Origin: Eledone cirrhosa
Lineage: Eukaryota
Length of the DNA: 64,000 nucleotides
Direction: 5' to 3'
Assembly (NCBI GenBank): GCA_964016885.1
Contig: OZ024742.1
Coordinates: 150,102,001-150,166,000, forward strand
Positions 1 through 64,000 of the stretch are shown here, one piece after another. Each line of letters opens with the position of its first letter. Within the stretch, counting starts at the first letter, position 1. A program made the translations under genes and the position numbers. The notes below the pieces were generated by a model. The model was not told where the DNA came from, made no database searches, and saw only the letters and a list, made by a program, of their open reading frames with translations.

Positions 1-432
1 CAGTTTTTATTACCCCCCCCCCCCCCTCACCCTTATTAAATTTTGCTAATCTATCTCCAGCGAAATTTTATTGTAAGTGATTCATATTGATACAGCAACT
101 GGAGAATCTAATAATTTTATTTTATTTTACATTAAAAAAACATTATATATGACAAAAAAAATTACATTACAAGAAATCCCATATTTACGAACGTACACTA
201 TACAATTAACGATCCCCCGTTTACCCCCCCCCCCCCCACACTTATAAGAATTTAAGCAAATGTCCAAGCGCTTTGCTTATTCCACCTCCCTATTATTTGG
301 GACCCGAGAGTATGTATATATTCATTTAGCAGTTAAACTACGCGCATGTTATTATTGAACGCACAATGCTGTTTCGAGAAGGACAAGGTCCGTATACGAT
401 CTATTGAATATTTCTTTTCTATTTCCAAAGAA

Positions 433-525
433 TCCCTCTGATGACGGAATCTTCCAATATTGGTTATCTTAATTTATTAGGATAATCATATTTGTTTCTT
501 AATTCCAGAAACTGCAGCTCAGGGA
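433..525 (+). ncRNA. Degenerate type I hammerhead ribozyme (PLE-type)
   Basis: tccct-CTGATGA(438-444)-cggaat...attcca-GAAA-ctgcag-c-TC-aggga: stem I tccct/aggga, stem II ggaat/attcc, palindromic stem III ctgcag with one extra C. Confidence 0.55.
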
Positions 526-654
526 GTTGATGCGAGCGAAACTTTCTAATGTTAGTTTGTCTAATTTTTAATTTCCCCCAATGGAGATTTTGGCAGAAGT
601 TAAACTATGCATATATATATATATATAGGCGTTAAACAGAATAACTCTAATTAT

Positions 655-1815
655 TTTGAGCCAAACATAAATTTACGCGACTGGTAAACCAAGTGAATTG
701 ATGCCGCTGGTACCAGAAATTGTTTTTGGACAAGTGCGGGACCGGATGGTGTGTGGAGACTTTGGTTGAGTTGAATCTGTAACTGAATATTGAACACATT
801 ATAATATATAGGCTGGGATCGTGTACATGGAGGGGTTATTTGATGTATAAATCCAGCTTGTAATTCATGTGTCTGGATGTGATTGTTACGTTTGAGTAAT
901 AATTTATATCCAACAATTTTGATTGATTTACATATGTTGTGTTATTTGGACCGATTGGTATTCTACAGACAATACCATTTCTATTTAACCCCTAGAAATC
1001 TGGGAAATATGTAACCAATTAGTCTATACTATGCTGTTATTATACATGTGCAATAATTTGCCGGTTTGTTTTACAGTAACTAATTTAATAACATTGCATC
1101 AGCCCTATCTTACAATAATTACGATTTGCTTGTGCATAGCTTGCTTTTGTGCCATGCCTGTCTATATACCTGTTATACTCAGCTCTATCCTCTAATAATT
1201 TACTTGTGTATGACTTGTGCTTTTGTGATACCTACCTATATGCTTGTGAGCACCCATTGGCTGCATAATTTGGGTACCTACCAGTATACCTTGTGTATGT
1301 ATATCATGGTGGAGATTCGGATTACTGTAGTCTTTGTGGATGTACCAAAGGGACTTCCTAACACTTTAATTATAAGTTACGGAGATCCTATTCATTCGTG
1401 TTGGTAGGGACCTGCACTTGTATTCTTTTGGCTTCTGTATGTGCTTATTTATTTATTATTTTATTTCATTTTATTATTTTAATTATTTTTTATATTTTGT
1501 ATTACTATATTATAATTTTTATTAGGTTTTAACCATTGCCTGTATTTTTTGTATTTTTGTAATTTTTGCTTTTGTATTTTTTGCTTTTTCATATTTTGTG
1601 TGCCATCTATTATATCTACATCTTGTTGAATCCGCCTATGCACTGGCATTTAGTTGAGGTGCTTAACAACCCCAGCATGCACCCCCTCCTTGTTCGCCAC
1701 CTCCGATCTCCCTATTTTTACTCTCTGCTCTTGTACATTGAGCTAACACAATACTGTCATAATACAACATGGTGCATGTGTGTTTATGCACAGATGCTCC
1801 GTGATATACATAAAT
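655..1815. repeat. Dispersed repeat, diverged paralog of 28745-29315 + 32078-32770
   Basis: Colinear shared blocks, e.g. gtgtggagacttt, ttgaacacattat, tgttatactcagctctatcc, taagttacgg(g)agatcctattca, gtgcttaacaacccca. Confidence 0.7.
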
Positions 1816-1822
1816 AAATATA

Positions 1823-2032
1823 TAAGAATTTGCAAAGTGATAAGAATTGCAGCTTTTCATAAACTTTATTTCATATTACATGATTCTATATCGATCAGCT
1901 CGGGTTTGAAGAAGTGTCGATTAAGAGTCGGGATTTGATCGCATGATCAAACCCGAGCTGATCGATATAGAAGCATGTAATATGAAATAGAGTTTACGAA
2001 AAGCTGCAATTCTTATCACTTTGCAAATTCTT
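1823..2032. repeat. Fold-back inverted repeat (~85-bp arms)
   Basis: taagaatttgcaaagtgataagaattgcagc...ctcgggtttga is mirrored by tcaaacccgag...gctgcaattcttatcactttgcaaattctta. Confidence 0.85.
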
Positions 2033-2152
2033 ATTGCCACTCTGCAAACTACAGCTGCCTTAAAACTGGAGTACAAGCCAACGAGAGACGGACCCAGTAA
2101 CAGCATCGAGTGCTTCGACCAGCGTCGCCGCTAGTAACAAGTTACTCACATA

Positions 2153-2252
<100 letters not shown>

Positions 2253-2486
2253 GTATTTATACAATTGGTATCCACCTATTTAAGGTGAGGCAGATAATAT
2301 TGATCGAACTCGATGCAGCGTTGTAGAGGTGTTTGATCATTCGATTTACCATAATCAATAAGCCCTCTGAAACGATCGTAAAACAATGAAATACTCGTAA
2401 CAACTTCCATCTGACTTTTTTTTTTTTCATTGTTCAAAATACATACACTCATAGAAATATATATATATGTGTGTGTGTGTGCGTGC

Positions 2487-2593
<107 letters not shown>

Positions 2594-2774
2594 ATGTTAA
2601 GTTATCGATATATATTAAATGTATGATGATCATGTTTCTCAATAAAAACCTTACTCAGAGGTTCAGAACATCAATTATTAAAATTTTAAAGATAAATGGA
2701 GAGGAAAAAAAGAAAACATATCGTTTGAGAAATACGTATCATTTTATCTCTCCCATATTACCACCGCTGCTGCC

Positions 2775-3245
2775 CCTACGGTCTGATCGAACCTATCTGA
2801 CCGTTCCGCGGTGGCAAACCCCTCGTCTGGGATGCCACTTGCAGCGACACTTTCTCCAGCCGCAACCTGGTGCAATCTGCGACTAACCTAGATTCTGCTG
2901 CACGTCGGGCTGTAGAGGCCAAACTCTCCAAGTAGCGGTCGCTCTCCGACAGGTTTGTGGTCGTGCCCTTAGCAGTGGAGACTTCTGGTGCCCTTGGCCC
3001 TAGGGCTACCTCCGTACACACCACCATAGGCGCTGTGCTGGCCAGCCGCAAGTGTGAACCTCGCGAGTTGGAATGGCTCTTCCAGCGCATCTCCCTTACC
3101 ATCCTCCGGGGAAACGCCTTCTCCATTCTGTCCGCCGGGGCTGTGGGTAGGCCAGCACGTGGGACCCCATTTGCTCACCATACGGAGAGATGGAGGCGAT
3201 GGCAGTGGGAGTTCGGCCCTTCCACGTTCGGACCATATCCTTGTC
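2775..3245 (+). mobile_element. 3' fragment of CRE-like non-LTR retrotransposon (restriction-like endonuclease domain)
   Basis: Reads GKPLVWDATCSDT...AKLSK*...FVVVPLAVETSGALG...LFQRISLTILRGNAFSIL, typical of RLE C-termini; shorter copies at 19315-19470 and 48220-48385. Confidence 0.7.
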
Positions 3246-3401
3246 GTTGCGTTCATTATCTATAGTATACATTTATATAACTGCTATAGATAAGACAATA
3301 TGTCAATATGATCAACCCTCCGAAACTATCGCAAGACAATGACATGAATAGGTAAAATAACTTGACTTTGTTGTTATTTTCATTGTTAATTTAATACCTA
3401 A

Positions 3402-3444
3402 TAACTATATATATATACATAACTATATATATATATATATATAG

Positions 3445-3534
<90 letters not shown>

Positions 3535-3551
3535 CTATATATATATATATA

Positions 3552-3620
<69 letters not shown>

Positions 3621-3635
3621 CTATATATATATATA

Positions 3636-3722
<87 letters not shown>

Positions 3723-3845
3723 CTATATATATATATATATATATATAACTATATATATATATATATATATATAACTATATATATATATATATATATATAA
3801 CTATATATATATATATATATATAACTATATATATATATATATATA

Positions 3846-3932
<87 letters not shown>

Positions 3933-3955
3933 CTATATATATGTATATATATATA

Positions 3956-3998
<43 letters not shown>

Positions 3999-4015
3999 CT
4001 ATATATATATATATA

Positions 4016-4047
<32 letters not shown>

Positions 4048-4073
4048 ACTATATATATATATATATATATATA

Positions 4074-4142
<69 letters not shown>

Positions 4143-4159
4143 CTATATATATATATATA

Positions 4160-4221
<62 letters not shown>

Positions 4222-4250
4222 ACTATATATATATATATGTATATATATAT
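3402..4250. repeat. (TA)n microsatellite repeatedly interrupted by AAC
   Basis: Direct reading. Confidence 0.95.
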
Positions 4251-4329
4251 ACAAACCTACACAAATTGCCCTTACGTTTTGTCCGTTTGTTTTCTTTCTT
4301 CTAAAGTACAAAGAGAGATTGGTAATTGG

Positions 4330-4901
4330 GTTATTGTTGTTGTTAGACGTGCTGCTGATGGTGATGATGATGGTGATGGTGACGGCGTGGTGGTGGTGTG
4401 GTGGTGGTGGTGGCGGTTCCGGTGATGATGGTGCTGAGATGATGAGAGTAGTAGTTGTGATAGTAGGGATGGTGGTGTTAGTGGTGCTGATGTTGGTTGT
4501 TGTGGTGACATTATTGTCGGAAACCCTGCTTTGCAGCATAGAGTTACGGCTCTTTACGGTCTAAGTTCAAATCCCGCCTAGGTTAACTTTGCCTTTCATC
4601 CTTACGGGGGTCGATAAAATAAAGTACCAGTCACGCACTGGGGGCGATTTAATCGACTTTCCCCTGCCCCAACATTGCTGGCCTTGTGCCTATATAAGAA
4701 ACCATTTTTGTTGGTAATGGCTGCAGGTGGTGTTGTAGAGTGTGGTGGTGGTGGTGGTGGTGACGAGGATTCTGGTGATAGTTGGCAGTAGTGTTAGTGA
4801 AGAAGATGATGATGATGATGATGATGATGATGATACCAGAGTAGATACTTATTGTGATGTTGCTGATAATGACGGGATTGGTGATCATGATGTTGAAAAG
4901 T

Positions 4902-4934
<33 letters not shown>

Positions 4935-5060
4935 GTCGTGGAAGTGGTGGTGGTGGTGATGGTGGTGGTGGAGGCGATGGTGTTGGTTTGTAGTGGAGGT
5001 GGTTGTGGTGAGTGTGATGATGAGAAGGAAGTGGAGTAGGAGGAGCGGGTGGAGGTGGAT
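4330..5060. repeat. (GGT)n/(GAT)n low-complexity tract containing a SINE at ~4510-4700
   Basis: Trinucleotide runs; SINE core gcctttcatccttacggggtcgataaaataaagtaccag. Confidence 0.85.
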
Positions 5061-5396
5061 TAATGTCACAAACTGCTTAACATTTTAAAACACAATACGT
5101 ACTTTAAAACACTTGATGCATGCCATCAGACAATAATAGAAATTTACTACACTTACACATGCATAAACACACACATACACACACACACACATACACATAC
5201 ATACACATACAAACACAATCAAGCAAATAAACACACTCAAACACACACAACACACACTCTCGGAGAAACACAAATATGCACACACAGTGCATACAAAATA
5301 GAGGACGATGCATAGATAAGCACAGATATTCAAATTTACAATATGCATATATATGAGTGTGCATATGTTGTTGTGTGTGTGTGTATGAGTTGAAAG

Positions 5397-5533
<137 letters not shown>

Positions 5534-5556
5534 GTATATATATATATATATATATA

Positions 5557-5594
<38 letters not shown>

Positions 5595-5620
5595 TTATAA
5601 ATGTTCATTCAATAATAAAT

Positions 5621-5667
5621 TGCTCCGAAGAATCCAAACCTCGGTTTGGAGGAAACAGTTGTAAGCA
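5621..5667 (+). ncRNA. Hammerhead ribozyme relic (U4C core mutation)
   Basis: tgct-CCGAAGA-a-tccaaac/gtttgga-g-GAAA-cagttg-TA-agca. Confidence 0.6.
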
Positions 5668-6243
5668 TAAACATGTTTTGAACAGTTCCTTGATTCTTAT
5701 AATTCATATAACTGCTCTGTAAATCATCTGATGTTTTTACATTGAGCTATTTAACTTACTGGTAATAAGGTAGTAATATATTACTGCCTACCACTATTTA
5801 GGGTTTATATAAAAATATATATAACTGCAAAAGGTTTTTGTATTTACATAACCATAAATAGTATAATTAATACTATATATATATATATACAAGTAAAAAT
5901 TAGCGAGAATCGAATTTCAGCCTATGAAATAACGAAAAAACACTTTCGAATTGTGACGCAAGCGCTCAATAATTCAAAAGAATTAGAGCTTACAACTTAC
6001 GTTAAAGGCCAAACACACTGACATGGTGGTTAAACTAATTATCCACACAGCGAAGACTCGATCTCCTATTTCGGGTCAAACAGATATACAGATATAAAAA
6101 TATATGAAAGCATAAATGTTTTTTACTCACCGGACCTGGAATGATGGTAAAGTCCAGTGTTGGGGTTTCTGCGCCTCCATAAGTCATTTACTGTCCACTT
6201 ACATAAAGGATGTTAAGTTTCTCGTATATATATATATATATAC

Positions 6244-6418
<175 letters not shown>

Positions 6419-6594
6419 TATATATATATATATATATATTGTTATACTTTGGGAGGGTCATGTTGCCAATAAGTTGCCAACAAATTCAGAAACGAAATAT
6501 ATATATATATATATACAGATATATATATATATATATATACTGCCAAGACTGGAATTGAACCATCAGCACAGTTGAGGTATGTCAGGCAACAATT

Positions 6595-6660
6595 TATTTT
6601 ATCTGATGAGGACGTACTGAGGAAACAGCACAGTACCTCTGAAATATATATAATAAAATA
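6595..6660 (+). ncRNA. Type I hammerhead ribozyme
   Basis: tattttat-CTGATGA-gg..gtactg/cagtac..-GAAA-tatata-TA-ataaaata: 8-bp stem I, palindromic stem III. Confidence 0.7.
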
Positions 6661-6807
6661 TATTTGATCACATGAATGTCTATATTTATTAATATTTTGA
6701 ATTAATATATATATATATGTGTGTGTGTCGGATGGTAGCTAAGATACTTCCATAGGTGGTATATCGGTTGAGCACTCTATGCTCTTACAGAGCAGAGTAT
6801 GATATAA

Positions 6808-7093
6808 TATAAAACGAAAAATCAGTGATGCATCTGAACTCAATTTATTGTCTGTTACAATTGTTTCGCCGGGGGACAACTCGAGACGCGATCATTGTGT
6901 GGATCTGTCTGATTCTGGACCCGCAGGTTCGACGGACACGTCTAATGATTTCGGAGCATATTCTTCCAGGGGGCTATCTGACTCTGAATCAGACAGATCC
7001 ACACAATGATCGCGTCTCGAGCTGTCCGCCGGCGAAACAATTGTAACACACAATAAATTGAGTTCAGATGCATCACTGATTTTTCGTTTTATA
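6808..7093. repeat. Fold-back repeat carrying the 3' half of a hammerhead
   Basis: ~105-bp inverted arms; right arm has GAAA-caattg-TA at 7034-7045. Confidence 0.8.
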
Positions 7094-7927
7094 AATTTTC
7101 AATCACATATATTTTCAATCACATATATTTTTATTTGTTTGACCCGAATTACTTGGTCGTTTTTATGGTTGTGCGGATGATTGTTTAACCATCGTCTCAG
7201 TGTGTTTGGCCTTTAACGTATGTTGTAGCTCTGGTTCATCTGAATCATTGAGCGCTTGCCACACATCTCGGAAGTTGTTTTTCGTTAATTCCTAAGCCGA
7301 AATACGATTCTCGCTAATTTATATTTGTATTAATCTCCAGAGTCTAGCTATTGACCAGTTAATTTTCTTGATTTTTTTAGTTGATTCTATTGACTGATGA
7401 ATAGCTTATGTTAACTTATAACCATTCTGTTAAGAGCTTAATTCGTTTTGTGATGTTTTGCATTCTTGCAATAATATACACATACTGAATTCATCCGCCT
7501 AAAATAAGGGTTGCCTCACTTGCTGAGCCCCACGTGGGGTCGGTAACGGTCATTCCTTAAATTAGCATTCGAACTAAAACCTGTTGAAAAAGTGGCTTCC
7601 TTGTTCAATCATCTTACCAGAAGCCTAACATTATTTGTGTAAGCGGACAGTACTTGATTTAGGAGTCGCAGAAACCCAAATGCTGGATTTTACCAACCAT
7701 CCAGGGATCCGGGTAAATTTTCAATCACATATATTTTTATTTGTTTGACCCGAATTACTTGGGCGTTTTTATGGTTGTGCGGATGATTGTTTAACCATCG
7801 TCTCAGTGTGTTTGGCCTTTAACGTGTGTTGTAGCTCTGGTTTATCTGAATCATTGAGTGCTTGCCACACATCTCACAAGTTGTTTTTCGTTAATTCCTA
7901 AGCCGAAATACGATTCTCGCTAATTTA

Positions 7928-7930
<3 letters not shown>
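7094..7930 (+). repeat. ~605-bp unit with terminal direct repeat; inverted paralog at ~5890-6165
   Basis: 7110-7325 is repeated at 7716-7930; diverged reverse copy at ~5890-6165; ends in (TA)n. Confidence 0.75.
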
Positions 7931-8017
<87 letters not shown>

Positions 8018-8461
8018 AGGGTATCAAACTTACGATCTTAGGATCGTGAATCGAACAACCCAAGCACTAACCATGCACCTTCATTCCCCGCCCAATATAT
8101 ATATATGTATGTATAGTTCCATACTCATAGCCCCTGAATCTAATTCTTACCTTTTCTTCTCTCAAAATATATCCCTTATACGTACACCGAAGAAGCGGTT
8201 GACAAACACCAATTGAGACATGCTATCTGGACTGATAAGGAAGCCTAAGATTTCGCAATAATTTTCGTCCGTATACAAATTATATATATACATATATATT
8301 TATACTTTTTAGTGTATCTGTTCTTCCCGAAGAAGGACTTCTGTCCAAAACTTCGAAACCTCATGCACTTCCACCAAGAGTGAACCTAATATAACTGTGT
8401 AAAAATTGCCGCCTGTGTTTTGTTTATATATATATATAAACATATATGTATATATATATAT

Positions 8462-8548
<87 letters not shown>

Positions 8549-8551
<3 letters not shown>

Positions 8552-8851
8552 TGTACCCCCGTCATTCGCAGTTTCAACATTCGTGGTCCCTGTTATTCGC
8601 GGAATTTTCCTTAGAACCTAAATAATAATTGTTCGTGGAAACCACCACATACTCGCGGAATCGTAAATATCTACCGCGATATATTTTATGGCTTTTTTCG
8701 TGGTAATAAATGTTTTTAACTCTAAATTATTAATAACAATATACCGTATTTGCCGGCCTATTGGCCGCCCCTTTGCATAAGACGTAATGCCATCTTGCGG
8801 ATGCCTGTTTGCATTAGAACGTAATCCTCCGCGAATACCGGAGGACAACTG
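8549..8851. mobile_element. Tc1/mariner (Tigger/pogo-like) MITE
   Basis: TA-CAGTGTACCCCCG...ccgcgaataccggaggacaaCTG-TA imperfect TIRs. Confidence 0.55.
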
Positions 8852-9164
8852 TATATATATATATATGGGGGGGGGGTCTGTATGTGTGTGTATGTGTGTG
8901 TGTGTGTACATACATAAATATGTATTAGATATTAATTTAACAATGAAAATAATAACAAAGTGAAGTTATTTTGCATATTCATATTATTGTTTTACGATCG
9001 TTTCGGAGGGTTGATCGTATTGACATATTGACTGATCTATAGCAGTTACATAACTGTATACTATCAGACATCATATATAGGTTTAATTAGACCGTCTTCT
9101 TCGGAAACAATATATATGTGTGTGTGTGTGTATGTGCGTGTATACATATATATATATGTAAATA

Positions 9165-9242
<78 letters not shown>

Positions 9243-9361
9243 AAAGTTCTATTTAAATTGTTGGGATACAACAAGCAAATATTTTTATAATTGATATAAA
9301 GAACTAAACAAATATTTGGAGTAAAATAAAAATATATATATAGAGAGAGAGAGGAGAGAGA

Positions 9362-9456
<95 letters not shown>

Positions 9457-9558
9457 AGGATTTAGCTTCAGGCATAGCTGTATACAGATATGTATAGAAA
9501 TTCCATATTTCTAAAGAAACACGGTATGTTTACAGGTAAACATTTAGAAAGCCGTAGC

Positions 9559-9614
<56 letters not shown>

Positions 9615-9723
9615 TGTGTGTCTGTCTCTCTGTCTCTCTCTATCTCTCTCTCTCTCCATATATATATGTCTGTGTGTCTGTCTGTCTCTCTGTCTCTCTG
9701 TTTCTCTCTATCTCTCTCTCTCT

Positions 9724-9770
<47 letters not shown>

Positions 9771-9893
9771 TGTGTGTCTGTCTGTCCGTCTCTGTCTCTT
9801 TGTCTCTCTCTATCTCTCTCTCTCTCCATATATATATGTCTGTGTGTCTGTCTGTCTCTGTCTCTCTGTTTCTCTCTATCTCTCTCTCTCTCC

Positions 9894-9935
<42 letters not shown>

Positions 9936-10091
9936 CTGTCTGCCTGTCTATGTCTCTCTCTGTCTCTCTCTATCTCTCTCTCTCTCCATATATATATATA
10001 TATAGATATACATATCTGTTATTTTTATCTCAAGACATTTTTTCCAATTCCAACCCATCCATCCCTTCAATCTATCTTATTTCTCATTCTT

Positions 10092-10127
10092 TCTTCTGGT
10101 GAAGGACTAGCATCCGAAACGTCAAGA
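10092..10127 (+). ncRNA. Minimal PLE-type hammerhead (core CTGGTGA, probably inactivated)
   Basis: tctt-CTGGTGA-a-gga/tcc-GAAA-cg-TC-aaga. Confidence 0.6.
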
Positions 10128-10252
10128 CCCTCTTCCTGCTATATCAAGCGTTAACCTAATATATTCCTTCCATATACTGTACCGATCGTGTTGTTATTTC
10201 TGTTTACATTTTACACACACACACACACATATATATTGTTATTTCTGTTTAC

Positions 10253-10354
<102 letters not shown>

Positions 10355-10613
10355 CATTATGAAGAGAGAAGAAACATTTAGATATAATTAGTAATAAAAT
10401 GTATCATACCTAAACTGCTCCTCGCCTTCTTCACCACCTCTTCTACGGCCTCGATATGAATACCCCCTCCGCCTCCGTGGTATTTTCTTCGTGGTTATAA
10501 GAGGCTTAGCTCTGTTTCTCGACCGTTATATCGCGTGACTATCTCCCCCTCCGCCTTTTGGGATTCTTTCTCACGTCGTGTAGACGCGTTCTTGAGACTA
10601 GTAAAATGAGGTA

Positions 10614-10703
10614 TCCTCTTGATAAGTCGGCAGACCTCGCAAGGACTCTATATCTTTATGATATATTGTTTTTGTTTATGCCACGAAACTACGTAGTCGA
10701 GGA
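10614..10703 (+). ncRNA. Type I hammerhead with U3-A8 core variant
   Basis: tcctc-TTGATAA-gt(c)ggca...tgccac-GAAA-ctacgtag-TC-gagga. Confidence 0.7.
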
Positions 10704-11208
10704 ATCTAGGAGCAGTTTAGGTATGATACATTTTATTACTAATTATATCTAAATGTTTCTTCTCTCTTCATAATGTATTTTTAACTCTGATACTGGTTCA
10801 GTCTAGTTCAACTGAATTGGTCTGTCCCAGTCATTCATTGAGCAACATCGGTGAAGTTGGCACCCTTAACTCACAGTTGGGTGCGGATGCATTCATGTAT
10901 ATATGTGCGTGTCCGCATGTATCTGTGTGTTTCTAAATATATTGTTAATAACTCCCTCTGGTCGAGCAATCTTTGAAGTGTGGGGACAACTGGAAAGCTT
11001 CCATTACTCATACTTCTCGCCTTCTTCACCATCTCTTCTACGGCCTCGATATGAATACCCCCTCCGCCTCCGTGGTATTTTCTTCGTGGTTATAAGAGGC
11101 TTAGCTCTGTTTCTCGACCGTTATATCGCGTGACTATCTCCCCCTCCGCCTTTTGGGATTCTTTCTCACGTCGTGTAGACGCGTTCTTGAGACTAGTAAA
11201 ATGAGGTA

Positions 11209-11298
11209 TCCTCTTGATAAGTCGGCAGACCTCGCAAGGACTCTATATCTTTATGATATATTGTTTTTGTTTATGCCACGAAACTACGTAGTCGAGGA
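11209..11298 (+). ncRNA. Second copy of the U3-A8 hammerhead
   Basis: Same sequence as 10614-10703 at +595. Confidence 0.7.
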
Positions 11299-11560
11299 AT
11301 CTAGGAGCAGTTTAGGTATGATACATTTTATTACTAATTATATCTAAATGTTTCTTCTCTCTTCATAATGTATTTTTAACTCTGATACTGGTTCAGTCTA
11401 GTTCAACTGAATTGGTCTGTCCCAGTCATTCATTGAGCAACATCGGTGAAGTTGGCACCCTTAACTCACAGTTGGGTGCGGATGCATTCATGTATATATG
11501 TGCGTGTCCGCATGTATCTGTGTGTTTCTAAATATATTGTGTGTATATATATATATATAT

Positions 11561-13862
11561 ATTGGAATAAATGCTCTGAAATAGCGATATATATGTGAAT
11601 ATAGACATAGAATATTCGAAAATATTCTGTATGTTTATAATAAACATTTTGAAGACCTAATCGCTATAGAATAGAATACGTCACATATTACAATTAGATT
11701 CTCGATAAAAGCAAGGGAAGTAATCTACGCGTTTCATTCTTATTAGAAATCTTCAGGACTACATATCCATTGCTTTTATCGAGAATGACACAGCTAGAGA
11801 CTTATAGAATACTTAGCTGTGTACAGGAACTGGTTTGAAAGAGCGGTTGCCGGTCCGGCAGAAATTAGAAATTGGAATAAATGCTCTGAAATAGCGATAT
11901 ATATGTGAATATAGACATAGAATATTCGAAAATATTCTGTATGTTTATAATAAACATTTTGAAGACCTAATCGCTATAGAATAGAATACGTCACATATTA
12001 CAATTAGATTCTCGATAAAAGCAAGGGAAGTAATCTACGCGTTTCATTCTTATTAGAAATCTTCAGGACTACATATCCATTGCTTTTATCGAGAATGACA
12101 CAGCTAGAGACTTATAGAATACTTAGCTGTGTACAGGAACTGGTTTGAAAGAGCGGTTGCCGGTCCGGCAGAAATTAGAAATTGGAATAAATGCTCTGAA
12201 ATAGCGATATATATGTGAATATAGACATAGAATATTCGAAAATATTCTGTATGTTTATAATAAACATTTTGAAGACCTAATCGCTATAGAATAGAATACG
12301 TCACATATTACAATTAGATTCTCGATAAAAGCAAGGGAAGTAATCTACGCGTTTCATTCTTATTAGAAATCTTCAGGACTACATATCCATTGCTTTTATC
12401 GAGAATGACACAGCTAGAGACTTATAGAATACTTAGCTGTGTACAGGAACTGGTTTGAAAGAGCGGTTGCCGGTCCGGCAGAAATTAGAAATTGGAATAA
12501 ATGCTCTGAAATAGCGATATATATGTGAATATAGACATAGAATATTCGAAAATATTCTGTATGTTTATAATAAACATTTTGAAGACCTAATCGCTATAGA
12601 ATAGAATACGTCACATATTACAATTAGATTCTCGATAAAAGCAAGGGAAGTAATCTACGCGTTTCATTCTTATTAGAAATCTTCAGGACTACATATCCAT
12701 TGCTTTTATCGAGAATGACACAGCTAGAGACTTATAGAATACTTAGCTGTGTACAGGAACTGGTTTGAAAGAGCGGTTGCCGGTCCGGCAGAAATTAGAA
12801 ATTGGAATAAATGCTCTGAAATAGCGATATATATGTGAATATAGACATAGAATATTCGAAAATATTCTGTATGTTTATAATAAACATTTTGAAGACCTAA
12901 TCGCTATAGAATAGAATACGTCACATATTACAATTAGATTCTCGATAAAAGCAAGGGAAGTAATCTACGCGTTTCATTCTTATTAGAAATCTTCAGGACT
13001 ACATATCCATTGCTTTTATCGAGAATGACACAGCTAGAGACTTATAGAATACTTAGCTGTGTACAGGAACTGGTTTGAAAGAGCGGTTGCCGGTCCGGCA
13101 GAAATTAGAAATTGGAATAAATGCTCTGAAATAGCGATATATATGTGAATATAGACATAGAATATTCGAAAATATTCTGTATGTTTATAATAAACATTTT
13201 GAAGACCTAATCGCTATAGAATAGAATACGTCACATATTACAATTAGATTCTCGATAAAAGCAAGGGAAGTAATCTACGCGTTTCATTCTTATTAGAAAT
13301 CTTCAGGACTACATATCCATTGCTTTTATCGAGAATGACACAGCTAGAGACTTATAGAATACTTAGCTGTGTACAGGAACTGGTTTGAAAGAGCGGTTGC
13401 CGGTCCGGCAGAAATTAGAAATTGGAATAAATGCTCTGAAATAGCGATATATATGTGAATATAGACATAGAATATTCGAAAATATTCTGTATGTTTATAA
13501 TAAACATTTTGAAGACCTAATCGCTATAGAATAGAATACGTCACATATTACAATTAGATTCTCGATAAAAGCAAGGGAAGTAATCTACGCGTTTCATTCT
13601 TATTAGAAATCTTCAGGACTACATATCCATTGCTTTTATCGAGAATGACACAGCTAGAGACTTATAGAATACTTAGCTGTGTACAGGAACTGGTTTGAAA
13701 GAGCGGTTGCCGGTCCGGCAGAAATTAGAAATTGGAATAAATGCTCTGAAATAGCGATATATATGTGAATATAGACATAGAATATTCGAAAATATTCTGT
13801 ATGTTTATAATAAACATTTTGAAGACCTAATCGCTATAGAATAGAATACGTCACATATTACA
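11561..13862 (-). mobile_element. Left arm of 310-bp hammerhead tandem array (7.4 units, 7 HHRs on the minus strand)
   Basis: attggaataa recurs at 11561, 11871, 12181 ... 13731; reverse-complement HHR at 11720-11762 + 310n. Confidence 0.9.
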
Positions 13863-16800
13863 TAGTCCTGAAGATTTCTAATAAGAATGAAACGCGTAGA
13901 TTACTTCCCTTGCTTTTATCGAGAATCTAATTGTAATATGTGACGTATTCTATTCTATAGCGATTAGGTCTTCAAAATGTTTATTATAAACATACAGAAT
14001 ATTTTCGAATATTCTATGTCTATATTCACATATATATCGCTATTTCAGAGCATTTATTCCAATTTCTAATTTCTGCCGGACCGGCAACCGCTCTTTCAAA
14101 CCAGTTCCTGTACACAGCTAAGTATTCTATAAGTCTCTAGCTGTGTCATTCTCGATAAAAGCAATGGATATGTAGTCCTGAAGATTTCTAATAAGAATGA
14201 AACGCGTAGATTACTTCCCTTGCTTTTATCGAGAATCTAATTGTAATATGTGACGTATTCTATTCTATAGCGATTAGGTCTTCAAAATGTTTATTATAAA
14301 CATACAGAATATTTTCGAATATTCTATGTCTATATTCACATATATATCGCTATTTCAGAGCATTTATTCCAATTTCTAATTTCTGCCGGACCGGCAACCG
14401 CTCTTTCAAACCAGTTCCTGTACACAGCTAAGTATTCTATAAGTCTCTAGCTGTGTCATTCTCGATAAAAGCAATGGATATGTAGTCCTGAAGATTTCTA
14501 ATAAGAATGAAACGCGTAGATTACTTCCCTTGCTTTTATCGAGAATCTAATTGTAATATGTGACGTATTCTATTCTATAGCGATTAGGTCTTCAAAATGT
14601 TTATTATAAACATACAGAATATTTTCGAATATTCTATGTCTATATTCACATATATATCGCTATTTCAGAGCATTTATTCCAATTTCTAATTTCTGCCGGA
14701 CCGGCAACCGCTCTTTCAAACCAGTTCCTGTACACAGCTAAGTATTCTATAAGTCTCTAGCTGTGTCATTCTCGATAAAAGCAATGGATATGTAGTCCTG
14801 AAGATTTCTAATAAGAATGAAACGCGTAGATTACTTCCCTTGCTTTTATCGAGAATCTAATTGTAATATGTGACGTATTCTATTCTATAGCGATTAGGTC
14901 TTCAAAATGTTTATTATAAACATACAGAATATTTTCGAATATTCTATGTCTATATTCACATATATATCGCTATTTCAGAGCATTTATTCCAATTTCTAAT
15001 TTCTGCCGGACCGGCAACCGCTCTTTCAAACCAGTTCCTGTACACAGCTAAGTATTCTATAAGTCTCTAGCTGTGTCATTCTCGATAAAAGCAATGGATA
15101 TGTAGTCCTGAAGATTTCTAATAAGAATGAAACGCGTAGATTACTTCCCTTGCTTTTATCGAGAATCTAATTGTAATATGTGACGTATTCTATTCTATAG
15201 CGATTAGGTCTTCAAAATGTTTATTATAAACATACAGAATATTTTCGAATATTCTATGTCTATATTCACATATATATCGCTATTTCAGAGCATTTATTCC
15301 AATTTCTAATTTCTGCCGGACCGGCAACCGCTCTTTCAAACCAGTTCCTGTACACAGCTAAGTATTCTATAAGTCTCTAGCTGTGTCATTCTCGATAAAA
15401 GCAATGGATATGTAGTCCTGAAGATTTCTAATAAGAATGAAACGCGTAGATTACTTCCCTTGCTTTTATCGAGAATCTAATTGTAATATGTGACGTATTC
15501 TATTCTATAGCGATTAGGTCTTCAAAATGTTTATTATAAACATACAGAATATTTTCGAATATTCTATGTCTATATTCACATATATATCGCTATTTCAGAG
15601 CATTTATTCCAATTTCTAATTTCTGCCGGACCGGCAACCGCTCTTTCAAACCAGTTCCTGTACACAGCTAAGTATTCTATAAGTCTCTAGCTGTGTCATT
15701 CTCGATAAAAGCAATGGATATGTAGTCCTGAAGATTTCTAATAAGAATGAAACGCGTAGATTACTTCCCTTGCTTTTATCGAGAATCTAATTGTAATATG
15801 TGACGTATTCTATTCTATAGCGATTAGGTCTTCAAAATGTTTATTATAAACATACAGAATATTTTCGAATATTCTATGTCTATATTCACATATATATCGC
15901 TATTTCAGAGCATTTATTCCAATTTCTAATTTCTGCCGGACCGGCAACCGCTCTTTCAAACCAGTTCCTGTACACAGCTAAGTATTCTATAAGTCTCTAG
16001 CTGTGTCATTCTCGATAAAAGCAATGGATATGTAGTCCTGAAGATTTCTAATAAGAATGAAACGCGTAGATTACTTCCCTTGCTTTTATCGAGAATCTAA
16101 TTGTAATATGTGACGTATTCTATTCTATAGCGATTAGGTCTTCAAAATGTTTATTATAAACATACAGAATATTTTCGAATATTCTATGTCTATATTCACA
16201 TATATATCGCTATTTCAGAGCATTTATTCCAATTTCTAATTTCTGCCGGACCGGCAACCGCTCTTTCAAACCAGTTCCTGTACACAGCTAAGTATTCTAT
16301 AAGTCTCTAGCTGTGTCATTCTCGATAAAAGCAATGGATATGTAGTCCTGAAGATTTCTAATAAGAATGAAACGCGTAGATTACTTCCCTTGCTTTTATC
16401 GAGAATCTAATTGTAATATGTGACGTATTCTATTCTATAGCGATTAGGTCTTCAAAATGTTTATTATAAACATACAGAATATTTTCGAATATTCTATGTC
16501 TATATTCACATATATATCGCTATTTCAGAGCATTTATTCCAATTTCTAATTTCTGCCGGACCGGCAACCGCTCTTTCAAACCAGTTCCTGTACACAGCTA
16601 AGTATTCTATAAGTCTCTAGCTGTGTCATTCTCGATAAAAGCAATGGATATGTAGTCCTGAAGATTTCTAATAAGAATGAAACGCGTAGATTACTTCCCT
16701 TGCTTTTATCGAGAATCTAATTGTAATATGTGACGTATTCTATTCTATAGCGATTAGGTCTTCAAAATGTTTATTATAAACATACAGAATATTTTCGAAT

Positions 16801-17124
16801 ATTCTATGTCTATATTCACATATATATCGCTATTTCAGAGCATTTATTCCAATTTCTAATTTCTGCCGGACCGGCAACCGCTCTTTCAAACCAGTTCCTG
16901 TACACAGCTAAGTATTCTATAAGTCTCTAGCTGTGTCATTCTCGATAAAAGCAATGGATATGTAGTCCTGAAGATTTCTAATAAGAATGAAACGCGTAGA
17001 TTACTTCCCTTGCTTTTATCGAGAATCTAATTGTAATATGTGACGTATTCTATTCTATAGCGATTAGGTCTTCAAAATGTTTATTATAAACATACAGAAT
17101 ATTTTCGAATATTCTATGTCTATA

Positions 17125-17128
<4 letters not shown>
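13863..17128 (+). mobile_element. Right arm of 310-bp hammerhead tandem array (10.5 units, 11 HHRs); retrozyme-like
   Basis: CTGAAGA at 13868 + 310n up to 16968; reverse complement of the left-arm unit; ends in (TA)n. Confidence 0.9.
14148..14236 (+). ncRNA. Representative extended type I hammerhead of the array
   Basis: gtagtc-CTGAAGA-t ttct aata agaa t-GAAA-cgcg-TA-gattac; distal 17-bp helix attctcgataaaagcaa/ttgcttttatcgagaat; predicted cleavage after GUA at 14208. Confidence 0.8.
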
Positions 17129-17221
<93 letters not shown>

Positions 17222-17445
17222 GAGAGAGAGAAAGAAGTGGGGAAGACAGTCATACAGACATATATACAGAATGATTGATTTATCAATTGATTGATAGAGT
17301 AAATGAATGAGTTGGTGAGTTTTCGTCATGTATACTATTTCCATCCCCACAAGCCCACCCCTACTTAGCAGTGTCAAAATTACAGTCGTTTTACCCAGGA
17401 TGCTCCCAATGTTCTTGCTGATAAAAGTACAATTATGAATTTTAA

Positions 17446-17719
17446 CCCTTTCTGTTCAAATCGGCCTTAACTGGCCGCTCATACTGATGTTAAGGTATTA
17501 TTCTCAAAATTTCGTGGATCCGATATTATGTGGGAAAATTATACAAGATAACGCCTTTACTACAAAAATACAATTGTGTATATTTGTTTGTTTGAGACGC
17601 TAAACTCCGCCAGTCGCAGACTGCGCATCAACATAAGATATTTTTCTCCGCTAAGTTCGATCACCACCAGCAGAGTTTAAAGAGCAAAGATCAAGTCGAG
17701 CAATGTAAATGCTAAAGGG
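17446..17719. mobile_element. Possible piggyBac-type MITE
   Basis: TTAA-CCCTTT...AAAGGG-TTAA termini. Confidence 0.45.
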
Positions 17720-18109
17720 TTAAATAACATCCCGGTGTTTCCAATGTTATCCAGGTAATCTGAGCTACGATATGCTATGTCTTTTCTAATTACATAGTAC
17801 TATACTAATGATGTAATATATACACATCAGTAACTACAATGATTTGACATTTCTTTGATATTTACTGTTAATATCAGAGTTTTGTATGTAGTTGTTTCCC
17901 TTGTGTTTCCTTTATTTAAGTTTTCATAATTACTTCCCTTATATCCGAATGTATTTTCCTTGGAATAGGCTAGGTAACCGCTCCCGGCAAAATAGACAAA
18001 TATGCTTTTTAAGCTTATTTTACTGGTAAACCCTGAAGGGACGCAACTCAGGCCGGATGGGTGGGGGGGGGGGGGGGGTCCGGAAATTATTTACAGCTAA
18101 ATAATTATT

Positions 18110-18525
18110 TCTGGTATGATTTAATCGACTTTCCCCTCCCACCAAATTACTAGCCTTGTGCTAGTAATTTGGTGGGAGGGGGAAGCACAAGGCTAGTAAT
18201 TTGGTGGGAGTGGAAAGTCGATTAAATCGACCCCAGTACGTTACTGGTGTTTTATTTTATCGACCCCGTAAGGATGAAAGGCAAAGGTAACCTCAGCAGG
18301 ATTTGAACTCTGACCGTATTTTACAGCTAAATAATAATTGTTTCTACTTTAGGCACAAGGCCAGCAAATACCCAGTGCATTACTGGTACTTTATTTTATC
18401 GACCCCGTAAGGATGAAAGGCAAAGTCAACCTCGGCGGGATTTGAACTCAGATCGTAAAGGGACGTAACTATGCTGGAAAGCATGGCGTCCGATTCTCTA
18501 CCGATACTGCTAATCCACCGCCATG
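18110..18525 (-). mobile_element. Cluster of tRNA-derived SINE copies
   Basis: Reverse complement of B-box gagttcaaatccc plus the conserved gcctttcatcc...gtcgataaaataaagtaccag core, twice. Confidence 0.8.
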
Positions 18526-19619
18526 CTAAATAATAATAAGTGTTTTAGAACCCAGGTAGTGACTTACTGCTAAAATTCTTAATTTCGAAAATATTATGCC
18601 ATGGAACTCAGTAGATGTGTGTGTGTTTGTAACTTGCAAAGCAAGTACAATCTCTAAAACGGACCCAAAATTCTGGACGGGATACCGAACGTACAGAAAC
18701 GTCAAATTAAGGGTGAATTGTGCCAAATTTGTACGAATGTACCAACTTCGGCAGCACTAGTTCCGCGCAGGAGATGGGCCTTCCCTCATTCAGTAACCAT
18801 TTCTTTATTGTTGAAGTTTTTTCCCTTTGTAAAACTGTGGGGAAGACAAAAAGGGTAAGCATGACACGAGATACATATCGTCGGTACATAGTGGATAAAA
18901 ATCACAATACTAGAAAACATTAAAGATTATGGTGTCTACAAAATAAATAAACTAATAATAATTTTAAAATGACAAATACATATAATTTGAATAAAACGGT
19001 GGCCATCTCACCTTAATGGGCTAAACATGCACCTATATCTGTTAATGTTTAATCCAGCTCTGAGGTGGTGTATTGGTTGGCTTCCCGCTCACTGTGTTTT
19101 ACGTCATTATCCTACCCTGCTAACATAGCTTTCCATGTCAATGATTGTCTGGTTTGCTGGAGATCATCGAATGGTTAGCGGTAAATATGGACAAAGAATA
19201 GCATTTCCCGCTTGTACTCAGTATTTAACAGGCTGCGAGGTGTACCGACCTGACCTAATATGTAGGCTTCGGTCTTTTAGGCCGTCAACGTAATGCACAG
19301 CATATAGGCCCTATCAACATAACATCCTCCGGAGAAACGCCTTCTCTATTCTGTCCGCCAGGGCTATGGGAAGGCCAGCACGTGGGACCCTGTTTGCTCA
19401 CCATACAGAGAGAGATGGAGGCGATGACAGTGGGAGTTCGACTCTTCCACGTTCGGACCATATCCCTGTGGTTTTGTTTAATGTAGTTGTGTATTACATA
19501 CTACATTATTTAACATGACCTATTTGATAACTTGAGATCTGCATCTCGTAGACGTGTTATATTTTATAATTTCATGTTCTACAACTTCCTGAATAACTGA
19601 AAGCTATTATCTGTTATTT

Positions 19620-20500
19620 TCTCAGCATTTAGCAGCCGTGTCCCTTAGACGTGCAAAGCCACCGAGAAAACGGTGACTTCAGTACTCACATGTTTGTTTT
19701 ACAGGACATCCTATGATCTTTCCACACTTTGCTTAAATCACTCATCGCTGAGCGGCGATACCCACTCAACCGAAGATTCACTTTTCATTGTGGTAGTCGC
19801 TGTGGATATAGACTCCCAACCATTTAAATTGTTCGACCAGCTCGATCATCAGGCCATCGATCCGGATCACTGAACTTTCAGTTGGTGTCCTCTGTGATCA
19901 GCTATAAACGTAATTCATGTCAATTCATAGCTTTGAGTGGTTAATGCAATCGAATGCTTTCGTGAAATCAATAAAATACAAAAACATCTTGAATTGTTTA
20001 TCATGCGCCTTCTCTAAAACCCATAGGATGCTTTCTATGCAATCTCACGTTTGCAAAATCCGGCTTGTTTTCTGAGATCTTTGTTCGTATCAGTGATTCG
20101 AGTCGTTTTGAAGTGATACATGGCAGCACATTGTTGGCATATCATGCAAAGGCGACTGTTGAGTTGTTCTTAAGCCCCAGAACTTGTATTGATGAATTAA
20201 TTGATGGATATAGGGCACATATTTTCTTTAATGCAGACTTGTAGCATATCCGTTGGCATATTGTTTGGATCCGATGCATCTAAGCCTTCTTTTCTTTGAT
20301 TATAATATCAAATTCATCCTAATAATGTTTGGCGTCGAACTGTTCGGCAACACGACTGTGTCCCAGCACAGTTCTTGACAATATTCACAAGAGTTCACTG
20401 ACTGGCCGTTTCAAAGTTCGGTACTGTCTGTCAGTTCTTTTCATCAGACTAACCTACTCTAGGTAGTTACTGCTCACATTGATGTACTTCAGTTGATCGA
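19620..20500 (-). pseudogene. Highly degraded LINE (RTE-like) reverse transcriptase
   Basis: Minus strand ~19926-19976 reads FIDFTKAFDCINHSKL*; boundaries uncertain. Confidence 0.5.
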
Positions 20501-20539
20501 CTTGAGACTTTCTGTCTCTTCCTTTAGCTGCCGTTGTGA

Positions 20540-20930
20540 ATTGGCAGAGTCCTTCAAACGGCAGAAGAAATGCTTTGAAATATTTCTTCCGGCTCTTTAC
20601 GTTCTAAGTTCAATTCCAACTTAGGTCTACTCTGCGTTTCTTTCTTCCAAGGTCGATAAAATGGAGTACCAGTCATGTATTGGTTAATCGACTTATCCTT
20701 CGCATAAAATTATTTATCTTGTGCATAAATTAGAAACCAGCGGTGGATTGACAGTATCGGTAGAGGGTCGGACGCCATGCTTTCCAACATAGTTATGTCC
20801 CTTTACGATCTGAGTTCAAATCCCGCCGAGGTTGACTTTGCCTTTCATCCTTACGGGGTCGATAAAATAAAGTACCAGCCATACACTGTGTAATTGCTGG
20901 CTTTGTGCCTAAAGTAGAAACAATTATTAC
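20540..20930 (+). mobile_element. SINE dimer (one old copy, one young copy)
   Basis: Two successive heads and cores ending ...cctaaagtagaaacaattatt. Confidence 0.75.
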
Positions 20931-21371
20931 TCACGATTGAAGTCAATGTGACATCCACCGGCTTTGTGTTGGTATTTGCCGTCCACAGCTTGTAGATGTC
21001 AGAAGAGACCCGTTTTAACACATGCTTAAAGCGATGGTTCGGCTGTGTCTCTTGACGGTTTGGAGAGAGGTATAATAATAATGATAATAATAATAATAAT
21101 GATGAAATGATTGTGTACAGTGCTCAGGTGCACTACAACATATTTTTTATATCTCAGCACGGTCTTCAGCTCTTCGTAGAGCTCATCGATGGATTTCTCA
21201 TCTTGTTCCCTGGCAGGAAGTAAGCTATCTCATATTGGACGTTTTGACTTATCCCTGGACTCTGAGAATAAATCGGTCTTCCTTTTGAAATCAAGGGAAA
21301 TCCTGAAATGTAATATTTCCAAATGTGACGGATTGGCAGGATTGGTAAAAGTTTGGACAAAATGTGCATTA

Positions 21372-21447
<76 letters not shown>

Positions 21448-21654
21448 TAAATAACACAACACAAATATGCCTTTTAGATATTTAAATGGGTAATATACAT
21501 AGATATCTATACATACGTACATAGACACAAATATACCAGTATGCCAGAATATAAATCCGAAAATAAAATAAATATAACATATATGAACAAAACTGTACAT
21601 AGATATAATTAAGCAAAACATAAATTTAGTAAATGAATGTATAAAGAATTATTT

Positions 21655-21726
21655 TGGAGATACCGGGTCTCGAACCCGGGGCCTTTCGCTTGCGAAGCGA
21701 ACGCTCTACCACTGAGCTATATCCCC
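21655..21726 (-). tRNA. tRNA-Ala (anticodon CGC)
   Basis: GGGGATA/TATCTCC acceptor with G3:U70 Ala identity pair; D arm GCTC/GAGC; anticodon arm TTCGC-TTCGCAA-GCGAA; T arm CCGGG-TTCGAGA-CCCGG; discriminator A. Confidence 0.9.
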
Positions 21727-22106
21727 AATACACACAAAAAGATTTCCATAGACGTATTTATTTCCGACTCGGCAGTGCAGTGCACGATGGGAGATAGGTA
21801 GATGAATGCTGCATGGGCGGGGTTACTGGAAAGAAAAAATCAATATATTCTAATTTCCCAGCTTCATCTCTACAGCACGTACATCTCACGCGCACATGCA
21901 CATGCACACGCACACACACACTCGTACGCATACACGCGTGCAGTCAAACACGCGTGCACTCAAACACGCACACGCGTACATACACAGGCGTGCACACACA
22001 CACACGTACACATCTGAGTGCAGACATGCATCCTTTCCATTATTTCTACTTTTTCCTTCTTTCCATCCTTGGATATTTCACTCAATCTCGTCGAACGTGT
22101 AACGCT

Positions 22107-22146
<40 letters not shown>

Positions 22147-22236
22147 CCTACCTACCTATCTATTTATCTATCGATCTATCTATCTATCTATAGATCTATC
22201 TGCCTGTATTTTCTCTTTCTCTCTTTCTCTCCCCCT

Positions 22237-22273
<37 letters not shown>

Positions 22274-22428
22274 ATCTCTCTATATATATACTGTATATAC
22301 TCACTCACTTTTCCATTTCTCTATTTTTTCTTGTTTCACTTTCTCTTTCTCTCTTCGTCAATCTTCCTCATCTCCACGCACATTTTATACATACATACAT
22401 ACACGCAATACATACATACCTACATACC

Positions 22429-22492
<64 letters not shown>

Positions 22493-22541
22493 TATATATA
22501 TGCATATATATATATATGTATTTATTCACACAGACACACAG

Positions 22542-22590
<49 letters not shown>

Positions 22591-22608
22591 CACACATATA
22601 TATATATA

Positions 22609-22665
<57 letters not shown>

Positions 22666-22702
22666 ACACACAGACACACAGACACACACATATATATATA
22701 TA

Positions 22703-22736
<34 letters not shown>

Positions 22737-22740
<4 letters not shown>

Positions 22741-22929
22741 AACAAGTAAGACCCCGACGGCTGAGCTCAAGCCGTTTCGACGGCTAATTCTGGACCCAGA
22801 ATTAGCCGTCGAAAAGGCTTGAGCTCAGCCGTCGGGGTCCTACTCGTTCCTATTACCCACTCTACTACCCTAAGTATTGAGTACTTTGGTGCGTTATGGT
22901 CCACCTGGTTCCTTACCACATTTCCTTCG

Positions 22930-22933
<4 letters not shown>
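22737..22933 (+). mobile_element. Short fold-back element carrying a hammerhead 3' half (family F)
   Basis: ~55-bp inverted arms plus ~80-bp tail, (TA)n on both sides; other copies at 23814-24008, 24572-24719, 51797-51984, 58286-58478. Confidence 0.85.
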
Positions 22934-22978
<45 letters not shown>

Positions 22979-23204
22979 GACACATATATATATATAATAT
23001 ATATACACACACACACACATATATATATATTTCTCCGCTCTCCCACTCACCCACAGTCACCCTCACTCTCTCTCCCTCTCAGACATACGTACACATTCCT
23101 TTTTCTTTCTCACTTCTTTCATTTGCGTTCACTATATCGCCTTATTCCACACAAACAAATGCATATAAATACTCATTCCTTCAATTCCCCCATTTATTCA
23201 TTGC

Positions 23205-23270
<66 letters not shown>

Positions 23271-23421
23271 TATATATGTAGAAGTTCTATTTAAATTGTT
23301 GGGATACAACAAGCAAATATTTTTATAACTGATATAAAGCACTCAACAAATTATTGGAGTAAAAATACGATATATTAACAAAGGGTATGTCAATATTTAT
23401 TTATAAAACTGATCTATATTA

Positions 23422-23486
23422 TATTTTATCTGATGAAAGCACACCATAATTTAACTTGGTGTCCTTGAAATATGTATAATGAAATA
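23422..23486 (+). ncRNA. Type I hammerhead ribozyme
   Basis: tattttat-CTGATGA-aag cacacca/tggtgtc ctt-GAAA-tatgta-TA-atgaaata. Confidence 0.75.
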
Positions 23487-23528
23487 AATATGGTTTTATA
23501 AATATTGTTTCCATTTGTTAATATATCG

Positions 23529-23591
<63 letters not shown>

Positions 23592-23608
23592 ATAAATATA
23601 TATATATA

Positions 23609-23719
<111 letters not shown>

Positions 23720-23734
23720 ATATATATATATATA

Positions 23735-23813
<79 letters not shown>

Positions 23814-23815
<2 letters not shown>

Positions 23816-24005
23816 GAACGAGTAGGACCCCGATGGCTGAGCTCAAGCCGTTTCGACGGCTAATTCTGAGTCCAGAATTAGCCGTCGAAACGGCTTGAGC
23901 TCAGCCGTCGGGGTCCTACTCGTTCCTATTACCCACTCTACTACCCTAAGTATTGAGTACTTTGGTGCGTTATGGTCCATCTGGTTCCTTACCACATTTC
24001 CTTCG

Positions 24006-24008
<3 letters not shown>
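23814..24008 (+). mobile_element. Family F fold-back copy
   Basis: gtc-GAAA-cggct/agccg-TC-ggggtc at 23884-23915, mirrored to the left. Confidence 0.85.
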
Positions 24009-24078
<70 letters not shown>

Positions 24079-24238
24079 AAACATCACGGGCGCTCTATCT
24101 CAAAGTTATTTTTGAAAAGCATTAGAAATGCTGCAACCGGTAAAAACTTAAAACTAAAACTGAATACTAACCAATACTTATTAATAATTTTTACTTATTC
24201 ACTGGGAAAAATTTGTCAGCATTTTCTTTTCCTTTTAC

Positions 24239-24306
<68 letters not shown>

Positions 24307-24307
24307 G

Positions 24308-24402
<95 letters not shown>

Positions 24403-24436
24403 GTATATATATACATATATACATATATATATATGC

Positions 24437-24469
<33 letters not shown>

Positions 24470-24480
24470 CATATATATAC

Positions 24481-24574
<94 letters not shown>

Positions 24575-24718
24575 CAAAGAAAGTGTGGTATGGAACAAGG
24601 TGGACCATAACGTACTAGAGTACTCGATACTTAGGGTAGTAGAGTGGGTAATAGGAAAAGATCCGGGTCTAGCTGTCGAAACGGCCGGAGCTCAGCCGTC
24701 GGGGTCCTGACTCTTTTC

Positions 24719-24810
<92 letters not shown>

Positions 24811-24932
24811 ATGTATATATATATATATATTTAATATACAAATGGCTTCTACAGGACTAGAACTGTTTCATACTATGTATTGAGTGCGTTACTTACTGTG
24901 GTTACCCCCGAGTGAACCTAGGATAAACACAC

Positions 24933-24996
<64 letters not shown>

Positions 24997-25030
24997 ACAC
25001 ACACACACACATATATATATACATATATAT

Positions 25031-25121
<91 letters not shown>

Positions 25122-25199
25122 TAAATATATGAGTTCCGGGTCCAATCGACGGTAACTGCACCAAGTAGGGTACTCAATACATTAGTAGAGTTTATACAC

Positions 25200-25288
25200 A
25201 ATTTAATATAGAAATGGCCTCTACAGGACTAGAACGGTTTCCTTCGAATGAAACTGTTCTAGTCCTATAGAAGCCATTTCTATATTAA

Positions 25289-25291
<3 letters not shown>
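25200..25291. repeat. Fold-back of a hammerhead 3' half (family G)
   Basis: Palindrome centred near 25245; right arm matches 33000-33040. Confidence 0.8.
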
Positions 25292-25377
<86 letters not shown>

Positions 25378-25914
25378 GCACGCGCGCACTCACTTATATG
25401 TATATATATATATATATATACATGACTCTCCCAATATATATATTTCGTTTCTGAATTTGTTTAACAAGATTCTTTATCTGAAAACGTGTGTTGAAACCGA
25501 TATTGTTATGCTTTGGGAGGGTCATGTTGCCAATTAGAAACACACGCACCAGTTGCTTTCACTTCAATTTATTATAAATTAAATTTATAAATTTAGGAAT
25601 TTATAAATTTCCGGTTGGTTGATTGGTTCCACAACCAGACGATTGTTCATATATTGTCAAAGTTATTTCGTCACACACTCTGTGACCTTTTCAGTGACTT
25701 GGGATTCTTTTCTTTGTTTTTTTTTGTTTTTTTTTGTTTTTGTGCCTCTCCTTTGTTCTGTCCTATGCCATCTTGTTTTTGTGTGTGCTTAGTTTGCGCA
25801 TGTGTTACATCCGGGTGTTTGTGTGTGTTTATATTTGTTTATTTATTTGTTTATTTACATGTTACTGGTTGGTTGTTTGTTCTATGTGTGTGTGTGTGTG
25901 TTTTCATTTTGTCC

Positions 25915-27698
25915 TTAATTGTAAGTTGTGATGTTGCTATTCCATTCATGTTTTCTATTTAATTTTGGTTGGAGTTCATTTATGTTTATTGCCTCTGTGA
26001 TTTGTCTAAACATTGCGTCTTTTCTGTGTGTAGATTCTATTTTTATTTCTATGTTCTCTAATTTACCCTTATGTTCTATTTTAGCATGTTGGTGGAGTAC
26101 AGATGATTCTTTACTATCTTGAAACTCTCGCCAGTGTTCATTTATCCGTTCTCCTATACTACAAGCTGTCTCACCTATGTACACTATATTCTTATCTCTA
26201 CATTGTCCTTCAGTACATCTTATGCTATATACTACATTTCTAGTTTTGCAGTTAATATGGGGGCTTAGTTTACAGATTATACATTTCTAATCTATACAGG
26301 GAGGTCTTTGAAAAGGGTATGTATTGCTAATAAGTGTTTTTATGGAGGTACCTGGTCTTTCTACTATCTTAATATTGAGTTTATGTTTATCTAGGGCCCT
26401 TCTAAATTTGTAATCTAATTCACCTCTAGGGATTGTATTGATGAACATTACACTCTGGTATTTATTGCTATCATACCATGAGTTTATTCTATTAACCTTA
26501 TTCCTAGTTCTTTCTATTCCATTCCAAAATTTGCTCCTATACAAGGGGCAGGTCCCATTTGTGTCATTATTTACCATTTTTTCCCATTTGGTTCTGGCTC
26601 CTTTATATACTCTGATTTTATCTCTCTGATTGTAACCAGAGAACCGCATACGGTGGATGAAGTGTTGTATGTGTCTCTCTAGTTCTTTGGGGTTGCACAT
26701 GCGGGACACGTTTCTCATCACCCGTACCAAATCCGCAATCAGTATGTTGATTTCGGTGTGATCCGAAACAGCTGAGTTTCGGTGGATCAGATATTTGGAA
26801 GTCATGGGTTTGGCATAATGGGAATGGAGGATTTGTTTTTTGTTATTAATGGTATCTAACCAGAGCTCTGTGTCTAGTACCGGTAATCGATAGTTGGGGT
26901 GTTTGCTTGGGTAGTCTATAGTAACTCTAATACTCTGGTGGATGGAGTTAGCTATTTGTTGGATGCTTTCCATGGTGTTTTTCTCTAATTCTTGATTGTT
27001 CTCTAGTGGGGGTGTTTTTACTACGATGTTTATATCATCAACGTAGCAGGAGTACATTATCAGGGTTAAGAAGTTGCTGTCTTCTAATTGTTCTCTAAGT
27101 TTAAGTTTAAGTCTATTATCCCGGCATACCATGAATAGGTTAGCTATGTCACCTGCAATGCTAACACCAATGGCTGCTCCCTCCTCTTGGGCATGTGTTT
27201 TTCCATTAAATTTGAACTTATGTTCGTTAAGGGTTAATTTTATACTGGCCCCCACCGCATGTGCAATCATTTTCTTTAGTTCATCGTGGTTTTCGGGGGT
27301 CAGTATGGCTCTGGTCCACCCGTTCCATCTATCTGTGTGGGTTTTCTTGGCCATTGAGGTAATGGTAGGTGGTCTGCCTCTTGCTGGTCTTGTAGGGCAC
27401 AGGTTGCTTTCCATCGTGCTACGTTCTAAATCAAACTTGTTAGTGCTCTCTAGTGTGTGTGTGTGTGGGGGGGGGGGGGTTCTTATAACTATATTGATAT
27501 CGTCTACATAACGAGAGTACATGATGAGGTCTATGGAGCTCTCATTAAGGAGATCTTTAAGGCTCCTTTCCCACCATACCATGAAAAGGTTGGCAACATC
27601 ACCAGCTATGCTGACGCCGATGGCTGCTCCCTCATTTTGGGTGTAGATCTTCTCGTTGAACTTAAATATGTGGCCCTTTAGGGTAGTTTTGATACCGG
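25915..27698 (-). mobile_element. Penelope-like retroelement RT + GIY-YIG endonuclease (5' truncated, disrupted)
   Basis: RT motifs QEEGAAIG, YVDD, LPVLD; then NVVYSIRC...YIGET...RINEH...EAININELQPKLN; stop at 26287. Confidence 0.9.
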
Positions 27699-27847
27699 TC
27701 AGTCAATGGCAACATTGAGGACCGAGTATATTAGATTACCGATATAAAAGACACAGAAGCGAGAAGCGAAAACCAACCAAACAGTGAGTGTGTTCTGTTA
27801 TTAATTCTGGTAATATTACACAAATATGACGCTCCCCAAGTATAACA

Positions 27848-27950
<103 letters not shown>

Positions 27951-28334
27951 TGAGTGTGTATATTATTCTAAGTTTTATATATCTATTTCCTCAACCTCGC
28001 TCTCTCTCCCGCCATTCGTTCACCGCTCTTTGCCACCATTCTCTTTCACTCTCTCCCTCTCTTACACACACATACATACATATACTCATGCATCTATACA
28101 CACACATACATGCATACTCACGTGCACGCACACACACACACACAAACACACACGCGCGTGCGCGCATACCCACACATATGTAGGCACACAGAAACCCACG
28201 TGCGCACGCAGACACACGCACACCAGTTCACTGACCAGCAACAATCCAAAGTAAAAAGACCATCTCATCGTATTTTTACGAATAGTCATCTCGGTGTATA
28301 TGTGTGTGTGTATGTGTATGTGTGTATATATACA

Positions 28335-28460
<126 letters not shown>

Positions 28461-28466
28461 TATATA

Positions 28467-28505
<39 letters not shown>

Positions 28506-28574
28506 TATATATATATATGTATATATTGTATATATATATATATACAATATATATATATATATATATATATATAC

Positions 28575-28630
<56 letters not shown>

Positions 28631-28633
28631 CTG

Positions 28634-28712
<79 letters not shown>

Positions 28713-29315
28713 ATACACATACACACATACACATACCCTTAGCGGCGATGAACGAAATAAAACATGTTATTTACAGCCAGATTTATAAATTTACGGGATT
28801 GTTTACCCACGTGCTGTTCGGATTGATGCTGCTTTTACTAGGAATTGTTGTTGACGTGTTCGTGACTGGAATGTGTGTGGAGACTTTAGTTATATAAAAT
28901 CTGGAACTGAAACTTGAACACATTATGCTATACGATCTGGGATCTTAAACATATGGGGGAGGCGGTTTTATGTATATATCCAGCATGTAATTCTTGTTAC
29001 TAGATGTAATGTTATGTTTGAGTGATAGTATAAATCCAACTATTTTTTACTTTTGAGCGATCTACATATGTTGTATAATTTAGACTGATTGGTTATCTAA
29101 TGACAATCCTATTTCTATATAAGCCCTAGACAATCGGGACATTGTGGCTGATTGGTCTAGCCTATACGGTTAATATACATGTGTAGTAACTCTTTGCCAG
29201 TTGGTTTTACAGTAACTAAAATAATATTGTGGGGCTTTTGCTGCAGCTCTATTTTATAGTAACCCCGCTTTGCTTGTGTATAGCTTGCTTTATATGCGGT
29301 GCCTGTCGATATACT

Positions 29316-29776
29316 TGTAGCGATTAGCGCCACCTTGCCCGGGGAGAAAAAACTAATTGGAGTTACTTCCCGTTGAATTCTAGAGGATTCCTTGAACTTC
29401 CGGTAAAAGGATATAAATAGAGGGAACGCAAATCAAGCTCTCTCTCTCTTGGCGCCTTCCTTCGAATTGACAACACTGAAGACAAGCATGTTAACTTCTC
29501 TCTAACCACCGATCATGGATCTGGATTATACCAATATGTAGAAGAATATTTACTAACCACAATTGTAACATGGAGCTACAATAAAATGAAGACTTATATT
29601 TGATACTCGTTCCGAGAAACTGCCTACGTTTTATTATTACCTTTGTAATGGGAATTAACTCTCATTCGACATGGTGTTATGTAAAAATATCTTATTCTTT
29701 TCTTTATAAAATTTAGTAGTTAGATTCCGGTGACATTTACTCGAGTAAATAACCCTGGGTCTAGCAACACACTAAA
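29316..29776 (+). repeat. Gypsy 5' LTR
   Basis: TGTAG...CTAAA, internal TATAAAT and AATAAA; preceded by TACT, followed by PBS. Confidence 0.85.
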
Positions 29777-29777
29777 A

Positions 29778-29790
29778 TGGTGACCCCGAC
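29778..29790 (+). promoter_or_regulatory. Primer binding site (tRNA-Trp)
   Basis: TGGTGACCCCGAC is complementary to the GUCGGGGUCACCA 3' end of eukaryotic tRNA-Trp. Confidence 0.8.
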
Positions 29791-31528
29791 ATCTTTCGTA
29801 AGACAATTATTCTTCTCCCGCTTGCCAACAAATGTGCAGACCATACTGGCAAATATAGTCGACACCAGTTCTCTGGACCAAATTGCAGACTCAGCGGATC
29901 GCATAATGGAATTTTATCGAGTGCCTACTTCGGCAGATCCACTCATTGCTTCTTCTACTCTTAAAGCACAGCCTGTTTCACCTCGTGAGGACTCTATACT
30001 GAGAGCCATTGACGCGTTAACTCGTCAAGTGGCTAAACTGTGTCGCGAAAGAACACCATCCAGATGGCGTTCACGGAGTCGGTCTCCTTCTCTTCATCGT
30101 CGTGCCAACCTCCCCACCAACAACTCGTCTTTATGTTGGTATCACGTGCGTTTTCGTGAAAAGGCGAATCATTGTATTCAGCCCTGCTCTTTCGGGACTT
30201 CGGAAAACTAAAATTGGAGAGTCTGGGCACGGCAAACCTCTCCCCCATTAATTCTCCTTATCGTGCCTTTTTCATCAAGGATCGAGTTTCAAACAAATCG
30301 TTTATGGTCAACACAGGATCTAGTTGCAGTATTTGGCCTCTTCGTTTCAGCTGTACCCAACCAAATTTTTCCGGTATTTCCTTGTATGCAGTAAACCAGT
30401 CTCCTATAAAAACTTATGGACAAATATCTTTATCATTGGACCTAGCTTTGCGTCGAGATTTCAAATGGATTTTCGTCGTAGCGGACCTACTCCATCCTAT
30501 TCTCGGTGCGGATTTCTTACACCACTATTCACTGTTAGTAGATGTCAGGAGACAGAAACTTGTGGATGGCACCACATCCTTATCCCGCGTGTTTCATAGC
30601 TGCCTCTGGAAACCAGTTTCATTCTCTTCTTGCCTCGTTTCCCGAGTTAACTGACATTTCATTTAAACCGAACCAAGTAATCCACTCGACTCGACATTTT
30701 ATTACAACAACTGCTTCGCCTGTTTTTTCTCGGCCACGTAGGCTGGCTCCAGACAGGCTAAAAAAAGCCAGGGATGAGTTCGATCACATGCTTCAGCTTG
30801 GTCTTATACGACGGTCCACCAGCCCATGGGCACCCCCGCTTCATTTGGCTCGTAAAGGTGAGGCGGATTTTAGACCTGTGTGTGATTATAGACGATTTAA
30901 CGCTATCACAACACCTGATTGTTATCCTCTACCAAATTTACAGGATTTTTCATCCGCTCTGCATGGATGCAAGATATTTTCTAAAATAGATCTAGTACGC
31001 GCTTACCACCAAATAGCCATGCATCCGGAAGACATACCAAAAACAGCTGTGATCACCCCTTTTCGTTCGTTTGAATTTCTATCCATGCCTTTTGGTTTGC
31101 GGAATGCTTCTAGTACGTTCCAGCGTTTTATCGATGAAGTCACACGTGGATTGGATTTCGTGTTTGCTTACGTTGATGATCTCCTAATAGCCAGTGATTC
31201 GGATGAACACCATCATCAACATCTATCTCAGTTATTTCAACGTCTCCAATCGTACCAAGTCAGAATCAACCCAGCTAAATGTGTGTTTGGTACAGATTCA
31301 CTGGAATTCCTTGGACACCTTATAGATTCAGAAGGCATTATTCGTCCTTTGCCAGCTAAAGTAGAGGCGATTCAGCAATTAGCACCACCAACATCCTTGA
31401 GACAATTACGCCATTTCTTGGGATTAATTAACTTTTATCGTCGCTTTATTCCTAACTGTGCGGACAAGTTGTTCCCCTTGACACAGTTTTTAAGGGCTCC
31501 AAAAAAGAAAGATGCTAAAATTTCACAA
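29791..31528 (+). pseudogene. Gypsy gag-pro-RT, internally deleted and 3' truncated
   Basis: Gag CWYH..F...A..C..PC; protease VNTGS (D to N) and ILGADFL; RT KIDLVRAYHQI, MPFGLRNA, YVDDLL; frameshifts; no RNase H or integrase. Confidence 0.9.
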
Positions 31529-31614
31529 TGGGGCTTTTGCTGCAGCTCTATTTTATAGTAACCCCGCTTTGCTTGTGTATAGCTTGCTTTATATGCGGTG
31601 CCTGTCGATATACT

Positions 31615-32077
31615 TGTAGCGATTAGCGCCACCTTGCCCGGGGAGAAAAAACTAATTGGAGTTACTTCCCGTTGAATTCTAGAGGATTCCTTGAACTTCC
31701 GGTAAAAGGATATAAATAGAGGGAACGCAAATCAAGCTCTCTCTCTCTCTTGGCGCCTTCCTTCGAATTGACAACACTGAAGACAAGCATGTTAACTTCT
31801 CTCTAATCACCGATCATGGATCTGGATTATACCAATATGTAGAAGAATATTTACTAACCACAATTGTAACATGGAGCTACAATAAAATGAAGACTTATAT
31901 TTGATACTCGTTCCGAGAAACTGCCTACGTTTTATCATTACCTTTGTAATGGAAATTAACTCTCATTCGACATGGTGTTATGTAAAAATATCTTATTCTT
32001 TTCTTTATAAAATTTAGTAGTTAGATTCCGGTGACATTTACTCGAGTAAATAATCCTGGGTCTAGCAACACACTAAA
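31615..32077 (+). repeat. Second Gypsy LTR copy
   Basis: Differs from the 5' LTR by 4 substitutions and one CT that I could see; followed by TACT (4-bp TSD). Confidence 0.85.
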
Positions 32078-32804
32078 TACTTGTTATACTCAGCTCTATC
32101 CTGTAATAACCCCACTTCGCTTGTGTATGGCTTGCATTTATGTGTTGCCTGTCTATATGCTTGTGGAACACCCTTGGTCTACGTAATTCAAGTACCTACG
32201 AGTATACCTTGTATATGTATACCATGGCGAGGATTTTAATTACTGTGGTCTTTCTGGATGTACCTTAAGAACATATTAGTGCTTATATAACTCTAAGTTA
32301 CGGAGATCCTATTCACTTGTTTTATTAGGGACCAGCGCTTAAATTCGTCTGGCCTTTTTAAGTGCTTAAAACTCTTTCTTTTTTCTTCTTTCTTTTTTCA
32401 TTTCTTTCTTTTTAAAATTAAAATAAAATTTGTTTGCCTTTTTATTTACTTTTTATCTCTTTATATTATCTTCCTTTTACTTTTTCATTATGTTTTAACC
32501 ATTATTTGTATTTTTTGTTTTTGTGTGACATCAATTGTATTTACATCTTGTGAGATCTGCTTGTGCCCTAGCATTTAGCTGTGGTGCTTAACAACCCCAA
32601 CATGTATTCTCTCCTTATTCGCCATCTCCAGTCTCCCTATCTTTACCCTCTATTGTATTCCAATTGTTCGTGTGACTAATCTTGGTAGAGTTTATACTCA
32701 GCACTGTGTTTATTAAGCTCTGATACATCCTACCCAACGGTATGGATGAAACATTGTAAGCAAATAAAAACTGTTTGAGTATGTAAGCGTTCTTTGGTTT
32801 CTTT

Positions 32805-32890
<86 letters not shown>

Positions 32891-32904
32891 TCTATATATA
32901 TGTC

Positions 32905-32960
<56 letters not shown>

Positions 32961-32979
32961 CACATATATATATGAGTCA

Positions 32980-33028
32980 GCTTCCTGATGATTTCTCAAG
33001 AATGAAACAGTTCTAGTCCTGTAGAACC
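32980..33028 (+). ncRNA. Type I hammerhead (family G, both core halves present)
   Basis: gcttc-CTGATGA-t ttct ca agaa t-GAAA-cag/ctg-TA-gaacc (gaagc in paralogs at ~24845 and ~25270). Confidence 0.7.
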
Positions 33029-33110
33029 TTTTTATATATTAAACATTTATACTCTGCTATGCATTGAGTATCTTACTTACTGTGGTTACCCCCGATTAAA
33101 CCCGGAATAT

Positions 33111-33168
<58 letters not shown>

Positions 33169-33261
33169 GGAAAATTTGAACAGGAACAAAACAGAGAGGC
33201 AGTACAACGAATGTTTATTAATTCCACGCTCTAGAGAGTGGGGTTATGTATATATATATAT

Positions 33262-33487
33262 CACCTTGATCACCTTGACCGACCAGTCTGCCGGGCGCCG
33301 ATCGGCGCCGCTGGTCACAGCACGTCGTGCTGTTTTAGCCATAAGATTACGCCATCCCACTGGCTAGGCGGGCAGGCCGGTACTCATTTCTACAGCTGAG
33401 TAAACTGGAGCAACGTGAAATAAAGTGTCTTGCTCAACGAAACAACACATCACCCGCTCGCAGCCTTTCGATTGCAAGCCCAATGAG
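33262..33487 (-). mobile_element. CORE-like tRNA SINE
   Basis: ctggagcaacgtgaaataaagtgtcttgctcaa; related copies at ~58005-58126 (-) and ~46600-46708 (+). Confidence 0.6.
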
Positions 33488-33845
33488 TGAGAAATGAAAT
33501 TTCGTTTTCATTTTATTACAACTCATCGTTTTCGATGTGCCTGACCGATTTAACTCACTCGATATGCAAATTAGGCCGCTCAGCCGTTAATTTTCATAAG
33601 GAAAGTATATACTTTCGAACGTTCAACTATCTGGCAGATGGGTATACGGTGCTGATGATAGCTAACAAGCTTGAAACTAGTACATCGTTCCTGTGTCAGT
33701 GTTGAACAAAAAAGTGACGTGGTTGCCTTAACACCGTGCGGCATAAATTCAGGCTGTTCAGTTTGTTTACAAACGAACAAAGCGGGCGCTATAATAAGCG
33801 TCCGCTAAACTGATACGTACATATATGTATGTGTACCTGTATGTA

Positions 33846-33897
<52 letters not shown>

Positions 33898-34048
33898 TGC
33901 CACTGTACGTCTGTATACATATATGTATGTACGTATACATACATACTTACATTTAAGTAAGTGCCGTACTAAGAGTGAGAAATGAAATTTCGTTTTCATT
34001 TTATTACAACTATATATATATATAAATATATATATAAATATATATACA

Positions 34049-34222
<174 letters not shown>

Positions 34223-34674
34223 GATAAATCTACCAAAATATACGGTAGTGTCCAAACCGTATGAAGAACTCAATGTAATCCAAATATCATGAAAAGAGAA
34301 GATGTATTCAAAATTTTTTTTTATGAAAAACACAGGAAAACAGAGTCAAAATAAATTAATAAAAATGATGAATAAAAACAAAGAAACAGTTCCTTATATT
34401 AAAAATTTCATCATTTTCGATCGTTTCTACGATATATATGTGTGTGTTGGTATGTATATCATATAGATCTATGTAAAATTTTTCCAAACTATCAGAGGGA
34501 ATATACATACCTACACATATATATGCTGTCTTCAGAAATTTCTGAAGACAGCATAGATCTATATGATATACATAGATCTATATGATATACATACCAACAC
34601 ACACATATATATCCTAGAAACGATCGTCAATTGATGTTTTTATTCATTATTTTTATTAATTTATATATATATAC

Positions 34675-34712
<38 letters not shown>

Positions 34713-34713
<1 letters not shown>

Positions 34714-35452
34714 AGTTTACATATATATACATACACATACATATACGTGTTTTGCAACTTGTCACTTTTTGGCTCAATGAAAAATTAATAAATTAAACAA
34801 TCAGAGCTATATATCATAAAACATGTCTATAGAATCACAAGATAAAATATATACTATTTCCTCTCCCAATTAGCATAATTAACTATATAAAAAATCGAAT
34901 AGACCAGGCTATAACGAATGAGGCTTCTATGAAGGAATCTCCAACAAATAACCAAAACTAGCGCTTCGCGTCGGCCGTAGTGGAATATTTATCGAATATT
35001 TCGACAGCGTAATCGCCTAGATACAGTCAACTAAGCAGAATTAGGTTTAAAATAAACTAGGAGAAAATAGAATACATTTAAATACCTCTACTATGGTTTC
35101 GTCCGTGTTTTGAGTTTTCCAATAATTATGTAATAATTATATAAACTCGAGCGCCGGATTCTTCAGGAAGCTCGCTCATATCTAGACATTAAATTTTCCA
35201 AAACGATCGCGCCAAGAATTCATTTCAAAATGGCTAAAAATCGTGACGTAGTCGCGGTCAGGTTGGAAGGGGTGTGGTAGTTGCTTACGACTGGTGGCAT
35301 TTTTGCTAGAAAGCACAGCACAATACAGCCAAATTTGTATCTCAACCTAGTGGGAGATTATTACATATAAAAGTTTACATATATATATATACATACACAT
35401 ACATATACGTGTTTTGCAACTGGTCACTTTTTGGCTGAATGAAAAATTAATA
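34713..35452 (-). mobile_element. ~657-bp hammerhead-bearing unit with terminal direct repeat
   Basis: 34713-34788 is repeated at 35371-35450; minus-strand HHR at ~35084-35170; inverted paralog at 44252-44870. Confidence 0.75.
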
Positions 35453-35476
35453 TGTATATATATATATGTATATATG

Positions 35477-35542
<66 letters not shown>

Positions 35543-35544
35543 AG

Positions 35545-35765
35545 GGTAAATATTGATAGGGGTCCTTCTATGCTAGAGACGATGCGTTTTATTTGCGTCT
35601 TAGTACTATTCTTGTGGGTCTTGATGAGGTTGTAGAAAGTGGGCAGTCTGCTATTTCTAGTGGTGTAGTTGAGCTTAACTTTATTTGGGAGTTGTCTTCT
35701 CCTACAGATATCGAACCAGATAGAGTTGGTCTGTTTTTCGATCTGGGCTATAACCTCCTCCTCAT
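35545..35765 (-). pseudogene. Penelope-like RT N-terminal fragment
   Basis: [13 protein letters not shown]...RIVSSIEGP resembles the PLE motif P.FY.L.K.HK...RPIVS. Confidence 0.7.
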
Positions 35766-35785
35766 ATATATATATAAGTATTAAT

Positions 35786-35977
<192 letters not shown>

Positions 35978-36079
35978 CATATATATATATATGTGGCCAG
36001 TGGCGTCATTGAAATATATATCACAGCATTATTATTAAAGGACTTGAACATCTGAAACTACTTCGCTTTTACTTATTCG

Positions 36080-36183
<104 letters not shown>

Positions 36184-36387
36184 TTAATACAATAACAGAG
36201 ATAGCTTAAAGCTAAACTCTGACTGGTAACCATCTCACTCAACAAACATTAGGTTATATGTTAGTATAAACCCAATTTAAGTGTTTGGGGTGCTAACTAT
36301 ATGTATTATGTGGAAAGTCAGTTGTATTATTTTATGAGATATACATATATATATATACATATATATATATACACATATATATACATA

Positions 36388-36553
<166 letters not shown>

Positions 36554-36959
36554 GATATTTATTTATGTATATATATATATTTATTTATACAAAGATCGGA
36601 ATTAAGAGTATTCCGCAGTTCACTGTAATAATAATAATAGTACTAGCTCAAATAAAAATAGAGAATTTTCTTCTGAGCTCAAATGCAAATATATATTACA
36701 CAAAGAGAAGTGTGTTACACACTTCTCTTTGTGTAATATATATTCTCTATTGTGTAATATATATTCTCTCTATATATATACTTAGGTTAAATATTGATGC
36801 AATTCAATTCAAGCACTCAACGTACTTATTCCACATAGGAGTGACGGAGTAAATATCGAATAAGGAAAAGCGAAGTAGTTTCAGTAGTTTCAAGTCTTTT
36901 AATAATAATTATTATTAAAAGAATTGAACATCTGAAACTACTTCGCTTTTCCTTATTCG

Positions 36960-37069
<110 letters not shown>

Positions 37070-37465
37070 TGACGTTATAGTCACTTATATATTATGAAAT
37101 ACTGTTGGCTTCACGCTCACAATAATTCCTATACTTTCATTTATACATGTCTACATATATATATGTATATATATATATGTATATATATATATATTGTTAT
37201 ATTTGGGGAGGGTCATATTTGCGTAATATTGCCAGAATTAATAACAGAACACACTCACTGTTTGGTTGGTTTTCGCTTCTCGCTGTCTTTTATATCTGCG
37301 ATCTAATTTACTCGGTCCTCAATGTTGCCATTGACTGACCGGCGGTCAAAAATAATAATATGTGTATATATATATATATAGGTATATATATATAGGTATA
37401 TATATATATGTATATGTATGTATATATGTATATATGTATATATATATGTTTATATATATATATAC

Positions 37466-37498
<33 letters not shown>

Positions 37499-37506
37499 AA
37501 CATATA

Positions 37507-37594
<88 letters not shown>

Positions 37595-37611
37595 TATATT
37601 TATATATAAAC

Positions 37612-37668
<57 letters not shown>

Positions 37669-37739
37669 GAAGTTTGTTTGTATGTTGACCGCTAATAACA
37701 CAAAATAAAATTTTGGTAATAATTAAGATTTATCGTGGA

Positions 37740-38300
37740 TCGAGATTGTAGGCAAACTGGCGGATATCGATGGACCTGCTCTGCATTTATTAGGCCTTCC
37801 TTGAACCGATAAAATTATTCTTTTTATTTTACCAAAGAGTGAAATTGTGAAAGAAGCTTCATACAACGTAGAAGAAATCATCTCCTATGTTAACGAAAAC
37901 GAGCCCAAACTACTAGATGATCAAAAAGTAGTATATAACATTATACTTGAGTCTATTATCCAACATAATGGTTGCCTATTTTTTTATCGATGCTCTGGGT
38001 GGAACTGGTAAAACCTTCTTGATAAACCTATTGTCTAAAATTCGGCAAGACTAAAAAAAAATAGCTTTAGCGGTTGTTTCATGTGGAATAGTCGCTACAC
38101 TTATATTTGGAGGACGGACAAATCTTTCTGCTTTCAAATTGGACTTGGGCCTCAGTTTGAATGAAATGTCTGTGTGTCATAGAAAGAAGGACTCGGGAGG
38201 TGCCCAAATATTGCAAAGATGTGTGGATCGTTTTGAGGATGAATGCATTGTGACGCACAAACACGCAATGGAGACCTTGATAACATCACTGAAAGATATA
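37740..38300 (+). pseudogene. Helitron Pif1-like helicase fragment
   Basis: DQKVVYNII...DALGGTGKTFLINLL (Walker A), AVVSCGIVATL, DEC; frameshifts and stops. Confidence 0.7.
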
Positions 38301-38329
38301 CGGAACAGCACTACAATCGTTTTAACAAG

Positions 38330-39470
38330 GTACTTCCCACAAACTTTATCAAAGGGGAATCTCGCCGATCAAGTTCGAGCTTGCCTAAAATCGTCAAATT
38401 TATAGCCAAATATCACCAATTCAATATAAGAACCAACATGCGGCACAACCTTATGGTGACAACATTTTCCCACAGTAAAGGGTGTAAATGCTGTGAGGTG
38501 CTTGTTTGTGATACGACCTTTAAAAGTTGCGTTAAGGGCAAGAGTTTCATAGTAGATGGCGGTTTGAGACTTGAATGTATGTCGCAATATGTTATATATG
38601 TTATTCAATGTGATAAGTGCGGTTTGCAATACTTGGGATATACGTCCCAGTCATTACATCGACGACTCAGTGGTCATAGACAGGTATTTTATTATGACAA
38701 CTCTTTATATATATACGAACACTTTAGGCCACATAGGGAGGGTTTCGGTTGTGGTAGGATCCAGATAATTGACCAGGTTCAGGCGAAAGAACCTATGACT
38801 AAACAGGAAATACTGGCTAGGGAGAATTACTGGATAAGTGTTATGCACTATGTGAACTCGCTTGGGTTGAATGATAGAATAGCAGGCTCTGGTATAATAT
38901 CTAAGAAAGAAGATAGAGTTAGTGGCGTTTATTTTTCTCAGCTTGTACTAAGAAGGAAACATAGCCACGATAGCAGGAAGTTTTAAAAAATTAGGAGAGA
39001 TGAAAGTGATACAGAAAATGGTGAAACTGGTCTAATAATAGAGGTCCGGGGATTTTTACCAGTGTTTGTGTGGCTCAGAGCATGTTCCAAGTGCAAGCTA
39101 AAGGATTTGATGAGGTGTAAAGAAAGGATATCCAAGGTTAGTTTTCTGATATATAGTTTCTACAATAGATTACTTCAGGATTAAAATAAGGGTATAAAGA
39201 TCAAAGTTGAATATTTCAGGATTCTAATCGTTAATAAATCGATGGATAGTTTGGGATTGAATTCGATTTGTAGCAATAGGATGCTTGAAAAGATAAAAAT
39301 TAGGAGGATTTGCGTCAGTTATTCATAGGACCGGGAGGATTGTATTTAACTACAATAAACGTTTACGAATATTAATGGCGAGGAATTCATGAAATCTTGC
39401 GGTAGTTTCTGCGATTGCGGAAGTTCTAGGTTATGCTACCACGAAGTAGAGCATGTAATTACTGGTGACG
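38330..39470 (+). pseudogene. Penelope-like GIY-YIG endonuclease region with degraded downstream coding sequence
   Basis: CKCC...VIYVIQCDKCGLQYLGYT...RLSGH...RENYWI...GLND; downstream FCDCGSS...EHVITGD at ~39405-39470. Confidence 0.8.
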
Positions 39471-40035
39471 GAGAAAATCATTAAAAAAAAATAATAACAA
39501 ACATCAACAGCAACAACTACTTTAATACGTACAATAACAACAACAATATATGTAACAATACTAACAAGAAAACACTAACAACAACAAAAATAACAAAGCG
39601 TACATGAAGAAAATGAATAGAAGCAAAATTCCGAACAGGTCGTAGCATCATGTGATGGAATATAATATATCTTAGTATCGATCATTCTTGCGTTCTTCAC
39701 AATTTGCTGCCACAGATCATCATCGCTATCGCTGGTGTCGTCATCGTTGTTATATATATACACATCAAAATAAAATTATTTCAATCACATTATCCCATAA
39801 ATAGCTCAATACTTATTACAGGCTAAAAACCATATTTTGCAGAGTTTCCTTTATACAAATTATATTTCGATATGTAGTATACGGTCATTAGTTTGACAGA
39901 TAACTCTACTTTGCACCGGTAATTACGTCCCTTAGAGCACAATGACTTTTCCTCTATTTTTCTATACGGAGTAATGCATTCTGATGTTAAAATATGTCTC
40001 TACCCATATTATTAAATACTTTGCTTTTATTATTG

Positions 40036-40073
40036 CTTCAGAAGAGCCCCATTGGGCGAAACATATGTAAGAG
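40036..40073 (+). ncRNA. Degenerate hammerhead
   Basis: CAGAAGA-gccc catt gggc-GAAA-catatg-TA; U4 mutated, stem I weak. Confidence 0.5.
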
Positions 40074-40124
40074 TTTTTTATAAATGTGATTTAACAGCTT
40101 GCCTCTCTTTCATTAACATTTTCG

Positions 40125-40210
<86 letters not shown>

Positions 40211-40398
40211 TTATAAAGCTGAGTGTCGTGTGTATGTATTATGTATGTATGTATCCTACACACCTCCCTATAGTTTCTTAGCTTTACTCTCTCCGTCGCT
40301 CTTCCCTCTCTCTATAATAGATCATATCCCCTCTCTATAATTTAACTGCTTTACTCTCTCTGTCGCTCTTCACTCTCTAATTTATAAAGCTGAGCGTC

Positions 40399-40457
<59 letters not shown>

Positions 40458-40900
40458 TCTCTATAATTTAACTGTTTTACTCTCAGTCTCTCCTCACTCT
40501 CTATATGACAACACTCTTTTACTTTCCGTATCTACTTTCAATATGTCAACATAGAGATGAGCGTCGTATGTATGTTTCTTTCAAAAGGGTAACCTCCTTC
40601 AAATTCGGTCAACACACAAGCAGGTAATACATACATCAAAAGCAACCCCCTCTTAGAGAGACAGAGAGTGAAAGAGACAGATTAGGAAAACTACACACAC
40701 ACACATATATAAAGAGAGAGAGAGGAGAGAGGAGAAAGAGAGAGACAGGGAAAGAGAAACAGAGGGACGGGCAAGCAGGTAATACATACATCTAAAATAA
40801 TTTGGATACAAATATCATAATATAATGGTTGCAGAACGAAAATACAGATAAATATAATAATGTATGTATCCCACATACTTTTTCTGTCGTCGCTCGCATA

Positions 40901-41013
<113 letters not shown>

Positions 41014-41267
41014 ACACATACTTTCACACCTGATTTCGCCTATTGCCAAAACAAGACACACAGACACACGCATGCACATACACACATACACAAACACACA
41101 TACACATACGCAAACACACACACACACACATATCTATACTTTATATGTATGTATGTATGTAAGATCATTCCCCCTCTCTATAATTTAACTGCTTTACTCT
41201 CTCTGTCGCTCTTCACTCTCTATATGACAACACTGTTTTAGTTTCCGTAACTCCCTTCAATATATAC

Positions 41268-41382
<115 letters not shown>

Positions 41383-41621
41383 TTAGGAAAACTACACACA
41401 CACACACATCTACAGAGAGAGACAGAAAAACAGAGGGAGGGGAAACGAGAGAGATAGGCCGTTAAACAGAGAGAGATGAATTAAAGTGTTAGTTATTCAG
41501 AGAGAGAGAGAGAGAGAGAGAGTCGGAAGGACAATGTGACACGGGAGGGTGTGTGGTATCTTTGCAGTGGAGTGGTGGGGGCAGGTATACATAGCCGAGC
41601 GCCAGCCGGACGAGCCATCTA

Positions 41622-41656
<35 letters not shown>

Positions 41657-41953
41657 CGAAAATATTAATGAAAGCTGGACGGACGAGCAGAAGGACGTGT
41701 TTTTCCTGCTAGCGGCATATCACAAAATCGAATTTCATCTAAGGATACCGTTCTCAAAATAACAACAATACATGAATTACATCTTGATTGCATGGGAGAA
41801 CCGTTAAAATAATTAAAATGAATAAACGATTTATGTAACACCAGCATATTTATTAATGTTATTATAATACTGAATCTCCATCGTAACTACAAACTACAAA
41901 TATTGGGAGCTTTCTCCTGCTTGCTCCTGTTTTTCCCAAAACATTCTCTTCGG

Positions 41954-42126
<173 letters not shown>

Positions 42127-42544
42127 CACACACCAACAACATGAGACTCAGAGACACGCAAGTGTACACACACAAACAGAAGCAATAATGCACACCTACC
42201 AACTTTATCCAATCGGCACACACATAGCCACACACATAACCACATACACACACACAACCATACCTATGACACACCTGGACCCTCCACGCCCGACCCACTC
42301 CCAAATGCCTAACCACTCGCCTTCCACCCCCAATTTTCTTAACAATCTTTTCGAAACTTTCGTATACCGACCTGTTCTCTCTCGATCCGAACTCCCCGTT
42401 TCCTGACAACGGACTTCCGTCCGAAGTGCCGAAACTTCCTCTACATCCTCCTAAGTGTGATCCTAATAAGACTTTGTATTTTTGCACTCCTGTGATTGTT
42501 TTGTTTTATTTGTTCAACTATATATATATATATATGTTTCTCCA

Positions 42545-42774
42545 GTGCAAGGCTCACCGACATCCAGAGTGGACATTGCACTCAGTGCTCATTTGGGAGC
42601 CCCTACATGGACACACTAGAAGAGGAAGACCAAGGTTAACGTATGTTGATGCCCTAAGGACAGACACTGGTCTGTTGGAGACGCAGGAAATGGCAGCGAT
42701 AATGAGGGACAGAGACCGCTGGAGAGAACTCGTCCATGGATCTCGGGAATTTTACCCGCCTTAGAATAGAATAG

Positions 42775-42776
<2 letters not shown>
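42545..42776 (+). mobile_element. RTE-clade LINE 3' end
   Basis: VLIWEPLHGHTRRGRPRLTYVD...MRDRDRWRELV then (AGAAT)n tail. Confidence 0.75.
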
Positions 42777-44253
<1,477 letters not shown>

Positions 44254-44534
44254 CTTTTCATTAAGCCACAAAGTGACCCGTTGCAAAACACGTATATGTA
44301 TATATGTATATATATATATATATATATGCAAACCTTTATATGTAATAATCTCCTATTAGGTTGAGATACAAATTTGGCTGTATTGTGCTGTGCTTTCTAG
44401 CAAAAAGCCACCAGCCGTAAGCAACTACCACACTCCTTCCAACCTGACCGCTGCTACGTCACGACTCTTAGCCATTTTTGAATGTATTCTTGGCGCGATC
44501 ACTTTGGAAAATTTATTGTCTAGATTAGAGCAAA

Positions 44535-44607
44535 CTCCTGAAGAGTGCGATGCTCGAGTTTCCGAAGTTATTGGAAATCTCAAAATGCGGACGAAACCAT
44601 GGTAGAG
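44535..44607 (+). ncRNA. Type I hammerhead with extended stem II
   Basis: ctc-CTGAAGA-gtgcg...cggac-GAAA-ccatgg-TA-gag. Confidence 0.65.
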
Positions 44608-44931
44608 GTAAATAAATGTATTCTCTTTTCTCCTAGTTTATTTTACACCTAATTCTGTTTAATTGACTGTATATCTGGGCGATTACGCTGTCGAAATATT
44701 CGATAAATATTCCGTCGTAGCCGACGCGAAGGGCTAGTTTCGATTATTTGTTGGAGATTTCTTCATAGAAGCCTTATTCTTATAGCTTGGTCTATTCGAT
44801 TTTTTATATAGTTAATTATCCTAATTGGGAGAGGAAATGGTATATATTTTATCTGGTGATTCTATAGACATGATATATATATATATTTTAATGCGATGAA
44901 ATACCAATGATGGTTGGCAAATCACTGATGA

Positions 44932-45486
44932 GCCCACATCTTTGGTTATCCAGACCGCTGTGCTACCATTACACCAACACATCACCCATCTCCTTCCATT
45001 CAAATTAGAAGCTACATTCTTAGCGAGTATAAATGACAAGTAAGTATGTTTTGAAACAGTGAGCAGGTTTGAAATTAGAAAATAGAATAGCTTTCACCGT
45101 ATTTTTGACTAAAGAAATTTTAGTCTGAGAATGTAGCTTCTAATTTGAATGGAAGGAGATGGGTGATGTGTTGGTGTAATGGTAGCACAGTGGTCTGGAT
45201 AACCAAAGATGTGGGTTCGACTCCCATGTACGTCAATACTCATCTTTTTCTATTTATCTGAGGGTTCTAAACCCCATTATCAGACTAAAATTTCTTTAGT
45301 CAAAAATACGGTGAAAGCTATTCTATTTTCTAATTTCAAACCTGCTCACTGTTTCAAAACATACTTACTTGTCATTTATACTCGCTAAGAATGTAGCTTC
45401 TAATTTGAATGGAAGGAGATGGGTGATGTGTTGGTGTAATGGTAGTACAGTGGTCTAGATAACCAAAGATGTGGGTTCGACTCCCA

Positions 45487-45492
<6 letters not shown>
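44932..45492. repeat. 260-bp tandem unit with tRNA-like element plus inverted copy
   Basis: 45128-45230 is repeated at +260; 44932-45128 is the reverse complement of the unit. Confidence 0.85.
45165..45236 (+). pseudogene. tRNA-like sequence (anticodon GGA; AGA in the copy at +260)
   Basis: D arm gtgt/gcac, anticodon arm tggt-ctggata-acca, T arm gtggg-ttcgact-cccat, wobble-rich acceptor, downstream TTTTT. Confidence 0.6.
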
Positions 45493-45522
<30 letters not shown>

Positions 45523-45593
45523 ATATAGAAATGGCTTCTCACGGGATTAGAACTGTTTCATTCGGGAGAAATTATCAGGAAGCCCCTGATGAT

Positions 45594-45628
<35 letters not shown>

Positions 45629-45822
45629 GGAGAGATTGAACAAGGAAAACAAAAGAGACGAGGTCCAATTCTTTATTAAGCAGTGAATCTATTTTACTTT
45701 CCTTGTTCAACTTTCTCCACACACACACAAATCACCTTGTTTCGGTGAGATTTTCATATTCTCACTAGATTGTGTTCCCACAGTATTATATATTCTATCT
45801 TAATTAGGTAGAATATTAGTGT

Positions 45823-45871
<49 letters not shown>

Positions 45872-45880
45872 TATATATAT

Positions 45881-45928
<48 letters not shown>

Positions 45929-47379
45929 CTTTGTCTATCTTTTTCTTATGCATTCTCAAACGGCTCGATCAAATCAAATCAAATTTTACAATGCGACCTC
46001 CGGGATTACAACATAATTTTAGCGCAATTTTTATTTTCATTGGATTAAAACAATATAACATTTTAACTAAATTAATCTACTATAGACTATAAGTAAACGG
46101 ACATTTTATAACACGACGATGACGTCACAGTTTATATATGAGTGTGTATGTGTCTGAGGGTGGGTGGATGGGTGTTTGCGCATTCGTTACATACGTTAGG
46201 CCTTAGTAAGTTACATACACACACATCTTCACGTAAATATTTAATCAGATACACAGAGAATTACACACACACACTACATGTAAAGTTAGTGAGAGCATAA
46301 TTCTGTCACTGCATGGATATAAGAACAATGTCAGTTACTATTTGTAAGTGTTATTGCTGCTCTACCCGGAGTTGTTATGGTTGTTGTTGTTTTACTGGTT
46401 TCACATTCGAGACAAACGTGACTAGATTTAGGATATAACTGAGATCAGAGAAAATAGAGAAGCTATGTACATAGTCAATAGGTACTAAAGTAGTCTAAAG
46501 ACTGAAGGGATGTCTTATTGATAATCTCAGTAGAAAAATAGGAGAAAAGCTACTTTTGAAGAAACGAGAAAAACAAACAATGTATGTGTATGTGAAATAG
46601 TGCAGACTTAGTGATTAGGGTGCTGGGCTCAAAACCGTAAGGTTTTGTGTTCGAATTCCGGCCCGGTCAGTGTGATGTAACCGTGAGCAAGACACTATAT
46701 CTCACATTTTCATCCTTACAGGGTCGATAAAATAAAGTACCAGTAATGCACTGGGTAATTACTGTCCTTGTGCCTAAAGTAGAAACAATTATTTCAGTCC
46801 GCTCAGCTGCCACGTAAATAAATTGCAACGACATTCGTGCCTGATTGTATCAGCTTCTAATTTTTAGATAAAACCGTCATCGATAAGATAGGGAGACTTT
46901 CATTCAAGGGTGAGGGTTGGCCTTTCACAAAATACCATGCATGCTTCTCGAAGTCAATGATTGGTGTATAACTCATGGCCAATCACGACCGAATGGGCAT
47001 TTTCCCTTCCTTGTGTGTGAACAAATAAGCTAATTTCTTTTTATTTCGACTTGATACAATTTAAAGAGAATGTATCTTGCGAGGAGAATTAGATGTGTGC
47101 TATTATTTGGTGAACGGAAATAGAATCACAAAAAAAATGTCACAGAAAAAGGTTACAATTTTGGGTAGAAGAGAAAAAAAGCTGTTTTAACCGAAATTTA
47201 ATTATTCCCAATTGCTTTTCTCTCTTAATAGATTTAAGTGTTCACTGTTTTAAATAAATTGCTTTTTTTATGGTATTTATATGTGACATTCCCCAACGGC
47301 TTTTTTCTGTGACTTTTTTCATAGATTCTCTTCTTTACACCCTGGGCAATTTACGAAATAATGAACTGATTTATAAGGC

Positions 47380-48065
47380 AGCTAATTGACAGATTCGTTA
47401 GAACGTCGAATAGAATGTATTTCAGTATTCGTTACGGCTCTATGCACTCTGTATTCAAATCCCACTGGGGTCAATTTTACTTTTATCCTTTTGTGATCGA
47501 TAAAAATGTACCCGATCCAGTACTGAAGTAAGTTGTTCCTCTATGTCTCTTTCTCACTTCCTCTCTCCATTGTTTCACTATTTCCTTCTCTGGGAGAATT
47601 TGATTGTGTTCAGACTTGGGGAGGAGATGGTCTCCGCTAGGTTAAAAATGTCTTTGATACACTGTATGTCACTGCGATGCCCCTACGGCTCTATCAGAAT
47701 TTACGGGTTTATGCATACAAATTGAGATGAAGATTATACGTATGGACCCGTAAATACTGGGGAAGTCGTAGGGGCGCCATATTGACATGCGGCGTTTCTA
47801 GAACATGTTTAAAACTGGTGGTCTTCTCCAGGTCTGAATACCGCAGATTTCTTCCAGAGAAGGATAGAGAGTGAGAGAACGGAAGCGAGAAAGAGATATA
47901 AAGGAAGAATCGACCCCAGTACTAGACTGCTACTTTTTTTTTATCGACTTTAAATGGATGAAAGGCAAAGTTGTCCTTGACGGGATTTGACCTCAGTGAA
48001 CAGAGAGTCGGAACGAATACTACAAAGCATTTTATCCGACGTTCTAACGAGTCTGCCAATTCGCC
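47380..48065 (+). other. Long imperfect fold-back: SINE(+) / ~370-nt hairpin / SINE(-)
   Basis: Colinear complementary blocks across 47536-47906, flanked by oppositely oriented SINEs. Confidence 0.75.
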
Positions 48066-48997
48066 GCCTGGGATGAAGACTACGAACTGAAAAAATTTAA
48101 TTTCACTCAAAAGTTAAGATATAATAATAAAAAAAGATAAATATAGTTATATGATAACTACAATATACGATACAAGACATATAACAATTATCAACGTTAA
48201 ATGAACCTTTAACCTAGTTGACTAAGTACAGGCTACTCCCCAATAGCCTTATCGTCGAATTCATTGCGGTTGAAACATCTGGCGTCTTGGACCTCGAACC
48301 ACATCTTTACTTACTTGGCTCTTTCAGCCCACCTCCCCCACTGTCCACCGGGGTAACAGATTTGCCATTCTGTCCGCTGGGACCATGAAGCAACGCCTAT
48401 CAGTTGTATCGCAAAGGACATGAAAGTCTACTTGATTAGATATCAGGGTCTCATAACCACGCCGAGCATCCAAGTGAAACTGACTATCATAGAACTGATT
48501 GCTGATGGTCAGGAGCGCGTTTTCACAGTTCAGCTAAGACGTGTTTTATTTTATTTTCAATCTTTGTGCAACGGCTATAATTTTTCGTGATATTTCTTTT
48601 ACAATTGGTATTCTTACAGAGCCGAATAGTCTACTGGACATTGCCCAAATATGACCTGCCATGAGAACCGGACACTGGATGGTGCATCCTCAGATTTAAA
48701 AAGATAGAATTTATAAAAATGATTCTGAAATACGTTCCTGAAAGCCTTTCCTCTCAAAACAAGAACAAAGTACAAAACTAAATCTAAAAAAAAATAAATA
48801 AAAAAAATAAAAAAATAAATAAAACAAACAAACAAAAATAGTTAAACAAAGAAATTGGTAAAAAATATCCTCAGAAATTAAAGTGCCCACCTAGAATGTT
48901 CTGAAGCCCAATCACCAAAGCATGGTGATGAGCCTGGTTCAAATGACCCTGAATTCATTCCTTCCCTATTAGCGAAACATTTCTTTGTCCCCTCTTT

Positions 48998-49376
48998 CCA
49001 GCAGTATCGGTAGAGTGTCGGACAACATGCTTTGCGACTTAGAGTTACGGCCCTTTACGTCACGTGTTCAAATCCTGTTGAGGTTATCTTTGCCTTTCAT
49101 CATTACATGGTCGATAAAATAAAGTACTAGTAATGCACAGGGGTCGATTTAATCAACTTTCCCCTCCTCCCAAATTGTTGGCCTTATGCCTAAATCAGAA
49201 ATCGGTAGAGGGTCGGACGCCATGCTTTTATGCATAGAGTTACGGCCCTTGCCATTCTGAGTTCAAATCCCGCCGAGTTTAACTTTACCTTTCATCCTTA
49301 CGGAGTCGATAACATAAAGTACCAGTAATGCAGTGGGTAATTGCTGGCCTTGTGCCAAACGTAGAAACAATTATTT
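48998..49376 (+). mobile_element. SINE dimer
   Basis: Two heads with B box and conserved core. Confidence 0.8.
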
Positions 49377-49994
49377 AAATATGAAAAATATGCCTAGCGT
49401 AAACAGGAACATTTGTCTAAAACTAAAAGCTATAAAATTTTGACACGTCAAAAACTATTTTAATATCTTTAGCTAGCAAATGCCCATTTACACAAAATAT
49501 TGCATAACCTAATAATCCAGCATGAACCTATATTTGTACTAATGAATTACTGGTACGCCTACAGTGTTTCGTTTCAATACTACATAATATTATCGATAGA
49601 TATTTTAGTCAAGCCAACACTATGTTTAGACAGGTCAAGGGCGGTGGAAGCATTTCTGAATTGGCGGGGCCAAATTTGGACAATTTAGTTGTAGTGAAGT
49701 GATTAGTTTAGCGCTTTGCACTCTAAAATGGTCAGAAAACTTCCATATGCGATAAACAATATGTACATAAATTGTAGCGCATATCCAAATTTATGTGTTA
49801 TTTGGTAGTTTTGGGAGAAAATATTGGAGTGGGGCATAATCCCCCCACTCACCCACACACACACACCAGTTCCACCGCCACTGTGTATATATGATTAAAA
49901 AAAAATTATGCTCTGTGCCCTTTCATAAGGGTTAATATATCAAGATTCTTCGCATTTGGTAAGAAACTGGTATTATACCCAATTTATTCATCTC

Positions 49995-50029
<35 letters not shown>

Positions 50030-50091
50030 TTAATAATACTACCTTGATTAAATCTTAACCATTTAACATCTCAGGGTATGTCATGTATCAT

Positions 50092-50150
50092 TATATTTTG
50101 TCTGATGAGGACGTACTGTTGTACATCCGAAATATGTATAATAAAATGTA
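50092..50150 (+). ncRNA. Type I hammerhead ribozyme
   Basis: tatattttgt-CTGATGA-gga c gtac tgtt gtac a tcc-GAAA-tatgta-TA-ataaaatgta; paralog of 6595-6660. Confidence 0.8.
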
Positions 50151-50176
50151 ATTGATCAAAAAGAACATCTATTTTA

Positions 50177-50243
<67 letters not shown>

Positions 50244-50539
50244 CTGTATATATATTCATTTATTATGGCTATTGGTGAAATTTGTTACTCTAAAGTTTCA
50301 ACTCGTTCACTCACAGGATCACCAGTCTTGTCTGGTAAGTTACTCCAGAGTAACAAAACTTAATCATAATAAATGAATATTTAAACTCTACTTCGGTATT
50401 GAGTTTCCATTCTTACATCCGTCAATAATTCACGTAGTTTCAGATCTTGAATAATCGCCCACACCCCCACTTATTAATTCCACCCTCATCCACGCCCACT
50501 TATTAAATTTTATTAATCTACCTCCGGCGAAATGTTATT

Positions 50540-51148
50540 GCAACACTCTCTCATTCTCTCTCACTCTATCCATCACTACCAAACTCTCCCCCCCCATATC
50601 AATACCTATCTCTCTCAATCCACTAACTCCATTCATTACCACTAAACTCTCGCCCTCTCTAGATAAACCATACAACACTCTCTCCCAATCCCTCCTCTAT
50701 ATCAATTAACACCAAACTCTCCCCCTCTTTATACCTACTACACGCAACTCTCTTCCAATACCCCTTTCTAAATCAATAAACTTTAATCTCTCCCTCTCTC
50801 TATATCTAATATACAACTCTCCTCTCTATATCTACCATACAACAATTTCTCCTAATCCCCCTCTCTCTATATCTAATATACAACTCTCCTCTCTATATCT
50901 ACCATACAACAATTTCTCCTAATCCCCCTCTCTATATCAATTAACGCCAAACTATCCCCCTCTGTATAGCTACTATACGGAACTTTCTTCAAACCCCCTC
51001 TCTATATCTACCATACAACTCTCTATCTCTCATTCCCTCTCACTCTATCTATCACTACCAAACTCTCCTCCTCTCTATATCTACCATACAACACTCCCTC
51101 CCAATCCCCCTCTCTATATCAATTAACCCCAAACCCTCCCCCTCTAAC
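50540..51148. repeat. Degenerate CT-rich minisatellite
   Basis: Recurring ctctctatatctaccatacaac / aatccccctctctatatc motifs, one near-exact internal duplication. Confidence 0.75.
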
Positions 51149-51642
51149 ATAAATATAAATAAATATACACAGGTACAATAACAGCAACCACACATAAACA
51201 CACACTAGTGAACAAAAATAGAATAGAAACACACAGAGACTCAAACACGAACACACACTAAACAGAAAACACGCACATACACACAAACGCATGCGCAAAC
51301 AGAGACAAGAATAAATAGATAAAAATAAAAATGGAGTATACATCACAATACAACGGGAGGAAACATAATAGTACCACTGATGATGTTACAGGTGTGTGAT
51401 GAAAGAACTTTGATAGACTGTATATGTATATCTATATTTTTAACCGTCCGTCAATCAATGATAAACATTGATTGCCAGCTAAATTAACTATAGGGATATA
51501 AAAGATATAGAAGCAAAAACCAATCCAAACCAAACAGTGAGTGTGTTCTGTTATTATTTCTGGCAATATTATAACAATATGCCCCTCCCAAAATATAACA
51601 ATATTTGTTTCAACTCACGATTTCACATAAAAAAACTTGCAA

Positions 51643-51674
<32 letters not shown>

Positions 51675-52266
51675 ACAAAAAGTTATCGCTCTACATGGCT
51701 GAATACAATAAATGTAATCTGAGTTTTTCGAATATTAATAATAATATTCGATTCGTTTGCAATTATGCCATATCAGTAGAATGATCCCCTCATATATAAC
51801 AAAGAAAGTGTGGTAAGGAACCAGGTGTACCATAACGCACCAGAGTACTCAATACTTAGGGTAGTAGAGTGGGTAATAGAAAAAGAATCAGGACCCCGAC
51901 GGCTCAGCTCCGGCCGTTTCGACAGCTAGATCTAACTGTCGAAACGGCCGGAGCTCAGCCGTCGGGGTCCTGATTCTTTTTCTATATATATATTATTATC
52001 TCTAACTCCCTCACAGTAGAGTAACCACGGAAGTATAGTGACTGATTTCAAGCAAACACTATATACACTTCTAGTCAACCTTACAACACCTCTGTAGCCT
52101 CTGTATCATATTAATATCCCTTCCGCCTTCTGAGATATTTTTCACTGCTACAAGGGATTAATCCCCTTTCTTGACCGGTGTATCACATGATAGAGTCTCC
52201 CTCCGCCTTGTTGAGATTTTCTCGCTTGCTACGGACGTATGTAGTTAGGGCTCTTCCCTGAGGTGC

Positions 52267-52357
52267 TCCCTTGATAAGCTGGCTTACCTCACAACAATGT
52301 TACATATCTATGATATAACATTTTTGCATAGCGACCAGCGAAACTGTACAGTCGGGA
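52267..52357 (+). ncRNA. Diverged U3-A8 hammerhead within a paralog (~52000-52515) of the 595-bp unit
   Basis: tccc-TTGATAA-gctgg...ccagc-GAAA-ctgtacag-TC-ggga. Confidence 0.75.
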
Positions 52358-52595
52358 CGAAGAAAAAATAGGTATATTGTATCTATTATTCCTTCTTATT
52401 TTATATTATTTTACATAGCTCTGATATTGTGTCAATTTAGTTATTTCGATTATCTTGTCTCTCATAATCATAGAGCAACACTGGTTAAGGTCGACAACAT
52501 AAATCTCACATACTTATGAAAAATATACGTTTTTATATACATGTATATGTATGTATGCACATATATCTGTATACCTCTCATTATTATAGTTCAAA

Positions 52596-53020
52596 TTGGT
52601 GGTGAATTGGCAGTATCGGTAGAGGGTTGGATGCCATGCTTTGATGCATAGAGTTACGGCCCTTGCCATTCTGAGTTCAAATCCCGCCTAGGTTAACTTT
52701 GCCTTTCATCCTTACGGGGTCGATAAAATAAAGTACCAGTCACGCACTGGGGTCGATTTAATCGACTTTCCCCTCCCCCAAAATTGCTGGCCTTGTGCCT
52801 ATATAAGAGACCATTATTATAGTTCAAAGGGCGGTGGATTGGCAGTATCAGTAGAGGGTCGGACGCCATGCTTTCCAGCATAGTTACGTCCCTTTACGAT
52901 CTGAGTTCAAATCCCGCCGAGGTTGACTTTGCCTTTCATCCTTACGGGGTCGATAAAATAAAGTACCAGTAATGCACTGGGTAATTGCTGGCCTTGTGCC
53001 AAAAGTAGAAACAATTATTA
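52596..53020 (+). mobile_element. SINE dimer (young copies)
   Basis: ggcggtggattggcagtatc...gagttcaaatcccgcc...conserved core, twice. Confidence 0.85.
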
Positions 53021-53580
53021 TATATAAACGTTAGAAGTTAGAAGGCCAGAACAATGCAGGTGTGGAGATAGAATATAAATGTAAAGATAACGCTGACAAT
53101 TATAGTCTTTTACCTTAATTTATTCATATATCCTGATATTTCGAGATAATATCTCTTCGTCTGAGGAAAGTAAAGGGGTTAATCCAGTGTCTGAAGTGGG
53201 TTGCTCAATCACTTACCCCCCCCCCCTCTCCTCCCCGCAAGCAAGTGTTTCGGCCTTTAACTTCTAATAAGACTTTGTATTTGTAGCTATAGCAACGTCA
53301 TGCCAGTGAAAGTATTATTAGCGAAGAGCTCAAAGATTCCTGACTATCAACATTTGTACAGAGCTGATGGCTGAAATAACAGAATAAGGACACGTACAAA
53401 TGTACTTCTGTATTTACATAGAACCTTGGATTTTGTTGACCATCTTTAATTGTTGTCAGACAAATCATACCTTTCTCTATTCTCCCCTTCTTTTTCTCAA
53501 CCTGTATCTTTGATCACGCGCACACACAAATACACACATGCATTCACACGCACACACATACATACACACATACACGCACG

Positions 53581-53643
<63 letters not shown>

Positions 53644-56453
53644 GCGCGCGCACATACATACACACAGCCCTTAAGGTTGGTGGCGTATGAATACAAAAGA
53701 CGACTTCCGCCCAGTTGTTGCTTCGGGCCTTTTTTCAGTTCTAGCTAGCAGTTGCGTTTTGGACTCGTATACGCCAGCCCCTCACAGATGGCTTTCGCGG
53801 TCGAGACACCATCTTTCAAAACTACCAAGCAGTAGCGCTTTGCATATCGTCGACACCAGGAGCTCGTAATGGCTTCCCTACTCCAGCGACTTTGCTCTCT
53901 AACATATGAGAGTAGTTTCATTATACGGCTTTTAGGAGATTTACCATAACCGACAACTTGGTTTTAAAGTACTTGCCTTTAAGAGATTTGCCATTGCCTG
54001 TCAGCTTTGTTACACAAAATATCTGTACCACTTCACACCCTTTGTACATTCACTTCATGTAAAAATAAATCTTTATTATGTTTAATTATGCCTTCTGATC
54101 TGATCCTTCCACTAGGACTAAAAATAAACACGCCGCCTTACCTCTTTATCATCTTTAAGGATATAATATCCGCTTCCAATAATAGAATATAGCAAAAGTC
54201 TTTTCGCTAAAGTCCTAATCGCTAAAGTGGTTTGCCTGCTTGTTTGGTCGATTTGTAGTGGTGCAGTAGGAGTCGGGAGATATGTTAATGAATTAGTTGA
54301 ACGAGAGGTTTGTTGGCCGAGTTCATTGCCGGATTTACCATTGTTCTTAGGTGTGCTTAAGGACAGGGTCCAGTTGGCCAGGGATGGGAGCCCCGTCCGC
54401 CCAATGTTTTACGATGAATTTTTTTACGAGTAAGGGGCCTCATAGCTTAACTAGCACAGGGCCTCATTTATTCTAAATCTTGCACTGGTCTAAGTGAATG
54501 AAGTGTGTCTCAGTGAGTCGAGAGAATTGTTGCTGTGAAGTCATGCTATGGTTGATGTAACCAGTAGTTGTAGTCGCTTGTTGTGTTGATGTAATATGAC
54601 CGCGGGGAAGACTATTTTCCCTAATCACATTGATATGAATTTACAATTGAACACCACTCATTTTTATGTTTGTATTGGCTGCATGTTTTACACCCCAAAT
54701 CATGTAAGGTAATGAACAAATTAAAAAAAGATTCACGTATAATTGTGGTATGTTGATTGTGTGTATGAATATAGAATCCAAAAGTAGTGAATTCTACTAA
54801 CCTTGATTGAAGTTGGCATGCTTGGTCAGAACAGCCAACAACATAGGTCAGGACTACCTGGCCAGCTTGGAAGCGACCGAGTTTCTCTATAACATAGTGG
54901 AGAGGCAGACTGTATGTCTGGGATCAAAATTTCTTGTATACATACTGGTTTAGGTCCCCAGAAAACATTAAACAGATGGCCTTTCCTTTTAAACAAAGGC
55001 AGTAATCCAAATGGTGACATGTGAGCTCAAACAAAGGAATTGGTATCTAAGTTAGTCTTACAAGGTTAAAGCTCAGTGCGTGTTCATATGCGACTATTTG
55101 AGAATATGGGAACAATCTCATATACATATAGAGTAAGGAAAATGCGAAGTTCGGTGTAGATGTTAGAAAGTCCTTTATAAACAATATTAACAAAGCTGTG
55201 ATACATATGTCAATGGCGATCGTGGCTACGTAATTGTTCAATCCTATAACCAGTCACACGATATCATCAGACAGCAACTTATGTAATAAGGTTACGTTTC
55301 CGAGGCAATCCAATCTAAAGTCAAGGGAACGGCGGACTAAAATTATGGTTTCATAGCCGAAGTCTGAACACATAACATAAAGAGCAAATACCATAAAACA
55401 TTTGTCCAATGCTCTAACGATTCAGCCAATGGATTGGCTGAATCGTTAGAGCGTTGGAAAAATGCTTTACGGTATTTGTTCTTTACGTTCTGTGCTCAAA
55501 TCCTGTCGAGATTAAATTTGTTTTCAATCGTTCTGAGGTGGATAAAATAAAGTACCCACCACGACCGGCGCTACCATTTATACTGAACATGTATACCGCG
55601 TAGCAGCGGAGAGGGAGATATGGTGTAATTATTTGTAACATGACTTGGCGTCGGTGAGTGTGGACTGTGTAGTAGGAAATGCAGGCTAAATAATTGTTCT
55701 TGTTGCGGTTAGAGCAAGAAGTGTCAAAAATTGGACTCGCCAGTTTGCTAAGCTTTAAGTTGAAATTGTTTTATTTAAGAGAATGGGGCGCATAACTGGA
55801 AGAATTGGTGAATAACTGGGAGAATGTCGCGTAAATTGTTAAAATAACCTAGGTCGCTAAATACCCAGACATCGGCCGTTGCAGCAGTCCTCTCCCAAGG
55901 TCCTTATAATTAGCCTTGCTCCTAAATTAGAAACTCAATATTATGTATACAACTATTCATTAATAACTTTGTCATTCGAAAGTTAGCGATATATTTCTCT
56001 ATTTCCCCATGTCACTCACTCCTATTACCACCACTTTCATTATATTACTTACACTCGAAGGAAAGGTGTCACGTCCACCTGTCTGCCTTTCTATCTATTT
56101 ATCTCTAACCCCCTTACCACTCCCCTTCTCTACTTGTGTCGACGTTCAGTTTCGTGAAGGAAATAAGACTTGGAGTAAAAAGAAAGAAAAAAAAAATGGA
56201 ATACTTTTTTAAAAGTCGTCGGTAAGTACTTTTAATGTAACGGTGTGTTTGGTTTCCCCGCGTGTATACAGGTAGGCGTATGTATATAAATATACATAAG
56301 CGTATTAGTTTTCTTTTTTACTCTGTGTATGTGTGTGTATATATATGCATTCGTGCAATCATGTATACATACACTTTAACACTAACACACACATATGCAT
56401 ACATACAAAAAAAAATACACACATGAATGCACACACAAGTATTAACATATATA

Positions 56454-56700
56454 CAGTGGAACCTCGGTTCACTAACTTAATTCGTTCCTGAATGCCGCTC
56501 ATCACCCGAACTGTTTGTAAACGAAAACTATATTTCTCATACGATATATTGAGAGAGAAATACAGTGAGAAAGAGACTCAAATAGATATCACCATCGTAG
56601 CTAACTATTCAGTAAATGATACTCCAAGCTTGTTGCAAACTGTTGTTGCCGGCTTGCGTGTCCGTTACACGAGACACCGTTCGTGATCCAAGGTTAGACT
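56454..56700. mobile_element. Tigger-like MITE inside a ~110-bp direct duplication
   Basis: TA-CAGTGGAACCTCGGTTCAC...GTGATCCAAGGTTAGACT; 56330-56440 is repeated at 56705-56812. Confidence 0.55.
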
Positions 56701-56824
56701 TATGTGTGTGTGTGCATATATGCATTCGTGCAATCATGTATACATACACTTTAACACTAACACACCCATATGCATACATACAAAAATACATACATGAATG
56801 CACACACAAGTGTGTGCATTTTTG

Positions 56825-56863
<39 letters not shown>

Positions 56864-57037
56864 TTATATAGATAGATAGATATATGAATTCAAAATAGGG
56901 AGCGCACAGGACAAAGACAATGGAAAAAATAACAACGGAAAGACGGACAGCTTTGTCTCCTCAGTCAACATCTGGAAATCACTATGGTTTCGGTAAATTA
57001 ATATATATATATATATATACATATGTATATATATATG

Positions 57038-57092
<55 letters not shown>

Positions 57093-57097
57093 GTATG

Positions 57098-57134
<37 letters not shown>

Positions 57135-57254
57135 AATATTGTATGTGTGTGTGTGTATTATGTATGTATATATATGTATGTATATACATGTATGTATATA
57201 TATATATGTATATACATGTATGTATATATATATATATGTGTATATACATGTATG

Positions 57255-57292
<38 letters not shown>

Positions 57293-57296
57293 TATG

Positions 57297-57327
<31 letters not shown>

Positions 57328-57410
57328 ATACATGTATGTATATATATATGTATGTATATACATGTATGTATATATATATATGTATATACATGTATGTATA
57401 TACATGTATG

Positions 57411-57469
<59 letters not shown>

Positions 57470-57506
57470 ATATATATATATATAATACTGAATGTGTGTG
57501 TGTGTG

Positions 57507-57881
57507 TAATCTGAGTTTTTCGAATATTAATAATAACATTCGATTCGTTTGCAATTATGCAAACAAGCCTCAATTTTATAGCCATGTCAGTAGCAACATT
57601 ACCCAGAAACATTAGGGTCAGCTGTTCTGTTCCCATGCCAACATAAGAGCAAGAATGAAGTGTTCATTCTACTGACATGGCTATAAAATTGAGGCTTGTT
57701 TGCATAATTGCAAACGTATCGAATGTTATTATTAACGATCTGAGTTCAAATCCCGCTGAGGTTGACTTTGCCTTTCATCCTTACGGGGTCGATAAAATAA
57801 AGTACCAGTAATGCACTAGGTAATTGCTGGCTTTGTGCCAAAAAGTAGACTCAATTATTAATATTCGAAAAACTCAGATTA
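57507..57881. repeat. Fold-back repeat interrupted by a SINE fragment (~57736-57850)
   Basis: 57507-57593 is mirrored at 57669-57735 + 57855-57881. Confidence 0.75.
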
Positions 57882-58179
57882 TATATATGTATATATATAT
57901 ATATATCAGGAACGATCGACTTTCGTCAAATCGGACCGAGGAAATAATGCTTCCATTGGTCTTTCCAATTGCTAGTACTATCTATCGGTCGCAACTCCAG
58001 GTAGAAGGAGCAACGTGAAATAAAGTGTCTTGCTCAAGGACATAACGCATCGCCCGGTCCGGGGATCGAACTCACCATCTCACGATTGCGAATCCAATTC
58101 TCTAACCACTCAGCCACACGCCTTCACTATATATATATGTATATGTATATATATATGTATATGTATATGTATATATATG

Positions 58180-58212
<33 letters not shown>

Positions 58213-58225
58213 GTATATATATATG

Positions 58226-58264
<39 letters not shown>

Positions 58265-58941
58265 GTGTGTGTGTGTATATATATATAACAAAGAAAGTGT
58301 GGTATGGAACAAGGTGGACCATAACGCACCAGAGTACTCGATACTTGGGGTAGTAGGGTGGGTAATAGGAAAAGAGTCAGGACCCCGACGGCTGAGCTCC
58401 GGCTGTTTCGACAGCTAGATCCGATCTAGCCGACGAAACGGCAGGAGCTCAGCCGTCGGGGTCCTGACTCTTTTCCTATATATATATATATATATATAGG
58501 AAATATATATATATATATATACAATATTGTATACATATATGTGTTTGTAGGGGTGCGGGTTGTATGCTTTTTTTTTTTTTTTTTTTTTTTTTTTATATTA
58601 TCAATCACATTAGACAGTATCTATACTTCCGCACTACCGTGAGTTAGTTAAGCGGCACTACTTGTTTTTCATGTCGGATACAGGATTTATCGATCTCTGT
58701 TTGCCGCACCGCTACCTTACACAGATGCAGATACGAACATACGCAGACACCCATATATGCTGTGTTTGTGTGTATGTGCGTGTGCGTGTGTGCGTGTGCG
58801 TGTGCGTGTGCGTGTGTGCGTGTGTGTGTGCGTGTGCGTGTGTGTGCGTGTGCGTGCGATAGAAAACAGTTTTCCGAAGAGAACATAGTTAAAAAATACT
58901 CAATACATTAAGTAATGTATATAATTATCTCAGATAGAGAT

Positions 58942-58978
<37 letters not shown>

Positions 58979-59023
58979 CTAACTTTCTCTCTTGCTCACT
59001 TTCTCTCATTTTCTTTTATAATA

Positions 59024-59071
<48 letters not shown>

Positions 59072-59467
59072 AAGAAAATGACAGGCGGCGGGACAGGTTG
59101 AATTCCATGCCATTCTGAGTTCAAATCCCACCGAGGTTAACTTTGCCTTTCATCCTTACGAGGTCGATAAAATAAAGTACCAGTAATACACTGGGTAATT
59201 GCTGGCCTTGTGCCAAAAGTAGAAACAATTAATTACATTTATTTCTGCAAACACTATGCACATTTCAGTGGCCACTTTGCCTAAGAACCTGGTGACATCA
59301 TCAGGTGTATATTGCATAATAGTTGTATACCAAAGGAATGATGGTAAACACATTCCAAGAGGCTTTAATGAAAAAAGCAGCGAAGAAACAAATATTTGTT
59401 TTTGTTTTTGACTAAGAGACGTTGTCAAATATATATCTATTATGTAATAAACAACACCCTATAATTA

Positions 59468-59538
59468 TTCCATTACCCAAGGTTTCACGATGTCAGACGA
59501 TTCTAACAGAGGCGTTTGAAGTCGTTCATCAGATAGAA
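59468..59538 (-). ncRNA. Type I hammerhead ribozyme
   Basis: Minus strand: ttctat-CTGATGA-acga...tcgt-GAAA-cc ttg gg-TA-atggaa. Confidence 0.7.
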
Positions 59539-59693
59539 ATTTTATTATGGATGTAAGATATGAAATTAAAATCAAAATCTATTATAAACGAAAGTGAGGC
59601 TGTTGTTTATTACATAATTAAATAGCTCTGTACTATACATAGAGCATTCTTCTTTCCTTTACCTTTTCCATGGAAATACTTAACACCCACCCC

Positions 59694-59738
<45 letters not shown>

Positions 59739-60044
59739 GCATATACATACATTACATACATACGTACATACTTGCATGCATATATACATGCATACATTCA
59801 TACATAAACACATAATACAGGGGCGGTGGAACTGGCGGCAGGGCCAAGGGGTTAGTCCCCCATCCTTAATGATTATATTTTTCTCCCTAAAATACTAAAA
59901 CACACATCTATTTGTATATGCGCTACAATTTATGTACAAGTTATGAAGAGGTAGATGGGTGAGATAGGTATAGATGAAGAGAGAGGGAGAGTTTCGTGGT
60001 AATAGATATAGAAAGGAAGGTTTGGAGAGTGTGTTGTATATTAG

Positions 60045-63000
60045 ATATATATTTCTATTTATTTGCCACCAGGGCATCAAAGATTGGGACAAATACAAAG
60101 GGGGGAGTTTACATACATTTAAAAAGACGTGTAAAAAACATATAACAAATTAAATTTAACAATCGATGTCCTCAATAGGGAGGGGCGTTGGCATGGGTCG
60201 CACACACCCCCGAAAAAATGTGCAACCCTCCTCTTCAGGAGCACAAAGAGCGGGTGCTTCCTTCCTCTTCTCATTCTTCTCCTCTCTCACCTACAGGCTG
60301 ATATAGAGAGAAGGCCCATTCACTCGGGCCATTCTCGCTACTTTCACCCATCTTTCATAAAACTTGCTGGAGTAGAGCACCTCTCTCTCCATTCTGATCC
60401 TTCTTCTAAAGTGGTACTTGAAAAAAAAGACCAGTTGTTGACCGGAGAGATAGGTGTCTGACCTCAGCCCTTTCAACTTGTCCACCATACAACTTCTTTC
60501 GCCATGGCTATCACACAGAGGAAAACCGCCTCTCCTTCGTTTTTGAAAGGGGGAGGCGGTTTGATTGTGACAATGTTCTCGGTGGTCAACCGGATTGGTC
60601 CAACCCGCGACAGTAGTCGTTCTACATAGCCCCACAGGTCAGCAACGCCCGGGCAGTGTACGAATGCGTGTGCGACGGTTTCCTCGTCACGCACGCATCT
60701 TGGACAGATCTTCTTCGAGGGGTCCCTACCCGGGCGCCCGTGTCTGTAGAGCTTGTCCCGAACGGATAGAGCTCCTCGGTAACATTGCCAAGCCAGGGAC
60801 TTTTGGAAGTTGTCCATCGGTCCCAGGCCAAACGTCCTACCGAACAGACTGGCCAGCTCGTCTTCCTCCATGCCCAGAGCCTCTCCGAGAGCGTCGTCGC
60901 ACTTACTGCGCACCAACCCTCTATAGAATGTTGAGGTTGAGTCTCCACTGATTGCCGGATCCGCTTGCCAGAGGGCCGTGAGCGCCTGGGCACATTCAAT
61001 GTGCCAGTCGCCCACTTTTCTCGGTCTTTGCTTGACCCAGGATTGCAGCTCGGTGAGTGAGACGAGTCTCGGAAAGGCTCGCCTCACAAACAGGGCCCAC
61101 ACCGGCTGACCGGTGAGGAATACCTGGAGGTGCCGTAGCCTTAATGCGTGTCTACGCATCGTCAACCACGGCATCCCCAGCCCTCTGTTCGAAGGGTGTT
61201 GACAGCAGATGGATCTTCTCACCAAAGGAGCCCGCTTCTTCCAAAGAAATCGGAAGAGCGCACGCTCCATTTTGGCGAATGTTTTCTCTGGGCAAGGCAC
61301 AACGGTCAAGCGGTAGTAGATGACGGACGCTATATAAGCGTTCGCCACCTCCGCTCGACCTTTCAGGGATAGTTTGCACTCGGCCCACTTCTGGGCGAGT
61401 GCAAACACCTTGCCCGTTACCTCGTCCCAGTTTTTCTCCACCTGGAGGTCCGGTCCGAACCAGACCCTGAGCAGCTTCACCGGTCCCTCCGTCCAGCGTC
61501 CGACGATGCCGTTGGAGGGCATCGTTTTGCCCCTCCACGTCCCGAGTTGCAAACCGACGGACTTGTCCCGGTTCAGCTTGCCTCTTGTGAACCTTTCATA
61601 TTCCTCCAGTAAGGTGTCGATCTGCCCGATTTCCGAGGCGCATGACACCATTACTGTCACGTCATCGGCGTAGGCCGACACCGCTTTCCGCAATCCCGGT
61701 TCCAAGGGGATGCCCTGCAACAGCTCCAGCTTCCGCAGTAGTGGCTCGAGAGCCAGCACATACAGGAGGGAGGAGAGAGGGCATCCCTGTCGAATGGATC
61801 GCGTGATTTGGAACGGCTCCGAGAGGTAGCCGTTCACCTTGACCCTCGAGCAGGTGTTGCTGCTGTGCATTGCAGCAATCCAGCCCCTGAAAACGGGTCC
61901 GAAGCCTGCCACCGCGAGCACCGCATCCAGGTACCGATGGTCAACCCTATCGAACGCTTTAGATTGATCCAAGTTGATCAGGGCTCCACCAAAGCCGGGT
62001 TCGTTCCCTACCCTCTCTACGATGTATCGCATGAGGTGGAGGTTGTCGTGTATGGACCTGGACGGGATTGCGCATGTCTGCGCTTCTCCCACCAGGTTCC
62101 CGACGACAAGCGCCAACCTCTTCGCTAACACCTTGGCCAAAATCTTTAACTCTGTGTTTAGCAGAGTTATGGGCCTGAAGTTATCTATGTCATCCCCCTT
62201 GTTCTCGTCCTTCCTCACCAGCGTGACTACGCCCTTGGTCACAGAACTGGGAATTCTCCCGTTCTGTTGCCAGTTGCAGTAGACCGCCTCGAGGAGACCG
62301 GAGAACAAGCCCGGCATCGCTACATAAAGTTCGTATGGTAGACCATCGAGACCCGGAGATTTGCGTTTGCCGCATTGGCTCAGCGCTTCCCCTATTTCAG
62401 CGGCTGAAATTGGCCTCTCGCAGGACTTCGCCTCCCCGTCCGAGAGCCGCGCCAGACCGTCGAGGTATGGACCGAAATCCATGGCCCCACCCGGCCCGCC
62501 GCCCCTCCCGAACAGTCGCGCAAAGCGCCGTTGAAAGGCCGCGCTCATCCGCTCAGGTTCAAGGATCACGCGTCCATCCTGGTCCTTCAAAGACCGAATC
62601 GTGGACTTGTTTCCACTTTTTGCCTCTGTCACTCGGGCCCAGCTAACAGCTTTGGCTCCCTCGTTACCCAGAGTACGTATTTTACTCCTGACAACGCAGC
62701 CCTCGTTCTTCGCATCAAAGAACTGGTCTAGGGCCGTTCTTGACGCCAGCACGCCGGCCACGTTTCCACTCCTAATCGCCTCTTCTACTCTATTTGTTAA
62801 TTCCCTTTCAGTTCTATTCCTATCTGATGCTAATTCCCGACTAAAACCTATCGATTCTATTCTAATTTCTCTCTTGAGAGAGCCCCACCACCTGTTGTTG
62901 ACAATTGCCCCCGTCAAACGCTGCTTAACTAGTGTGCTAATCCGCTTACTGTAAGCTTTGTTTGTCGGTAAAGACAAGTTTAGCTTCCAGTAACCGGGTC

Positions 63001-64000
63001 CCTGTCTATGAGTTCTATCAAGGTTGACCACTCCGGTCAACAACTTGTGATCCGAATAGTCAACCATGAACATTCGTGGACAGCTTAATATGTCCCTATC
63101 CTTATTTCTAACTAGGAACCTATCTAGGTACGACCTGGATGTTCCGCTGCGATTACTCCACGTCCACCGTGGCACAGTCGGAAAATCCAGTCGATATCTA
63201 TCGGCCAGATCAAATCGGCCGATTAATCGTTTGAGGCTGTTACACCCCCCTCTATCGGGACATGCCCCTACATAGTCCCAACGTGCATCCAGGATACCAT
63301 TCCAGTCCCCCACTAAAAGCAAGGAGCGAGACGTTCCCAGGAAATTCTCCAGGCGTCGGAAGAAGTCCGGTCGCGGTGTCCCCGATGGGGCATACGTTGC
63401 CACCAGCCTGAAAGCTCCACCTTCACCACTGCCGACGTCTAAAACCACCAGTCGACCCTCCGAGTCCAGGTGTACCTTCTGTGTGGCAAGACCCAGGTAT
63501 TTTCGCAGCAGAACGACAACCCCACCCCCACCCCTCGGCTGACAGAGAGATGCGTAGATCTCAAAGTCGTCGAAGATGGGGGCCAGTTGGCGCTCGCTGC
63601 TGATCCTGGACTCGCAAATAACCATTACATCCACTCTGTGCGACCTGAGGTCATTTAAGAGTTTGCCCTGTTTCCAGGACATCCCCAAGCCGCGTGCATT
63701 CACACATCCAACTCTTATATTGGCCATGTTGGTGCTGAAGAGGTAAAAAGGAAGAGGAAAGGAAATTACTTACCTCTTCATCTCCTGGGGCTGCACTATT
63801 TCCATGGGGGTGTTGGAAGGGTTGTTTGGTGGGGTGGTGGTTTGTGGTGGGGTGAGGACATCAGTGTGTGGTGGGATTAGGGTGTTTGGTGGGGTGTGGG
63901 TGTCTGGTGTGGGGGTGAGGAAACATCTCAATAGGACGCTGTTATGTGGTTTGGTGCAGTTGGTCCCCACATGCATTGGATGGTTCTTTTTCAAAGTTAC
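60045..64000 (-). mobile_element. Tx1-like LINE (ORF1 3' end, ORF2, 3' UTR), runs off the window
   Basis: GC-rich block; Pro/Thr-rich ORF end just upstream of ORF2; UTR ending ...ggcaaataaatagaaata. Confidence 0.85.
60473..63727 (-). CDS. Tx1/L1-clade LINE ORF2 (APE endonuclease, RT, C-terminal Cys/His motif)
   Basis: 1084 aa: NARGL, GDWN, YLDRFL, SDH; KSPGLDG, FRPITLLN, DQSKAFD, RQGCPLS, YADD; CPRC..ETVAHAFVHC; C-terminus appears to continue in another frame to 60291. Confidence 0.93.
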   Translation of the reverse strand: MANIRVGCVNARGLGMSWKQGKLLNDLRSHRVDVMVICESRISSERQLAPIFDDFEIYASLCQPRGGGGVVVLLRKYLGLATQKVHLDSEGRLVVLDVGSGEGGAFRLVATYAPSGTPRPDFFRRLENFLGTSRSLLLVGDWNGILDARWDYVGACPDRGGCNSLKRLIGRFDLADRYRLDFPTVPRWTWSNRSGTSRSYLDRFLVRNKDRDILSCPRMFMVDYSDHKLLTGVVNLDRTHRQGPGYWKLNLSLPTNKAYSKRISTLVKQRLTGAIVNNRWWGSLKREIRIESIGFSRELASDRNRTERELTNRVEEAIRSGNVAGVLASRTALDQFFDAKNEGCVVRSKIRTLGNEGAKAVSWARVTEAKSGNKSTIRSLKDQDGRVILEPERMSAAFQRRFARLFGRGGGPGGAMDFGPYLDGLARLSDGEAKSCERPISAAEIGEALSQCGKRKSPGLDGLPYELYVAMPGLFSGLLEAVYCNWQQNGRIPSSVTKGVVTLVRKDENKGDDIDNFRPITLLNTELKILAKVLAKRLALVVGNLVGEAQTCAIPSRSIHDNLHLMRYIVERVGNEPGFGGALINLDQSKAFDRVDHRYLDAVLAVAGFGPVFRGWIAAMHSSNTCSRVKVNGYLSEPFQITRSIRQGCPLSSLLYVLALEPLLRKLELLQGIPLEPGLRKAVSAYADDVTVMVSCASEIGQIDTLLEEYERFTRGKLNRDKSVGLQLGTWRGKTMPSNGIVGRWTEGPVKLLRVWFGPDLQVEKNWDEVTGKVFALAQKWAECKLSLKGRAEVANAYIASVIYYRLTVVPCPEKTFAKMERALFRFLWKKRAPLVRRSICCQHPSNRGLGMPWLTMRRHALRLRHLQVFLTGQPVWALFVRRAFPRLVSLTELQSWVKQRPRKVGDWHIECAQALTALWQADPAISGDSTSTFYRGLVRSKCDDALGEALGMEEDELASLFGRTFGLGPMDNFQKSLAWQCYRGALSVRDKLYRHGRPGRDPSKKICPRCVRDEETVAHAFVHCPGVADLWGYVERLLSRVGPIRLTTENIVTIKPPPPFKNEGEAVFLCVIAMAKEVVWWTS

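What the first reader, a model, noticed from the sequence alone, without database searches (positions are those of the whole stretch)
11561..17128. Retrozyme-like array: 18 hammerhead ribozymes in an invariant 310-bp repeat
Seen: what looks like a satellite has a type I hammerhead in every unit (gtagtc-CUGAAGA-stem II-GAAA-cgcg-UA-gattac). Stem III is only the palindrome ACGCGU, and stem I is extended by a perfect 17-bp helix. The rest of the unit is also hairpin-rich (acacagcta/tagctgtgt, tgccgg/ccggca, atagcgat/atcgctat, agaatatt/aatattct) and has no ORF. I saw no difference between units. Known: palindromic stem III HHRs cleave as dimers, and metazoan non-LTR retrozymes are tandem HHR repeats of a few hundred bp that yield circular RNAs, presumably mobilised by Penelope-like RTs. 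Inference: this is a very recent insertion copied from a 310-nt circular RNA by rolling-circle reverse transcription, possibly an undescribed cephalopod retrozyme family.
Basis: partly seen in the sequence, partly recalled or inferred. Interest (0 to 1): 0.95.

Follow-up and report, generated by a model that had tools for sequence, protein, structure and literature searches.

The report
Two-armed hammerhead retrozyme insertion
This is a fresh insertion of a small self-cutting, non-coding parasitic RNA, copied into the genome as two back-to-back tandem arrays whose ends show that a Penelope-type jumping-gene enzyme probably copied one RNA molecule from both sides of a DNA cut at once.

Summary
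Confirmed: 18 identical 310-bp copies, each with a type I hammerhead (palindromic stem III). It belongs to a young family with 17,836 ribozyme copies in this genome. 57 of 68 insertions examined are two-armed. One arm ends at unit position 130-139, the other at 163-172, in 54 of 54 outward pairs. Both arms share a haplotype in 32 of 38 loci; a variant found only here is fixed in both arms. Young intact Neptune/Nematis-type Penelope-like elements obey the same one-short, one-long rule (11 of 11). Best reading: a non-LTR retrozyme, a known kind, inserted by a Penelope-like enzyme priming both cut DNA ends on one RNA, probably a circle. Cleavage, circles and the partner enzyme are not shown; an uncut linear multimer remains a rival. 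Earlier scan notes hold no look-alike sequence, only a ribozyme-free analogue elsewhere.

The parts
11561..13862 (-). Left arm: 7.43 identical units, 7 hammerheads; reads unit position 34 (inner, 5') to 165 (outer, 3', site B). Unit numbering starts at the base after GUA (window 14209 = 1).
13863..17128 (+). Right arm: 10.54 identical units, 11 hammerhead cores (first one cut in stem I); reads unit position 275 (inner, 5') to 130-139 (outer, 3', site A).
13862..13863 (.). Head-to-head junction of the two arms, blunt, no shared bases
14209..14518 (+). One monomer, cleavage site to cleavage site: the predicted 310-nt RNA circle
   Evidence: circle itself inferred
14172..14214 (+). Type I hammerhead: stem I 14172-14177/14209-14214, CUGAAGA 14178-14184, stem II 14185-14198 (U.U at base), GAAA 14199-14202, palindromic stem III ACGCGU 14202-14207, predicted scissile bond 14208/14209
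   Evidence: sequence; covariation; dimer fold
14148..14236 (+). 17-bp helix extending stem I (14148-14164 with 14220-14236), closing the hammerhead domain
14338..14347 (+). Site A (unit 130-139, the unit's only (AT)4 run): short 3' end; used at this locus at 17128-17137
14371..14380 (+). Site B (unit 163-172, mostly 165 or 170): long 3' end; used at this locus at 11561. A-to-B is the equivalent of the Penelope 'tail'
11544..11560 (.). (TA)n target remnant, left
17128..17218 (.). (TA)n target remnant, right

Best explanation
A young, non-autonomous non-LTR retrozyme inserted by a Penelope-like (PLE) reverse transcriptase/GIY-YIG endonuclease through twin priming on one RNA. Steps: (1) arrays are transcribed; neighbouring hammerheads pair through the palindromic stem III, cut, and the 310-nt monomer is ligated to a circle (inferred from anatomy and from other retrozymes). 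(2) A PLE protein, probably a dimer, binds one RNA and cuts both strands of a (TA)n tract (target shown; enzyme inferred). (3) One DNA end primes at site A, the other at site B, 26-40 nt apart, one of each (end rule shown; priming inferred). (4) Each enzyme copies lap after lap across the cleavage junction, here 7.4 and 10.5 laps (shown that arms cross it and share a haplotype; circle inferred). (5) The two cDNA ends are joined, often through 1-5 shared bases, giving a head-to-head insertion. My odds per step: retrozyme 0.95, PLE-type insertion 0.9, both arms from one RNA molecule 0.8, circular template 0.65.
For: Family: 17,836 exact hammerhead-pattern copies, reversed control 0. Two-armed in 57 of 68 insertions. 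3' ends: 1,186 exact A|(TA)n and 1,112 exact B|(TA)n junctions genome-wide; 54 of 54 outward pairs on C1 0-222 Mb are A+B; 32 of 39 two-armed loci not chosen by their ends are A+B. 91 of 97 free 3' ends run into (TA)4 or more. Arms identical in 32 of 38 loci, against 3% across loci and at most 9 in 10,000 permutations; 28 haplotypes. A266 occurs 17 times in the genome, all here, in both arms. 85 of 100 arms are longer than 175 nt and so cross the cleavage site; 0 of 110 inner breakpoints lie within 5 nt of it. Ribozyme under selection: no fixed change in the 11 core bases among 39 fixed variants, N7 changed in 31 loci, 6 helix changes keep pairing only on the hammerhead strand; with an older subfamily 92% of cells pair, 13 of 34 pairs change on both sides, C3-G8 is swapped to U3-A8, stem III stays palindromic. 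A two-unit RNA folds unaided into the dimer stem III. Young intact Neptune/Nematis-type PLEs exist; one family sits in (TA)n, head-to-head, with one short and one long end in 11 of 11 two-armed loci. PAc cuts and extends both strands, starts at two internal sites and is modelled as a dimer (PMC11167929).
Against: No PLE terminus tested resembles the unit, unlike 24 of 57 Xenopus families with homology to annotated elements, nearly all PLEs; the partner is unnamed and its tails (110 and 83 nt) differ from 26-40 nt. A second 'sample-private' variant, C210A, proved to be a subfamily marker (324 copies), so privacy is shown for one variant only, and its parent could be absent from this assembly. 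L075 shows the same two-lap haplotype block at the outer end of both arms, which a linear multimer explains directly; L106 is mosaic in one arm only. For PAc, unprocessed RNA was the main substrate and start sites did not differ between strands. 8 of 9 Xenopus retrozyme dimers did not cleave in vitro. 11 of 68 insertions have one arm; 2 of 39 have like ends and 2 have an end at neither site. The antisense circle folds as well as the sense one (-74.3). Rfam finds no hammerhead.
Confidence: 0.6

Rival explanations
1. Same PLE twin priming at sites A and B, but on an uncleaved linear multimeric transcript of a parent array; no circle is copied.
For: L075: both arms start with the same two laps of one haplotype, then switch. 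PAc used unprocessed RNA in vitro. The monomer hammerhead is weak (1-bp stem III, U.U in stem II).
Against: Only that one locus shows same-lap sharing (6 cells), against 52 single-lap variants absent from the other arm where it covers the lap (many will be later mutations or errors). A new variant cannot become fixed in all 17 copies without a one-monomer bottleneck. 28 internally uniform haplotypes in 38 loci. The ribozyme is conserved.
Confidence: 0.25
2. One arm is made by ordinary target priming and the inverted arm by fold-back or self-priming, as proposed for PLE head-to-head structures.
For: Self-priming model in PMC3846280 (passages). It explains shared haplotypes. L032 has like ends and mirrored flanks. 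A few junctions overlap by 12-38 nt at internal palindromes.
Against: It gives no reason for the two outer ends to be A and B, never alike, in 54 of 54 pairs. Junction overlap is 0-5 nt in 39 of 55. Inner breakpoints of the two arms differ freely.
Confidence: 0.08
3. A satellite spread by DNA-level events (unequal exchange, circular DNA); the hammerhead is a relic.
For: Li et al. favour local tandem growth from a PLE terminus. One long array is a scattered mosaic for C210A (C1:217.80 Mb), so recombination occurs in long arrays.
Against: Fixed strand-specific 3' ends, (TA)n targets, variable inner ends and the match to autonomous PLE insertions; strand-specific structure conservation.
Confidence: 0.05
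4. The inversion or uniformity is an assembly or chimeric-read artefact.
For: Perfect identity; one mirrored locus (L032); a probable duplicate across a gap (L072).
Against: A fold-back artefact mirrors ends and flanks; here both differ. Same anatomy at dozens of loci with their own haplotypes and breakpoints. Contigs of run X1 show loose ends into (AT)n behind unit 139 and 170 (X1 may be the assembly's own sample).
Confidence: 0.02

Closest known systems
Metazoan non-LTR retrozymes (Cervera and de la Pena 2020, PMC7229834; passages and Discussion read)
   Same: Tandem 310-nt low-GC non-coding units with a type I hammerhead; one-pair stem III with palindromic tetraloop as in HHR_Amex1, U.U at the base of stem II as in HHR_Amex2; PLE partner and circular template proposed there.
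   Different: New sequence family. The passages read describe no head-to-head arrays, fixed paired ends or (TA)n target ('orientation', 'head-to', 'opposite' have 0 occurrences in the main text; supplements not read). Circles were shown there, not here.
Retrozymes as non-autonomous PLE derivatives (Li, Clavereau, Pollet 2026, bioRxiv 10.64898/2026.07.22.740005; parts 1-3 of 5 read)
   Same: Retrozyme and endonuclease-bearing PLEs co-occur.
   Different: Their link is co-occurrence and pLTR homology in 35 genomes without a mollusc; here no pLTR homology was found and the link is insertion anatomy.
Canonical EN+ Penelope-like elements, Neptune/Nematis type, and Naiad (Craig et al. 2021, 10.1101/2021.04.23.441226, passages; Arkhipova et al. 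2013, PMC3846280, passages)
   Same: Inverted 5'-truncated copy, 30-40 bp tail on one end only, microsatellite targets that hide target duplications.
   Different: No ORF; units are 310 nt and run to 27 laps; the one-short, one-long rule is here counted and tied to a shared template.
PAc Poseidon element in vitro (Frangieh et al. 2024, PMC11167929; parts 1-2 of 4 read)
   Same: Both strands cut and extended, two internal start sites that delimit the tail, AT-rich target, predicted dimer.
   Different: They saw no strand difference in start site and no homology to the target; here the two ends always split A/B, and site A carries 8 nt matching (TA)n.
LINE-1 twin priming (recalled, not read here)
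   Same: Both 3' ends face outward, 5' ends joined by short shared bases.
   Different: Second site is fixed near the first, not scattered upstream; arms are multi-lap; no poly(A).

Membership tests
non-LTR retrozyme | Tandem units of about 170-400 nt, each with a type I hammerhead | tested here: met
   310-nt units, 18 cores, 17 complete; covariation
non-LTR retrozyme | Low GC, non-coding, no LTRs | tested here: met
   GC 33%; longest stop-to-stop 59 aa; ends join (TA)n directly
non-LTR retrozyme | Dispersed multicopy family | tested here: met
   17,836 pattern copies; 1,186 and 1,112 exact ends
non-LTR retrozyme | Self-cleavage, as monomer or dimer | not testable with these tools
   Only the dimer fold was computed
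non-LTR retrozyme | Expressed as linear and circular monomer RNA | not testable with these tools
   Needs northern or RNase R RT-PCR; contigs cannot tell a circle from a tandem array
non-LTR retrozyme | Target-site duplication longer than 4 bp, when present | tested here: inconclusive
   Both flanks are (TA)n
non-LTR retrozyme | Homology to a PLE pLTR (found for part of the Xenopus families) | tested here: inconclusive
   None for termini of four PLE families; other families not searched
type I hammerhead | Core CUGANGA, GAAA, UH with stems I-III, ends in stem I | tested here: met
   U3-A8 swap in the older subfamily, a known variant (PMC4209133 passage)
Rfam hammerhead families | Score at gathering threshold | tested here: not met
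PLE-type insertion | Head-to-head 5'-truncated copies | tested here: met
   57 of 68
PLE-type insertion | Tail of about 30-40 bp on one end only | tested here: met
   54 of 54; 32 of 39
PLE-type insertion | Microsatellite target | tested here: met
   91 of 97 (for A ends the test window includes 6 nt of the element's own AT run)
autonomous PLE | Encodes RT and GIY-YIG endonuclease | tested here: not met
   No ORF; works like a PLE passenger, is not a PLE

The most novel reading that the evidence does not exclude
Twin rolling-circle reverse transcription: one PLE dimer holds one ribozyme RNA circle, primes both ends of a cut (TA)n at two fixed sites, one per subunit, and both subunits lap the same circle before their cDNAs are joined. 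The same two-site split would explain the one-sided tail and inverted pLTR of Penelope-like elements in general, and the end rule alone would reveal PLE passengers that share no sequence with a PLE.
Probability: 0.5. Interest if true: 0.82.

Novelty: new variant of a known kind. Interest (0 to 1): 0.68.

Why it matters
How animal retrozymes enter the genome was proposed (circle plus PLE enzyme) but, in the papers read, argued from co-occurrence and terminal homology. How PLEs make their inverted copies and one-sided tail is called undefined in Craig et al. 2021. This family supplies more than a thousand young insertions that record both steps with a strict rule, two named start sites on a 310-nt RNA, and intact candidate enzymes in the same genome. 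That makes the mechanism directly testable in the existing PAc-type assay, and shows a route to multi-copy, two-sided gene insertion from a small circular RNA.

Tried and rejected
Rfam: no hammerhead match. Sequencing runs: no RNA holder listed; this says nothing on expression. Contigs of 4 of the 6 listed runs were laid on one unit: all four hold it; X4-X6 (kind unknown) give a joint 'goes back 310' and X5, X6 one 340-nt self-overlapping contig with the common haplotype, which cannot separate circle from tandem DNA. L039, an array joined directly to a PLE RT fragment, first looked like a co-mobilised chimera and like a Naiad; the family has a C-terminal zinc-finger linker and GIY-YIG and the fragment is broken and about 91% identical to relatives, far older than the array, so it was dropped as proof. 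Partner search by terminal homology: scores within shuffles or only AT-rich noise. 'Sample-private' variants as proof of single templates: true for A266, false for C210A. End classes in the older subfamily: one search had a script error and is not used; one search was too strict to count. Pfam and PDB gave nothing for the Neptune-type proteins; their type rests on motifs seen in the translation and the domain order in Craig et al.; Neptune and Nematis were not told apart. Earlier scan notes by sequence: none. Literature searches for a prior description of this family or of two-armed retrozymes listed none; subscription papers, Repbase and supplements were not seen and may hold it. PMC10886601 passages were irrelevant.
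Full report
What is there. The stretch 11561-17128 holds a 310-bp unit with no difference between copies, but in two arms: 11561-13862 on the minus strand (7.43 units) and 13863-17128 on the plus strand (10.54 units), joined bluntly 5' to 5'. Numbering the unit from the base after GUA (14209 = 1), the left arm's outer end is at 165 and the right arm's at 130-139; both run into (TA)n. Each unit has a type I hammerhead: stem I gtagtc/gattac, CUGAAGA, a four-pair stem II on a U.U, GAAA, the palindrome ACGCGU, and a 17-bp helix beyond an internal loop. There are 18 cores, 17 complete. No ORF. Rfam does not score it.

Is the ribozyme real? The unit folds better than 100 of 100 shuffles as a circle, though the antisense strand folds as well. 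Variation picks the strand. Among 39 variants fixed in arms of two units or more, none hits the 11 core bases, the free N7 position is changed in 31 loci, six helix changes give G.U on the hammerhead strand and mismatches on the other, and two keep or restore pairs on both; the common C at 266 opens the last pair of the long helix. An older subfamily (about 2,455 candidates, 40 scored) was aligned over the hammerhead domain, 15 copies plus the window. For 34 pairs that I named, 92% of 541 cells pair and 13 pairs change on both sides, above all 500 shuffles and all slid controls; related sequences can beat the shuffles, and the structure was drawn from these sequences. All 15 older copies have U3-A8 where the window has C3-G8, a swap reported in Schistosoma PLE hammerheads (PMC4209133, passage). 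Stem III stays palindromic with other letters (ACGGCCGU, ACAGCUGU). A two-unit RNA folds unaided with the six-pair stem III between hammerheads. Cleavage itself is not shown.

The family. A degenerate 33-nt hammerhead pattern matches 17,836 times in the 3.0-Gb genome, the reversed control 0 times: about 5.5 Mb of units. I fetched 67 loci: 36 from a DNA search, 11 in coordinate order from an exact hammerhead scan, 20 in coordinate order from a scan for site-B ends. Two diverged loci (L065, L066) and pieces under 88% identity were left out, leaving 68 insertions with the window. 57 are head-to-head, 11 single-armed. 91 of 97 3' ends not selected by the B pattern run into (TA)4 or more.

The end rule. 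Outer ends fall at site A (130-139) or site B (163-172). Of 39 two-armed insertions not chosen by their ends, 32 are A+B, 1 A+A (L032, mirrored flanks), 1 B+B (L059, short arm), 2 have an end elsewhere, and 3 reach the edge of the fetched stretch; of 18 chosen by a B end, 14 have A opposite and 4 reach the edge. Genome-wide there are 1,186 exact A|(TA)n and 1,112 exact B|(TA)n junctions. On C1 up to 222.5 Mb, 100 A and 81 B ends give 54 outward-facing pairs within 20 kb, all A+B; 46 A and 27 B ends had no exact partner. Site A is the unit's best match to (TA)n (8 nt); site B has only 2, and other 4-5 nt matches are not used as 3' ends, so the sites are chosen by more than homology (inference).

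One template. In 38 loci with both arms of 330 bp or more (L053, a noisy contig end, left out) the arms have the same haplotype in 32, against 3.2% across loci and a permutation mean of 2.0, maximum 9; there are 28 haplotypes. The window's A266 occurs 17 times in the genome, all in this locus, in both arms. Against this: C210A, single in my sample, is a 324-copy subfamily marker; L075 has the same two outer laps of a second haplotype in both arms, and L106 is mosaic in one arm. L075 still says that both enzymes read the same thing in step, be it a linear multimer or a joint switch of circles. Otherwise 52 single-lap variants are absent from the other arm where it covers that lap. 85 of 100 arms cross the cleavage site; none of 110 inner breakpoints is within 5 nt of it; they cluster mildly near the long helix; junction overlaps are 0-5 nt in 39 of 55. 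A cleaved linear monomer is therefore not the template.

The enzyme. At least three PLE families have 40 of 40 scored copies at 99-100% identity. [quoted passage not shown] Of 14 loci fetched, 11 showed both arms to their ends; all 11 lie in (TA)n with one short and one long end 110 nt apart. A second family shows ends about 83 nt apart, one of each in L161 and L162. None of the termini tested resembles the 310-nt unit, so the partner is not identified. L039, an array fused to an older PLE fragment, was rejected as proof.

Mechanism. Shown: anatomy, target, end rule, shared haplotype, crossing of the cleavage site, co-existing PLEs with the same rule. From the literature: retrozymes yield circles and weak stem III hammerheads cut as dimers (PMC7229834); PAc cuts and extends both strands from two internal sites that delimit the tail and is modelled as a dimer (PMC11167929). 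Inferred: a PLE dimer on one RNA primes each cut end at its own site, both subunits copy several laps, and the cDNA ends are joined. The main rival is an uncut linear multimer (0.25).

Novelty. The element is a non-LTR retrozyme, a known kind; PLE dependence has been proposed. Head-to-head copies and a one-sided tail are known for PLEs. I found no description of this family, of two-armed retrozyme insertions, or of a strict split of the two start sites between the two ends (searches; subscription papers, Repbase and supplements unseen). Four runs from four studies hold the unit (the first may be the assembly's own sample). The host was not identified. An earlier scan note describes a ribozyme-free tandem unit with PLE-type ends in another genome (e1-7881736, untested). 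Verdict: new variant of a known kind, interest 0.68.

Noticed in passing
window 10352-11545: A second, unrelated hammerhead-bearing tandem element directly left of the array: 595-nt period (526 of 528 bases identical), U3-A8 core with a 59-nt stem II and a 10-nt palindromic stem III (GAAA at 10685 and 11280), inverted 71-bp head, in (TA)n, with two 3' ends about 165 nt apart, one of each here and in L047; further copies in L048, L094, L163. Probably another PLE passenger or solo pLTR tandem. No Rfam hammerhead match.
   Followed up: partly
L149 (G000:C3:316595300-316604800), L140-L153, L160-L165: Three very young Neptune/Nematis-type PLE families, one with several intact 781-codon frames; Pfam and PDB do not detect the protein. 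A hammerhead-like motif with palindromic stem III lies in the L162-family terminus.
   Followed up: partly
L110-L129, L065, L066, L076:2021-2389: Older relatives of the 310-nt unit (about 65-80% identity) with a U3-A8 core, shorter arrays, often inverted and in (TA)n: the lineage has had earlier bursts.
   Followed up: partly
L075:1700-8101 and L106:476-4494: Mosaic arrays: L075 has two outer laps of one haplotype in both arms; L106 switches haplotype within one arm.
   Followed up: partly
L032:3900-6250: A+A insertion with several hundred bases of mirrored flank on both sides, followed by a young PLE: a fold-back rearrangement or assembly artefact.
   Followed up: no
G000:C1:217796811-217808929: An array of at least 12 kb in which the C210A variant recurs at irregular multiples of 310 bp, suggesting recombination in long arrays.
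   Followed up: no
L039:5101-6108: Single-armed array fused at its 5' end to a broken, older PLE RT fragment with no (TA)n between.
   Followed up: yes
window 26287-27702 (-), 38243-38986 (+), 30542-31558 (+), 60473-63769 (-): Other mobile-element frames: a PLE-like RT piece, a GIY-YIG piece, an LTR-retrotransposon-like RT piece, and a 1,098-codon LINE frame with endonuclease, RT and zinc finger.
   Followed up: partly
window 21655-21726 (-), 45165-45235, 45425-45495: One well-scoring tRNA (anticodon CGC loop) and two weaker tRNA-like matches.
   Followed up: no
window 50792-51145: C/T-rich tandem repeat with 67- and 182-bp periods.
   Followed up: no
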